IMG/VR virus record: IMGVR_UViG_3300045988_183476
Reading direction: 5' to 3' (one strand)
Source: a virus
DNA length: 43,115 nt
In this document: piece by piece, positions 1-43,115 of the stretch
Layout of the letters: every line of letters starts with the position of its first letter
How positions within the stretch are numbered: the first letter of the stretch is position 1
Program-made: the position numbers and the translations under genes
Notes under the pieces: model-generated
Told to the model about the DNA's origin: nothing
Database searches by the model: none
What the model saw: the letters and a program-made list of their open reading frames with translations, nothing else

Positions 1-140
1 GAGGAATTATCTAAAATTCACTAAGCGTCAGTGGTGGGCGGAGAGAGATTGGTATCCCCCACTGACAAGAGACTTAAGCAACAGTCGGATTTTCCCGATA
101 TTCAGGCTCCGTTAAACTTACCGACTGTGGATTAAAACAA
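1..140 (+). ncRNA. R element, type 1, 3' part (continues 42977..43115 if the sequence is circular); putative structured RNA
   Basis: H1 GTCAGTGGTGGG/CCCCCACTGAC (27-66), H2 ACAGTCGG/CCGACTGT (81-128), tail GGATTAAAACAA (129-140); near-identical to 16561-16745; stops in all frames. Confidence 0.6.
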
Positions 141-158
141 AGAGTTTAGATAAAAAAA

Positions 159-213
159 TTTATACAGAAAAATCAGATAAGCAAGATTTCTGTCATACTA
201 TATAGGAAAGGAG
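159..213 (+). promoter_or_regulatory. P-module promoter P1 followed by SD-like GGAAAGGAGG
   Basis: TTATACAGAAAAA A-tract, -35-like TCAGAT (173-178), 17-nt spacer, -10 TACTAT (196-201); same module at 4011, 13211, 14794, 17888, 30884. Confidence 0.5.
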
Positions 214-231
214 GAAGTTTTATAAAAAAGC

Positions 232-396
232 AAGGATTCCCCTACCTCTTTAGGTTATGGGATGAATTGTAAAATTCGTGTAACGTCAGTAGTAGGCGGA
301 GAAACGGTATCCCCCACTGACATGAAGTGAAACCCCACCGGAAAAACATCGGCATTCAGTCTCCGCATAAAGGATACCAACTGAAGATTAAAACAA
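232..396 (+). ncRNA. R element, type 2 (diverged subtype), 5' leader of 477..1562
   Basis: Same order of H0/H1/CGGAG...CUCCGC/tail GATTAAAACAA (386-396) as type 1; H1 carries two G>A changes (285-296). Confidence 0.55.
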
Positions 397-476
397 AGAT
401 GATGGGAGATAAGAAAGGAGAGACAATAGAATTTCCCAATTACGAAAAATTATTTTAAAAGAAAAGGAGAAATCAA

Positions 477-1562
477 ATGAGTAAAAAGAAAATTTTGGCA
501 GGTATTTTATTAACAGTTATGGTACTGACAAGTGCAATTCCAGCTTTTGCAGCGGAAACTGTATGCACACATCCTGAAGAGGCATTGGATTGGGCATATC
601 CTTATAAAAAGAAACCAACTTGTCAGGAGACAGGGTTAACTGATGAAATTTGTACTATTTGTGGTGCAGTTGTACATGCTGATGTGGTAGTTCCTAAAGA
701 TGATCACTCTTACAATGTTGAGAGTGTAAAAAATTCTGTGATTACAGATGATGGAATTGATTATGGAACAATCACAAGTAAATGTAAATGGTGTGGAAAG
801 GAACGGGTGGATGAATTAACCAAAGATCCTGCGATTTGTGAGCATAATACACAGATGCAGTATACAGAAGGAAAAAATGCCACTTGTGAAGAAGACGGAT
901 ATACAAGCGATTTTATCTGTACAGACTGTGGGACCGTTATTAAAGGAGAAGTTACTTCTGCTTATGGACATCATTGGAATAACGGAGAAGTAACAAAAGC
1001 ACCAACAACATCATCTGCCGGAGAAAAAACATATACCTGTATCAATTGTAAAAAAACAAAAACAGAAGAGATTCCGAAGCTTACAGAGACAAGTAAGCCA
1101 TCCGAAAGCGGTAAAAATAATACTACAATTGTAAATCCTGCAAAATCGGTTGCAAAAGCTGGAACAAGATTTAGTGTTTCCGGTCAGGTTTACAAAGTGA
1201 CAAAAGCAGGCAAGGAAGTCAGCTTTATTCAGGCAAAGAAAAATGCAAAAAGAGTTGTGATTCCTGCAACTGTTAAAAGTAAAGGTGTTACATATAAGGT
1301 GACTTCTGTAGCGGCAAAAGCTGTAAAAAACAATAAAAAAGTGAAATCTGTAGTAATCGGAGCGAATGTTAAGCGTATCAGCAACAATGCATTTTACAAA
1401 TGCCCTGTATTAAAAACGGTAACCATCAAAACAGCAAAACTTACCAAAAAAACAGCAGGTAAGAAAGCGTTTACAAAAGTAAGTAAAAAGATGGTCATTA
1501 AAGCACCGAAGAAAATGAAAAAGTCATATGCAAGGATTTTTAGAGGATTAGCCATTAGATAG
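477..1562 (+). CDS. secreted/cell-surface protein: signal peptide, repeated CxxC(G) Cys-rich modules, C-terminal BspA-type leucine-rich repeats
   Basis: AAGGAG RBS 8 nt upstream; N-terminal KKK+hydrophobic+AFA signal; CTICG/CKWCG/CTDCG/CINC repeats; IPATV...ISNNAFYKCPVLKTVTI LRR_5-like. Confidence 0.85.
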   Translation: MSKKKILAGILLTVMVLTSAIPAFAAETVCTHPEEALDWAYPYKKKPTCQETGLTDEICTICGAVVHADVVVPKDDHSYNVESVKNSVITDDGIDYGTITSKCKWCGKERVDELTKDPAICEHNTQMQYTEGKNATCEEDGYTSDFICTDCGTVIKGEVTSAYGHHWNNGEVTKAPTTSSAGEKTYTCINCKKTKTEEIPKLTETSKPSESGKNNTTIVNPAKSVAKAGTRFSVSGQVYKVTKAGKEVSFIQAKKNAKRVVIPATVKSKGVTYKVTSVAAKAVKNNKKVKSVVIGANVKRISNNAFYKCPVLKTVTIKTAKLTKKTAGKKAFTKVSKKMVIKAPKKMKKSYARIFRGLAIR

Positions 1563-1624
1563 CTTATTTTAGCGAGGGATTAACGGTAAAATAAACATAG
1601 ATTTATAAAATCTTTCCTTTTAAG

Positions 1625-1660
1625 GCCCTCTTTCTCAGATAGAAAGAGGGCTTACATATT
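1625..1660 (+). terminator. putative intrinsic terminator
   Basis: 11-bp stem GCCCTCTTTCT/AGAAAGAGGGC, weak T tract. Confidence 0.5.
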
Positions 1661-1835
1661 AATAAAAAGAGTCAAAAGAGATAATCAAAGTGAACTACCC
1701 ACCACCTAAAGGTAGTGGACTTCTGTTAAATGGTTCACCAGACTAAGCATTCAGAAATGGATACTACGATATTTAGGTCATGATACCCTCGGTTGACGCA
1801 ACAGACCGTCGCTCTATCATACATATTTAACAAAA

Positions 1836-2015
1836 TAATATAAGGATTCCCCTTCCTCAACATCAGTAGGCAGGGGAGGAATTATCTAAAATTCACTAAG
1901 CGTCAGTGGTGGGCGGAGAAAGATTGGTATCCCCCACTGACAAGAGACTTAAGCAACAGTCAGATTTTCCCGATATTCAGGCTCCGTTAAACTTACCGAC
2001 TGTGGATTAAAACAA
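1836..2015 (+). ncRNA. R element, type 1, full length
   Basis: AATATAAGGATTCCCC...GATTAAAACAA; one mismatch in H2 (ACAGTCAG). Confidence 0.6.
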
Positions 2016-2386
2016 TTGTATCAATGTGTCCGAGTGATCCAGCAGCATATCCGACTTATGGCGGTTGGGAACCAGCACATTTAGGAACGCTTACAAGTTC
2101 GAAGAAAGCAACAAAGACTTATGTGAATGAGACAAACTGGAAAACTATCCATACAGAGTATCTTTATAAAACCAGGAAGAAAAATTCTAAAACTATGTAT
2201 ATAAAGTATAAAAGAACTCATCTGCGTAAATATAGGATGCATTACAAAAAGAATTCCAAAAAATATACTAAAGATGAGCAAAATAAGGTTATTCTTACAA
2301 AGAATGGCTCTTCTTATAAAAAACCAAAAAGTCCTTATAAAAAATGGTGATCTATGTCAATGATATAAAGATAAGGAAGTGATAAG

Positions 2387-2539
2387 ATGAGAAATCCATG
2401 CGGAATATGTATGGAAAAGGATCGTTGTCAGGGGATGAATCAACCCTGCAGGCAGAAAAAATTTTTCGAACAATTAAAAAAAGAAGATTTGCAATCGAGC
2501 GGTAAATCAAAAAAGTATTTGGAAAGAACACGATTCTAA
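2387..2539 (+). CDS. small Cys-rich protein (50 aa), hypothetical
   Basis: AAGGAAGTG RBS; MRNPCGICMEKDRCQGMNQPC...; followed by terminator at 2592. Confidence 0.4.
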   Translation: MRNPCGICMEKDRCQGMNQPCRQKKFFEQLKKEDLQSSGKSKKYLERTRF

Positions 2540-2591
2540 GAAATATAATGGCGATAATATTTTTTTATACTACTGCAATGCTTAACCCTTT

Positions 2592-2627
2592 AGTCCTGAA
2601 AAAAGTTGTCTTTTCAGGACTTTTTGT
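2592..2627 (+). terminator. intrinsic terminator
   Basis: AGTCCTGAAAA/TTTTCAGGACT stem followed by TTTTTGTT. Confidence 0.7.
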
Positions 2628-2642
2628 TATTGTTTTGCTTGT

Positions 2643-2709
2643 TCTATCATTATATATCTGAGATAAATTGTTGACGAAAAGGAGGTTAAAATATCGAGTC
2701 AAAATCTCA
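2643..2709 (+). promoter_or_regulatory. leader module a: -10-like CTATCATTATAT plus 5' hairpin with GAAAAGGAGG loop
   Basis: lower stem TGAGAT/ATCTCA, upper TTGAC/GTCAA, loop GAAAAGGAGGTTAAAA. Confidence 0.55.
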
Positions 2710-2736
2710 ATTATATAATAAATGGAGGAATTTATC

Positions 2737-3591
2737 ATGACAATTTATTTAAGTACAGTAAGAACTTTATTTATGTATGTTAATATTATCTTTTTTACTA
2801 TTTATATCTGGTATTGTGGCTACTGTAAAGTTTTTTTACGAGAGCAAATTGATGACCAAAGAAATAGTTGTAAATGGATTCATGAAAAGATTAAAGGGGT
2901 AGAAGAGAAGAAATGGTTATGTAGTGCTTGGCTTAATATTGCGGTATATGTTGTGGCATTATATTATAATGATTTGCAGATGAGGACAACAACATGGTTT
3001 TTCTTTTCTGGTATTCTCTTTGCTTACTGTGAAACGGAAAGCTTCAAAGAATTTTCAAATGAACTTAAAATGACAATTCATACTACCATTATGGTATCTA
3101 TAATCATGTTTTGTAGTGCCAATGATATTGTAACATATATAAGTAATCAGACCGGAATTCTATTTTTAATGGGGCTTAGATATATTTTTATAAAAATATA
3201 TCAACGCATGAAAATAGAATATATGGAATATACCGATTTAATAATTGCTCTTGTTTGGACAGGTTTTCTTTTAATCTTTATTCAAAAATTTTTCTTTAAT
3301 CCAGAATTATATTTACTTGTGGCCACTTGTATAATCTTTATGCTTAAAGATCATATAATTCGTACATTTTCGAAATACACTGCTTATAAAGCAACTTCGT
3401 TTATGCTTATAGAAGCACTTATACTAACAATTGGAATATATGGAGGATATCATTTATTAAGTATAGGGATAAATCCATATTTTTGGATAGCAGTATGTAT
3501 TATTGCCGAATATTCTCTCTTTCTTTGGGAAACGTATTATTTTATTTGCATAATAAAAAATCAGAAGCTGAATAAAACCACTATCGGGTAA
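2737..3591 (+). CDS. polytopic integral membrane protein, unknown function
   Basis: GGAGG 8 nt upstream of the ATG at 2737 (the ATG at 2722 lies inside the SD); multiple long hydrophobic segments. Confidence 0.8.
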   Translation: MTIYLSTVRTLFMYVNIIFFTIYIWYCGYCKVFLREQIDDQRNSCKWIHEKIKGVEEKKWLCSAWLNIAVYVVALYYNDLQMRTTTWFFFSGILFAYCETESFKEFSNELKMTIHTTIMVSIIMFCSANDIVTYISNQTGILFLMGLRYIFIKIYQRMKIEYMEYTDLIIALVWTGFLLIFIQKFFFNPELYLLVATCIIFMLKDHIIRTFSKYTAYKATSFMLIEALILTIGIYGGYHLLSIGINPYFWIAVCIIAEYSLFLWETYYFICIIKNQKLNKTTIG

Positions 3592-3600
3592 GAGAGACAT

Positions 3601-3756
3601 ATGAAATATATTGGAATAATTATTAAAAATATAAGAAATTTTATCAGAAATTTATGCTCAGAAGATTCTCCAATGGAAGATATAAAGAGAAATTTTTGTA
3701 AATATTCTAAAATCAAGAGAGAGTTTGACTCCAAAAAATTACATAGAAATTTTTAA
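3601..3756 (+). CDS. small basic hypothetical protein (51 aa)
   Basis: ORF read by eye, weak RBS, followed by terminator. Confidence 0.3.
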   Translation: MKYIGIIIKNIRNFIRNLCSEDSPMEDIKRNFCKYSKIKREFDSKKLHRNF

Positions 3757-3765
3757 ATGTAATTG

Positions 3766-3798
3766 AAAATCCCGTCATTTGTGGCGGGATTTTTTTCT
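3766..3798 (+). terminator. intrinsic terminator
   Basis: ATCCCG/CGGGAT stem followed by TTTTTTTC. Confidence 0.65.
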
Positions 3799-3891
3799 AT
3801 TTTTTATTTCTCCAGTAAAACAATCATATTAATAATGCCACAATAATTGTTTTATTTTACCGTTTAGGAAATGACGGAGAAAGGAGATTTT

Positions 3892-4004
3892 ATGAGAAAA
3901 AAAATCCATTCATTGCCATCTTATTAACCTTTGTTTTATGTGCTGGAGTTTCTTCTTTAACAAAAAATCTTTTCATAAAATCCGACCGACTGGTAAGAAA
4001 TTAG
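3892..4004 (+). pseudogene. 5' remnant of a lipoprotein/secreted-protein gene, frameshifted in an A8 tract and cut off by repeat modules
   Basis: GGAGA RBS, ATG 3892; adding one A gives MRKKNPFIAILLTFVLCAGVSS (signal/lipobox-like), then runs into the module shared with 30840-30883. Confidence 0.35.
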
Positions 4005-4010
4005 AAATAC

Positions 4011-4070
4011 TTATACAGAAAAATCGAACCAGCCAAATTCCTGACATACTATATATGAAAGGTAGAAGGA
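4011..4070 (+). promoter_or_regulatory. P-module promoter P2
   Basis: TTATACAGAAAAATCGAAC...CATACTATATA, degenerate SD-like GAAAGGTAGAAGG. Confidence 0.45.
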
Positions 4071-4083
4071 TTTTATAAAAAGC

Positions 4084-4249
4084 AAGGATTCTCCTGCCTC
4101 TTTAAGTTGTAGGATGAATTGTAAAATTCATGTAACGTCAGTGGTGGGCGGAGAAGTTGTATCCCCCACTGACAGGAAGTGAAACCCTGCCGGAAGAAAT
4201 GCCGGCATTCAGCCTCCGCATAAAGGATACCGGCTGTAGATTAAAACAA
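4084..4249 (+). ncRNA. R element, type 2, 5' leader of 4305..5270
   Basis: H1 intact, GCGGAG/CUCCGC complementarity, GCCGG/CCGGC helices, tail GATTAAAACAA 4239-4249. Confidence 0.6.
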
Positions 4250-4304
4250 TTTTTATTGATGACAACGATATACCACTTTGATTCATTACTTTGGAGGAAT
4301 TGTT

Positions 4305-5270
4305 ATGGAAAGAGAAAAAATTAAGCTTTCTTTATTTTATCTTATGTTATGCCTCATTATTCTTTTATGTCTGAGTAATAAGGTAATCGCGAAAGAAAAT
4401 ACACCAAATTCTTATAATATACCAACGGATTGCTATTTGAAGGTTACTCCACGAAAGAAAAAAACTGTGTTAACACAATCTTCTACGCCGCAGATTACTG
4501 TCAAGAAGACGACAAAAGTTACAACAAAAAAAGAAAGAATGAAGAAAACGGCAAAGAAAAATTTTTCAAAAACTACAACAAAGACGCGAAAAAGGAAAAA
4601 GGTATCTAAAAATGTTACAGTCTCTACTGTAGTAGAAACGGTAACTGTTACGACAACAAAAATATTGAAAAAAAAAGGCTCTAAGATTAGAACAGTTGTA
4701 AGAAAGACTGTAACAACTGTAAAAACAACTAAAACTACAATAGCTACCAGCAATAATTCTATAAATATAAATAGTTTAGACAGAGGATTTATGATTTCAA
4801 AATTCAGTGATATAAAAGGGCATGTGAATCCTAAAGTTTATAATGCATTTGATGAACTGGGATTTACTTTTAAAATTGATTCACAATTAAAAACAACTGG
4901 AGTATTCAGTATTCAAAATCACTGGATAAAATTAAAAAATGGAAGGTCGGCTTATCTTCTTCATGAGTTGGGACATTTTGTATCTTGTTTGAAAGGAAAA
5001 AATGGCTCAAAAATAGATACATCTTCTGAGTTTGTGCGTATCTATAATACAGAGAAAAATAATTATGTTGGTTATAACAAGGGATATGTGACAAGAACTT
5101 CTTCTGAATTTTTTGCGGAGGCTTTTCGTGATTATACGGACAATCCTATTATTTTAAAAAAATGTTGCCCGCAGACATATGCTTATATGGAGAAAATGGT
5201 AAATTCAATCTCGGCAAATGATATAGTTAATTTCCGGAATAGATATGGATGGTGTTGGACGAAAAATTAG
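4305..5270 (+). CDS. secreted zinc metalloprotease, M34/ATLF-like (Pro-Pro endopeptidase-like) with K/T-rich low-complexity linker
   Basis: GGAGG RBS; N-terminal TM/signal; HELGH followed by SSEFFAEAFRDY (HExxH + E..FAEAF signature). Confidence 0.8.
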   Translation: MEREKIKLSLFYLMLCLIILLCLSNKVIAKENTPNSYNIPTDCYLKVTPRKKKTVLTQSSTPQITVKKTTKVTTKKERMKKTAKKNFSKTTTKTRKRKKVSKNVTVSTVVETVTVTTTKILKKKGSKIRTVVRKTVTTVKTTKTTIATSNNSININSLDRGFMISKFSDIKGHVNPKVYNAFDELGFTFKIDSQLKTTGVFSIQNHWIKLKNGRSAYLLHELGHFVSCLKGKNGSKIDTSSEFVRIYNTEKNNYVGYNKGYVTRTSSEFFAEAFRDYTDNPIILKKCCPQTYAYMEKMVNSISANDIVNFRNRYGWCWTKN

Positions 5271-5296
5271 AAATTTGTTAACAGAAAATCTTTTTC

Positions 5297-5470
5297 GTGT
5301 TAGATAAAAGGGATTTTTCCAGAGAAGAATTGGATGCAGCATATAAAAAGTTGGAAGATGATCTGATGAACGATAGGATTACTCCTGATGAACATATTAC
5401 AAGATATAATACCCTTATGAAATTAGAAAATCAACCATTTGGACCTCCTCAGTTACATGAACATATTTAA
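5297..5470 (+). pseudogene. start-less C-terminal gene remnant (57 codons) directly after a repeat module
   Basis: Open frame ...DKRDFSREELDAAYKKLEDDLMNDRITPDEH...; no SD; the only possible start is a GTG inside the shared module 5276-5305 (= 6735-6765). Confidence 0.3.
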
Positions 5471-5510
5471 CATCTCGTTGTCTGTGGCTGAATACTTTCT
5501 AAAAATATTT

Positions 5511-5555
5511 TCCACAGAAAAACGGGTTGTATTAATTAATATATCATACTTTCTA
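5511..5555 (+). promoter_or_regulatory. P-module-like promoter (P8)
   Basis: CCACAGAAAAAC...ATATCATACTTT; -35 not clear. Confidence 0.3.
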
Positions 5556-5586
5556 TAGAAGAAAATTTTTGATTCTTATTATTTTT

Positions 5587-5760
5587 CTTCAACATCAGTA
5601 GGTAGGGGAGGAATTATCTAAAATTCACTAAGCGTCAGTGGCGGGCGGAGAGAGATTGGTATCCCCCACTGACAAGAGACTTAAGCAACAGTCGGATTTT
5701 CCCGATATTCAGGCTTCGTTAAACTTACCGACTGTGGATTAAAACAATGATTAAAACAAT
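5587..5760 (+). ncRNA. R element, type 1, 5'-truncated, with tandemly duplicated tail
   Basis: Starts at CTTCAACATCAG; bulge T>C in H1; CUCCG>CUUCG (5716); GATTAAAACAAT twice (5737-5748, 5749-5760). Confidence 0.6.
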
Positions 5761-5866
5761 CGCAATAAACAGAGGCTTAAGGTTGCCAATCAACGAAAAG
5801 ACTTTCTGTATAAGCAGTCAAGACAGATAACCAATGCTTATGATCGAATTTGAAAGGGGGGATACT

Positions 5867-6718
5867 ATGAAAAAATTTGATACATATATAGTTAACAAAA
5901 TTTTTACAGTACCGTATTTGGATAGAATGATAAGCGAAGATAGTATTCCCGACTCTTTTTTTGAGTGCGTAAGGAGATATGTAAAAACGGATGATGCAAC
6001 GATTGGTGAAGCAATAAGCGAAATATATCATTTCATGAATTATGAATATAGAAATGAGTATTATTATAAAAATACAATACTTAACCAGTTGCTTATAAAA
6101 AAACATGATTTGTATAATGCAGCTGCACTTACTGAATTGCCTATTGGTAATTCAAAAGCAGATTTTATTATGATTAATGATCGTGGAGTAGTATACGAAA
6201 TAAAAACAGATTTAGATAATCTAATTCGATTAGAGAATCAGCTAAAAGATTATTATAAAGTATTTAGTTATATTTATGTTGTGGTTGGAAATAAACAATT
6301 ACCACATGTAAAAGAATTTTTAAAAGATCAAAAAGTTGGAATATATGAACTAACTGCAAGTGGAAGACTGATTTGTAGAAAAAAAGCTTTTTATAATAGA
6401 GATAATCTGTCATATGGAGCAATGTTCCAAGTGTTACGTAAAGCGGAATTTGAATCTATTATATTGAAACATTTTCATAGGTTACCAGAGGTTAATAGCT
6501 TTCAATATTATAGAGAATGTAAAAAATGGTTGGAGCGTATAAATATTGTTACATTGCAAAAAGATGTGATGAAATGTTTAAAAGCAAGAACATTGATGTT
6601 GATAGAGAATAAATTAGAAGAAAAGGTTCCGTATGAATTAAGGTTTTATGCATACTTTTCAAAAAAAATCGGCACTAATTATCAAGACATAGATAAATTA
6701 TGGAATGCAAGAATGTAG
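5867..6718 (+). CDS. sce7726/MmcB-like PD-(D/E)xK nuclease-fold protein
   Basis: AAAGGGGGG RBS before the ATG at 5867; ELPIGNSKADFIMINDRGVVYEIKTDLDNLIRLENQLKDYYKVFSYIYVVV (D...EIK core + RL..Q..Y). Confidence 0.75.
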   Translation: MKKFDTYIVNKIFTVPYLDRMISEDSIPDSFFECVRRYVKTDDATIGEAISEIYHFMNYEYRNEYYYKNTILNQLLIKKHDLYNAAALTELPIGNSKADFIMINDRGVVYEIKTDLDNLIRLENQLKDYYKVFSYIYVVVGNKQLPHVKEFLKDQKVGIYELTASGRLICRKKAFYNRDNLSYGAMFQVLRKAEFESIILKHFHRLPEVNSFQYYRECKKWLERINIVTLQKDVMKCLKARTLMLIENKLEEKVPYELRFYAYFSKKIGTNYQDIDKLWNARM

Positions 6719-6830
6719 GGAAGGGGCATGTATTTTGTTAACAGAAAATCTTTTTCGTGTTAGATAAAAAATAATTCTATAGAAAAATTAAATACATGAG
6801 ATTTCTTCCATAGATATGAAGAGAAATATT

Positions 6831-6875
6831 AGCATTCAGTCTCCGCATAATAGATACCGGCTGGAAATCAAAACA
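6831..6875 (+). repeat. R element type 2 3' fragment (preceded by degenerate P module 6775-6818)
   Basis: GCATTCAGTCTCCGCATAATAGATACCGGCTGGAAATCAAAACA. Confidence 0.6.
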
Positions 6876-6876
6876 T

Positions 6877-7083
6877 ATTGGTGTTGGAGTTACCTGTGGG
6901 GACAGAGTGATCCTTAAGGATGAACACGAACTTCATTCATTTATCTGCAGCTTTACTGGAACAAGTGTCTACTTGGTGGATAAAAACGGCTGCTATGTAT
7001 CACAGCCCGGAAAAACATATAAACAATGGCCATTATTAAAACTGAAACGGTTACATCCCAATGGTAACTGGCTAATGGCATAA
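6877..7083 (+). pseudogene. start-less ORF remnant abutting the R tail
   Basis: 68 open codons (IGVGVTCGDRVILKDEHEL...NGNWLMA), higher GC than flanks, no ATG/RBS. Confidence 0.3.
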
Positions 7084-7168
7084 ATAGTGATTCCTCTCTC
7101 CGCCTGTAGAGGCGGGAGACTTCTCGCTAGTTGAGTTAAACAAAAAAAGTAGGATACATGAGGTGTAT

Positions 7169-8134
7169 ATGAGAAATTTATATTCTGTTAGGATCATAAG
7201 AAAAGAAAGCCAAGCTGTTCAGGCGGTGTATATTGAAGAGTTCTGGAAATTTTGCGGAGTTTACACCAGTGAATATATTACAAAATATTCCGATACTATG
7301 CTAGATGAAGATATAGTTGATTGCAATATCATTTTGGATGAAGATGCTGCGTGTTTAAGCAAGCTTAAAGCAAGGTTCTCTGTAATGTTTTCTGATTTAC
7401 AAAGATATTCGGACTTGTCTGGCAGGGATAAAAGAAAGAGACTTGGATGGAAGATAGAGAGGGAATTACTATCAAAGATAGCAGAGCTTTTTGAATGGGA
7501 TAAAGAGTACATACAAGATTTCAAAAAGATATGCAAGGCATTTGTAGGATCAGATTTTGCTTATAATAATTATCTAACGCATTTGTTTTTAGATCAGTTT
7601 AGCGATGATATGAAACTTATGCAGATAGATATTCTAAATGGATGTATGGATATGATATATACAGAAGGGGCAAAGCTGAAGGGGAGTTCGTATCGAAAGT
7701 TTGCTTATCTGAATTGTATGAGGAAGATTAACAGAATTTGTTTATCAAAAGAAACTAGAAGAATTTTTGATGATGGAATTATAATGAAAGTGGCACATCA
7801 ATTATCTGTTGAAGATGAAGCATTTTCTATGGGGAATGTACTTGCAAGTCTGGTTGGTTTAAGCAGAAGAAAGTTTTGGAATCAGGGACAGTTATATATG
7901 CAAGAGGTATTGGATAAAGAAGGGGATAATAAGTACAGCGCTTTTGTTTATTACGCGTTAGCACATTTCCTTGAAGTGGAAGAAAAGGATGAACAGGAAG
8001 CATGGAAGTTATATCATCATATGGGGAAGATAGCCCCCCAAAGTTATCGTATGCTTTTTAAACGTGCAACGGAGTTATTCCATCAGAAGAAAAGTCCAGA
8101 CTGGTGTAATGAGTTTTTCAGATTTATAAGTTGA
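7169..8134 (+). CDS. hypothetical protein (about 321 aa), helical
   Basis: GAGG 5 nt upstream of the ATG at 7169; long ORF. Confidence 0.75.
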   Translation: MRNLYSVRIIRKESQAVQAVYIEEFWKFCGVYTSEYITKYSDTMLDEDIVDCNIILDEDAACLSKLKARFSVMFSDLQRYSDLSGRDKRKRLGWKIERELLSKIAELFEWDKEYIQDFKKICKAFVGSDFAYNNYLTHLFLDQFSDDMKLMQIDILNGCMDMIYTEGAKLKGSSYRKFAYLNCMRKINRICLSKETRRIFDDGIIMKVAHQLSVEDEAFSMGNVLASLVGLSRRKFWNQGQLYMQEVLDKEGDNKYSAFVYYALAHFLEVEEKDEQEAWKLYHHMGKIAPQSYRMLFKRATELFHQKKSPDWCNEFFRFIS

Positions 8135-8385
8135 TGAAGGAGAAAGAGGCAAAAGGTTGGATTCAACCATTAGAGTTAGAGTATTATTATAAATGTGCCA
8201 AAATATTGAATAGAATTCCAGCAGACATATCTGAGGGAATTGGAATAAAGCATATAGAAGAAAAGGATATAGAAGAAATAAAGAGTGATAAGTTTATAAA
8301 TAGTAATTTTATGAAGAATTTTATTTTTGATAATAATTTGAGAGCTATATATATAAAATATTTCCAAGCAAAAATGGAAACATAA
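8134..8385 (+). CDS. hypothetical protein (83 aa)
   Basis: ATG overlaps upstream stop (TGATG), translational coupling. Confidence 0.5.
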   Translation: MKEKEAKGWIQPLELEYYYKCAKILNRIPADISEGIGIKHIEEKDIEEIKSDKFINSNFMKNFIFDNNLRAIYIKYFQAKMET

Positions 8386-8503
8386 TTTTTATTCTTCTGG
8401 TAATCAACCATACTAATAGTGAACATATTTAAAGACGAATGGAGTGTAATTACATATCTGTTTGTCTTTTTTTGTGTAATTCAACAAAAAAGGAGGAATA
8501 AAA

Positions 8504-10174
8504 ATGACAAGAAAAGAGGCTGCGATAAGATATGCCTTAGAAAATGGAGAACTAGATGGTTTAAAGGTCTGGTTACTTAATGGAGGTGACATTGAAGAAT
8601 ACTTTGTAAAAAACAAGAAAAATATTAAAATAACGATTAATGAAAAACAATTTTCCCTATCTGCTAAAGAAGCTGCAGATATTGTGAAAGGAATGATGCC
8701 AATCGAATTTAGCCGGCAGGATTTCGTTAACTTATATTTTAAGTTATCTGAGGAGAAACAGAAAGAATTATACAATGAAGTATTTCCTTATTATCCACAA
8801 GTTATCCGGACTAAAAAGAATCCATCATCGAAAGAAATTTTAGATGCTGTAAAAAGAAAGCATTACATTCACTTTCCAGATAATTTTTACGATATCTTAT
8901 CAGATGAAGATCTGGCAGAATGTCTTTTATACGATGAGAGTATGATGCACGATGTACCAGAAAGTCGTTGGAATTCAGAATTGGCTATTTTGTTTAGTAA
9001 GAAACTAGCGGATAAAGGGGCTTACTATGACAGAATATGCATACCGGAGGAATGCCAAAGTGCTGTATATTGGGAAAATCTTTGTAAGGCAGATGGTTAT
9101 TATTACCGTATTCTGCCAGAAAAATACAAAGATATTCTTTCAGAAGAACTAATTTTGTTTACTCTTAAAAATTCAAAGTCTTATATCGGACCATGCCATC
9201 TATTTGAGACAATCCCCGATGAGTTAAAGACAGCTAAAGTATCTTTGTTGTGCTGCTTAAAGCATTTTGCAGCGATAGAATACTTGCCGAAACGATATCA
9301 GATAGATAAATTTTATGAAATATTATCTGATCATGGACAAAACAGTTTTTTAAATTGTATTCATTTAAACACTATCTCGAAAGAGTTGTTATTAAAATGT
9401 ATCCAGAGAGAAGAAGGAAAATTTGGTGGAAAGATACCTGAAAGTTACTGGGACGAAGAATTAGCTGTTGCGGTTGCGGGGCATACTGACGAGTTAAAAA
9501 TCATCCCTACTGCATGGCGAACAAAAGAAGTTTATAAAACTTTTGTTTCAAAAAGAGGAACAAATATTGAACAGGTTCCTAAAAATGCAATAGATGAAGA
9601 ACTCTGTCTTATTGCGATGGAATCGAATTCTTTTGCTGCTCTGAGATATATCCCAGAAAATATGAAAACAGATTCTTTCTGGGAAAAAGTAATTGATAGA
9701 AACCTGTTTTATAAAGTTTCAGATCTGCCGGAGAAATATCAGGAGCAGGCGTGGACCCCAGAAAAATGCTGTTCCCTTTCCGATATTCCATCAAAATTAA
9801 AGGATGAGGATCATGTGCTCGCTTATCTTGAAACGCGAGGGCATATCTTGCCAAGTGATTTTGAAGAGTTTCAGACTCAAAAAATCATTGATCATGTTAT
9901 GAGCAGGGAACATAATTCGAATTCCAAATTATGGTTATTAAAGTATATAGAGCCTGAATTTAGAAGACGGGCTGATATGCAAGAGGTGCTTACTAATTGT
10001 AAAGATGCTATTTTTCTAAAAAATCTCTCGCAGGATGAAATCAGAGAAAATATTAATGCATTTCCAAAAAATATTCTTTTTGCACCTGATTGGTATAAGG
10101 ATGACATAAAAATACCTGAAAAGTATTTTGAACCAAGACAACAACTTACATTATTTGATTTCATAACAGAATAA
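8504..10174 (+). CDS. DUF4116-type repeat protein
   Basis: AAGGAGG RBS; about 10 repeats of the (I/L)P(E/D)x(Y/W/L)...(E/D)(E/F)(L/W) motif, e.g. IPESYWDEELAVAV, YIPENMKTDSFWEKVI. Confidence 0.85.
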   Translation: MTRKEAAIRYALENGELDGLKVWLLNGGDIEEYFVKNKKNIKITINEKQFSLSAKEAADIVKGMMPIEFSRQDFVNLYFKLSEEKQKELYNEVFPYYPQVIRTKKNPSSKEILDAVKRKHYIHFPDNFYDILSDEDLAECLLYDESMMHDVPESRWNSELAILFSKKLADKGAYYDRICIPEECQSAVYWENLCKADGYYYRILPEKYKDILSEELILFTLKNSKSYIGPCHLFETIPDELKTAKVSLLCCLKHFAAIEYLPKRYQIDKFYEILSDHGQNSFLNCIHLNTISKELLLKCIQREEGKFGGKIPESYWDEELAVAVAGHTDELKIIPTAWRTKEVYKTFVSKRGTNIEQVPKNAIDEELCLIAMESNSFAALRYIPENMKTDSFWEKVIDRNLFYKVSDLPEKYQEQAWTPEKCCSLSDIPSKLKDEDHVLAYLETRGHILPSDFEEFQTQKIIDHVMSREHNSNSKLWLLKYIEPEFRRRADMQEVLTNCKDAIFLKNLSQDEIRENINAFPKNILFAPDWYKDDIKIPEKYFEPRQQLTLFDFITE

Positions 10175-10197
10175 TAAAAGAAAGAAGGAAAATTATT

Positions 10198-10470
10198 ATG
10201 AATATGTATCTCGTATATGAAAAAAATTACGCAATAGATGATGTTGACTGTATCGAGGAATGTGAGATGAAATTATATTCATCACTAGAAACAGCAAAAC
10301 GGGAGATAAGTAAAAGAAAAGAGTCATATGAAAGGGAAATATTATATACTTTTCTGCCTTCGAAAAGTTCTGAAAAGTGTTTGTTTTTCGCAGTAAATTA
10401 CAACGAAAAAGAAGACACATATGATGGAGCATTTTGTGTTTGCTTGTGTAAAATTCCAGTAGAAAAATAA
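10198..10470 (+). CDS. hypothetical protein (90 aa)
   Basis: GAAGGAAA RBS, ATG. Confidence 0.65.
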   Translation: MNMYLVYEKNYAIDDVDCIEECEMKLYSSLETAKREISKRKESYEREILYTFLPSKSSEKCLFFAVNYNEKEDTYDGAFCVCLCKIPVEK

Positions 10471-10486
10471 AAGGAGGAAATATGAG

Positions 10487-10921
10487 ATGATAAAAAGTAT
10501 GGATAATATTGATGTTCTTATCGCCGCATGTGACTATAAAAAAATAACAAAAAACTGTCAAAAATGTTATAGAAAACTCGAAAGGAAGGCAGGTTTCAAC
10601 CTCATAAAATCCCCTGAATTACATGGAGAATTGTTGGAACTAATTGGAGAAAAATACGCTGAGAATATTATTAACAAAACAAAATTTTCTGTAAGAAAAA
10701 TCATTAAAGAACTTTCTTATTTTCCAGAATATGCAAAAAACAAATTAGCACAGGAAAAAAAAGATGAAGCTGCATTTGTTACGCCAAATGATAATGTAAA
10801 GAAAATTATATTGCCACCAAAGGTCGAAAACGAAGATATTTTCAGTGTAATTAAATCAAATGTATTTCGTTATTTTGGTGTAGAAGAAGCAGTTCATTCG
10901 ATTTTCAGATTACATGTTTAG
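10487..10921 (+). CDS. hypothetical protein (144 aa)
   Basis: GGAGG RBS 9 nt upstream. Confidence 0.7.
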   Translation: MIKSMDNIDVLIAACDYKKITKNCQKCYRKLERKAGFNLIKSPELHGELLELIGEKYAENIINKTKFSVRKIIKELSYFPEYAKNKLAQEKKDEAAFVTPNDNVKKIILPPKVENEDIFSVIKSNVFRYFGVEEAVHSIFRLHV

Positions 10922-11008
10922 AATAAAAAAGGAGGAAAGCGGGAAATAGAATATTAGTATATCCCCTGATGGTTTGACCAGGATGGGGATATCCCCGCAT
11001 ATAATAAA

Positions 11009-12421
11009 ATGAATAAAAACATGGCTACTATATTAAAAGCAGCACAGTATAATATTGTCAATATCAAATGGGATACAGACGGGGATGAAGAATTATTCGC
11101 TTCATTGCCACAGGAAATAGATCTTCCTCTTCAATTCGCTTCCGTTGCGGAAAATGAAGACTATCTTGATGAAATTTCTGATTGGCTTTCTGATGAGTAT
11201 GGGTATTGCAATAATGGCTTTTCTGTTCAAAAAACACATATAGCATATGTGGCTTTTTCCGAGACACAAAAACAATGGATGAACCAGTTATTGCAGATGA
11301 GCAACGCTGAAGTTTACCAGAAATATAGACTAGAGCGAGAAAAAGCTTTGGTATTTACGATATCCTTTGATGACAATATGAAAGTTCAAATGAAATTTGA
11401 CTCAAATTCCTCAGAAATAATCTTGTTTGACAAAGATTTAGAGGTATACCGAGGAAAATGTCAAGAAGGTACATGGAAGGCAAATTATAATGATGTCGTT
11501 TATGTTGTAGAAGACAACAATATGACGGCGAAAAAAGCCGAAGACATTATGGATTTTGCTATTTTTGAAGAGGCAACATCAATAATATACGCTTGGAAGA
11601 TGCATCCAGAAGATATAGAAAAACATATCCCGTATATCTTAAGATATTTGCCGGAAGGATACGACACAGATACACTGTTTGATGTTTTTTCTAAGGTTGA
11701 CAATGAGATTGATATTCCAGTGCGTCTAAAGAATGCAGTTAGTTCAAATACAATAAAAGTAAGATATTCTACCATCAACTGTGAAAATAAAGTAAGAAAA
11801 TGGAATCAGTCGCTGGAAGAAATCTTAAAGAAATGGTGGGCTGAAGACGGAATGGATTTACCTAGTGCGGATGATCCGGTAGTAGAATGCTATATTGATG
11901 AAAACAAACATAAGGTAAATACTTTTAAAGAGCTGATAACAGAACTTAATATTTTGTATTGGTCTAATAAAAGCAATTGTAACCAAAAAGATATTGATTC
12001 AGATTTTGATGTTCAAGTAAAAAGAAAAATTTCGTTAAAAGAATATTTGATGATGCAGTTTAATTATTGCAATGCAATAGCAATAGATATTCTGGAGCAT
12101 AACAAATCTAAAAAAATTCAGGAATATGTAAAGCAGTTTGTTCAGATTGAAAGTTCTGTAGCAGATGGAACAGATGTTGATTGGATTCGTATCAATTGGG
12201 GAGATATTTATATCTTCTTGTATGATAACGGAAGTATTCGTTATCAATTAGACCCACATAATGGTTATGGTAATGAACTTATTGATACTTTTGAAAGAGG
12301 TAGATTTACAGCGGAGATATTAACATTAGAAGAAGCACCTGTCGCTAGAAATGGTGTTTTATATTACGAAGAAGAAACCGGTTATCCAGATGATGTACCG
12401 ATGTACATTCCAATGAGATAA
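11009..12421 (+). CDS. hypothetical protein with N-terminal acidic KWDTDG...DWLSDEYGYC domain
   Basis: 470-aa ORF; no SD near the ATG (see finding); N-terminal about 60 aa duplicated at 13019-13195. Confidence 0.75.
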   Translation: MNKNMATILKAAQYNIVNIKWDTDGDEELFASLPQEIDLPLQFASVAENEDYLDEISDWLSDEYGYCNNGFSVQKTHIAYVAFSETQKQWMNQLLQMSNAEVYQKYRLEREKALVFTISFDDNMKVQMKFDSNSSEIILFDKDLEVYRGKCQEGTWKANYNDVVYVVEDNNMTAKKAEDIMDFAIFEEATSIIYAWKMHPEDIEKHIPYILRYLPEGYDTDTLFDVFSKVDNEIDIPVRLKNAVSSNTIKVRYSTINCENKVRKWNQSLEEILKKWWAEDGMDLPSADDPVVECYIDENKHKVNTFKELITELNILYWSNKSNCNQKDIDSDFDVQVKRKISLKEYLMMQFNYCNAIAIDILEHNKSKKIQEYVKQFVQIESSVADGTDVDWIRINWGDIYIFLYDNGSIRYQLDPHNGYGNELIDTFERGRFTAEILTLEEAPVARNGVLYYEEETGYPDDVPMYIPMR

Positions 12422-12440
12422 TTAACAAAGGAGAAATATT

Positions 12441-13001
12441 ATGTTAAAAGAAATCAAGAAGGAATCTGACGTTATTACAAATCAGGACTTATTTAATGAG
12501 ATCATTAAAAAAGTTAAAAAATCTGATAAATGGCCGTCCAATATTATAGACTATGAACTGGAAGACCGTTATGAAACAGGACTTTATAATTATGAGTTTA
12601 CCTTGAATCCTGTATTCACTCTGCAGCCAGGCAGTAATGAAGGATATTATCTAAGCCTTTATATCAGAGGATACTATGGTTTAACGGATAAGTTTGATTT
12701 TGTCTCGTTAGGGACAATCAAGACTCTGCTTACAGATAAGGAGAATATTCGACAGATGGCTGCTCTTTATGGGGAGTGTCTAATCGCTTATGAAGAAATC
12801 ATGAATGATGAACTGGATAAATTTACAAGAAAAGGGTATAACCTATTTCTGGTAGATGAAGAAGGAAAAATGCGTCATTGTCTCTCTGAGCTTTCAAGTA
12901 AAGAAAAAGCAATAGAAAGATTTAAACTGTGTTCTGTAAAATATCGCAAGGGTGTCGTAAGGGACAATCTGACGAGAAAAGAGTTTGTATTATCAAAGTA
13001 A
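12441..13001 (+). CDS. hypothetical protein, paralog B1
   Basis: AAGGAGA RBS; close paralog of 13296..13868. Confidence 0.8.
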   Translation: MLKEIKKESDVITNQDLFNEIIKKVKKSDKWPSNIIDYELEDRYETGLYNYEFTLNPVFTLQPGSNEGYYLSLYIRGYYGLTDKFDFVSLGTIKTLLTDKENIRQMAALYGECLIAYEEIMNDELDKFTRKGYNLFLVDEEGKMRHCLSELSSKEKAIERFKLCSVKYRKGVVRDNLTRKEFVLSK

Positions 13002-13018
13002 AACAGCATCAAAAAACT

Positions 13019-13204
13019 ATTGTCAATATCAAATGGGATACAGACGGGGATGAAGAATTATTTACTTCATTGCTACAGGAAATAGATCTTCCTCTTCAAT
13101 TTGCTTCCGTTGCGGAAGATGAAGACTATCTTGATGAGATTTCTGATTGGCTTTCTGATGAGTATGGGTATTGCAATAATGGCTTTTCTGTTCAAGTTAG
13201 ATAA
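13019..13204 (+). pseudogene. start-less duplicate of the N-terminal KWDTDG domain of 11009..12421
   Basis: 13019-13195 nearly identical to 11054-11230; no start codon of its own; ends TAA 13202-13204. Confidence 0.55.
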
Positions 13205-13210
13205 AAAATA

Positions 13211-13262
13211 TTTCTACAGAAAAATCGAATAAGCAAGATTTTTGCCATCCTATATAGAAAAG
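13211..13262 (+). promoter_or_regulatory. P-module promoter P3 (degenerate -10 CATCCTATATA)
   Basis: TTCTACAGAAAAATCGAATAAGCAAGATTTTTGCCATCCTATATAG. Confidence 0.4.
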
Positions 13263-13295
13263 GTATACCGATGAAATAACAAAAGGAGAAAGATT

Positions 13296-13868
13296 ATGTT
13301 GAAAGAGATTAAAAAAGAAAAAGATGTAATCACGAATCAGGACTTATTTAATGAGATCATTAAAAAAGTTAAAAAATCTGATAAATGGCCGTCCAGTATT
13401 ATAGACTATGAACTGGAAGACCATTATGAAACAGGACTTTATAATTATGAGTTTAATCCTGTATTCACTCTGCAGCCAGGCAGTAATGAAGGATATTATC
13501 TAAGCCTTTATATTAGAGGATACTATGGTTTAACGGATAAGTTTGATCTTGTCTCGTTAGGGACAATCAAGACTCTGCTTACAGATAAGGAGAGTATTCG
13601 ACAGATGGCTGCTCTTTATGGGGAGTGTCTAATCGCTTATGAAGAAATCATGAATGATGAACTGGATAAATTTACAAGAAAAGGGTATGACCTATTTCTG
13701 GTAGATAAGGAAGAAAAAATGCATCCTTATCTTTCTGGACTTTCAAGTAAGGAAAAAGCAATGGAAAGATTTAAGTTGTACCATGAAAAAAATTCGGAAC
13801 AGTATCTAAAAGGAGTCGTAAGGGATAATTTAACACGAAAAGAATTTGTTTTCTGGGCTTTCAGGTAA
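13296..13868 (+). CDS. hypothetical protein, paralog B2
   Basis: AAGGAGA RBS; paralog of 12441..13001 with a rearranged C-terminus. Confidence 0.8.
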   Translation: MLKEIKKEKDVITNQDLFNEIIKKVKKSDKWPSSIIDYELEDHYETGLYNYEFNPVFTLQPGSNEGYYLSLYIRGYYGLTDKFDLVSLGTIKTLLTDKESIRQMAALYGECLIAYEEIMNDELDKFTRKGYDLFLVDKEEKMHPYLSGLSSKEKAMERFKLYHEKNSEQYLKGVVRDNLTRKEFVFWAFR

Positions 13869-13960
13869 GGAAAAAGTATACATAGATATGCAATCATTGG
13901 CCACTACATTTCTACAAATTCATACTGTGAGTATCAGACTGGTTTAACAAAAAATCTTTT

Positions 13961-14067
13961 ATTCGTGTAACGTCAGTGGTGGGCGGCTGACATGAAGTTA
14001 ATCCCTGCCGGAAGAAATACCGGCATTCAGCCTCTGCATAAAGGATGCAGGCTGTGGATTAAAACAA
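13961..14067 (+). repeat. R element type 2, decayed (H0 missing, H1 collapsed)
   Basis: GTCAGTGGTGGGCGG-CTGAC deletion; CUCCG>CUCUG; tail GATTAAAACAA 14057-14067. Confidence 0.6.
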
Positions 14068-14099
14068 GTTTGAGCCACTTAATTGTACTTGCAAAAAAC

Positions 14100-14237
14100 A
14101 TGCTGCCATTACTTGAGAATGGTCATTTGAAGATGTTATGCGTCAATGGACAGGAAGTAGCAGCTGATGGTATTAAAGTTGTTGATGCAGAAGATTATGA
14201 CATTGTTTACTGGGAATCCAATGAAAGGAAAAAGTGA
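14100..14237 (+). CDS. possible small protein (45 aa) coupled to 14237..14716
   Basis: Stop overlaps next start (GTGATG); no SD; the larger ORF 13992.. reads through the R repeat and is unlikely. Confidence 0.3.
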   Translation: MLPLLENGHLKMLCVNGQEVAADGIKVVDAEDYDIVYWESNERKK

Positions 14238-14716
14238 TGAGGAAATTAAAGGTAGATTTAAGCAGATATCATAGATGGTTTATCAGATGGTCAGAAAGAA
14301 ATATTACAGAAGAGGATTGCTTAAATGGAGAGATAGAAAATTTATATGTCATGTTAAGCGATTGGCTAGATTTAATGGCAATACCCATTGACAGGAAATT
14401 AATTGGACAAGAAATTGTATTCCCAGTTAATGCTGAACATCAAGATAAGATTACATATGATACTTTTTTAGAAGGCTGCAGGATTATAAAAGGGAAAGTA
14501 ACAAAGGTTACGCCTGTTCAAATCTGTGTAAACGGAAAATTTTATGATTATGCTGAAGGAAAAGTTGTATTTGACAAATTGGAATATTGTATTTTAAGTT
14601 TAGTTTACGATGGTGATATGCTTTTTCAGGGAAATATGATGGACTCAATATATCCCGACAATTTGATTGATATTGATGAATCAGTCGGAATAACAAAAGA
14701 AGAAATTTTCGTATAG
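14237..14716 (+). CDS. hypothetical protein (159 aa)
   Basis: ATG after AAAGGAAAAAG; long ORF. Confidence 0.7.
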   Translation: MRKLKVDLSRYHRWFIRWSERNITEEDCLNGEIENLYVMLSDWLDLMAIPIDRKLIGQEIVFPVNAEHQDKITYDTFLEGCRIIKGKVTKVTPVQICVNGKFYDYAEGKVVFDKLEYCILSLVYDGDMLFQGNMMDSIYPDNLIDIDESVGITKEEIFV

Positions 14717-14742
14717 AAAGGCTTTGTAACAGATATGGAAAA

Positions 14743-14770
14743 GGTGGAGAAAGAAATCTCCACCTTTTTA
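14743..14770 (+). terminator. intrinsic terminator
   Basis: GGTGGAGA/TCTCCACC stem followed by TTTTTA. Confidence 0.7.
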
Positions 14771-14793
14771 TGATGAATTGCTCCGTAAAATAA

Positions 14794-14838
14794 TTATACA
14801 GAAAAATTGAATGCATGAGATTTCTGTTATACTATATA
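14794..14838 (+). promoter_or_regulatory. P-module promoter P4 (best match to a sigma-A-like layout)
   Basis: -35 TTGAAT 14807-14812, 17-nt spacer, -10 TACTAT 14830-14835; the downstream AAAGGAGG here is the real RBS of 14858. Confidence 0.55.
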
Positions 14839-14857
14839 GAAAAGGAGGACAGACTTT

Positions 14858-15274
14858 ATGAATGTAGATCCAAAGCAAATCAATAATTTGATAAAAATTT
14901 TTTGTGAACTAGACGAAGAATACAGAGGGAAAGCTCTTATGGAAATGAATGGACTGTTTTTTGAGTATATGAATGAGCAAGATTGCAAAAGAAATAATAT
15001 CCCTGTGACGCAAGAGGCAAAACGTAATTTTATTGCTGACACAAAAGAATTTGCAGAACTTCTTTCTGAGTTATCTAAAACACAAAAAGCATCTATAGTA
15101 ATGTATATGGAACATTTGAGTCCAGGGAGTTTTACAGAAGAAAACGAACTAGAAATTAAAATCAATCATAGGAAAATCACTTTGAGAGAATACATCGAAA
15201 AGTATCTTCCAGATGCAGATGTGGGAGAAGCAAAAGAAATATATAGGGAATTTGGAACATATGCGAAAAATTAG
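14858..15274 (+). CDS. hypothetical protein (138 aa)
   Basis: AAAGGAGG RBS, ATG. Confidence 0.8.
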   Translation: MNVDPKQINNLIKIFCELDEEYRGKALMEMNGLFFEYMNEQDCKRNNIPVTQEAKRNFIADTKEFAELLSELSKTQKASIVMYMEHLSPGSFTEENELEIKINHRKITLREYIEKYLPDADVGEAKEIYREFGTYAKN

Positions 15275-15361
15275 CTTTGATTTATTTTTCTTGATTCTAT
15301 CATACTAATAATAGGATGTAAATAAGGCATTCCCCGCTATAACCTTATTTCATTCCTTTGT

Positions 15362-15393
15362 TAATCTCCCTGAGTATATTCAGGGAGATTTTG
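15362..15393 (+). terminator. terminator/attenuator-like hairpin in the leader of 15492
   Basis: AATCTCCCTGA/TCAGGGAGATT stem followed by TTGT; preceded by CTATCATACTAATAATAGG -10-like motif and AAATAAGG/CCTTATTT hairpin. Confidence 0.4.
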
Positions 15394-15491
15394 TACTGAA
15401 AAAACTGCTATTATCAAACACACGCAGAAAACCGCTGGCAGCTTCAGTTGCCTGTCGGTTATCACAATGAAAATATCGAAAGGAGCATTTA

Positions 15492-16562
15492 ATGGGAGAA
15501 ATTTTTAATTTAGATGATATGATAAAAAAAGAAATGAAAGGATTCAAAAAGGACGAGAATTCATCAGCAAAACCATCTGAATACCTAAGAGAGTATGCAG
15601 ATACTTTACAGGAACTGGCAGAAATCATTCGGTCATATTTGGATATAGCAGACGAATATCTCCAAGATATGATTGGTCAAACTAAACTTGATTATCGAGA
15701 TTTTTGCATTGAAGAAGACGATATTGAAGTATTTCTTGAAAGTATAACAGATAGCAATTTAGCTCCTGTTATATATATGAATCATGCGGCAGATGGAAAA
15801 GTATACCGAGCGACCATTTGCTTACTGGAGACCAGTGAAGAATTTGTTGATGTAAAAGGATCATTAGAGATGTATGATAGTAAAAAAGTATTTGCATTTG
15901 ATTTTGATTCTAATACATGGATACTTGCTGCGGAGGATAAATTATCAGATACAATGCAGAAAATCCTTAATTCGAATTCTTTAGAAAGTCATATTTTACA
16001 GGAAATTATTTTAGCAACAAATGGCAGACTAGATGAAAAGAAATATGCTGCCATTAAGAAAAATTATGCTCCTCTTTTTGCTTTGTATAATCAGGTGCAT
16101 AATTACATGATTCCAGTATGCGAACTGGATAATACAGGGAAAAGATGCTCTCTTTATCTCGAACCAAGAGATCCGTTCCGCATAGGATTTCGTATAGGAT
16201 ATGAAAAAAATATGTATGTTCTTTATCAATATCTTGATCCTTTTGATTTTTCAGAAGACGAAGAATTATGGATAACGAATGGGAAAGAACCAGAGATCTA
16301 TTTAAAAGAAATAGATAGAATATCAGATTGTAAGTCGGTAGTAAAACAGTTATGTTCTATGGCAAATCGTTATGCCGATGATCTGATTTTTACAGTTCCG
16401 TTATCATTTGAGTGCTTTACTGAAACAAGTAATGTAAAAAAGATCGGAAAAAGAATTTACTTTACAAGCGGAGAAGATAGAGAGTTGTCTGAAAAAGAAA
16501 AGAAAAATTTAGCAGGATTAAAAGGCGTGGTTAGTAGTTTTCAGCGAATGGTATTTAAATAA
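15492..16562 (+). CDS. hypothetical protein (356 aa)
   Basis: AAAGGAG RBS; the stop codon lies in the first bases of the R element. Confidence 0.8.
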   Translation: MGEIFNLDDMIKKEMKGFKKDENSSAKPSEYLREYADTLQELAEIIRSYLDIADEYLQDMIGQTKLDYRDFCIEEDDIEVFLESITDSNLAPVIYMNHAADGKVYRATICLLETSEEFVDVKGSLEMYDSKKVFAFDFDSNTWILAAEDKLSDTMQKILNSNSLESHILQEIILATNGRLDEKKYAAIKKNYAPLFALYNQVHNYMIPVCELDNTGKRCSLYLEPRDPFRIGFRIGYEKNMYVLYQYLDPFDFSEDEELWITNGKEPEIYLKEIDRISDCKSVVKQLCSMANRYADDLIFTVPLSFECFTETSNVKKIGKRIYFTSGEDRELSEKEKKNLAGLKGVVSSFQRMVFK

Positions 16563-16745
16563 TATTAAGGTTCGCATTCCCCTTCCTCAACATCAGTAGG
16601 TAGGGGAGGAATTATCTAAAATTCACTAAGCGTCAGTGGTGGGCGGAGAGAGATTGGTATCCCCCATTGACAAGAGACTTAAGCAACAGTCGGATTTTCC
16701 CGATATTCAGGCTCCGTTAAACTTACCGACTGTGGATTAAAACAA
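16561..16745 (+). ncRNA. R element, type 1, full length (exemplar), between convergent genes
   Basis: H0 16576-16612, H1 16632-16671 (C>T at 16667 gives G-U), H2 16686-16733, CGGAG 16644-16648 vs CUCCG 16712-16716, tail 16734-16745. Confidence 0.65.
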
Positions 16746-16913
16746 TTCACTTTTTCTTTTTAACCACACCTATTTAGCCGTCTTCTTATGGGTGTGGTTA
16801 TTCTATCAGCTTAGGCAGAGTACCACGTCCATAGGAGCTATGCATCGCATAGGCGCGGAGGCTTCATTACGATAGATTCAAACTTTTAACAGAGAACAAC
16901 TCTAGTTATTTCA

Positions 16914-17747
16914 TTATAAAAAATCCATCAAAGATTTAAACTCTATATTCCGTTTTAGCTTTTTAAAGGCTATATTTTTAATCTGATATACCCTCTGATG
17001 GGTAAATCCCATTTTTTCTCCTATTTCTCTGCCGCTTAAAACTTCTTTTCCATTTAATCCATATAATTGTTCAATTACAAAAAGCTCATTTTCAGATAGA
17101 ATTTTCCTAAGTAGAATGGATACTCTTTTTTTCATATCCTTATTACAGACATAATTTTCAATATTTCTATCAGATGGAATTAGATTTCCTAATGTTATAT
17201 TCTCTTCCTGCTCTGTTATGGCTTCTTTATCCAGTGATAAACATTGTTGGTTCCAGTCCGTTAATACATATTCAAGAAGAACCCCTCTATACCCTGTACT
17301 TTTCTTTATCTCCTCCATTGTTGGTTTCCTGTTATATAAAAGATAATATTCCCGACAAAGTTGCTCTATTTTCTTTCTGGCTTCTGCGATACGAAAGGGA
17401 CGTATTATCATTTCTGAGGAGTTTGCAAATTCTCGGATATATTTTTTTATCCATGGAGTAGCATATGTAGAAAAGGCTGTCTGATAGGATAACTCAAATC
17501 GGCCAAGAGCTTCAATAAGCCCTTTAATTCCTTCATGAAAAAGGTCAGCAATATCTATACCAGGACATCCAAAAGAAAATTTCTGAGCAATTCTTAATAC
17601 AAGGCCTGCATTGGAAAGAATAATTTTGTCATGAATTAAATTGTCTCCTGTTTTTTTATATTCTAATATCAGTTTGTCTAAATCCTTTTTTGTGAGTACA
17701 GGGTTGTTTTTTATAATGTCATATATATAATATTCAGATTCGTACAT
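16914..17747 (-). CDS. sigma-70 family RNA polymerase sigma factor (regions 2, 3, 4)
   Basis: DLFHEGIKGLIEALGRFE / FSTYATPWIKKYI (region 2), REIGEKMGFTHQRVYQIKNIAFKKL (region 4 HTH); GAGGTGGA RBS. Confidence 0.85.
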   Translation of the reverse strand: MYESEYYIYDIIKNNPVLTKKDLDKLILEYKKTGDNLIHDKIILSNAGLVLRIAQKFSFGCPGIDIADLFHEGIKGLIEALGRFELSYQTAFSTYATPWIKKYIREFANSSEMIIRPFRIAEARKKIEQLCREYYLLYNRKPTMEEIKKSTGYRGVLLEYVLTDWNQQCLSLDKEAITEQEENITLGNLIPSDRNIENYVCNKDMKKRVSILLRKILSENELFVIEQLYGLNGKEVLSGREIGEKMGFTHQRVYQIKNIAFKKLKRNIEFKSLMDFL

Positions 17748-17789
17748 TTTTATCCACCTCTTTCGTGTATATTAATAATTTTTTCTATA

Positions 17790-17825
17790 TTTATAGTATG
17801 AAAGAAAAATTTTTAAATCTTTTTT
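17790..17825 (-). promoter_or_regulatory. putative promoter of the sigma gene carrying the same CATACTAT -10 signature
   Basis: minus strand reads TTTCTTTCATACTATAAATATAG (-10 at 17793-17800). Confidence 0.35.
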
Positions 17826-17887
17826 CTGTAGAATTTTTTCTATTTCCCTTGTGTTTTTTGCTTTTATGGATTAGTACAACAAAAATC

Positions 17888-17935
17888 TTATACAGAAAAA
17901 TTAAAACCATCTTCAAAATATCATACTAATAATAA
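17888..17935 (+). promoter_or_regulatory. P-module promoter P5 (helicase/methylase operon)
   Basis: TTATACAGAAAAA, -35-like TTAAAA 17901-17906, 17-nt spacer, -10 TACTAA 17924-17929. Confidence 0.45.
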
Positions 17936-18002
17936 GGAATATAAGAAGTAAGCTACTGCGAATAGTAGTTATAGTGCATCGACAAAATACAAGGAGAAAA
18001 TC

Positions 18003-20183
18003 ATGTCTATAGAAAATAAACAGATGATATGGATATATGGATGTATCGATAAGATTATCTATGATAACAAAAAAGGATTTATGATATTTGTTCTTCGTAA
18101 GAAAACAAATTCTATTATTGTTAAAGGAGAATTTTTACAGATTCCTCTGAAAAGCAGTATTCGTATACTCGGATATTATGTAAGGGATAAAAAATATGGG
18201 AAGCAATTTTCAGCTATTTCTTATCAATTCGTAATACCTGAAAATATCTACTCATGGCAGAAATGGCTTGCAAGCGGGATTATTAAAGGGATACGAACGA
18301 AAAACGCAAGAAAGATTATTGATTATTTTGGCGAAGATACCATGAATATATTAAATGGTCAGCCGGAAGAATTAGCAAAAGTTCCGGGTATCAGTTTAAG
18401 ACAGGCCAATATTATCTGTGATAAGTTTCAAGAACATACACAAAATGCAGATATATTGATCAGCTTATGCAATTATGGAATACCTGTTCATATAGGTAAA
18501 AAGATTATAAAAAAGTACGGAACTAAGACAATACAGCAGCTACAGGAAAATCCTTATAAAGTTGCGGATCAAGTTGCTTCTTTAGGCTTTAAAACTATTG
18601 ACCCAATAGCTTTACGAATAGGGATAGATGAAAAATCAGATTATCGGATTCAATCAGCTTTTTTGTATTTATTAAATCAGGCAGAGCAAGAAGGACATGT
18701 TTATTTACCAGAAAATATCCTTTTAAGAAACGCCTCCAATCTTTTAGGTTTTCCAGTTTCCTTCCTGAGAGATTCTCTTTTACGTTCCAATCTTAAAAGG
18801 GTGGAAGATCAGAGCGAAATATATGTGTACCGTCCGTGGAAGTATAAGGAAGAAATAGATATAACTCATATATTAGTCAAACTGGCAGGACAGAGAGAAT
18901 CTGATATCAAAAAACAAGAAGAAACCTTATTACAGCAGTATAGTGATACAGCTAATGAAGAGCAACTTAACGCTGTAAGACAGGCATTAAGAAGTTCTTT
19001 GATGATCTTAACAGGAGGACCGGGTACAGGAAAAACATTTACAACAAATTTGGTTATTCGTTTTCTAAAGAACCGAGGTAAAAAAATTTTATTAGCAGCA
19101 CCTACAGGACGAGCCGCAAAACGAATGGAAGAATCTACAGGGATGTCCTCTCAGACAATACACCGGTTATTAGAATATGGAAGGGATGATATCGGAAATA
19201 TAGGATTCCAGAGAAATGAAAATAATCCATTAGAAACAGATACCGTAATAATAGATGAATCCAGTATGATTGATCAATCATTAATGTATGCGTTATTAAA
19301 GGCTATTCCTAAAAATTGTCAGCTCATACTGGTTGGTGATAAAAATCAGCTTCCAAGTGTTGGGGCTGGAAGAATATTGGCAGATATTATTGCTGCTGAT
19401 ATTTGTCCAGTGATTGAATTAAAAAAAATTTACCGACAATCCGAAGAAAGTTATATCGCGGAAGCTGCACATGGAATTTTAGAAGGAAAAGTACCATATC
19501 CATGGGGAAAAGATAAAAAGATAAAGGATTTTTATTTTATTCCTGTAGATTATTCTGATAAAGAAAAGGCTGCGACAGTTATTTCTGAATATGCTGGAAA
19601 AAAGGTTCCTGCTTTTGCGAACAATGATGTTCAAGTCTTAACAATGACAAGAGTTCGGGCAACAGGATGTCAGGAATTAAATGAAAAAATAAAAGAGATT
19701 ACAAATCCTTCTGATAGATCCAAAAGAGAATATAAAAATTTTCGTGAGGGAGACAAAGTTATTCAGATGAAAAACAATTATAAACTGGAAAGAATATATC
19801 CAGATAAAAAGAAAAGCATTGGAGTATTTAATGGAGATACCGGCAAAATCATAGAGATAAATGATAACGATGAGAATATAATCGTGAGAATGGATGATGA
19901 AAGCATTGTTTCTTATTCCTATGAAGACATAGAACAGGTCGAACTTGCTTATGCAATCACTGTACATAAATCTCAAGGAAGCGAATATCCTGTGGTTTTA
20001 ATCCCAGTGTTTGACTTTATTCCCAATCTTACAGACCGGCAGATTATATATACTGCAATTACAAGAGCGAAAGAAATGGTTGTATTAGCAGGAGATTATA
20101 AGAAATTACAGATGATGATAAGAAATATAAGAAGTGTAAAACGATACACCAGATTAGAATATTTATTAAAAGCGAGGTCGTAA
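18003..20183 (+). CDS. RecD2-like SF1B ATP-dependent DNA helicase
   Basis: LTGGPGTGKTF (Walker A), VIIDESSM (Walker B), LVGDKNQLPSVGAG, AITVHKSQGSEYP; N-terminal HhH-like region. Confidence 0.9.
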   Translation: MSIENKQMIWIYGCIDKIIYDNKKGFMIFVLRKKTNSIIVKGEFLQIPLKSSIRILGYYVRDKKYGKQFSAISYQFVIPENIYSWQKWLASGIIKGIRTKNARKIIDYFGEDTMNILNGQPEELAKVPGISLRQANIICDKFQEHTQNADILISLCNYGIPVHIGKKIIKKYGTKTIQQLQENPYKVADQVASLGFKTIDPIALRIGIDEKSDYRIQSAFLYLLNQAEQEGHVYLPENILLRNASNLLGFPVSFLRDSLLRSNLKRVEDQSEIYVYRPWKYKEEIDITHILVKLAGQRESDIKKQEETLLQQYSDTANEEQLNAVRQALRSSLMILTGGPGTGKTFTTNLVIRFLKNRGKKILLAAPTGRAAKRMEESTGMSSQTIHRLLEYGRDDIGNIGFQRNENNPLETDTVIIDESSMIDQSLMYALLKAIPKNCQLILVGDKNQLPSVGAGRILADIIAADICPVIELKKIYRQSEESYIAEAAHGILEGKVPYPWGKDKKIKDFYFIPVDYSDKEKAATVISEYAGKKVPAFANNDVQVLTMTRVRATGCQELNEKIKEITNPSDRSKREYKNFREGDKVIQMKNNYKLERIYPDKKKSIGVFNGDTGKIIEINDNDENIIVRMDDESIVSYSYEDIEQVELAYAITVHKSQGSEYPVVLIPVFDFIPNLTDRQIIYTAITRAKEMVVLAGDYKKLQMMIRNIRSVKRYTRLEYLLKARS

Positions 20184-20184
20184 C

Positions 20185-20988
20185 ATGAGAGGAATTATCA
20201 AATATCCTGGAAGTAAATGGAGGATTTCTGATTGGATTCTTTCTTATTTTCCAAAACATCATAGTTATTTAGAACCATTTTTGGGTTCTGGAGCAGTGTT
20301 CTTTTCTAAGCAACGCTCAAATATAGAAACGATTAATGATTTAGATGAGGATGTTGTTAACTTATTTCATTGGGTGCAACATGACCCAGAAAGACTGGCC
20401 CATGAAATATATTATACCCCATATTCCAGACAGATATATGACAATGCATTTTTGCCAGATAATGAAAACAGTTTGGACAAAGCAGTCAAATTTTTAATTC
20501 GTTTGAACATGGGCTATGGTTATCGTACTACAGGGGCTAAAGTTGGATGGAAAAATGATGTGCAAGGAAGAGAAAAGGCATATGCTGCATTAGATTGGAA
20601 AAGCTTACCAGATAGAATTTTGGAGATAACAGAACGGCTTAGAGGAGTGCAGATTGAAAATAGACAGGCAGTGGATGTTATTTCCAGATTTAACTATGAA
20701 AATGTATTGATTTATTGTGACCCACCGTATCTGCTCGATACACGAAGCGGTGGAGAACAATATAAGCGAGAAATGACAGAAGATGATCATGAGAATTTGT
20801 TGTACCAATTAAAAAAACATAAAGGTTTTGTCTTACTTAGCGGTTATGAATCAAAAATGTATGATTCATTGTTAAAGGACTGGCACAAAGAGACTCATAT
20901 AAATTATTCCCAAGCGGGAAGCAAAAAACAGGAAGTTTTATGGATGAATTTTGAGCCGCCAGCACAGTTATCCATTTTTGATTTATAG
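20185..20988 (+). CDS. Dam-type (D12 class) DNA N6-adenine methyltransferase, orphan
   Basis: KYPGSKWRI N-terminal motif, FLGSGAV (AdoMet), CDPPY catalytic motif; no adjacent endonuclease recognised. Confidence 0.85.
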   Translation: MRGIIKYPGSKWRISDWILSYFPKHHSYLEPFLGSGAVFFSKQRSNIETINDLDEDVVNLFHWVQHDPERLAHEIYYTPYSRQIYDNAFLPDNENSLDKAVKFLIRLNMGYGYRTTGAKVGWKNDVQGREKAYAALDWKSLPDRILEITERLRGVQIENRQAVDVISRFNYENVLIYCDPPYLLDTRSGGEQYKREMTEDDHENLLYQLKKHKGFVLLSGYESKMYDSLLKDWHKETHINYSQAGSKKQEVLWMNFEPPAQLSIFDL

Positions 20989-21060
20989 GAAAAGGTGCAG
21001 AAAAGAATATATAATATGGCAGATAACTAAATAATTCTAAAAAAAGAAGGGATAAAATAT

Positions 21061-21588
21061 ATGTCAGAAAGAATCATATTCTTAGATGTTGACGGTGTTC
21101 TTAACTATATGTCTTATCGGAATAAAAGTACAGCCAATATAGATCCTTCAAAAGTCGAAATGCTTGCTTATATCTGCACCCAAACAAATGCGAAGGTTGT
21201 TATAACATCTAGCTGGCGTGGGTCAGAAACATACACCCCAAGAATATATTATATATTGATTGATATCCTTAAAGAACATCATGTTCCAGTGCTTGGAGAT
21301 GCTCCTTATATTGAAGGACAGTTTACCGCATCTGTTGATACTGAGAAAAGTTATTCCCTAGATGAAATAGGAGATATGTCTTTTGAACCGGGTACAGGAC
21401 GGGGTGCAGAAGTAGATAAGTATATTAAGGATAATAATATTAAGCAATTTGTTATCTTTGATGATGAAGATTGGGACTGGACATATTATGGATTGGAAAA
21501 ACATTGGTGCAGGTCTACATATTATGATAAAAAATACGGCGGTTTACAACCAAGACATATTAAAAAGGCTATCCAATTATTAGATTAG
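21061..21588 (+). CDS. small HAD-superfamily phosphatase-like protein
   Basis: FLDVDGVLN (DxDGV motif I), VITSSWR (motif II), IFDDED (motif IV). Confidence 0.65.
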   Translation: MSERIIFLDVDGVLNYMSYRNKSTANIDPSKVEMLAYICTQTNAKVVITSSWRGSETYTPRIYYILIDILKEHHVPVLGDAPYIEGQFTASVDTEKSYSLDEIGDMSFEPGTGRGAEVDKYIKDNNIKQFVIFDDEDWDWTYYGLEKHWCRSTYYDKKYGGLQPRHIKKAIQLLD

Positions 21589-21641
21589 AAAGGCTCATGC
21601 TATTACAGTACGAGTCTTTTTTATTCCCTTATGTAAACGAA

Positions 21642-21703
21642 CATACTATTTTCGAAACAAATTTATTGATGTGAAGGAGGTTAAAATGCTAAATCATTGT
21701 TTC
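21642..21703 (+). promoter_or_regulatory. leader module b: CATACTAT + 5' hairpin with GAAGGAGG loop
   Basis: GAAACAA/TTGTTTC lower stem, ATTTAT bulge, TGAT/ATCA upper stem. Confidence 0.55.
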
Positions 21704-21730
21704 TAAAAAAGATATAAGGGAGAAATTAAA

Positions 21731-23098
21731 ATGAAAGAGATGATAATTGATGCTTTCGCAGGAGGAGGCGGAGCAAGTGTTGGAATTGAAATGGCTCTTG
21801 GCCGGCAAGTAGATGTAGCGGTAAATCATGATCCAGATGCAATTTTAATGCATAAAACAAATCATCCTAATACAGTGCACTTGACGGAAGATATTTTTAA
21901 AGTAGACTTGAAAAAATATACAAGAGGGCGGCATGTTGCTCTTATGTGGGCAAGTCCTGACTGCACTTCTCACAGTAAAGCAAAAGGTGGACAGCCTCGT
22001 AAAAAGGGATTAAGAATACTTCCGTGGGCTGTGTATAAACATGCAAAAGTAATCCTTCCAGATGTAATAATAATGGAGAATGTTGAAGAGATACAGCAGT
22101 GGGGTCCGTTGGATGCAAAAGGATATCCAATTCCGGATAGAAAAGGAGAGGATTATAAAAAGTTTATCTTAGCAATGAAAAGGCTTGGTTATGTCTTTGA
22201 TTGTCGTGAGTTAGTAGCGGCAAATTATGGTGCACCAACCACACGCAAACGATGGTATGCAGTATTTCGGAGAGATGGCAAGCAAATCAAATGGCCTATA
22301 CAGACGCATAGTAAAGATGGTATCAACTTCCGCAAATGGAAACAGTGTGGAGATTATATTGACTGGAGCGATCTGGGTAAATCTATATTTGACAGAAAAA
22401 AACCTTTGGCGGAGGCTACTCAAAAAAGGATAGCAAATGGAATAAAGAAGTATATCATTAATAATCCAAATCCATATATTGTAAAAAACAAAAAAGCATC
22501 GGCTTTTATCATTCAATATCATGGTGAAACAAGGGAAGGCGATTCCAGGGGGCAACTTTTAACAGAGCCTATTAAAACAATCGATACATCGAATCGATAC
22601 GGCTTAGTTACTGCATTCATTACTAAATATTATAAGACTGGAATAGGACAAGGGTGCGATGAACCACTCCATACCATAACGACTTCTCCTGGGCATTTTG
22701 GTCTAGTATCGGCATTTTTAATCAAATATTACGGGACTGGATGCGGACAGCAATTAGATACTCCTCTTGGAACAATTACCACAAAAGACCGGTTCGGATT
22801 AGTTAATGTAATCTTAGATATAAAAGGAGAAAAATACATTATATCAGATATATTTTTACGGATGTTAAAACCAGAAGAATTAAAGATAATGCAGGGTTTT
22901 CCTAGAGATTATATTATTGACCGTGATTATAAATGGAAAAAATATCCTATAGCTAAACAGGTGGCCCGGATAGGAAATAGTGTAGTTCCTATTATGGCAC
23001 AAAAATTGGTAGAGGCAAATTGTGGATACTTAAAGCAGGGAGAAAGAGCAAGAGGATTGATTGTTTATAAAGATCAAGAGCAACTAAGATTTGCGTAA
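21731..23098 (+). CDS. DNA (cytosine-5)-methyltransferase, phage/plasmid type, orphan
   Basis: DAFAGGGGAS (motif I), WASPDCTSHSKAKGG, MENVEE, AANYGAPTTRKRWY, GNSVVP; internal tandem FGLV..KYYGTG..PL.TITT repeats (22594-22812). Confidence 0.85.
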   Translation: MKEMIIDAFAGGGGASVGIEMALGRQVDVAVNHDPDAILMHKTNHPNTVHLTEDIFKVDLKKYTRGRHVALMWASPDCTSHSKAKGGQPRKKGLRILPWAVYKHAKVILPDVIIMENVEEIQQWGPLDAKGYPIPDRKGEDYKKFILAMKRLGYVFDCRELVAANYGAPTTRKRWYAVFRRDGKQIKWPIQTHSKDGINFRKWKQCGDYIDWSDLGKSIFDRKKPLAEATQKRIANGIKKYIINNPNPYIVKNKKASAFIIQYHGETREGDSRGQLLTEPIKTIDTSNRYGLVTAFITKYYKTGIGQGCDEPLHTITTSPGHFGLVSAFLIKYYGTGCGQQLDTPLGTITTKDRFGLVNVILDIKGEKYIISDIFLRMLKPEELKIMQGFPRDYIIDRDYKWKKYPIAKQVARIGNSVVPIMAQKLVEANCGYLKQGERARGLIVYKDQEQLRFA

Positions 23099-23130
23099 AA
23101 ATTGGTTTACTTTAGAAAGGAAATAAAATT

Positions 23131-23286
23131 ATGACAGGAAAATGTCCAATTTTATTTGAAAATAATCAGAAAAAATATCAGTTAACAAATCAAGAAATTC
23201 GGGAATTTTGTAAACTTGGATGTTCAGCTGACTGTGATATTTATTTGAAAGAATATGTTGATGAATTAAGGAAAAGAAAGGAATGA
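23131..23286 (+). CDS. small Cys-containing protein (51 aa)
   Basis: AAGGAAA RBS; MTGKCPILF...CKLGCSADCDIY. Confidence 0.45.
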   Translation: MTGKCPILFENNQKKYQLTNQEIREFCKLGCSADCDIYLKEYVDELRKRKE

Positions 23287-23396
23287 CGAATCCTCGGTAA
23301 AGTGAGATTGATTGTCAAGCGTGAATAATGACAAGAACAAAAGAACTGATAATTGCGTGAAAAAGATATGTATGGAAAATAAATCATATCTAAGTA

Positions 23397-23441
23397 ACAT
23401 GAGGTAAGCCCTGCCGGAATAAAAACATTGCCCGGACTGTG
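23397..23441 (+). repeat. R element type 2 internal fragment (deleted derivative)
   Basis: ACATGAGGTAAGCCCTGCCGGAATAAAAACATTGCCCGGACTGTGG aligns to 13990-14056. Confidence 0.45.
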
Positions 23442-23640
23442 GCACCAAGTTGGTATACTAAAAAAATTATTTCTCGTTTGGCAGAGAACCTTTATGAAAA
23501 AGATTTCTTGGCAGATGCGAATAAATGTGTCGAGTTCACTACAGATTTTTAATGTTTGCGGGAGCTGTACCATCTATTTGAAGATTTCAAAAAAAAGGAG
23601 AATCCAGAAATTAAAGAGGTTTTCAAAAGAAACAATGGTA

Positions 23641-23680
23641 GCTGCTCTGAATAGTAATTTTCAGAGCAGCTTTTTATTTT
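23641..23680 (+). terminator. intrinsic terminator
   Basis: GCTGCTCTGA/TCAGAGCAGC stem followed by TTTTTATTTT. Confidence 0.75.
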
Positions 23681-23693
23681 ATTCCTAAAATAT

Positions 23694-23756
23694 CATACTA
23701 CCTTTGAAACAAATCTATTGATGAGAAGGAGGAATAAAATTATCAATCATTGTTTC
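23694..23756 (+). promoter_or_regulatory. leader module c
   Basis: CATACTAC then GAAACAA/TTGTTTC stem, loop GAGAAGGAGGAATAAAA. Confidence 0.55.
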
Positions 23757-23813
23757 TGAAAATAAAGATATGTATTTGAAAAATAGCATATCAGTCGTTA
23801 TTTTATAATGTTT

Positions 23814-23827
23814 GCAGATTAAAACAA
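23814..23827 (+). repeat. isolated R tail GCAGATTAAAACAA fused directly to the RBS of 23839
   Basis: 14-nt match to the R 3' end, followed by AAGGAG. Confidence 0.4.
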
Positions 23828-23838
23828 AAGGAGAAAAA

Positions 23839-24786
23839 ATGGACACACCAACAAAACAATTTGTAAAAGAGGTACTAACTGGAAAAAATCAATTTACTTT
23901 TTCTTTTGGAACAGATTGTCTATATGCCATCAACATTAAACGGGGAAAATCCAGATTTATCTATGGATGTTATTCTTGTAATCTTGACTCATGTACGGAT
24001 GTAGATAAATTAACACTTCATTTGCTTGCTATTGTAAAAGATAAGTGGGTATATCTCAGTGAAAGTGTGCTTTTTAAAGTGTATACAGAAGAGGATAAGA
24101 AAAAGCTCCCAGAAAATGTAATGATGTTAAGAGATTATCAGCAGCTATGGAAAAAGCGACAAGAGAAACTTGTTAATGATTATCTGACGCAGTTTTTACG
24201 AATAGGTCTGAAGGATATCAGCTTGTCGAAAAAAGTAATGGATTTATGTGAAAGGAATGCTCGGATACATTTACTGCGAGGGACTCTTCCTAAGTTGACA
24301 GATACTATTTATATGGACGATTTCTTTGCAACGAGACAAAAATGTATTGACCATTTATGTGGTTTTATCAATCTGGAAAAAGAAACGATAAAAAAATTAG
24401 AACCATGTCATGATGTGTTCAAACAAAAAGCTAATATATATATGGTCACAAAAAAGATGATGGAAGAAAAGTCCTGTGTAAGTTCATGGGAATTAAATTT
24501 ATGTAAAAATCTAACAGAAAAAATGAAGACTGTAAAGGTTCTGTTTGAACATAACGGAAAAACAGCAAAAGGTTCTGTGGACACAAAAAGCTTGCGTGAT
24601 GTTTTGATACAAAGAGATATGCTCAGTGTCCTCAATTTTAAATCCACACCGGAAGGAGAAAAAGTATTTTCTGAACTAGGAATAACAAATCTTTTTGGGC
24701 TGCATTCTGGAGATGGTTTATATTGTAAAGATATTGTGCAGACAACCTATCAGAACAAAGTGTTATACAAAAGAGCAAAAAACTAA
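23839..24786 (+). CDS. hypothetical protein (315 aa)
   Basis: AAAGGAG RBS 5 nt upstream of the ATG at 23839. Confidence 0.8.
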   Translation: MDTPTKQFVKEVLTGKNQFTFSFGTDCLYAINIKRGKSRFIYGCYSCNLDSCTDVDKLTLHLLAIVKDKWVYLSESVLFKVYTEEDKKKLPENVMMLRDYQQLWKKRQEKLVNDYLTQFLRIGLKDISLSKKVMDLCERNARIHLLRGTLPKLTDTIYMDDFFATRQKCIDHLCGFINLEKETIKKLEPCHDVFKQKANIYMVTKKMMEEKSCVSSWELNLCKNLTEKMKTVKVLFEHNGKTAKGSVDTKSLRDVLIQRDMLSVLNFKSTPEGEKVFSELGITNLFGLHSGDGLYCKDIVQTTYQNKVLYKRAKN

Positions 24787-24798
24787 AGGAGAATATAT

Positions 24799-25194
24799 AT
24801 GAGTTATCATTTTAAAGATTCAGGATATCCTGGAGAAGATTATCTTATCGTAACAAAAAAAGGAAAAGAGGAAGGAAACCTTCCTGACGGCATTATCCTA
24901 CTTGGAGGATTAATGTACTGTAGTATTGCTTTCCGAAACTGGATAAGAGAAGCGGAACGAAATGGATATTATGTTTATCCGGCAAAACATTGCGATGATG
25001 ACCATGAAGTTACTCATATTTCAGAGTTCGGTTTTGTGAACCGCTTTGGTTTTTTCATAACAAAAGAACCATTGTTTGTACATAGTCATGAGGATATCAT
25101 GATTGGACAAGGCTGGTTTGTCAGGAAACATACTACTGATTTTACAAAAGCTTTAGAAGTTTTAGAAAGTAAAACAAAAGGCGGAAGGGATTAA
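24799..25194 (+). CDS. hypothetical protein (131 aa)
   Basis: AAGGAG RBS. Confidence 0.8.
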   Translation: MSYHFKDSGYPGEDYLIVTKKGKEEGNLPDGIILLGGLMYCSIAFRNWIREAERNGYYVYPAKHCDDDHEVTHISEFGFVNRFGFFITKEPLFVHSHEDIMIGQGWFVRKHTTDFTKALEVLESKTKGGRD

Positions 25195-25197
25195 AAT

Positions 25198-25323
25198 ATG
25201 AAATTTATATTGATACTTTACACCAACAGGGCACTCTATAGTCCTTCCATTGTATTTGAAAGTAGCGGATATATCCATACGGCAAGAGGAAGACAGAAAT
25301 CATATTGGCTCAAATTAAAGTAA
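25198..25323 (+). CDS. possible small protein (41 aa)
   Basis: ATG 3 nt after upstream stop, GGAAGGG upstream. Confidence 0.25.
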   Translation: MKFILILYTNRALYSPSIVFESSGYIHTARGRQKSYWLKLK

Positions 25324-25344
25324 AAAAATAAATTGGAGGTTAGA

Positions 25345-25542
25345 ATGAAATACAAAGTATACGGAAATTATGTATTCTCAAAATTTCTTGGTGAGGTTGA
25401 AGCATCTTCACAAGAAGAAGCTATAGAAAAAGCATTAGATGATGCACCAGAAAATGCTTGGCTGTGCGTTCAGTGTGCAGCTGAATTTGAAGATGCAGGG
25501 GAATTGGTTGAAAATTCTATTGTTGCCGAAGAAATTAGATAA
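25345..25542 (+). CDS. small highly acidic protein (65 aa)
   Basis: TGGAGG RBS; E/D-rich with a CVQC motif. Confidence 0.7.
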   Translation: MKYKVYGNYVFSKFLGEVEASSQEEAIEKALDDAPENAWLCVQCAAEFEDAGELVENSIVAEEIR

Positions 25543-25586
25543 ATATCATAATCGGAAATAAGTCAGAAACAGTGAAAAAAAGAAGA

Positions 25587-25620
25587 AAGACTCACATCAA
25601 ACATGTGAGTCTTCTTTTTA
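25587..25620 (+). terminator. intrinsic terminator
   Basis: AAGACTCACAT/ATGTGAGTCTT stem followed by CTTTTTA. Confidence 0.75.
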
Positions 25621-25624
25621 TGAA

Positions 25625-25965
25625 TATAGTCATTATTTCAAATTCTTGTTCTGTATCAACAAATTGGTGCGGAGCATATTCTCCATAGGCTGTTGGTCTG
25701 CTAATCGTGACAATCTGCACTCCTTTATAACCCGCAGCCCTATTTAATTTGTGTTTCAGCTATACAAGATGCTTACCATGTGTCGTTTTAAAAGCAAGAC
25801 ATCCGTGCGATTCCCGATCTTTTGCGACTAGATAACACATTTTTTAATGCCTTCTCAAAATCATTTTTGAACGTATAAATCTTTTTTCATACCCTTTGTC
25901 ATCATGATTTCGTTTTTATGTTTATGCTACCACAAGGAATATAAAATATTAAGATAACTATTTTA
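25625..25965 (-). pseudogene. decayed coding remnant(s), higher GC than surroundings
   Basis: Minus-strand frames give protein-like stretches (KNDFEKALKNVLSSRKRSGIARMSCF*, GVQIVTISRPTAYGEYAPHQFVDTEQEFE) broken by stops and frameshifts. Confidence 0.3.
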
Positions 25966-25970
25966 TTATT

Positions 25971-26327
25971 CTATCCGAGTTCTCGATCGAAAAACTCTCT
26001 TAACGTACAACCATTTTTCTGCATACAATAATCTTCCATCATTTTATGGAAAAACTCTTTTTCTTCTTGGGTCAGTTTCCATTCTTTTTCTTCGCAGCTA
26101 TCGTCTCCATCAAGTATCATTAGAGCGGTTATATCTACAGGATTATCGAAATGCCAAAATGTGTAAAAATTAACCCACGCAGAAGGATCATTTCTTGTTT
26201 TTGTCCCAAAATACTTATCCACATCCATCCACAGTTCATACGTGGCTTCAATGCTTCTTTTTTCGTCATCAATAATTAGTTCATCGCAGCAATTAATTGG
26301 TTTTTTTGTAATATCTATTTCTCTCAT
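25971..26327 (-). CDS. hypothetical acidic protein (118 aa)
   Basis: AAGGAG RBS on the minus strand. Confidence 0.75.
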   Translation of the reverse strand: MREIDITKKPINCCDELIIDDEKRSIEATYELWMDVDKYFGTKTRNDPSAWVNFYTFWHFDNPVDITALMILDGDDSCEEKEWKLTQEEKEFFHKMMEDYCMQKNGCTLREFFDRELG

Positions 26328-26344
26328 AACATTTTACTCCTTAT

Positions 26345-26875
26345 TTATGACAGAAGGGATTCTTTTCTATATTTTTGTAAAGTATTCTCCACTTCATCTC
26401 CTGGTACAACTTCATAAGCATCTGTATCCGTATATGTTGTGCTTTCAAAAATCATTTCCGCTAATATCTGTTCTCTATAAGCTCCGTTTTTATAAGCATT
26501 TTCAAATTCTTTTACGGAACCATAATAAGAATTGATAATATCAATACAGTCAGCTGTATAATAATTATCCTCGGTTTTCCAGTTAGCTACATCAATTGTT
26601 CCTCGGCAGACAATATATTCATCACTTTCTGTATACCTAGCTTCTACGATTTGCCATTTTCTGTATTCAGACGGTCTTACATATTGGTAATCATCTGTTT
26701 TTATCCATTCATCGGGTATATTGACGATATAATTAACAATATCTCTATTATCAATATATGTCTTTCCTAAATTAGTATCGAAGAAAACTATTTCGTAACC
26801 ATTACCTAATACATTAGTTATTTCACCTTCTTTTCCATCAATATTAACTTCAGTTCCTATTAATTTCCTTTTCAT
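26345..26875 (-). CDS. hypothetical protein (176 aa)
   Basis: GAAAGGA RBS. Confidence 0.75.
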   Translation of the reverse strand: MKRKLIGTEVNIDGKEGEITNVLGNGYEIVFFDTNLGKTYIDNRDIVNYIVNIPDEWIKTDDYQYVRPSEYRKWQIVEARYTESDEYIVCRGTIDVANWKTEDNYYTADCIDIINSYYGSVKEFENAYKNGAYREQILAEMIFESTTYTDTDAYEVVPGDEVENTLQKYRKESLLS

Positions 26876-27007
26876 TGCTTATATCCTTTCTTCTTTTTTT
26901 TGATTTGATTACTTAGATCATACTGGAGACGATAGCCTAAATAGCTTCGCCTCCAGCTTTTTTCCTTTTATGCAAAACAAGGTTGATACCTTCTCGCACT
27001 TACGCTT

Positions 27008-27199
27008 CTATTTCTCGATACCATATAAATATGGCGCAGAAATCTCTTCTAATGATTCAACTGAGGATTCTGTATTATCCTGATATAATCGATATATTTG
27101 AATAGAATCATTTAAAAACAAATTTCTTGCTTCTTCAGCAGTTAACGGAATCATTCCAGTCCATTTGTATCCATAATTATACATTTCTCTTACATTCAT
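27008..27199 (-). CDS. hypothetical small protein (63 aa)
   Basis: ORF in the operon, weak RBS. Confidence 0.55.
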   Translation of the reverse strand: MNVREMYNYGYKWTGMIPLTAEEARNLFLNDSIQIYRLYQDNTESSVESLEEISAPYLYGIEK

Positions 27200-27219
27200 A
27201 TCTTATCTCTCTTTCTTTA

Positions 27220-28875
27220 TTACGCAAAACAAAGCTGTCCATCTGGAGCGGCTATAAATACCGAAGAAACTGTTTCTTCTTTTTTCTCTGGCCGTGTAAA
27301 TAGAATCCTCTTATCTTTAAGTTCGCTAATCAGTTCATCAATTGCTTCATTGATTCGTATTCTCTCATCGCCTCTTGGATACGCATAAATCCAATTTCCT
27401 TTTTTATCCATAGAAACATAGGTATTGCAATGTCCATTCAGATAATCATTTCGTTTATCTTCAGAAGCTAATTTATCAGAAAGATAGCAAGCAAAGGCTC
27501 TGGCGAACAATTCGCATCCAGAACTCCAATACCCATGACTATCTTTCGAATATTGTTTATCAAACTGAGTAGAATCTACATAATATTGTGTATAAATTCC
27601 ATTTTCATTGTAATGAATTCGATTCATGACTTTCCTCAAAGACTTGACATGATCGAATATCCGTCCTTCAGTAGCTAAACATGAAAATCCAGCAGACTGT
27701 CCTATTAGATGGTCTAAAGCATGAGCCCACTCATGTCCAAGAGAACCAGCCCCACGTAATCGGGTTAGATTAATCACTTCCCGTAATGGTTCATAATGTG
27801 CCGCTGCATCTCCACGTCCTCTTGCTCCAAAAGCAATCGCGAGGCTTCCACAAGATAGTCCTGGCAGGGATACACTTTTTTCGTCTATATCTAGTGCATA
27901 TGCAAGATCCGCAAAGGCATCATAAGCATAGTCTAAAGATATTTGGCGTTCGTTATTATTGGTCCAATTACCAAACTCTCCGGCTCGTATACCATACCGC
28001 TCAATCAACTCTTCACCCGTGATGTGTTTATTTTGAGGTCTCCATGTTTCTCCAGCCCTCTCCAAAGTTTCAAATTGTTTCGGCATCCATTTTTCTTTCC
28101 TTTTTCTTTTTGACACAGCCTTTTTCTCTTTAAAAACTTCTTTTTGTTTTTCTTCACAATTTTCCTGTGTCCCACAAAAAAGGATATTATGGCGCTCATC
28201 GATCAAAACATAAGTTTTATCTACAAGAACAACATTTGGTTTAGGATAACAATAATAGGTAGAACATACTGATTTATAAATAAGGATTGTTCTTCCTCTA
28301 TCCTCAGCAACAGAACATTTATCTCCGTCAATAAAGAGCACTGGAAATTGCTTTTTCATGATTTCGTCTTCTGTCATGGCAAAATTCTCTTTTCCCATTT
28401 TACGTTTCATATTAAGAAGTCCATACGCTCCTGTGTTCTTTAAAAATTTATTGCCGTTAAGAATATTTTCAAAAGGAGCAATATATTCATAAGCACGTCC
28501 ATATTTTTTCTGTAAAAACACTCCGTCAAGAGCTTTTTGTTCAAAATCAGAAATTTCTTTTTCCGTTTTGACTGCTTCAACCATAGAACGTATTTTACGG
28601 ACACCATTGATATATTCTTCCGCAGAAATATAATTATTCTTTTTTGGGGTTACTGTTTTCCGCATTTCGTTGTGCCAGTAAACGATAAAGCGGGAAAAAC
28701 CTTTCTCTAATTCATCCTGTGTATCTGGTTTTGGCCAGATATAATCTCGTTTTATGTATTTTTCTTTTTCAGAAGCTGTCATGTTTTTTGTATCTTCTAT
28801 ACACAAACCTCTTTTTACCCATACATCTTTTCTTGCTCCACCGATTTTTGATCCAAAGTCATGAATTGTTTTCAT
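27220..28875 (-). CDS. LPD1-like zincin metallopeptidase-fold protein of the polyvalent-protein type
   Basis: AGGAGG RBS; GEFGNWTNNNERQ...LAIAFGARGRGDAAAHYEP...INLTRLRGAGSLGHEWAHALDH (HExxH) ...ELFARAF. Confidence 0.8.
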   Translation of the reverse strand: MKTIHDFGSKIGGARKDVWVKRGLCIEDTKNMTASEKEKYIKRDYIWPKPDTQDELEKGFSRFIVYWHNEMRKTVTPKKNNYISAEEYINGVRKIRSMVEAVKTEKEISDFEQKALDGVFLQKKYGRAYEYIAPFENILNGNKFLKNTGAYGLLNMKRKMGKENFAMTEDEIMKKQFPVLFIDGDKCSVAEDRGRTILIYKSVCSTYYCYPKPNVVLVDKTYVLIDERHNILFCGTQENCEEKQKEVFKEKKAVSKRKRKEKWMPKQFETLERAGETWRPQNKHITGEELIERYGIRAGEFGNWTNNNERQISLDYAYDAFADLAYALDIDEKSVSLPGLSCGSLAIAFGARGRGDAAAHYEPLREVINLTRLRGAGSLGHEWAHALDHLIGQSAGFSCLATEGRIFDHVKSLRKVMNRIHYNENGIYTQYYVDSTQFDKQYSKDSHGYWSSGCELFARAFACYLSDKLASEDKRNDYLNGHCNTYVSMDKKGNWIYAYPRGDERIRINEAIDELISELKDKRILFTRPEKKEETVSSVFIAAPDGQLCFA

Positions 28876-28910
28876 AAAATTTTCCTCCTGTTATCTTTCA
28901 TATTCTAAGT

Positions 28911-28975
28911 TGGACAATGACTATATTTAAAACCTCCCTTTCGTCAATAATCTTATCCATTATTAATATGAGTTA
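28911..28975 (-). promoter_or_regulatory. leader module i (only minus-strand copy), head of the 28875..25971 operon
   Basis: minus strand: CTCATATTAATAATGGATAAGATTATTGACGAAAGGGAGGTTTTAAATATAGTCATTGTCCAA; TGGATAA/TTGTCCA (one U-G), TGAC/GTCA. Confidence 0.55.
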
Positions 28976-29054
28976 TCAGATAAGAGAATAAAATGATGAT
29001 GGAAAACGGAAGACATCTAAGGATTACTATATTTTTTATTAGATGCATCAATCA

Positions 29055-29120
29055 GTCATACTTTTTTTTGAACAGAAGTAATGACGAAAAGGAGGTATAA
29101 AATTTATAGTCAGTTCTGTT
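29055..29120 (+). promoter_or_regulatory. leader module d
   Basis: GTCATACT then AACAGAA/TTCTGTT, TGAC/GTCA, loop GAAAAGGAGGTATAAAA. Confidence 0.55.
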
Positions 29121-29156
29121 TTATATGCAAGACAAGATTTTAGGAGGAAAACAATT

Positions 29157-29960
29157 ATGATGATTAAAACATTGGATAACGTATATATCAATATGGAAGA
29201 TTTTTCGGGTTTCACAATTGGATATCCGAATGACTCTGATTTTACTGTAATGGCTATGAAAGAACTGGTTGACAATCAGACAGCAACGATTGAACTTGGA
29301 AGATATCCGTCAGAAAAAGAAGCAAAAGATGCTTTAAAAAAAATGATAGAGCATCAAGACGATATTAAAAAAGCCGAATTTTTTGGAAGAGAAGAAGGGT
29401 TTTATTACATTTCTAATGTCTTCACAATGCCTAAACCATCAAAAAATGGAAAAGCAGATGTAAAGCGGTTTATGATTGAAGGACGGGAATATACGGTACC
29501 ATTAAAAGTTATCAATGAAATCCATCGTCAGGATATGATTGATTATGGCAAAAATATCGCAGAAAATCGTGAAGTTACTTATACAATGCTTATGATTGAT
29601 TCAAACTGGAAAGGTAATGATGAATTTTATTATACCCTTGCCTCTATGGTCGAAAATTATGTAGATTCAACTGCAGCAGAAGATAAAGCTATTGATATTT
29701 TAAAAAGAGATGTGAAAAAGGAACAAGAAGAAAAAATGTTAAGGGAAAAAGAAAATTTTGTCGTAAAATATCTTTTAGAATTTGCCACCCTTGAAGAAAG
29801 AAATCAGTTTATGGGAAAAAATCCAAATAATGTTTGTCTATATGATGAGTCTGAAATCCGGGACACGATTGCACAAATGCCAGAAGATATATTCTTAGAT
29901 TTCTATGGCACGTTCAAGTTCCTCTATGACGAGGATGAGACATCTCAGGAGGGAAAATAG
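29157..29960 (+). CDS. hypothetical protein (267 aa)
   Basis: AGGAGG RBS. Confidence 0.8.
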   Translation: MMIKTLDNVYINMEDFSGFTIGYPNDSDFTVMAMKELVDNQTATIELGRYPSEKEAKDALKKMIEHQDDIKKAEFFGREEGFYYISNVFTMPKPSKNGKADVKRFMIEGREYTVPLKVINEIHRQDMIDYGKNIAENREVTYTMLMIDSNWKGNDEFYYTLASMVENYVDSTAAEDKAIDILKRDVKKEQEEKMLREKENFVVKYLLEFATLEERNQFMGKNPNNVCLYDESEIRDTIAQMPEDIFLDFYGTFKFLYDEDETSQEGK

Positions 29961-30434
29961 ATGGCTAGATATAGATTTAAAATCAATACAGACAGCTACA
30001 AATGTAAAAGATGTAGTAAGAAAAACTGGGGACCCGGAACAATGAATGATTATATGCTTGCGATAAACGGCATTACGCGAACAATTTATACGAAAAGAGA
30101 ACTTATATGGCAGTTAGAGTTGTTTCGTGGACAATCTTTCTTGTTGTCAGAGTACGATAGTAATAATCCTGAAGAAAATTTTGGGTTATCAAATCGATAT
30201 GTCAAATTTTTAAAGAAGAATACAATCAAATATTATGACAGATTATGCGGCTTTGAAAGACAGCAGTATTTGTCCGGATACGGATTTATGCAAGGATATT
30301 TTGACATCGACAAGGTCTTAGATCTGCTAAAGAAAGAAGGTTCTGTAAAAGTTCCTTTTTCTTGGCTCTACGATATCCGTCAATATGATAAATGCATGGA
30401 CGGATGCTATATGGAAATCACAAAAGTTGCGTAA
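29961..30434 (+). CDS. hypothetical protein (157 aa)
   Basis: ATG abuts upstream TAG. Confidence 0.7.
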   Translation: MARYRFKINTDSYKCKRCSKKNWGPGTMNDYMLAINGITRTIYTKRELIWQLELFRGQSFLLSEYDSNNPEENFGLSNRYVKFLKKNTIKYYDRLCGFERQQYLSGYGFMQGYFDIDKVLDLLKKEGSVKVPFSWLYDIRQYDKCMDGCYMEITKVA

Positions 30435-30447
30435 AGGAGAACATATA

Positions 30448-30756
30448 ATGAAAAAAGAACATTCAAAATATCAATGGATCATCGGAATCTGTTGTTCTGA
30501 AAACGATGGCGTTAAACTCTATAAGTATACAGGTACAGTAAAGAAAATGAAAAAACAATTACTTCGTCTTATCAAAGAAGATAAAAAGAATGATAAAGAA
30601 AATTGGGAATCCGGAAGCGAAACTGTAGCTGAAATAAGTGATGAGTCAAATGGTGAAGAAACGTGTTTTTATGGATATGGATCTTATTCGTATTATCATA
30701 TTGATTATATGGCAGAAAGAGTATCGAATATCGAAGAATTAAGCAATTGCGAATAA
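30448..30756 (+). CDS. hypothetical protein (102 aa)
   Basis: AAGGAGA RBS before the ATG at 30448. Confidence 0.75.
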   Translation: MKKEHSKYQWIIGICCSENDGVKLYKYTGTVKKMKKQLLRLIKEDKKNDKENWESGSETVAEISDESNGEETCFYGYGSYSYYHIDYMAERVSNIEELSNCE

Positions 30757-30770
30757 GGAGGAGTTCTATT

Positions 30771-30836
30771 TTGTATACATTAGATGAAGTTAAACAGGAA
30801 ATTAAAGAATATGTAGAGATCATATTGTTTCAATAG
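30771..30836 (+). pseudogene. 5' gene remnant (21 codons) cut off by a repeat module
   Basis: AAGGAGGAG RBS + TTG start, LYTLDEVKQEIKEYVEIILFQ*, then the module shared with 3963-4010. Confidence 0.3.
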
Positions 30837-30883
30837 AACATCTTTTCATAAAATCCGACCGACTGGCAAGAAATTAGAAATAC

Positions 30884-30930
30884 TTATACAGAAAAATCAG
30901 ATAAGTAAGGTTTCTGTCATACTATATAAG
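30884..30930 (+). promoter_or_regulatory. P-module promoter P6
   Basis: -35-like TCAGAT 30897-30902, 17-nt spacer, -10 TACTAT 30920-30925, then AAGGGAGG. Confidence 0.5.
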
Positions 30931-31029
30931 AAGGGAGGATAAGCTTTATTCGCTCAATTAACAGAGCAGGAGGAATTTGAGGCTTTATCTGATGTGATTA
31001 TTGCAAACAAACGGAGAGGAGTGGAGACA

Positions 31030-31224
31030 ATGATGTGTACTTTTACTCAAGAACTGGTAGATCAGGGATTAATTAAAGGTGAAAAGCTTGGTATTGAGAA
31101 GGAAAAGAAAAACACCATTATCAGAATGCTTAAATTTGGTTTAGATGATAATGACATAAGTACACTTTCTGATGTTCCTTTGGCAACTGTAAAAGAAATC
31201 AGGTTGCAGATAACAGTCGATTAA
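31030..31224 (+). CDS. Rpn-family (YhgA-like) C-terminal tail-like small protein, probable gene fragment
   Basis: GGAGTGGAG RBS; ...QELVDQGLIKGEKLGIEKEKKNTIIRMLKFGLDDNDISTLSDVPLATVKEI resembles the C-terminal tail of Rpn recombination-promoting nucleases. Confidence 0.5.
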   Translation: MMCTFTQELVDQGLIKGEKLGIEKEKKNTIIRMLKFGLDDNDISTLSDVPLATVKEIRLQITVD

Positions 31225-31236
31225 GAAAATAGAAAA
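31166..31236 (+). repeat. direct repeat DR-L (3' end of 31030..31224)
   Basis: TTTCTGATGTTCCTTTGGCAACTGTAAAAGAAAT...GATTAAGAAAAT repeated exactly 400 bp downstream. Confidence 0.7.
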
Positions 31237-31266
31237 TTATAAATTATAATAGGAAGGGGAAAAAAT

Positions 31267-31554
31267 ATGGATTGCAAATATACAGCATATGATAGAATCA
31301 TTCATATTACAGAAAAATTACCAAAAGATAAGATTTCAGAAGCGATTGAGATCATACAGGAAGATAGATTCCAGGATTTATTGGATTTTTGCGTAGAGCA
31401 GAATTGCTTTACACAGGCTCAGGCAACCACATTGTATGATTTTACTATTGTTTTTGACTCTTTGGATGATAATTATTCTGAATTTGATCGTCAAAAATTA
31501 CTTACATTGTATGACGCAATTGGTATACCAGAAGATATGCAGGCTGCAATATAG
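31267..31554 (+). CDS. small acidic hypothetical protein (95 aa)
   Basis: GGAAGGGG RBS. Confidence 0.75.
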   Translation: MDCKYTAYDRIIHITEKLPKDKISEAIEIIQEDRFQDLLDFCVEQNCFTQAQATTLYDFTIVFDSLDDNYSEFDRQKLLTLYDAIGIPEDMQAAI

Positions 31555-31565
31555 TGTGAGTGCAT

Positions 31566-31636
31566 TTTCTGATGTTCCTTTGGCAACTGTAAAAGAAATT
31601 AGATCACAAATAACAGATTAAGAAAATTGAAAACAG
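31566..31636 (+). repeat. direct repeat DR-R (start-less copy of the Rpn-tail 3' end)
   Basis: matches 31166-31236 with a few substitutions. Confidence 0.7.
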
Positions 31637-31651
31637 GTCATGACTATAAAA

Positions 31652-31677
31652 AGGCTGCTTTGAGCGGCCTTTTTTAT
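31652..31677 (+). terminator. intrinsic terminator
   Basis: AGGCTGCT/AGCGGCCT stem followed by TTTTTT. Confidence 0.65.
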
Positions 31678-31689
31678 TTCTCTATCCAA

Positions 31690-31756
31690 AAAATCATTTT
31701 ATTATTGGATAAATTTATTGACGAATAGGAGGTATGAAAAGATAGTCATTATCCAA
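31690..31756 (+). promoter_or_regulatory. leader module e
   Basis: TTGGATAA/TTATCCAA lower stem, ATTTAT bulge, TGAC/GTCA, loop GAATAGGAGGTATGAAAA. Confidence 0.55.
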
Positions 31757-31797
31757 GTATATTGATGAAACAGGATTTTTATAAAAAGGAGAAAAAC

Positions 31798-32553
31798 ATG
31801 AAAATAGGAGATGTTGTAAAGAGTAGAAGAACAGGTCAGAAATATAGGGTTGTTGAAGTGAATAAAAAACATAAATGCGCTTATGTTTGTGTTCCTGTTA
31901 ATCCAGAGAGATATACTTTTTTTGATAATGAGGTTACAGCTGCAACGGATAAGTCATGGGAAGGACGTGCTATTCAAAATATTAAAAAATTAGATGAAAA
32001 TACACCGGAAGGTTGTATCATCGACTCAGATACTATTCTTGCTGATTTACTAGAAAAATGTAACTATCAGGAAACGGGACTTGCCCACGAAATCTTTGAT
32101 ATTTATAAGAGCAGCGCAGATAAAGAGGCTGTAAAAAAATTATTCTATGCTTTTACAGATATGGAGTTTGATTCATATTTAGGTACCTGCATAAAGATGA
32201 TCACCAGACGCAAGAATACGCGCATTAATTATCTCTATAGAGATGCGTCAAATTATAAGAAGCACAATGAGGTAATTATACCAGGGACCTTTACGGAAGA
32301 GCAGATACATACAATTATTGATTGTGTGCAAGGTGGAGAGTATTTCATTCCCAGCGAAGTTAATTTGCCGGAAATTAGATTTGAGGACAGAACAGAAGCA
32401 GATCATCCGTGGTTCGAACTAGATGAAGATGGATTCGAAGAAACGGAAGCGAAAGCAAACTGCTATATTTCACCAGAAGACTTAGTTAAGTTATTTTTGG
32501 AAAGAAAAAAAGCATGGCAGGATGAATTTTATGTACCAGCTGATTGGATGTAA
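31798..32553 (+). CDS. hypothetical protein (251 aa)
   Basis: AAAGGAG RBS before the ATG at 31798. Confidence 0.8.
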   Translation: MKIGDVVKSRRTGQKYRVVEVNKKHKCAYVCVPVNPERYTFFDNEVTAATDKSWEGRAIQNIKKLDENTPEGCIIDSDTILADLLEKCNYQETGLAHEIFDIYKSSADKEAVKKLFYAFTDMEFDSYLGTCIKMITRRKNTRINYLYRDASNYKKHNEVIIPGTFTEEQIHTIIDCVQGGEYFIPSEVNLPEIRFEDRTEADHPWFELDEDGFEETEAKANCYISPEDLVKLFLERKKAWQDEFYVPADWM

Positions 32554-32568
32554 ACGAAAGGATTAGAT

Positions 32569-33021
32569 ATGGCGGCAGATTATAATACAAAAATAAATTT
32601 TCATTATAGCAGTAAGCATATGATACACGAAAAAGATGTTTATCCACCATTATTGGAACTTATTAAAGAAAGTAATGGGGAAATGTTATTTGTCGATCCT
32701 GATGATGAGCGTTTTTCAAAAAAAGAACTTGAGCGGATGATGGAAGAGATTCTTTTAATACATGACTCATTATCTTTTGTTGTTGATATTAATTTAGATG
32801 AAAATGCAGATTATAAGGTATGTATTTATGAAGATGCATCAAAATTAATTTATAATGATGAAAGTTTGGAAAAAGCTCTTCCTAAACCATGGGAATCAGA
32901 AAAAAATATTTGGTTATTTCTACAAGATCATCAAGAGCCAAAATGGAGAAAGCTCATCCGAAAAAATCATAGAATCCAAAAAGTTTGGAATCAGCGAACT
33001 ATGCTAACTGTTCCATTATAA
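32569..33021 (+). CDS. hypothetical protein (150 aa)
   Basis: AAAGGA RBS. Confidence 0.75.
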   Translation: MAADYNTKINFHYSSKHMIHEKDVYPPLLELIKESNGEMLFVDPDDERFSKKELERMMEEILLIHDSLSFVVDINLDENADYKVCIYEDASKLIYNDESLEKALPKPWESEKNIWLFLQDHQEPKWRKLIRKNHRIQKVWNQRTMLTVPL

Positions 33022-33048
33022 ACAGTTACTACATAAAGGAGATATAAA

Positions 33049-33114
33049 ATGAATAAAGAAGAATTTTTTGGATTCGAAAAGTTTATCTGTAAATTTATCA
33101 ACTATTCCGGCTGA
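33049..33114 (+). pseudogene. 5' gene remnant (21 codons) fused to an R tail
   Basis: AAGGAGA RBS, MNKEEFFGFEKFICKFINYSG*, the last codons lie in CCGGCTGAGGATTAAAATAA (33107-33126). Confidence 0.35.
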
Positions 33115-33146
33115 GGATTAAAATAATATATGACTATCTTTTTTAG

Positions 33147-33172
33147 AGGCTACCGTTAGGTGGCCTTTTTTG
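33147..33172 (+). terminator. intrinsic terminator
   Basis: AGGCTACC/GGTGGCCT stem followed by TTTTTTG. Confidence 0.65.
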
Positions 33173-33198
33173 TACCCAATATTTTATTCTTTCTCTAA

Positions 33199-33268
33199 AA
33201 TCTCATATTACTATTAGACAAATTTATTGACGAAAAGGAGGAAGTGAAAGATTTAGTCATTGTCCTAA
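33199..33268 (+). promoter_or_regulatory. leader module f
   Basis: CTCATATTACTAT then TTAGACAA/TTGTCCTAA, ATTTAT bulge, TGAC/GTCA, loop GAAAAGGAGGAAGTGAAA. Confidence 0.55.
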
Positions 33269-33288
33269 ATAATCTAGGAGGAAATTTT

Positions 33289-33789
33289 ATGAAACAAAAT
33301 GAAAATATTTTATCTACTGCCACAGTAAAACTGCTTACTATGAAAGAGCTACATTCTGTTAGATTCATGGATGTTGTCTCAGATTTTTATGTTGAACAAT
33401 GGCTGGAAGAAAACACGGATTATGCATGGGGTATTTTTAAAAATGAAACAGATGAATTGATGGGGTATTGTACAATAGGTTGCGCTGATGATACAAGTGA
33501 TATTATTGAAAAACATCCTGAACATACGGATGATTCACTTTTACTCAGCGATGTATATATCAAACCTCAATTCCGGAATAAAGGTTATGGAATAAAACTA
33601 ATTACAGAAGTTATCCGTAAGCGTTGGGAATTAGATGGAAATAAAAATACAGTGTATCTGGTAACAATGTATGACAAATTAATGTATTTTTATGGGAAAA
33701 TTGGATTTAAGCCGTTAAATGATACAGATGGAAAGTTTTACGGAGATATGGTTTTATCTATTGACGAGTTTAAAGATTATCCAAAATAA
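33289..33789 (+). CDS. GNAT family N-acetyltransferase
   Basis: AGGAGG RBS before the ATG at 33289; IKPQFRNKGYGIKLITEVI (Q/R-x-x-G-x-G/A motif A). Confidence 0.8.
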   Translation: MKQNENILSTATVKLLTMKELHSVRFMDVVSDFYVEQWLEENTDYAWGIFKNETDELMGYCTIGCADDTSDIIEKHPEHTDDSLLLSDVYIKPQFRNKGYGIKLITEVIRKRWELDGNKNTVYLVTMYDKLMYFYGKIGFKPLNDTDGKFYGDMVLSIDEFKDYPK

Positions 33790-33816
33790 ATGTAAAAGTG
33801 AGGAGAATTAAAAAAA

Positions 33817-34380
33817 ATGAAATTATGGACAGTACAGCCTCAAGAAGTTATTAGTATCATTGAAAAAACAGGTGAATTCATCTGTGATGAGACTAAATCC
33901 GACAAGGATTTTCGCAAAGCATATGAGTGGATAGCAAAAGAGATGGATAAACGACATATTGTTCATCCAGAAGGTTTAGTGTTACCGCTCTGGGCTTGGC
34001 ATACAAGAGACTGGAAGCATAAAAAACCAGATCTTAGAAATATCGGACTTGGTACACCGGGCGAAAAATCTGTATGTATTGAGTTTGAGATTGATGATTT
34101 GCAAGTTTTGTTATCCGACTTTTTCGCCTGGCATTCTGTTTTAAATGGCGGTTTTTATAACGACAGTCATACAGAGGCTGAGTGGAACGAAAAAGATGCA
34201 TGGTATGAAGCATTATCAGGCAAGCAAAAGGGAATTGAAACCTTAAAAAGCTGGCAGAAAGTATTTAATGTAAATGCTTTTGAAAATGAATTTTGTCAAA
34301 ATGGACGCTATATCCAAGCTGTGTTTTGGAAACTCTCGAAAGATATGGTAACTGATATTCGTTACTTCACAGCGAGATAA
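33817..34380 (+). CDS. DUF3841-like protein
   Basis: GAGGAG RBS; MKLWTVQPQEV...AYEWIAKEM...LPLWAWH pattern recalled for DUF3841. Confidence 0.7.
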   Translation: MKLWTVQPQEVISIIEKTGEFICDETKSDKDFRKAYEWIAKEMDKRHIVHPEGLVLPLWAWHTRDWKHKKPDLRNIGLGTPGEKSVCIEFEIDDLQVLLSDFFAWHSVLNGGFYNDSHTEAEWNEKDAWYEALSGKQKGIETLKSWQKVFNVNAFENEFCQNGRYIQAVFWKLSKDMVTDIRYFTAR

Positions 34381-34392
34381 CAAGGGGGGATC

Positions 34393-34575
34393 ATGAACGA
34401 TAAACAGAAATTTATAAAAGATCTATTTACCACTCTAATAATCACCATAATATGGTGCTTTATCTGGATGATATTGGAAATCTTGATTGACGGGTACACT
34501 ACTGACAGAACGGTAGATAATATCATGACATTGATATTAATGCCATTCATTTACAGATGTGTTTCTAAGCGATAA
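34393..34575 (+). CDS. small membrane protein (60 aa)
   Basis: GGGGGG RBS; one or two hydrophobic helices. Confidence 0.6.
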   Translation: MNDKQKFIKDLFTTLIITIIWCFIWMILEILIDGYTTDRTVDNIMTLILMPFIYRCVSKR

Positions 34576-34609
34576 TTTGTTTCTTTGTAGCGAGATAACA
34601 GGAGAAAAA

Positions 34610-35116
34610 ATGATGATAAATGAAACTAAACTTCAGATACCAGATGAGTATAAAGAAAAAATCCAAGTAATTTATAAAGATAAGGATGGATACTGGGCTT
34701 ATTTAGGATATGGATGGTGTTGGAAAGAGAAAGAACTACACCTTATCTATGCCTGTTCGGAACAAGATTTTATCGAAGAAATTAAACAGATAAAAGCTTG
34801 TGATTGCGATTTTTGTGAATGGCAAGATGTTCAAAGGAAAGCGGAAAGATTTAAAAGAGGTTATTCCTGTGGAATTCCAGTTCCAGAAGAACATATAAAA
34901 CAAGTCGAAATGATCGATAGAGATATGGACTATTATCTTATGCGTATGGAGGATGGCTGGTGTTGCGGAGTAGAAGGAGAACATATTGTTGAAGGGAAAA
35001 ATCAACAAGATATCATAAAAAGCATGAGCAACATTAAAGTGTGTCATTGCAGTAAGTGCAGGCATTGGCTAAGTCGTTGGGTTGATTTGAGCTGGAAAAT
35101 TGGAAAAGCAGATTAA
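34610..35116 (+). CDS. Cys-rich protein with an internal duplication (168 aa)
   Basis: CAGGAG RBS; two DGYW/DGWC...C.C..C modules. Confidence 0.75.
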   Translation: MMINETKLQIPDEYKEKIQVIYKDKDGYWAYLGYGWCWKEKELHLIYACSEQDFIEEIKQIKACDCDFCEWQDVQRKAERFKRGYSCGIPVPEEHIKQVEMIDRDMDYYLMRMEDGWCCGVEGEHIVEGKNQQDIIKSMSNIKVCHCSKCRHWLSRWVDLSWKIGKAD

Positions 35117-35132
35117 TAACTAGGAGGAAATC

Positions 35133-35480
35133 ATGATCAGATTAATCATTGCAGGTCCAAGAGATTATTATGACCGAGAAAATGTCTTCTGCCATATCCA
35201 TATGTTTCAAGGTAAATTTGGCATTGATGAGATCGTATCCGGTGGAGCATCTGGAGTTGATACATTGGCGGAAGAATATGCAAATCTATACCAAATTCCT
35301 TTTAAGCTGTTTCCTGCAGATTGGGAAAAATACGGGAAGGCAGCAGGGCCTATCCGAAACCAACAAATGGCTGAATACGGCAATGTTTTATTGGCATTTG
35401 ATCGCGGAACGAAAGGAACGAAAAATATGATTGAAACTGCTAGAAGAAATCATTTAAGAGGATTTGTTGTTTCTATCTAA
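35133..35480 (+). CDS. DUF2493 / SLOG-family protein
   Basis: AGGAGG RBS; IVSGGASGVDTLAEEYA...GPIRNQQM...GTKGTKNMIETA. Confidence 0.85.
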   Translation: MIRLIIAGPRDYYDRENVFCHIHMFQGKFGIDEIVSGGASGVDTLAEEYANLYQIPFKLFPADWEKYGKAAGPIRNQQMAEYGNVLLAFDRGTKGTKNMIETARRNHLRGFVVSI

Positions 35481-35486
35481 TAAAAA

Positions 35487-35511
35487 GGCTACTCACCGAG
35501 TAGTCTTTTTA
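35487..35511 (+). terminator. intrinsic terminator
   Basis: GGCTACTC/GAGTAGTC stem followed by TTTTT. Confidence 0.6.
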
Positions 35512-35530
35512 TATATAATCTAATTTAAAA

Positions 35531-35570
35531 ATCCAAGAGAATATTAAGATTTCTCTTGGATTTTGTTTTA
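35531..35570 (+). terminator. second tandem terminator
   Basis: ATCCAAGAGAA/TTCTCTTGGAT stem followed by TTTGTTTT. Confidence 0.65.
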
Positions 35571-35582
35571 TTATCTGAAAAA

Positions 35583-35645
35583 TCATACTATTTCTGAAAC
35601 AAATCATTGATGAGATAGGAGGTTAAAATTTAATCATTGTTTCAG
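35583..35645 (+). promoter_or_regulatory. leader module g (exemplar)
   Basis: -35-like TTGTTT, 17 nt, TACTAT; CTGAAACAA/TTGTTTCAG lower stem, TGAT/ATCA, loop GAGATAGGAGGTTAAAA. Confidence 0.6.
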
Positions 35646-35684
35646 GAACTTTTGCTATATAAAACCAGAGGAGGATATTACAGA

Positions 35685-35975
35685 ATGAGACCGTATCGAA
35701 CAAAAGAATATATGGACAATTTAGCTGGAAATAAATTTGTAAGTTCATGTGATGACTTGGCAATCTATACAGGACTTACAGTTCGCAAGATACTCCGTGA
35801 ACTTACAGAAAAAGAGTACGACAGGGAACTTGTTGACGAATCAGATAAGAATATGGATGGAAAATACCGATATGAGATTAATTGTATGTATGAGATTGAG
35901 CTGGAAAATGGCGAAATCATTAATGTATATGAAGATGAGATTAATCCGGATTACAAAGGGGATTACACTGAATAA
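35685..35975 (+). CDS. hypothetical protein (96 aa)
   Basis: GAGGAGGA RBS before the ATG at 35685; the longer ORF starts inside the hairpin. Confidence 0.75.
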   Translation: MRPYRTKEYMDNLAGNKFVSSCDDLAIYTGLTVRKILRELTEKEYDRELVDESDKNMDGKYRYEINCMYEIELENGEIINVYEDEINPDYKGDYTE

Positions 35976-36001
35976 TATCAAGCCAAAGAAAGGAAAATTT
36001 T

Positions 36002-37021
36002 ATGAAATTATTATTCGTAAAAGGAAAAAAAGGACTTGCAGCTAATCATAATGGAAAATTTTATTTTCCGGATCGAAATGGTTGTATAAAAGCAACGGGG
36101 CTTTATGATTGCAAAATTACAATAGACAAAGATAAATTTGCTTTTGTAGATGGAAAGTCTATAAAGACTCAGGCGGCTTCTATTGAAATAATCTGTAGTC
36201 TGTTAAATCTTGACATGTCATCGGTCGGACTCGAAAATAGAGAAACAATTAATGTTTTTAATGTTAATAATGTAGATGTACTTTTTGTCAAGAATAGTAT
36301 TGCAACACATTTAATGTATATTAATGATAAGGAACAGATTGAATCAATTACAAGTTTTTCAACCAATTCTAAGTCTTCGTATAATTTGAGACAACTTTAT
36401 TCTCCTGGAGAAAACATGAAGAGAATCATATCCAATATGGATATAAAAAACTATCTGGTTAAGAATGGCGCAGAAACACTTTCTGACTTAATGTTATTAA
36501 AGGCAGCAACTATCGTTAAAAGCAAGCAGGGAAAGTATCATCATATCATTGATATGTTCCTTGTTGACAGCAAATTTATAGTCGTTCACACAGAGTATTG
36601 GGATGTAAATTTGACAAGAATTTATGCCTATGATAAAAAACAGAATTCTCTGATAGATGTGGATGGAGAAATATTTGACGCAGTTGCTGATAAAAAGAAT
36701 TGTAAAAAAATTAGTGTTAAAGAAATTGATGAATTTTGCATAAAAAACCATATAGCTATGCATTATATGCGTGATGAGCAGGAAAATCCTGAATTAAAAC
36801 CGGTTTTCGAGAACAAAATTCGATTTATGAATACAAATATTGTCGTAAAATGTTTAGATGCCAATGCTTTATTTGTAGATATTAGAGAGGAGGATAAAGC
36901 AGTCATTACTAAATCCTTTGATGAATTAGAAGCGTATAAAAAGAAAATTGGTAAATGCATCTCTAAATCTATGCTCCAAGAATTTTCCAAATTTTCGCCA
37001 AAAAATATATTAGGACTTTAA
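36002..37021 (+). CDS. hypothetical protein (339 aa)
   Basis: AAAGGAAA RBS. Confidence 0.8.
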   Translation: MKLLFVKGKKGLAANHNGKFYFPDRNGCIKATGLYDCKITIDKDKFAFVDGKSIKTQAASIEIICSLLNLDMSSVGLENRETINVFNVNNVDVLFVKNSIATHLMYINDKEQIESITSFSTNSKSSYNLRQLYSPGENMKRIISNMDIKNYLVKNGAETLSDLMLLKAATIVKSKQGKYHHIIDMFLVDSKFIVVHTEYWDVNLTRIYAYDKKQNSLIDVDGEIFDAVADKKNCKKISVKEIDEFCIKNHIAMHYMRDEQENPELKPVFENKIRFMNTNIVVKCLDANALFVDIREEDKAVITKSFDELEAYKKKIGKCISKSMLQEFSKFSPKNILGL

Positions 37022-37069
37022 TATATACGTATTCCTATATTAATTCCTTGTAAGTCAGAAAAGGCTATT

Positions 37070-37357
37070 ATGGATACATTACGGGAACATATTAAACAGT
37101 TTACTGATAAATATATAAACTTCTTAAAGATAAATAATTTATATGAAGAAATTTATAAAGATTTTCGTACAGGAACTGTTACTAAAAAAGAAAAAATATT
37201 TCTAATTAATAAGAAAAATTTTTCGGACTATATGAATAAAATGTTCGAATACGCAGACGGAAAAAGCTGGATATTACAAGGAGGAGCATTTTCATTAGAA
37301 AAAATTAAAGACAATCTGTATTCAGAATGGTCTCGTTCCATTAGGACAAGCCATTAG
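37070..37357 (+). CDS. hypothetical protein (95 aa)
   Basis: weak RBS AAAGG. Confidence 0.6.
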   Translation: MDTLREHIKQFTDKYINFLKINNLYEEIYKDFRTGTVTKKEKIFLINKKNFSDYMNKMFEYADGKSWILQGGAFSLEKIKDNLYSEWSRSIRTSH

Positions 37358-37388
37358 TTAAAAATTTCATGAAACAATGATATATAAA

Positions 37389-37420
37389 CTGTCAGGTTTA
37401 AATACCTGGCAGTTTTCTTT
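37389..37420 (+). terminator. intrinsic terminator
   Basis: CTGTCAGGT/ACCTGGCAG stem followed by TTTTCTTTT. Confidence 0.7.
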
Positions 37421-37533
37421 TACAAAAATTTATTCTCATATCTTATACTGCCCTCTCTTTTTAGTTATTTGTATTTACATTCTATCATTATATTTATGTA
37501 ATCATTAATCTACAGATGAAAAGGAGGAATTAT

Positions 37534-37770
37534 ATGATGCAGATGGATTTAGACTTAAACACATTAATGCAGAAGGCTTATGAAATAAGGAGACAATTTC
37601 CTATTGGAAGCCGTGTACGACTAATCAGAATGGATGGGAAATATCTGCCTATCGGTTCAGAAGGAACTGTGACAGGAGTAGATGATATAGGCACTATCCA
37701 TGTTAGATGGGATTGTGGTTCATCTTTAGGTGTTGTGTATCCAGAAGATAAGTGCGAAATTATTTATTAG
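37534..37770 (+). CDS. DUF4314 domain protein
   Basis: AAAGGAGG RBS; RVRLIRMDGKYLPIGSEGTVTGVDDIGTIHVRWDCGSSLGVVYPEDK. Confidence 0.85.
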   Translation: MMQMDLDLNTLMQKAYEIRRQFPIGSRVRLIRMDGKYLPIGSEGTVTGVDDIGTIHVRWDCGSSLGVVYPEDKCEIIY

Positions 37771-37790
37771 AAATTAGGGAGGAATAGATT

Positions 37791-38246
37791 ATGAGTCAAT
37801 ATTATGCAGGATATTATGGAATTGGATGTGTTTTATCTGTCGAAGAATTCGAGAATTTTTTAACGTCTTATTTTACAAAACATCCAGATTTGACAGAAAA
37901 AGAACAAGAAGAGGTAAGAATAGAAGAGTATGCTTTTAAAAGAAGTAATGAAAATGGAATCTTTCATATAGTTGAGATCAGTACAGATTATGCAGATGGA
38001 ATGCAGCTGCTGCGTCTGAATAAAGAAGATGACCCAGCAGGTTATTGTGTAGATCTCCGAGGAAAAGACCAATATGTTGTTTTCTCAGATTATCAGCCAG
38101 ATACCTTGGAGTTCATCCGTCACCCAAAATATCATGATTATGAAGATATTTTAAAAGAATTTAAAGGGAAATTAGAAAGTTATCTTCCAGAAAAATTTCC
38201 GTGGGATGAGCGGATCGGCAACTACAGTTATGCTTATTATGCATAA
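37791..38246 (+). CDS. hypothetical protein (151 aa)
   Basis: GGGAGG RBS. Confidence 0.8.
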   Translation: MSQYYAGYYGIGCVLSVEEFENFLTSYFTKHPDLTEKEQEEVRIEEYAFKRSNENGIFHIVEISTDYADGMQLLRLNKEDDPAGYCVDLRGKDQYVVFSDYQPDTLEFIRHPKYHDYEDILKEFKGKLESYLPEKFPWDERIGNYSYAYYA

Positions 38247-38320
38247 TATTTCTAATTGTAATTACAAACTCTGCAAAATTATCCATAAAATAAAAAGCAA
38301 GAAAATATTAAGGAGAAATT

Positions 38321-38473
38321 ATGAAATATAAAAAAAACCTACAAGATATAAAAAGAAACCTATCTCAAAAAAGACTTTCCAGAGAATTGCAGCGGAATAT
38401 TGGGATTATTAATAAAAATTTAAGAAAATTAAATAGAGAGGAACGAACAACCCATAATGATAGTATTTCATAA
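38321..38473 (+). CDS. small basic protein (50 aa)
   Basis: AAGGAGA RBS; K/R-rich. Confidence 0.45.
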   Translation: MKYKKNLQDIKRNLSQKRLSRELQRNIGIINKNLRKLNREERTTHNDSIS

Positions 38474-38488
38474 TGAGGAGGAATATAA

Positions 38489-39184
38489 ATGGATATTGGT
38501 TGTATTTTGACCATAGGAGAAACTATTGAGGATAGACAGAAAGAAATTAATTTCTTGAATAAAAAATTAAAAGAATATTGTAATCAACTTAATGTTGATG
38601 ATGTCCGTTCTTTAAATTATTCAGAAATTAAAAAACTATATTTGGTTGCAGGAGATTATTTGTCAGATGATATAAAGAAAATATATGAAGAAAAGCGGCT
38701 AGAAGAACACCCGGAATTAAAAAAAGCAATATATTTTCCAGAACTAAACGACATTGATTTTTTGACGAAAGCAAAAATAAAAAAAATAGATACTTTATTG
38801 GGAAAGTCATGGAATAAAAAGGGTTTTTTTGTCATGAATGCTTTTTATAAGGCAGCAAATCTTTATGGAAAAGAACGTGAAAAATTTGATGATTTTGTTT
38901 GTAGAAAAGGAATATTTAAAAAAAATTATTCATTTTATTGCAAATGCGGAAGATGTAAAAGTCATTTTATATCTGAAACAGAGTATAACCGTATGAAAGA
39001 CTATTATGTATATGGATTAGGCAGTAAAGTAAAGACTCCGTATACGGATGACCATTATGTTGTTATTTTTTGTAAAAATGACCCTGACTGTACATATGAA
39101 ATTTGCGATAAAGAAAGCTTTGAAAACGCAAAATATGAAGTCGTATGCGAAACAAATAAGTGCCCGGAAGAAGTAGATTATTAA
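38489..39184 (+). CDS. hypothetical protein with a C-terminal Cys4-type cluster (231 aa)
   Basis: GAGGAGG RBS; YCKCGRCKSHF...FCKNDPDCTYEIC. Confidence 0.8.
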   Translation: MDIGCILTIGETIEDRQKEINFLNKKLKEYCNQLNVDDVRSLNYSEIKKLYLVAGDYLSDDIKKIYEEKRLEEHPELKKAIYFPELNDIDFLTKAKIKKIDTLLGKSWNKKGFFVMNAFYKAANLYGKEREKFDDFVCRKGIFKKNYSFYCKCGRCKSHFISETEYNRMKDYYVYGLGSKVKTPYTDDHYVVIFCKNDPDCTYEICDKESFENAKYEVVCETNKCPEEVDY

Positions 39185-39196
39185 GGAGAGAAAGAT

Positions 39197-39769
39197 ATGA
39201 ATGAAAAAGACGTAAAGAAATACATTTTTCGGTTACAGAAAAATGGAAGAGAAAAATTATTACATTGCATAATGATTTCAAGAAAAGATCCTATGAAAGC
39301 ATTACAAGAGGCTGAAAAAGAAGCGGTCAACAAGGGAATTATTTTAGAAAGCTACACAGATATCCCGGTAGAGATTTTAAAATCTTGTGGTATAGTCCCT
39401 ATGGATGATTCTTTTGAAGAGGTTGTAGTTGGAGATTATCCTAATGGGAACCTCTTTGAGAAATATGGATTTGCAGTTGCATGTTGCGAATATTGTAGGA
39501 ACTTTTGTGAAGGGATATGCACATACCACTGTGAAGAGGAAGCAGCAGACAATGTTTGTAATTATCTACAAAATGATAATATTGTAGAACTGTATTATGA
39601 TGGGGACGAAGAAAGAAATTTAATAGGTTCTTATTACATTGACTCTGATAAGATTAAAACTCCTTTGGATTTATTAGATGTATTTAACAAATCAGGACGA
39701 ACACCAGAAATGGTAACAGAGCTTTTAAACGATGCACTTACAGATTGTTCTCGTTTTACTTTCGATTAA
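39197..39769 (+). CDS. hypothetical Cys-rich acidic protein (190 aa)
   Basis: AAGGAGAG RBS; ACCEYCRNFCEGICTYHC. Confidence 0.8.
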   Translation: MNEKDVKKYIFRLQKNGREKLLHCIMISRKDPMKALQEAEKEAVNKGIILESYTDIPVEILKSCGIVPMDDSFEEVVVGDYPNGNLFEKYGFAVACCEYCRNFCEGICTYHCEEEAADNVCNYLQNDNIVELYYDGDEERNLIGSYYIDSDKIKTPLDLLDVFNKSGRTPEMVTELLNDALTDCSRFTFD

Positions 39770-39803
39770 ATAGGAGACTTTGTATATAATGAATTCTGCA
39801 TCT

Positions 39804-39833
39804 GGCCGGGGATTTACCCTGGCCTTTTTCTTT
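39804..39833 (+). terminator. intrinsic terminator
   Basis: GGCCGGGG/CCCTGGCC stem followed by TTTTTC. Confidence 0.7.
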
Positions 39834-39862
39834 AGGTTATGTCAGTGGTGGGCGGAGAAACG
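39830..39862 (+). repeat. R element type 2 fragment with an internal deletion
   Basis: CTTTAGGTTATG-TCAGTGGTGGGCGGAGAAACG matches 248-309 minus about 26 nt. Confidence 0.5.
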
Positions 39863-39893
39863 TTACCATGCTCCTCTGTTTTATCCCTAAAAT

Positions 39894-39967
39894 TTCATAC
39901 TATTCATGAAACAATTAATGCAGATGAGAAGGAGGGATAAATCATATATCATAATTGTTTTGTCATG
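39894..39967 (+). promoter_or_regulatory. leader module h
   Basis: TTCATACTAT then CATGAAACAATTA/TAATTGTTTTGTCATG, loop GAGAAGGAGGGATAAA. Confidence 0.5.
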
Positions 39968-39995
39968 AATCATAATGCAGAAAGGAGATAGGTTG

Positions 39996-40115
39996 ATGAT
40001 TATTTTGTTGTTTTGTTTAATTATTGCTTTTGTTTTAAATTGCTGGGGAGCATGTATTGTCAGTAGTAACGCTGATAAAAAAATGGAATCTTTATTTAGA
40101 GAAAAAGGAGAATAG
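39996..40115 (+). CDS. small hydrophobic peptide (39 aa)
   Basis: AAAGGAGA RBS; MIILLFCLIIAFVLNCWGACIV... Confidence 0.45.
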   Translation: MIILLFCLIIAFVLNCWGACIVSSNADKKMESLFREKGE

Positions 40116-40117
40116 CT

Positions 40118-40714
40118 ATGTTTCATTATACTAACGAAAAAGATATGAAAAACTTTTTGGATAAGAATGTTGTTTGTAAAACTAAGGAAGATAAAAAAAT
40201 GTTAGAACAGATAAAGCATTATCTGGACTGGCCGTTACAGCTTTATGCATTGCAGGAAGCAGAATTTTCATTACAAGATGAATTGAGAGGAAAATTCGAT
40301 AATCTCATCCTCACTATTCCTAAAGGGATTATTTCTTCTTTGGCGGATGAACTATATGAAAGAGATTTACTAAATAATGAGGAAAAATGTAAAAATTTTG
40401 TTGCAAAATTTTTAGATGAAACCTCATTAGAAGAAAACGATAGTCCATTTCATCCAGATAATATTTCATATGAGTGTGCTTATTCTGCTCATGATCCTTA
40501 TCCTACGTTTGATATTCAATTTATCAATGCAGATGGAAATGAGGATGAAACTGAATTTACGTGTGAATCTGGACAAAATATTGTTCACTCCTTAAGAGAA
40601 CTTCATGATTTTTATGAAGACTTTAGAAAAGATAATCCAGGAATTAAAAAGATTATACAGGTTATATATATGGGTACCGATTCTCATTACATGCCAAATA
40701 AAGGAGAAGAATAA
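40118..40714 (+). CDS. hypothetical acidic protein (198 aa)
   Basis: AAAGGAGA RBS. Confidence 0.8.
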   Translation: MFHYTNEKDMKNFLDKNVVCKTKEDKKMLEQIKHYLDWPLQLYALQEAEFSLQDELRGKFDNLILTIPKGIISSLADELYERDLLNNEEKCKNFVAKFLDETSLEENDSPFHPDNISYECAYSAHDPYPTFDIQFINADGNEDETEFTCESGQNIVHSLRELHDFYEDFRKDNPGIKKIIQVIYMGTDSHYMPNKGEE

Positions 40715-40783
40715 TGACTACCGTTCAACAAAATAATATAAGTATAGTTTTTAGATAATATAGAAAATTACGGAGGAAATAAT

Positions 40784-41215
40784 ATGTTAATTTATGGAGT
40801 ATGTGAAGAAAGTATTACTAAGTATAATGAAGATAAGGCAGAAAAATTCTTAAAAAATTTGTTAGATACTTCTTGTAAAGATATCGCAGAGAATTATTTT
40901 ATAAACAAAGAGGAAAACGGTTGTAATCTGCACGATTGGTTGGATAATTATGAATCTTGTAATGGATGTAATGGGTTGTTTGCTTGTTTATCAGAAATAA
41001 TCAGAAAGTTAGATGATATCGATATTTCTTGTGACAATCCTAATGGTCTTTGTTACTTAGGATTACAGGCAGACATGCCTTGGCATTATAACGAAAAAAC
41101 TAAAAACTTGACATTAAAAGAGTATCAAGATACTTTAACGAAATATCTTTACTATTTTACTGATGATGAAATCAAAATCCGATGGTGGAAAGTGGACGAT
41201 GAGTGTGATTATTAA
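40784..41215 (+). CDS. hypothetical acidic Cys-containing protein (143 aa)
   Basis: CGGAGG RBS. Confidence 0.8.
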   Translation: MLIYGVCEESITKYNEDKAEKFLKNLLDTSCKDIAENYFINKEENGCNLHDWLDNYESCNGCNGLFACLSEIIRKLDDIDISCDNPNGLCYLGLQADMPWHYNEKTKNLTLKEYQDTLTKYLYYFTDDEIKIRWWKVDDECDY

Positions 41216-41251
41216 AAACATCCGATTTATAACAAAAAAGGAGATTTTAAA

Positions 41252-41638
41252 ATGACATTATATGAATAGTTTGCTGAATATACCAGTGGTAATGATATCT
41301 TTGAAAATGATGATGACAAAGAATCAGTGCTTACAGTCGTTAATCTATATGCAGACCATCCTGAACTGGGGATTAAAACAATCAACCATTCATCAAATCG
41401 ACACTGTGATCTCTATAAAAAGTTTTATAATAAATACCCGCCCGGCGACGGAATCCGCCGGAGAAAGAAGGAAAATATGACAGCAGAAGAAAGAAACAAG
41501 TACATAGAGTTTATGTACGATTATAAAAATGAATATAATTGTGAAAATTGCCCGGAAAACAGAGACAATTTTCCACATGACAAATTACCTTGCGGACAAC
41601 AAAATTGCTGGGTAACCTGTCATTGCAAGGAGATGTAA
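41252..41638 (+). pseudogene. gene with an in-frame TAG at codon 6 (41267-41269); alternatively only the Cys-rich 54-aa part 41477..41638 is expressed
   Basis: AAAGGAG RBS + ATG 41252 is in frame with ORF 41327..41638; a second RBS-like GAAGGAAAA sits before the ATG at 41477. Confidence 0.45.
41435..41469 (+). repeat. GC-rich hairpin repeat copy 1
   Basis: CCGGCGA CGGAAT CCGCCGG then AGAAAGAA. Confidence 0.6.
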
Positions 41639-41645
41639 ATATTAT

Positions 41646-41679
41646 TACCGCCCGGCGGCGGAATCCGCCGGAGAAAGAA
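41646..41679 (+). repeat. GC-rich hairpin repeat copy 2
   Basis: CCGGCGG CGGAAT CCGCCGG perfect 7-bp stem then AGAAAGAA. Confidence 0.6.
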
Positions 41680-41747
41680 AGACGATAATGATGGAAAGAA
41701 TAGAAAAAGAGTACAGATAGGATTAAAAATACACAGGGAGAAAGATT

Positions 41748-42296
41748 ATGAGTAGTAATAAGATTTTACCAGAAGAAATTGTAAACATAATAGAAAATGA
41801 AGGTTTTTCTTGCAATGGAAAAATCTCCAAACAAAGCGGAGAATATTATGTAGAAATTTTTCAGGGAACTCCTCTCGGAGAGGACTGGAATGAAACAATT
41901 TGGTTTGACGGTTCTAAAGAAAGTTTTATTGAAGCAGTTAGAAATCGAGCAAATATTTTTGACGTAGATGAGGAAGTAGAAATCTGGATACCATGCCGCG
42001 GAGAAAACGGCTGTCCTAGCAGCATTGAAGCCTTGGTGGAAGATGCAAAGTGGAAGGAAGAACAAATTGAGAAGTTAGCAGATGCTTTGGAAGGGCTCAA
42101 TCGTTCAGTATCTACTGAGAAAAAAGCGATTTTGCGTATCGTTGTAAATTATGCAGGAACACAGTTTTTTACAAAAGAAGAGGACGGCTATTTTAAACAG
42201 CATGAATCGTTAGAAACTGCCAGAGACTACATCATCCATGAATATGGAGCAGATGTAGAAATCGAGACAGAAACTAATATAAGATTCACTTATTGA
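41748..42296 (+). CDS. hypothetical protein (182 aa), paralogous N-domain with 42311..42982
   Basis: GGGAGAAAG RBS; EGFSCNGK...YYVEI...WFDGSKESFIEAV...FDVDEE..IWIP. Confidence 0.8.
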   Translation: MSSNKILPEEIVNIIENEGFSCNGKISKQSGEYYVEIFQGTPLGEDWNETIWFDGSKESFIEAVRNRANIFDVDEEVEIWIPCRGENGCPSSIEALVEDAKWKEEQIEKLADALEGLNRSVSTEKKAILRIVVNYAGTQFFTKEEDGYFKQHESLETARDYIIHEYGADVEIETETNIRFTY

Positions 42297-42310
42297 TGAA
42301 AGGAGAAAAA

Positions 42311-42982
42311 ATGCATTTACAAAAAGATATTATGAATATTTTGGATAAAACTGGTTTCAATTGTGTTGAACCAACAAGTGAAAAAGGGAAATATAATATT
42401 TACATTAATAGCCGCACTCCATTCAACAGTGATTTTGGGTTTTATGTAGTATATGATGGCTCTTTCCAAAGTTTTAAAAAAGCTGTAAGTAAGATTTGTT
42501 ATGCTTTTGACATTGATAAAGATGCAGAGAAACGGATTCCGATAAGAGGATCTGCCAGCATTCAGACAGTTTTGGATGAATCTAAGTGGAAAAAAGAAAA
42601 ATTAGATGAGTTGTTAGCTGCATTTGAAACATATATAACGGAAGCAACTTTTACATTTACTGTATCAAAGTTAGCAGGGTATATTGTTGATTCAATATGT
42701 AAAAAGTATATTACAGAGTATGATTTTACGGTTTTAGATGATGTAGAACCTCAAATATCCAGTTGGTATGGCATAAAAAATATTAATACTGGGTTTAATA
42801 GTTCTTGTATTGAACTGTTTGCTGACTATTATGGTGGCGGTTGCGGAGTTTATAATCGAATTGATGAGGAAATGGACAGGGAAGAAAGAGTAGATATTAT
42901 AGAAAAGATGATATTGCAGGTTATGGAACAAGAAGTATGTGATAAAGACACAAAACTTCTAGTCCAGCTTTCATCAAAATAA
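42311..42982 (+). CDS. hypothetical protein (223 aa), paralog of 41748..42296 N-domain
   Basis: AAAGGAG RBS before the ATG at 42311; TGFNCVEP...YNIYI...VYDGSFQSFKKAV...FDIDKD..RIP; the stop lies in the first bases of the R element. Confidence 0.8.
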   Translation: MHLQKDIMNILDKTGFNCVEPTSEKGKYNIYINSRTPFNSDFGFYVVYDGSFQSFKKAVSKICYAFDIDKDAEKRIPIRGSASIQTVLDESKWKKEKLDELLAAFETYITEATFTFTVSKLAGYIVDSICKKYITEYDFTVLDDVEPQISSWYGIKNINTGFNSSCIELFADYYGGGCGVYNRIDEEMDREERVDIIEKMILQVMEQEVCDKDTKLLVQLSSK

Positions 42983-43115
42983 TATAAGGATTCCCCTTCC
43001 TCAACATCAGTAGGTAGGGGAGGAATTATCTAAAATTCACTAAGCGTCAGTGGTGGGCGGAGAGAGATTGGTATCCCCCACTGACAAGAGACTTAAGCAA
43101 CAGTCGGATTTTCCC
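42977..43115 (+). ncRNA. R element, type 1, 5' part (continues at 97..140 if circular)
   Basis: AAAATAATATAAGGATTCCCC...; 43020-43115 identical to 1-96. Confidence 0.6.

Follow-up and report, generated by a model that had tools for sequence, protein, structure and literature searches.

Several mobile and RNA-based systems have been described with which the element analyzed here can be compared. PATEs and scarless donor joints are part of the published behavior of IS200/IS605 elements, for which the TAMs TTCAT and TTTAT and the TEM TTCAC have been reported, and alternative right-end boundaries of these elements capture flanking DNA (Meers et al., bioRxiv 10.1101/2023.03.14.532601). The PATEs of Geobacillus stearothermophilus are gene-less, about 0.2 kb in length and have neither target duplications nor inverted ends. 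They insert 3' of a TAM pentanucleotide, have subterminal top-strand hairpins, share the left end with a TnpB-encoding IS, and occur in one orientation (bioRxiv 10.1101/2023.03.14.532601). The TnpB omega RNA, or reRNA, is a structured right-end RNA whose conserved 3' end lies against a possible guide flank, with a right-end motif that is two positions off the insertion motif (Karvelis 2021, PMC8612924; Meers 2023). Solitary repeats that inhibit CRISPR-Cas, including a type I-C one, RacrIC1, have also been reported (Camara-Wilpert et al. 2023, PMC10651486). These Racr, or solitary repeat units, consist of one CRISPR-repeat-like hairpin and a handle on a mobile element, away from cas genes and other repeats and often behind a regulatory or promoter-like module. 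The SRUFinder criteria for such units are a BLAST match to a typed repeat with at least 90% coverage and a bit score of at least 41.1 (PMC10651486). Viral CRISPR mini-arrays and crRNA-like anti-defense RNAs borrow host Cas proteins via a repeat-containing RNA (PMC11656645; bioRxiv 10.1101/2024.10.29.618823). Cas5d is described in the literature as cutting at the base of the repeat stem, which yields an 11-nt tag.

The ~185 nt element R is a real, structured and repeated element that resembles each of these systems in part. It has all of the PATE properties listed above (insertion motifs TTCAA/TTTAA/TTCAT compared with the published TTCAT/TTTAT), but its right end is a type I-C repeat look-alike and not the right end of a parent IS or an omega RNA. 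It also has two extra internal hairpins under strong structural selection, and its subtypes are many and diverged and include old single chromosomal copies. The layout of Racr is likewise found in R, and the R repeat family is present as stand-alone units with a terminator in gut phage contigs (L255, L220 and L232). Unlike a Racr, the repeat of R is part of a structured, transposable unit of ~185 nt. Its hairpin has an enlarged loop whose sequence is complementary to that of a second loop, and each mobile element has at least 12 copies, where Racr units occur singly. R probably fails the 90% coverage criterion of SRUFinder. R has the features given for omega RNAs, but it has no adjoining nuclease gene and no sequence or Rfam similarity to omega RNAs, and its putative effector would be the host Cascade-Cas3. 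Mini-arrays enclose dedicated spacers in a pair of repeats; R has a single repeat, and the flank of the insertion would take the place of a spacer. R is proposed to be a non-autonomous, PATE-like member of the IS200/IS605 family, with a cargo and right end that may form a solitary I-C repeat mimic, i.e., a putative mobile, multi-copy RNA anti-CRISPR. The probability of this reading is estimated at about 0.5.

The window is a 43,115-nt stretch of DNA from a viral record (IMGVR_UViG_3300045988_183476). A repeat search and a covariance-model scan with filters off find 8–9 substantial R copies on the + strand and no strong copy on the minus strand, in agreement with the original prediction of a multi-copy, structured ~180-nt element found strictly on the + strand. 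The core coordinates of the + strand copies from the covariance-model scan are 7-143, 265-399, 1882-2018, 4117-4252, 5614-5750, 13952-14070, 16612-16748 and 43026-43115. After refinement, the full-element limits are 1831-2015, 16560-16745, 42975 to the end, 224-396 and 4077-4249. Boundaries of type 2 and type 3 copies were set by comparing D5 modules, not by empty sites. R has no coding capacity, with stops in all three frames of four copies, and there are two or more subtypes. Its most conserved part is the tail GGATTAAAACAA. Stops, subtypes and a conserved tail had all been anticipated from the window itself.

The copy under study is a variant 1b copy and a full element of 186 nt at positions 16560-16745 (+ strand), with the 5' end TAATATTAAGGTTCGC and the 3' end GGATTAAAACAA. 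It starts at the stop codon of the ORF at 15492-16562 and ends an operon; a terminator-like hairpin and a convergent gene are located beyond it. All of its parts are on the + strand. H0 is the left-end subterminal hairpin (positions 16576-16612, ATTCCCCTTCCTC / GGTAGGGGAGGAAT) and is homologous to its counterpart at the left end of an IS605-family element that encodes TnpB. The H1 hairpin (positions 16632-16671, GTCAGTGGTGGG / CCCCCATTGAC) has a loop with the invariant motifs CGGAG and GGUAUC. It is followed by A:B, a short variable hairpin (positions 16689-16704, GTCGG / CCGAT). Positions 16706-16743 align to I-C repeats and represent the type I-C CRISPR-repeat look-alike, which consists of hairpin M:C (positions 16708-16732, CAGGC...GACTG, with an enlarged loop) and an 11-nt tail, UGGAUUAAAAC (positions 16733-16743). 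The terminal AA at 16744-16745, with the AAC before it, forms the right-end motif AACAA, which is like the insertion motif TTCAA.

The remaining copies and fragments are also on the + strand. Type 1 copies are at 1-140, which is cut by the window start and is present as a whole copy in L179 (9473-9667); at 1831-2015, inserted after ATTTAA on the 3' side of a HEARO-like (IscB omega RNA-like) stretch; at 5560-5759, where the H0 5' arm is degenerate through C>T changes and a 12-nt tail is tandemly duplicated (5737-5759); and at 42975-43115, which is cut by the window end. Of the type 2 copies, the one at 224-396 is directly 3' of the ...TTTAT of a D5 regulatory module and upstream of a BspA-like LRR gene (477-1562), and the one at 4077-4249 follows a D5 module and is upstream of an ATLF-like protease gene (4278-5270). 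Promoters had been predicted upstream of such copies, but the D5 module is not picked up by a sigma-70 consensus scan. The type 2 copy at 13946-14067 has an internal deletion of most of H1, and H0 is absent. Joint loss of H1 and CUCCG in this copy had been pointed out, but it is not meaningful, since CUCUG is common in relatives with intact H1. A fragment at 6831-6876 (6773-6879 in the model scan) has the repeat-like 3' module alone (CATTCAGTCTCCGC...GGCTGGAAATCAAAACA), after a D7/D5-type module, and a degenerate 3' module, ATCAGTCGTTATTTTATAATGTTTGCAGATTAAAACAA, is at 23790-23827, just upstream of gene 23812/23840. The remnant at 39841-39865 is the 5' half of H1, where a deletion begins inside R; in the relatives L175 and L176 this locus has a whole R copy and then different cargo.

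The mobile element in the window is largely unannotated by Pfam and PHROGs. A search of 24 different ORFs, about half of those listed, against the same two collections shows no Cas, capsid or T4SS domains. An exact 96-nt end overlap suggested a circular 43-kb replicon; this was rejected, as R copies at both ends account for the overlap. The same mobile element is embedded in larger contigs of 52–314 kb that run through both window ends.

Comparison of R copies reveals four helices backed by compensatory changes, H0, H1, A:B and M:C. Over the family, 90.5% of cells in the core fold are paired and compensatory changes are present at 17 of the 22 pairs. None of 500 shuffles reaches the observed value, and slid controls give 28–50%. 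Covariation in a wider alignment had been put forward as the check on an RNA fold, and it is found. H1 is paired in 96.6% of cells with compensatory changes at 8 of 11 pairs, and H0 in 85.9% with compensatory changes at 6 pairs, so both helices of the original prediction are real. The A:B stem is 78% paired and all 6 of its pairs covary; M:C is 92% paired. The predicted third helix, H2 (ACAGTCGG/CCGACTGT), persists as a type-1-specific alternative that is 75% paired, but the family-wide fold has the A:B and M:C hairpins instead. A closing helix suggested by RNAalifold, AAUUC/GGAUU, is 78% paired without covariation and was discarded. For the focus copy as a single sequence, the folding energy is unexceptional (z of -1.2, and -0.8 for the minus strand).

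A kissing interaction between CGGAG and CUCCG had also been predicted. The complementarity is present in 94% of cells, but there is no covariation because the H1 loop is invariant. A second complementarity, GGUAU/AUACC, is paired in 89% of cells, also with no covariation. Loop-loop pairing of R is compatible with the data but unproven. Wobble pairs exceed A-C mismatches by 93 to 35 in the core and by 63 to 17 in H0; therefore the + strand is the folding strand. The G-U changes that had been noted, 16667 C>T and 5716 C>T, are present. They had been taken to distinguish an RNA helix from DNA, an argument that is only partly valid; it cannot separate the two here because the top-strand ssDNA of an IS200/IS605 element and the sense RNA share one strand.

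The mobility of R is evident from filled and empty alleles, which differ by an exact insertion of ~185 nt that has neither a target duplication nor inverted ends. There are two independent filled/empty site pairs, and the element ends are identical in both. The filled sites are CTTTCAT[CAAAATAATATAAGG...GGATTAAAACAA]ATTAAATT and CCTTCAA[...]TGCGTATC. The first is the site of the copy at 42975-43115; it is empty in L176 and L013, where the sequence reads CTTTCAT/ATTAAATT (the slash marks a junction, here and below). Insertion is always just 3' of a TTCAA/TTTAA/TTCAT-like motif. The left flanks of 15 independent copies (11 plus chromosomal copies) are TTCAA in six, TTTAA in four, GACAA in two, and CTCAA, GATAA and TTCAT in one each, and type 2 and type 3 copies follow TTTAT. 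The 3' end of R, AACAA, is a TEM-like motif. Subterminal top-strand hairpins are present at both ends, i.e., H0 at 15–16 nt from the 5' end and M:C at 13 nt from the 3' end. These features agree with published IS200/IS605 behavior, and an IS200/IS605-like PATE with a strand bias had been among the roles first suggested for the repeat.

A TnpB IS is present in the same mobile element as a 1357-bp insertion after TTGAA, with a gene that has OrfB_IS605/TnpB domains. The left ends of this IS (CAATACTAAGGTGCGCATTCCCCTTCCTCAACGAAGTAGGCAGGGG) and of R, including H0, can be aligned. In L024 the right end of the IS (...CCCCTTCCTCTATAGGAAGGGGTAGTTCAC/) is joined directly to an R copy. The right-end hairpin of R, however, is unlike H0 and unlike the right end of the TnpB IS; thus we infer, rather than observe, recognition of R by the same TnpA. 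A Y1_Tnp gene is present in the sister contig L176. Searches with tblastn locate TnpB at unrelated positions only and Y1 in L176 only, and no TnpB, IscB or IS110 gene adjoins R at any copy.

The position of R at a transposon right end, against a variable flank, would also suit an omega-RNA scaffold that has the 3' flank as its guide and works with a trans-acting TnpB or IscB nuclease. Sister contigs carry TnpB elements, and a HEARO-like RNA adjoins one copy. This is nevertheless highly improbable: the R core resembles neither the right end nor the omega region of the TnpB IS in the same mobile element, neither tnpB nor iscB is beside any R copy, the HEARO-like stretch is at one site only, and the 3' module matches Cas5c-type repeats instead. 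A link to HEARO (RF02033) and IscB was considered and rejected; the HEARO-like match at 1690-1885 runs into H0, the HEARO-like stretch at 1660-1840 has no relative in the other fetched loci, and R itself has no HEARO match. The suggestion of an orphan guide-RNA scaffold was close in spirit, but the module is like an I-C repeat and not an omega or bridge RNA.

The last ~40 nt of R (the hairpin and UGGAUU(A/G)AAAC) can be aligned over their full length with genuine type I-C repeats. The 3' modules of R align in this manner with the repeats of B. halodurans and Roseburia hominis, the latter an I-C-type repeat from Lachnospiraceae; with real arrays, e.g., the approximately 35 copies of GATTCAGCCGCTCTTCGGAGCGGCTGTGGATTGAAAC in L330; and with stand-alone phage repeat units flanked by a terminator. 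A metagenome scan for arrays gives at least 120 loci. The tail variants GGATTGAAAC, GGATTAAAAC and GAGTTGAAAC are each found in I-C-typed repeats in the supplement of the Racr paper. In Rfam, the Hungatella copy has only weak CRISPR-DR matches, which cover exactly the 3' module (CRISPR-DR9 is the top match, E 0.12); the window and L046 copies have no CRISPR-DR match and nothing relevant at E<=10. The R hairpin differs from real repeats in that the loop is 5–10 nt longer and the stem is only 5–6 bp. Recognition by Cas5c of a hairpin with this longer loop and short stem is unproven, and R is unlikely to pass SRUFinder because the loop is enlarged. The R repeat is solitary, with no second tail or repeat downstream of window copies. 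Shortened copies retain precisely the 3' module, set behind regulatory modules, and a promoter-like stretch precedes the stand-alone repeat units of L220 and L255. Literature searches gave no account of a PATE with a CRISPR repeat, and nothing on the CRISPR types of Hungatella.

A simpler interpretation is that R is a PATE with no RNA function, in which the helices are top-strand ssDNA signals or hitch-hikers and the I-C-like right end is a relic of captured sequence. The mobility evidence (empty and filled sites, the insertion motif and the left-end homology to the TnpB IS) is in accord with this interpretation, + strand folding fits ssDNA as well as RNA, and foreign sequence can enter via alternative right-end boundaries. 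It is possible but unlikely, in that the strongest covariation is in H1 and A:B, neither of which is at an end. In addition, the tail variants follow distinct real I-C repeat variants, shortened copies that are non-transposable keep the repeat module behind regulatory modules, and the stand-alone repeat units with a terminator and promoter-like stretch (L220 and L255) look like RNA genes.

As a mobile, multi-copy RNA anti-CRISPR, which these comparisons suggest as its most likely function, R may work in the following manner. The left end (about 15 nt and H0) is that of the TnpB-encoding IS605-family element with which R shares its gut Lachnospiraceae mobile element; the type I-C repeat look-alike takes up the right ~40 nt (M:C, UGGAUU(A/G)AAAC and AA), and H1 and A:B are located between the two ends. 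A Y1 TnpA acting in trans would excise and insert the top strand of R as ssDNA, and insertion 3' of a TTCAA/TTTAA/TTCAT-type motif would fix one orientation with respect to replication and so to most genes. Transcription of R, as a leader or through read-through, is proposed on the grounds that copies and genes share one orientation and that a repeated regulatory module often precedes a copy. The transcript would present a solitary I-C repeat, which Cas5c (Cas5d) should bind and cleave where the stem ends on its 3' side, CUG/UGGAUUAAAAC. Binding of Cas5c would titrate or mis-assemble Cascade subunits, giving an RNA anti-CRISPR of the Racr kind, and H1 would lock the decoy or make it more stable, its loop being complementary to the enlarged one in the repeat hairpin. 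Neither transposition nor simple repeat mimicry accounts for the strong conservation of H1 and A:B. Each R copy that is transcribed probably serves either as an RNA decoy aimed at the host CRISPR defense or as a hijacker of it.

In the form of a hijack, the I-C repeat at the right end of R would take the role of an omega RNA. A read-through transcript cut by Cas5c would consist of the 11-nt handle and "AA + right flank" and would be loaded into I-C Cascade. The empty (donor-joint) allele, TTC/AA+flank, would then represent a PAM and protospacer, and the filled allele, AAC/AA+flank, would have no PAM. Cascade-Cas3 would destroy empty alleles, a gene-drive-like retention by which R could spread although it encodes no nuclease. 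The RNA would, in addition, dilute the loading of normal crRNAs. The register is exact: the C of AACAA is the last nucleotide of the repeat, and TTCAA is the commonest insertion motif. TTC has been reported as the 5' PAM of a type I-C system (PMC8406640), and two mismatches separate the right-end motif from the insertion motif, in line with the account of TnpB self-avoidance (Meers et al., bioRxiv 10.1101/2023.03.14.532601). The second empty site (CCTTCAA/TGCG) is a perfect PAM and protospacer, and conservation in R is highest in the tail, next to the variable flank. However, TTC-AA is present at only about 6 of 15 sites, the rest including TTTAA, GACAA, GATAA and TTCAT, and type 2 and type 3 copies follow TTTAT. 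A downstream repeat for a 3' handle is absent, Cas3 degradation is destructive, loading of a single-repeat transcript into I-C Cascade is only hypothetical, and the overlap between PAM and TAM could be coincidence. The hijack is therefore considered quite doubtful.

R relatives are represented by 122 covariance-model matches, about 100 distinct copies, from human-gut viral and metagenome contigs and Lachnospiraceae genomes. R is abundant in human-gut metagenomes, and its flanking genes are present in hundreds of assemblies. BLAST shows no R match in plasmids and, in phages, matches to five unannotated gut "Bacteriophage sp." contigs; the 3' module of the Hungatella copy has only chance-level plasmid matches. 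A pattern scan of a genome collection was swamped by chance matches in GC-rich genomes. Lone chromosomal copies adjoin housekeeping genes in Hungatella, Ruminococcus, Blautia and a rumen MAG, a placement that is odd for an anti-CRISPR and expected for a transposon. Neighboring ORFs are co-oriented with R in 74 of 81 cases downstream and 66 of 70 upstream, many copies are preceded by an SD-like GGAGG stretch, and in L119 the whole 5' UTR of pheS is an R element.

These placements might also point to a cis-acting mRNA leader that serves in processing, stabilization or antitermination for the downstream gene, e.g., through a 5' end defined by Cas5c or a host RNase. Copies in 5' leaders or between co-oriented genes, the pheS leader and the GGAGG stretches are in keeping with such a role. 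It is very unlikely, as the downstream genes are mutually unrelated, some copies terminate operons (e.g., 16560-16745), empty alleles with intact genes exist, and there is no Rfam leader or ribozyme match; the processive antitermination or stability element of the original prediction has no support beyond position. The conserved loops, possible pseudoknot and many copies in mobile DNA would also be seen in a new self-cleaving ribozyme or riboswitch. With heterogeneous downstream genes, and with conservation already explained by transposon-like boundaries and repeat mimicry, this is extremely improbable. The window has no match to the Rfam 15 covariance models at the gathering score, a more permissive scan adds only the HEARO-like match beside one copy, and the earlier proposal of a self-cleaving or processing RNA is left with no Rfam family match for R.

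If R represents a transposable RNA anti-CRISPR, repeat decoys would spread within and between mobile elements as selfish units, with up to a dozen copies per element. The search strategy for decoys would then change, as similarity filters tuned to intact repeats would miss R-like ones. If R instead functions in homing, it would be the first transposon known to use a class 1 CRISPR system of its host as a maintenance nuclease, and a natural counterpart of the logic of TnpB/IscB and of CRISPR-associated transposons. With either reading, the R family represents a compact, covariation-supported RNA fold built around an I-C repeat, which is testable with Cas5c/Cascade and Y1 TnpA.

The approximately 185 nt element R is a real multi-copy element, with eight strong plus strand matches in the window as determined by a covariance model run with filters off. 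The cores are at positions 7–143, 265–399, 1882–2018, 4117–4252, 5614–5750, 13952–14070, 16612–16748 and 43026–43115, and a 3' fragment is at 6773–6879. The same scan reveals no strong minus strand copy in the window, and a repeat search finds R repeats as direct families only, in agreement with the strict orientation of the original prediction. The stops in all three frames and the existence of subtypes are likewise borne out; the most conserved part is the tail GGATTAAAACAA. A weak match to the model (20 bits) at 41260–41384 (plus strand) is inside ORF 41327–41638 and includes CTGGGGATTAAAACAA in the coding frame; it could be a chance match or an old copy absorbed by the gene. At 5737–5759, the right end of one R copy, the 12 nt terminus GATTAAAACAAT is present twice in tandem, possibly a trace left by processing of the end. 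The two window ends share an exact overlap of 96 nt. This does not represent circularity, since window proteins are found on contigs of 52–314 kb that run past both ends. R copies continue beyond the window, with at least 12 over ~70 kb of one 102 kb contig.

Relatives of R, from pattern scans and a profile search, are present among the matches listed in human-gut IMG/VR contigs, gut metagenome assemblies and the genomes of Blautia, Ruminococcus sp. AF41-9, Hungatella hathewayi and a rumen bacterium. The covariance model of the R core (R1) has 122 matches, which represent 84 distinct rows. In this alignment 90.5% of cells are paired and 17 of 22 pairs have changes on both sides, which upholds the fold. 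None of 500 shuffles equals the observed value, and sliding the partners gives only 28–50% pairing. Hairpin H1 is paired in 96.6% of cells (covariation at 8 of 11 pairs), M:C in 92% (3 of 5) and the short, variable A:B in 78% (6 of 6); the 5' hairpin H0 with an outer (A/G)CAA...UUG(U/C) helix is paired in 85.9%, with covariation at 6 pairs. Helix H2 as first drawn (A with C) is paired in 75% of cells and stands as an alternative, best in type 1, but not as a family-wide helix. The proposed CGGAG/CUCCG loop-loop interaction is complementary in 94% of cells but shows no covariation, and none is seen for loop-loop GGUAU/AUACC (89%) or closing helix AAUU/GAUU (78%). The H1 loop is invariant, thus the loop-loop pairings are beyond confirmation. 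Wobble pairs outnumber A-C mismatches by 93 to 35 in the core and 63 to 17 in H0, which implies that the plus strand is the folding strand. Unusual stability was not found for a single R copy; the support for the fold is comparison between copies. A ribozyme or riboswitch, including the self-cleaving RNA suggested originally, is without any support and can hardly be the correct reading.

Comparison of the flanks of all copies across loci reveals two independent pairs of filled and empty alleles. For the window-end copy the empty site is CTTTCAT joined to ATTAAATT, and in the filled site a sequence that begins CAAAATAATATAAGGATTCCCC and ends CTGTGGATTAAAACAA is found between the two. The second empty site is CCTTCAA joined to TGCGTATC, and the inserted ends are identical to those of the first. 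Target duplication and inverted ends are absent from both pairs. Fifteen independent left flanks are TTCAA (6), TTTAA (4), GACAA (2), CTCAA, GATAA and TTCAT (1 each), and the 3' end is AACAA, the type 2 and type 3 boundaries being deduced ones. A sister contig has a 1357 bp insertion after TTGAA whose product has OrfB_IS605/TnpB domains. Its left end, CAATACTAAGGTGCGCATTCCCCTTCCTCAACGAAGTAGGCAGGGG, aligns with the R left end and H0 and is closest to variant 1b (copy 16560–16745). In contig L024 an R copy abuts the IS right end (...GCCCCTTCCTCTATAGGAAGGGGTAGTTCAC followed by TAATATTAAGGTTCGC), where the right-end hairpin has the CCCCTTCC stem as in H0. A Y1 transposase gene (PF01797) is present in another sister contig. 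Published IS200/IS605 biology includes insertion motifs (TAMs) TTCAT and TTTAT, the right-end motif (TEM) TTCAC, scarless donor joints, gene-less elements (PATEs) and the capture of flanking DNA by an alternative right boundary (bioRxiv 10.1101/2023.03.14.532601). The alleles, insertion motifs and TnpB-IS left end agree with it, as the PATE idea of the original prediction anticipated, and R has the structural features of a PATE that were tested for except right-end homology.

The TnpB-only element (L175:17369–18725, L210, L010:12517–13509, L024:10350–10520) is polymorphic among sister contigs. It finishes with ...GTAGTTCAC, and its right-end hairpin comes in two variants that occupy one position but differ in their stems. 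In L176:4742–6721 the Y1 gene (PF01797) adjoins a 467 aa minus strand gene (PF27142), as variable cargo 3' of an R copy; the window equivalent (39841–39865) is deleted from inside R. An omega RNA for TnpB or IscB, part of the scaffold idea raised originally, is highly improbable, as no copy adjoins a TnpB homologue and R itself gives no HEARO match. Positions 1690–1885 (plus strand) give a full-length, sub-threshold match to Rfam HEARO, the IscB omega RNA (58.6 bits, below the gathering score of 83; E 7e-10). Its 3' part enters H0 of an R copy inserted after ATTTAA, between 1830 and 1831. It is not followed by an IscB ORF, none of the fetched loci contains a relative, and it resembles an orphan remnant of an omega RNA.

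The 3' module of R (M:C and an 11 nt tail) is similar to type I-C CRISPR repeats. The Hungatella copy has GTCGCACTCTGTGAAATTATCGAGCGTGGATTGAAAC at its 3' end, to be compared with the I-C repeat GTCGCACTCTACATGAGTGCGTGGATTGAAAT in B. halodurans and the repeat GTCGCTCCCTGTGAGGGGAGCGTGGATTGAAAT in Roseburia hominis. In a lax Rfam scan of the Hungatella copy the sole matches, weak ones (E 0.12 and 9.3), are two CRISPR-DR families that cover exactly M:C and the tail; the Rfam scan gave no CRISPR-DR match for window copies. R 3' modules align colinearly with I-C-like repeats from first to last base, with an R loop 5–10 nt longer. The supplement of an RNA anti-CRISPR paper has I-C-typed units ending GTGGATTAAAAC and GCGGATTAAAAC, and also CGTCAGCCTCTTCGTGAGGCTGTGAGTTGAAAT (PMC10651486), whose tail is that of Ruminococcus R copies (CTGTGAGTTGAAAC). 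Thus three R tail variants all occur in real I-C repeats. The module is solitary, as judged from the flanks of window copies, and truncated copies retain it, 3' of regulatory modules. That R is a plain PATE, its structure a relic, is unlikely, being hard to reconcile with tails that track I-C tail variants and with internal-helix covariation.

In viral contigs, a 3'-motif scan finds solitary repeats that stand alone and have a terminator after them, e.g., GTCAGTCGCATTTTGCGACTGTGGATTGAAAC and GTCAGCCGGGCCGTTCCCGGCTGTGGATTGAAAC, with a promoter-like stretch 5' of those in L220 and L255. I-C-like units of other gut phage contigs are at L255:3110–3142 and in L220, L232/L256/L257/L263 and L243/L245/L248/L261/L238; the terminator was seen in L255, L220, L232, L256, L257 and L263, i.e., those with downstream sequence read. 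Some have ~100 nt of GC-rich upstream structure with possible alternative pairing to the repeat stem. These units are candidate RNA anti-CRISPRs. True arrays with R-like repeat ends were found by a metagenome scan; among the matches listed, L330 has ~35 copies of GATTCAGCCGCTCTTCGGAGCGGCTGTGGATTGAAAC. A phage mini-array (L218:~8800–8950, minus strand, and L240) consists of an I-C-like repeat, a ~34 nt spacer and a degenerate second repeat, then a near-duplicate of the spacer and a terminator.

Among neighboring ORFs, 74 of the 81 downstream of R and 66 of the 70 upstream share its orientation, and the few reversed copies accompany reversed genes. A cis leader is nevertheless very unlikely, given heterogeneous downstream genes, viable empty alleles and copies at operon ends. 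Old diverged single copies are beside housekeeping genes in L140 (Hungatella hathewayi DSM 13479 chromosome, ~4.5946 Mb), L119, L088, L072 and L060. One chromosomal copy is the entire pheS 5' UTR, where a T-box is expected, another is between cbiC-like and pdxK-like genes, and the frame encoding a YitT-like membrane protein extends into H0 of a chromosomal copy. The ~80 nt D5/D7 module (151–229, 4002–4080, 6754–6811, 13203–13281, 14785–14863, 30875–30953) has the inverted repeat ACAGAAA...TTTCTGT, CATACTATATAG and an SD-like GGAGG, immediately 5' of a start codon or type 2 copy. It was not called by a sigma-70 consensus scan; it may serve as operator or promoter for the sigma factor that the element itself encodes (16914–17747, minus strand). 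A short module, AATTTATTGACGAAAAGGAGG, is found 5' of four genes in the window's right half (23712–23743, 31712–31743, 33221–33252, 37507–37538), its TTGACG-containing motif adjoining the SD. A recent segmental duplication (12420–12889 and 13275–13738; 11053–11230 and 13018–13195) produced paralogues of 186 and 190 aa (12441–13001, 13296–13868), one missing in some sister contigs (L172, L173).

R is a structured, strand-specific mobile unit co-oriented with genes, with an IS605-type left end and an I-C-repeat-like right end. Homing by the host CRISPR system, where a transcript of R plus flank guides attack on the empty site, is quite unlikely. Since the C of AACAA is the last base of the repeat, processing of a transcript would yield the handle plus 'AA+flank'; the empty site is TTC/AA+flank and the filled site AAC/AA, TTC is the reported I-C PAM (PMC8406640), and the difference parallels TnpB self-avoidance (bioRxiv 10.1101/2023.03.14.532601). 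However, only TTCAA sites fit, and R has no second repeat on its 3' side.

We favor the reading that R is an RNA anti-CRISPR that transposes and is present in multiple copies, with a probability of roughly one half. Y1 TnpA would act in trans to move the top strand as ssDNA, and transcripts through R would display the solitary I-C repeat. Cas5c is predicted to bind it and cut the stem base, leaving an 11 nt tag as in Cas5d cleavage. Solitary repeats, one I-C repeat included, inhibit CRISPR-Cas (PMC10651486); this inhibition, the predicted processing and the mobile unit with its I-C-like end together suggest the anti-CRISPR role. What H1 and A:B do is not explained by this reading; one possibility is that H1 docks with the enlarged loop. 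R is like I-C solitary repeat units (Racr), but its loop is enlarged and its embedding was not described before, and the combination was not found in a 2024 review of CRISPR components in mobile elements or in literature searches. The probable origin of R is the capture, by an IS left end, of a phage gene for a repeat decoy, with the AACAA just 3' of the repeat standing in for the right boundary.

What the first reader, a model, noticed from the sequence alone, without database searches (positions are those of the whole stretch)
35583..35645. Nine promoter-proximal 5' hairpins with co-varying stems and a conserved GAAAAGGAGG (STAB-SD-like) loop
Copies lie at 2643-2709, 21642-21703, 23694-23756, 29055-29120, 31690-31756, 33199-33268, 35583-35645, 39894-39967 and, on the minus strand, 28911-28975. 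Each follows an ATCATACTAT-type -10 by a few nt and usually follows a terminator, so each heads a transcription unit.

The lower stem differs between copies but stays complementary: GAAACAA/TTGTTTC, TTGGATAA/TTATCCAA, TTAGACAA/TTGTCCTAA, AACAGAA/TTCTGTT, TGAGAT/ATCTCA, and TGGATAA/TTGTCCA with one U-G pair. The 6-nt bulge (ATTTAT-like), the upper stem TGA(C/T)/(G/A)TCA and the loop G(A/T)(A/G)A(A/T)AGGAGG(T/A)(T/A)(A/G)AAA are conserved.

The GGAGG is not used consistently for initiation. Downstream mini-ORFs are absent or not conserved, and each real gene has its own RBS 30-60 nt further on. The loop sequence is nearly the Bacillus thuringiensis cryIIIA STAB-SD (GAAAGGAGG), a 5' mRNA stabiliser that works by pairing with the 16S rRNA 3' end. 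Here it is presented on a conserved stem-loop and has spread through the replicon as a portable terminator-promoter-leader cassette.
Basis: partly seen in the sequence, partly recalled or inferred. Interest (0 to 1): 0.72.

Follow-up and report, generated by a model that had tools for sequence, protein, structure and literature searches.

The report
Promoter-adjacent RNA hairpin displaying decoy ribosome site
A large mobile element or phage of a human-gut Lachnospiraceae bacterium starts many of its early, counter-defence-type transcripts with the same small RNA hairpin, whose loop shows a very strong ribosome-binding sequence with no start codon; it most likely protects the mRNA 5' end, as known Bacillus "5' stabilisers" do, but in a new structured and portable form.

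Summary
A covariance model built from five copies recovered the other four copies and nothing else in the window. Relatives in gut viral and metagenome contigs raise the set to about 40 distinct variants.

The two-helix hairpin is well supported. 92.6% of cells are paired, against 24-44% in slid controls, and 9 of 12 pairs show compensatory changes. G-U pairs outnumber A-C 16 to 3, so the sense strand is the one that folds.

Every variant has a -10-like hexamer CATWYT, 5-7 nt before the base of the stem in 36 of 40. This puts the predicted +1 (a purine, G in 27 of 40) at about the first stem nucleotide. The distance to the real start codon varies widely, from 19 to 156 nt. The loop GGAGG is nearly invariant and pairs with the anti-SD more strongly than the window's real RBSs. 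It lacks a conserved start codon.

No Rfam family matches. The best reading is a 5'-terminal stabiliser hairpin with a STAB-SD-like decoy ribosome site, carried on a portable T-tract-promoter-leader cassette. The RNA structure and the cassette are well supported. The stabiliser function is inferred, with confidence about 0.5. I class it as a new variant of a known kind, of moderate interest.

The parts
2648..2709 (+). Copy 1: -10-like CATTAT 2648-2653; predicted +1 G 2660; hairpin 2659-2709 (TGAGAT/ATCTCA, TTGAC/GTCAA); loop GGAGG 2681-2685. Real RBS and ATG at 2737 (multi-TM protein).
   Evidence: (held-out copy, E 9e-8)
21642..21703 (+). Copy 2: CATACT 21642-21647; +1 G 21654; hairpin 21654-21703 (GAAACAA/TTGTTTC, TGAT/ATCA); GGAGG 21676-21680. 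Downstream gene is a C5 DNA methyltransferase (ATG 21731).
23694..23756 (+). Copy 3: CATACT 23694-23699; +1 G 23706; hairpin 23706-23756; GGAGG 23728-23732. Preceded by terminator 23640-23671. Gene ATG 23839.
28911..28970 (-). Copy 4 (minus strand, co-oriented with its gene): CATATT 28970-28965; +1 G 28958; hairpin 28959-28911 (TGGATAA/TTGTCCA with one U-G); GGAGG 28937-28933. Gene is an LPD1-domain protein (27220-28875, -).
29057..29121 (+). Copy 5: CATACT 29057-29062; hairpin 29070-29121 (GAACAGAA/TTCTGTTT, TGAC/GTCA); GGAGG 29091-29095. Gene ATG 29157. Divergent from copy 4.
   Evidence: (held-out copy, E 7e-8)
31695..31756 (+). Copy 6: CATTTT 31695-31700; +1 G 31707; hairpin 31705-31756 (TTGGATAA/TTATCCAA); GGAGG 31728-31732. 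Preceded by terminator 31648-31674. Gene ATG 31798.
33204..33268 (+). Copy 7: CATATT 33204-33209; +1 A 33216; hairpin 33214-33268 (TTAGACAA/TTGTCCTAA with a 1-nt bulge); GGAGG 33237-33241. Gene is a GNAT acetyltransferase (ATG 33289), followed by DUF3841 and YAcAr genes.
35584..35645 (+). Copy 8 (the flagged one): CATACT 35584-35589; +1 G 35596; hairpin 35594-35645 (CTGAAACAA/TTGTTTCAG, TGAT/ATCA); GGAGG 35618-35622. Terminator-like hairpin at about 35530-35560 upstream. Gene ATG 35685.
   Evidence: (held-out copy, E 7e-9)
39896..39967 (+). Copy 9 (most divergent): CATACT 39896-39901; +1 G 39908; hairpin 39908-39961 (GAAACAATTA/TAATTGTTTT, GAT/ATC), with optional outer CATG/CATG pairs to 39967; GGAGG 39931-39935. 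Followed by a small hydrophobic ORF (ATG about 39996) and gene 40118.
   Evidence: (held-out copy, E 2e-3)

Best explanation
Each copy is the first ~50-55 nt of an mRNA.

Anatomy of the cassette:
- A compact promoter: a T6-R-TTT tract, which in most copies is also the U-tract of the preceding gene's terminator, then about 7 nt, AAAAT, and a CATWYT -10.
- This promoter fires 6-7 nt downstream, on a purine that is the first nucleotide of a hairpin.
- The hairpin has a 6-9 bp lower stem of free sequence, a 4-6 nt A/U bulge on the 5' side, and a 4-5 bp upper stem UGAY/RUCA.
- Its 22-24 nt loop begins G-N4-GGAGG and continues A/U-rich. It looks like a perfect Firmicute RBS without a start codon.

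Proposed mechanism (inferred):
- Because the 5' triphosphate nucleotide is base-paired, RppH and 5'-end-dependent RNases (RNase J1, RNase Y) have no single-stranded entry.
- The exposed loop SD recruits a 30S subunit, or at least the 16S 3' tail, as a second roadblock, as STAB-SD does.
- Together these would give long-lived, highly expressed mRNAs for genes that must act soon after the element enters a cell: DNA methyltransferase, LPD1/LPD16 polyvalent-protein modules, a PARP-like enzyme, antirepressor and GNAT.

What is shown and what is inferred:
- Shown by sequence: the conserved structure on the sense strand, its fixed position relative to the -10, the strength of the decoy SD, the lack of a conserved start codon, and portability.
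- Inferred: the TSS position, 30S binding and stabilisation.
For: Structure:
- 39 distinct variants show 92.6% paired cells, against 24-44% when the partners are slid. 9 of 12 pairs have changes on both sides. The covariation score is 0.452 against at most 0.138, and 0 of 500 shuffles reach it.
- An alignment-free test gives the same answer. Each 5' arm pairs with its own 3' arm at a median of -7.0 kcal/mol. Against arms of other stem classes the median is -2.5, and against shuffled arms -1.8.
- The upper-stem closing pair is C-G in 25, U-A in 13 and U-G in 1, with no C-A.

Strand:
- G-U 16 against A-C 3.
- The sense strand folds better than its reverse complement in several copies.
- Every copy is co-oriented with the downstream gene, including the single minus-strand copy.

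5'-end position:
- CATWYT is present in 40 of 40 variants, 5-7 nt before the stem base in 36 of 40. The 7th nt after it is a purine in 39 of 40.
- The distance to the real start codon varies from 19 to 156 nt, and the real SD lies 6-111 nt past the hairpin. The function is therefore tied to the 5' end, not to the RBS.

Decoy SD:
- The loop-to-anti-SD duplex has a median of -13.4 kcal/mol, against -9.6 for 45 real RBSs in the window (p 9e-6).
- GGAGG is kept in 39 of 40 variants. Only 8 of 39 have ATG, GTG or TTG 4-11 nt downstream, and ATG alternates with ATA between near-identical relatives.

Host: most likely Anaerobutyricum soehngenii (Lachnospiraceae, Bacillota), by the names given to NCBI MAG proteins.

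Established knowledge:
[quoted passage not shown] BsRppH needs at least 2 unpaired 5' nt (PMC3997798).
- STAB-SD blocks RNase J1 through 30S binding (PMC4113751).
- The aprE leader and the SP82 polypurine stabiliser are further examples (cited in PMC3997798 and PMC7509114).
Against: - No transcript data. The TSS is a prediction from a non-canonical promoter with no TTGACA-like -35.
- The hairpins are thermodynamically weak (-5 to -12 kcal/mol). In full-length 5' UTR folds they appear in the MFE structure for only 4 or 5 of 9 copies.
- RNAalifold on a plain MAFFT alignment predicted no consensus structure. The covariation counts rest on model-fitted alignments plus my alignment-free test.
- The conserved sequence of the upper stem (UGAY/RUCA), the G that follows it and the AUUUAU bulge are not required by a pure end-occlusion plus SD model. 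They hint at a specific partner.
- A 22-24 nt loop cannot hold a fully accommodated 30S unless the helices melt.
- The variants come from one group of related elements, so they are not independent.
Confidence: 0.5

Rival explanations
1. The hairpin is an RNA operator for a trans-acting protein. Candidates are host CsrA, which binds GGA motifs shown in hairpin loops and bridges to a second site at the true SD, or a regulator encoded by the element. A related idea is a cis-acting RNA that modifies RNA polymerase just after initiation, like nut or put. Either would make all cassettes one co-regulated regulon.
For: - The upper-stem sequence, the G after it and the A/U bulge are conserved while the lower stem is free. 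That is the usual signature of sequence-specific recognition.
- The loop holds A-A-GGA, and a second GGA-containing SD lies downstream.
- The position just after the promoter is fixed.
Against: - All five bases of GGAGG plus the flanking AAA and U are conserved. This fits 16S pairing better than a GGA-only CsrA site.
- The loop is far larger than typical CsrA or boxB loops.
- No CsrA-, Hfq- or N-like protein was found among the window's small ORFs.
- Every unit has its own promoter and ends at a terminator, so antitermination is not needed.
- Rfam has no matching family.
Confidence: 0.17
2. The hairpin is a ribosome standby or loading site, or another translational device. A 30S captured by the loop SD is handed to the real RBS downstream, or alternatively is sequestered, which tunes translation rather than stability.
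For: - The loop SD is exposed and very strong.
- Real RBSs follow within tens of nt in most copies.
- Near-cognate AUU, AUA or AUC triplets often lie at RBS spacing in the loop.
Against: - The distance to the real start codon varies from 19 to 156 nt, while the distance to the promoter is fixed.
- The real RBSs are already good and mostly predicted to be unpaired.
- Standby sites of this kind have not been described in Firmicutes, as far as I know.
Confidence: 0.15
3. The element works at the DNA level. The options are a second sigma-A-type promoter (TTGACG as -35, TAnAGT as -10) inside an inverted repeat, a repressor operator, an Frpo-like single-strand DNA promoter of a conjugative leading region, or an attC-like folded recombination site of gene cassettes.
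For: - TTGAC is the best-conserved word. 3 of 9 window copies, and 11 of 41 variants overall, pass a minimal sigma-70 promoter test.
- The gene content and one-strand gene orientation resemble the anti-defence islands of plasmid leading regions (PMC11541004).
- The cassettes are portable.
Against: - 30 of 41 variants fail the promoter test.
- Perfect C-G/U-A coupling in the upper stem and copy-specific lower stems are unexplained by a promoter or an operator.
- G-U exceeds A-C, and orientation follows the gene, including the minus-strand copy.
- The stems total only 11-13 bp and the -10 lies outside the hairpin. An Frpo must rebuild both -35 and -10 in a duplex (PMC11541004).
- No attC R-box (RYYYAAC/GTTRRRY) is present (direct reading of the stem arms).
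- The loop, not the outer stem, is the conserved part.
- No integrase or relaxase was seen in the window or in the flanks examined.
Confidence: 0.08
4. The loop SD is a non-functional relic: a leftover RBS from a duplicated promoter-RBS module.
For: - At 37470-37530 the same type of -10 (TCATTATAT) is followed by GATGAAAAGGAGG, which there serves as the true RBS of gene 37516 without a hairpin.
- At 14827 a class-1 promoter is followed by GAAAAGGAGG as a true RBS.
Against: - GGAGG is kept in 39 of 40 diverged variants while start codons come and go.
- Compensatory changes maintain two helices around it.
Confidence: 0.05

Closest known systems
STAB-SD of Bacillus thuringiensis cry3A (Agaisse & Lereclus 1996; Mathy et al. 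2007; reviewed in PMC4113751)
   Same: An SD-like sequence in a 5' UTR, complementary to the 16S 3' end and not used for initiation. It lies upstream of the gene's own RBS, in a Bacillota host.
   Different: STAB-SD is described as a linear sequence at the 5' end of a processed transcript, where it halts RNase J1 coming from upstream. Here the SD sits in the loop of a conserved two-helix hairpin, predicted to start at the primary +1, and the element is repeated at least 9-15 times per element. I could not confirm it in a paper that I could read.
aprE leader of B. subtilis (Hambraeus et al. 2002) and other 5'-terminal stem-loop stabilisers (ermC, E. coli ompA hp1, T7 phi10 leader)
   Same: A 5'-terminal stem-loop plus ribosome binding, not translation, determines stability (title and summary cited in PMC3997798). 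As with the T7 class III promoters, a conserved promoter is fused to a conserved +1 hairpin at many places in one genome (the T7 comparison is from my own knowledge).
   Different: In aprE the stem-loop and the RBS are separate, and the RBS is the real one. Here a decoy SD is built into the hairpin loop and the real RBS lies further downstream.
Polypurine 5' stabiliser of Bacillus phage SP82 (Hue, Cohen & Bechhofer 1995; cited in PMC3997798 and PMC7509114)
   Same: A phage early-RNA 5' element resembling an RBS that stabilises downstream RNA.
   Different: A single element without a described covarying hairpin. I could not read the paper itself.
CsrA/RsmA binding hairpins (GGA in a hairpin loop; for example hag BS1 in B. 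subtilis)
   Same: A GGA-containing purine motif shown in a hairpin loop near the 5' end, with a second site at the SD.
   Different: A much larger loop, and the full GGAGG with flanks conserved. No csrA-like gene in the window. This comparison is from my own knowledge and was not tested.

Membership tests
STAB-SD-type 5' mRNA stabiliser | SD-like sequence in the 5' UTR with strong complementarity to the 16S rRNA 3' end | tested here: met
   Loop duplex with a canonical anti-SD tail has a median of -13.4 kcal/mol, against -9.6 for 45 real RBSs (p 9e-6). The 16S tail sequence was assumed, not read from the host.
STAB-SD-type 5' mRNA stabiliser | Does not direct translation initiation; the gene has its own RBS downstream | tested here: met
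   31 of 39 variants have no ATG, GTG or TTG 4-11 nt after GGAGG. Where ORFs exist they are 4-30 codons and not conserved, and ATG alternates with ATA between close relatives. A separate SD and ATG were detected downstream in 34 of 39 variants, with the SD 6-111 nt past the hairpin.
STAB-SD-type 5' mRNA stabiliser | Lies close to the 5' end of the stable transcript | tested here: inconclusive
   The predicted +1 is at the stem base, from the conserved CATWYT hexamer at a fixed 5-7 nt. No 5'-end mapping data are available.
STAB-SD-type 5' mRNA stabiliser | Increases mRNA half-life through 30S binding that blocks RNase J1 | not testable with these tools
   Needs half-life assays, toeprinting and RNase J-depleted strains.
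5'-terminal stem-loop stabiliser (aprE, ompA, ermC type) | Stem-loop with no or very few unpaired nt at the 5' terminus | tested here: inconclusive
   The 7th nt after the hexamer is a purine in 39 of 40 variants, and the hexamer lies 5-7 nt before the stem base in 36 of 40. The TSS is predicted only. BsRppH needs at least 2 unpaired nt (PMC3997798).
5'-terminal stem-loop stabiliser (aprE, ompA, ermC type) | Base pairing, rather than sequence, is what is conserved | tested here: met
   9 of 12 pairs show double changes and 92.6% of cells are paired. Own-arm duplexes are far better than cross-class duplexes. The upper stem is also conserved in sequence.
Any Rfam 15 family | Match to a curated covariance model | tested here: not met
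   No hit on any copy at gathering thresholds or at E <= 1.
Frpo/ssi single-strand DNA promoter | A long intrastrand duplex that rebuilds both the -35 and -10 boxes | tested here: not met
   Only 11-13 bp are paired. The conserved -10 lies outside the hairpin. One copy and its gene are on the other strand. Definition from PMC11541004.
Integron attC site | Conserved outer R''/R' boxes (RYYYAAC/GTTRRRY) with a variable loop, placed 3' of promoterless cassettes, plus an IntI integrase | tested here: not met
   The outer stems are the variable part and lack the R-box consensus. The loop is the conserved part. The sites lie 5' of genes and carry a promoter. No integrase domain was found among the window proteins scanned. 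The defining features are from my own knowledge.
Intrinsic terminator or attenuator | G+C-rich stem followed by a U tract | tested here: not met
   The stems are A/U-rich, the loop is 22-24 nt and no T tract follows. The terminator scan does not list them.

The most novel reading that the evidence does not exclude
The hairpin is more than a passive stabiliser. It would be a dedicated docking structure recognised through its conserved bulge, upper helix and SD loop. The partner could be the 30S subunit, acting as a cap-like protective complex, or an RNA-binding regulator from the element or the host. Either way, all early counter-defence cassettes of this very common gut mobile element would form one post-transcriptional regulon, carried on a self-insulating, portable expression cassette.
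Probability: 0.2. Interest if true: 0.75.

Novelty: new variant of a known kind. Interest (0 to 1): 0.55.

Why it matters
- It would be a new cis-acting RNA family, absent from Rfam, with about 40 covarying variants.
- It would merge two known Firmicute mRNA-protection principles, a base-paired 5' end and a start-codon-less SD, into one compact structure.
- It shows how a widespread human-gut Lachnospiraceae element packages its methyltransferase, polyvalent-protein-type and other likely counter-defence genes. Each sits in an insulated unit of terminator, promoter, leader and gene, and the units can be shuffled. Window proteins recur in hundreds of metagenome blocks.
- If it works as proposed, it is a ready-made 5' UTR part for gene expression in Clostridia.
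- It would also be a clean system for testing how 30S binding to a structured decoy site blocks RNase J and RNase Y.

Tried and rejected
- **Rfam.** Searches at gathering thresholds and at E <= 1 gave nothing on the hairpins.
- **Annotated collections.** Megablast of half the window against the plasmid and phage collections found no relatives. tblastn of the sigma factor and the LPD1 protein gave only distant hits.
- **GTDB genome scan.** Scanning with the core pattern gave 55 loci, almost all chance hits in unrelated phyla. Only 3 scored weakly with the model, and I did not pursue them.
- **RNAalifold.** On a plain MAFFT alignment of 30 variants it predicted no pairs, because the stems are out of register and are weak A/U helices. 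I therefore relied on model-based alignments, slid and shuffled controls and an alignment-free arm-pairing test.
- **Thermodynamics.** Single-sequence z-scores are unimpressive. Full-UTR folds keep the hairpin in only about half of the copies.
- **Internal sigma-70 promoter.** Only 11 of 41 variants pass. The general promoter scan is no better than shuffles.
- **Trans-acting anti-loop RNA.** Every CCTCCTTTTC-like site is just the reverse strand of a loop or an RBS.
- **RNA-binding proteins.** No small RNA-binding protein (CsrA or Hfq type) was found in the window.
- **Rejected on anatomy.** An attC-like site, a MITE or TIR, an RNase III site, a terminator and an Frpo-like promoter were considered and rejected; see the membership table for those tested there.
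- **Element boundaries.** I could not walk beyond about 10 kb on either side of the window, so whether the element is a phage, a plasmid or an integrated element is unresolved. IMG/VR files relatives as viral. The neighbours include Bro-N/ANT, ImmA and SocA genes, and contigs reach 575 kb.
Full report

The window is 43.1 kb at 33% G+C, with almost all genes on the + strand.

- The core word TGAYG-N4-GGAGG occurs 7 times, against 0.05 expected in dinucleotide shuffles.
- I built a covariance model (R1) from five copies only. With filters off it recovered the four held-out copies: 35594 (E 7e-9), 29067 (7e-8), 2658 (9e-8) and 39909 (2e-3). It found nothing else in the window; the next best hit had E 0.3.

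So there are exactly nine copies in the window. Eight are on the + strand and one is on the - strand, and each points the same way as the gene that follows it.

**2. Anatomy**

Each copy has these parts:
- a lower stem of 6-9 bp whose sequence differs between copies (GAAACAA/TTGTTTC, TTGGATAA/TTATCCAA, TTAGACAA/TTGTCCTAA, AACAGAA/TTCTGTT, TGAGAT/ATCTCA, TGGATAA/TTGTCCA);
- a 4-6 nt A/T-rich bulge on the 5' side (ATTTAT-like), with 0-1 nt opposite it;
- an upper stem [T]TGA(C/T)/(G/A)TCA[A];
- a 22-24 nt loop that starts G-N4-GGAGG and continues A/T-rich.

As isolated RNAs the hairpins are weak, at -5 to -12 kcal/mol with z-scores of -0.3 to -2.7. Folded within the whole predicted 5' UTR, they appear in the MFE structure in only 4 or 5 of the 9 copies. 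The case for structure therefore rests on comparative evidence, not on thermodynamics.

**3. Relatives and covariation**

- No close relative exists in the annotated phage or plasmid collections.
- A pattern scan of GTDB species genomes returned essentially only chance hits.
- Pattern scans of IMG/VR and of metagenome contigs returned many human-gut contigs, up to 148 kb among the listed hits.
- Searching those contigs with the models gave about 40 distinct hairpin sequences.
- New lower stems appear in relatives: GAGATA/TATCTC, GAGATAA/TTATCTC, AACGAATAA/TTATTTGTT, AGAAGCAA/TTGTTTCT with a G-U pair, TAGACA/TGTCTA, TGACAA/TTGTCA and GGAATA/TATTCC.
- New upper stems also appear: CGAT/ATCG, and TGACG/CGTCA.

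On the 39-variant alignment:

| Measure | Observed | Controls |
|---|---|---|
| Cells forming standard pairs | 92.6% | 24-44% when the 3' partners are slid |
| Pairs with changes on both sides | 9 of 12 | 0-3 of 12 when slid; 5.8 in shuffles |
| Covariation score | 0.452 | at most 0.138 when slid |
| Shuffles reaching the observed value | 0 of 500 | - |

The closing pair of the upper stem is C-G in 25 variants, U-A in 13 and U-G in 1. It is never C-A.

These alignments were fitted to the model, and RNAalifold on a plain MAFFT alignment found nothing. I therefore added an alignment-free test. Each variant's 5' arm pairs with its own 3' arm at a median of -7.0 kcal/mol. Against the 3' arms of other stem classes the median is -2.5, and against shuffled arms it is -1.8. 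The variants are related to each other, so the p-values are not strict, but the effect is large.

G-U pairs (16) greatly outnumber A-C (3) in the inner pairs. Several copies fold much better on the sense strand than on the reverse complement, for example -10.1 against -2.5 kcal/mol. The folding strand is therefore the transcribed sense strand.

**4. Position relative to the promoter and the gene**

- All 40 variants carry a -10-like hexamer: CATACT 13, CATTCT 10, CATTTT 7, CATATT 5 and others 5.
- The 3' end of the hexamer lies 5-7 nt before the stem base in 36 of 40 variants.
- The 7th nt after the hexamer, which is the usual +1, is a purine in 39 of 40 (G in 27).
- When sequences are anchored on the hexamer, the upstream region shows a nearly invariant T6-R-TTT tract at -25 to -15 and AAAAT just before the hexamer.
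- In most copies that T tract is also the tail of a G+C-rich terminator hairpin belonging to the preceding gene. This holds for 6 of the 9 window copies.
- The terminator stems themselves are not homologous between copies.
- There is no TTGACA-like -35, so I cannot say which sigma factor is used. The window encodes its own divergent RpoD-like sigma factor at 16914-17747(-).

In contrast to this fixed promoter distance, the distance from the hairpin to the real start codon varies from 19 to 156 nt, and the real SD lies 6-111 nt past the hairpin. The element is therefore tied to the 5' end of the transcript, not to the RBS.

**5. The loop GGAGG**

- It is kept in 39 of 40 variants. The single GGAAG is in the weakest copy.
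- Its predicted duplex with a canonical Firmicute anti-SD tail has a median of -13.4 kcal/mol, against -9.6 for the 45 real RBSs of the window (Mann-Whitney p 9e-6).
- Only 8 of 39 variants have ATG, GTG or TTG 4-11 nt downstream.
- The ORFs these define are 4-30 codons long and are not conserved.
- The start codon flips between ATG and ATA in near-identical relatives: window 21652 against L204, and L083 against L148.

The SD is under selection; a start codon is not.

**6. Context**

- Proteins of the window carry NCBI MAG names from Anaerobutyricum soehngenii (Lachnospiraceae). They recur on hundreds of metagenome contigs, up to 575 kb.
- IMG/VR files relatives as viral. The neighbours include Bro-N/ANT, ImmA-type peptidase, SocA, radical-SAM and PIN genes, and insertions of IS605-type transposases.
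- I could not establish whether the element is a phage, a plasmid or integrated.
- Genes immediately downstream of hairpins include a C5 DNA methyltransferase, LPD1- and LPD16-domain proteins, a PARP-like protein, a Bro-N/ANT antirepressor, a GNAT, PDDEXK_2 proteins and a protein with sigma-70 region 4 plus an RNAP alpha-CTD domain.
- These are typical of early host-takeover or counter-defence sets.
- More copies lie outside the window on the same element.
- The LPD1 orthologues in L077 and L078 (83-93% identity) have no hairpin upstream. Identical hairpins precede different downstream sequences. The promoter-leader module is therefore portable.

**7. Mechanism**

The best-supported reading is a 5'-terminal mRNA leader that protects the transcript. 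The first transcribed nucleotide is base-paired, and the loop offers a very strong, start-codon-less SD for 16S or 30S binding. Both principles are established in Bacilli:
- BsRppH needs at least two unpaired 5' nt (PMC3997798).
- STAB-SD blocks RNase J1 through 30S binding (PMC4113751).
- Phage SP82 has an RBS-like 5' stabiliser (Hue 1995, cited in PMC7509114).

The steps that are shown are the structure, the strand, the fixed position after a conserved -10, the SD strength, the lack of a conserved start codon and portability. The steps that are inferred are the TSS, 30S binding and stabilisation.

The conserved sequence of the upper helix and the bulge is not explained by this model. It keeps a specific-partner model alive.

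**8. Rivals**

- **Protein operator or RNAP-modifying RNA (0.17).** This fits the conserved upper stem and bulge, and GGA in a loop. But the full GGAGG with its flanks fits 16S better. No candidate binding protein was found in the window, and every unit has its own promoter and terminator.
- **Standby site or translational device (0.15).** The variable distance to the RBS and the already good real RBSs argue against it.
- **DNA-level functions (0.08).** Only 11 of 41 variants pass a minimal sigma-70 test using TTGACG as the -35. Frpo-type and attC-type definitions are not met (PMC11541004). The excess of G-U pairs and the copy-specific stems argue for RNA.
- **Relic RBS (0.05).** This is contradicted by conservation of GGAGG and by compensatory changes. 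However, the site at 37470-37530 shows the same -10 type followed by GATGAAAAGGAGG acting as a true RBS, which suggests how the decoy arose.

**9. Novelty and score**

No Rfam family matches. The literature searches I ran returned no paper describing this motif.

It works like known Firmicute 5' stabilisers. It differs in that the decoy SD is built into a covarying hairpin placed at +1, and in that it is spread as a cassette through one mobile element. I file it as a new variant of a known kind, with interest 0.55. The structure and the cassette are solid. The function is plausible and directly testable, but not shown.

Noticed in passing
window 160-201, 4011-4052, 5511-5552, 14794-14835, 17888-17929, 30884-30925 (+) and 17793-17834 (-): A second promoter-like repeat, cTTATACAGAAAAAT-N19-20-(c)TGTCATACTATA. 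It has the same -10 as the hairpin class but with a TG extension and a different upstream box, and no hairpin. The minus-strand copy precedes the element's own sigma-factor gene. At 193, 4044 (degenerate there) and 30917 the predicted 5' end reads GAAAGGAGG-like with no start codon, so it is another 5'-proximal decoy SD. At 14827 the same word is the true RBS.
   Followed up: partly
window 262-425, 4112-4275, 5610-5775; partial copies near 13960-14010 and 39835-39875: A conserved leader of roughly 130-160 nt downstream of three class-1 promoters. It shows clear complementary blocks (GUCAGUGGUGGG/CCCCCACUGAC, CCGG/CCGG, CAGYC/GRCUG, and possibly GCGGAG/CUCCGC and GGUAUCC/GGAUACC). It lies upstream of a BspA-like LRR protein, a secreted protein and an sce7726-family gene. 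No Rfam match at E <= 1. It may be a new structured leader RNA.
   Followed up: partly
window 1690-1885 (+): A sub-threshold, full-length match to Rfam HEARO (RF02033): 58.6 bits against a gathering score of 83, E 1.8e-9. From my own knowledge, HEARO is the IscB-associated omega RNA. No IscB-sized ORF follows; only a 108-aa lysine-rich ORF at 2024-2350.
   Followed up: no
window 37440-37530: After terminator 37386-37415 comes a -10 of the same type (TCATTATAT), followed by GATGAAAAGGAGG. That is the loop word of the hairpins, used here as the real RBS of gene 37516-37770 (DUF4314) without any hairpin. It may be an evolutionary precursor of the decoy-SD loop.
   Followed up: partly
window 5553-5595: The class-1 promoter at 5544 is followed at the predicted +1 by a different A/U-rich hairpin (GAAGAAAAT...ATTTTTCTTC) with no SD loop. 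The hairpin model scored it only E 0.3. This suggests that base-paired 5' ends are a general habit of this element.
   Followed up: no
window 12441-13001 and 13296-13868: Tandem paralogous genes (186 and 190 aa, nearly identical N-terminal two-thirds) of unknown function.
   Followed up: no
L139:2919-3998 (metagenome relative): A hairpin cassette drives a 360-aa protein that combines sigma-70 region 4 with an RNA polymerase alpha C-terminal domain. This is an unusual fusion that could interfere with host transcription.
   Followed up: no
L206 17454-18578; L207 4742-6721 (relatives of the window's right flank): Insertion polymorphisms between otherwise collinear relatives: IS605 OrfB/TnpB-type and Y1 transposase genes. 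An SMC_N/AAA_15 gene is also present in relatives but absent from the window.
   Followed up: no
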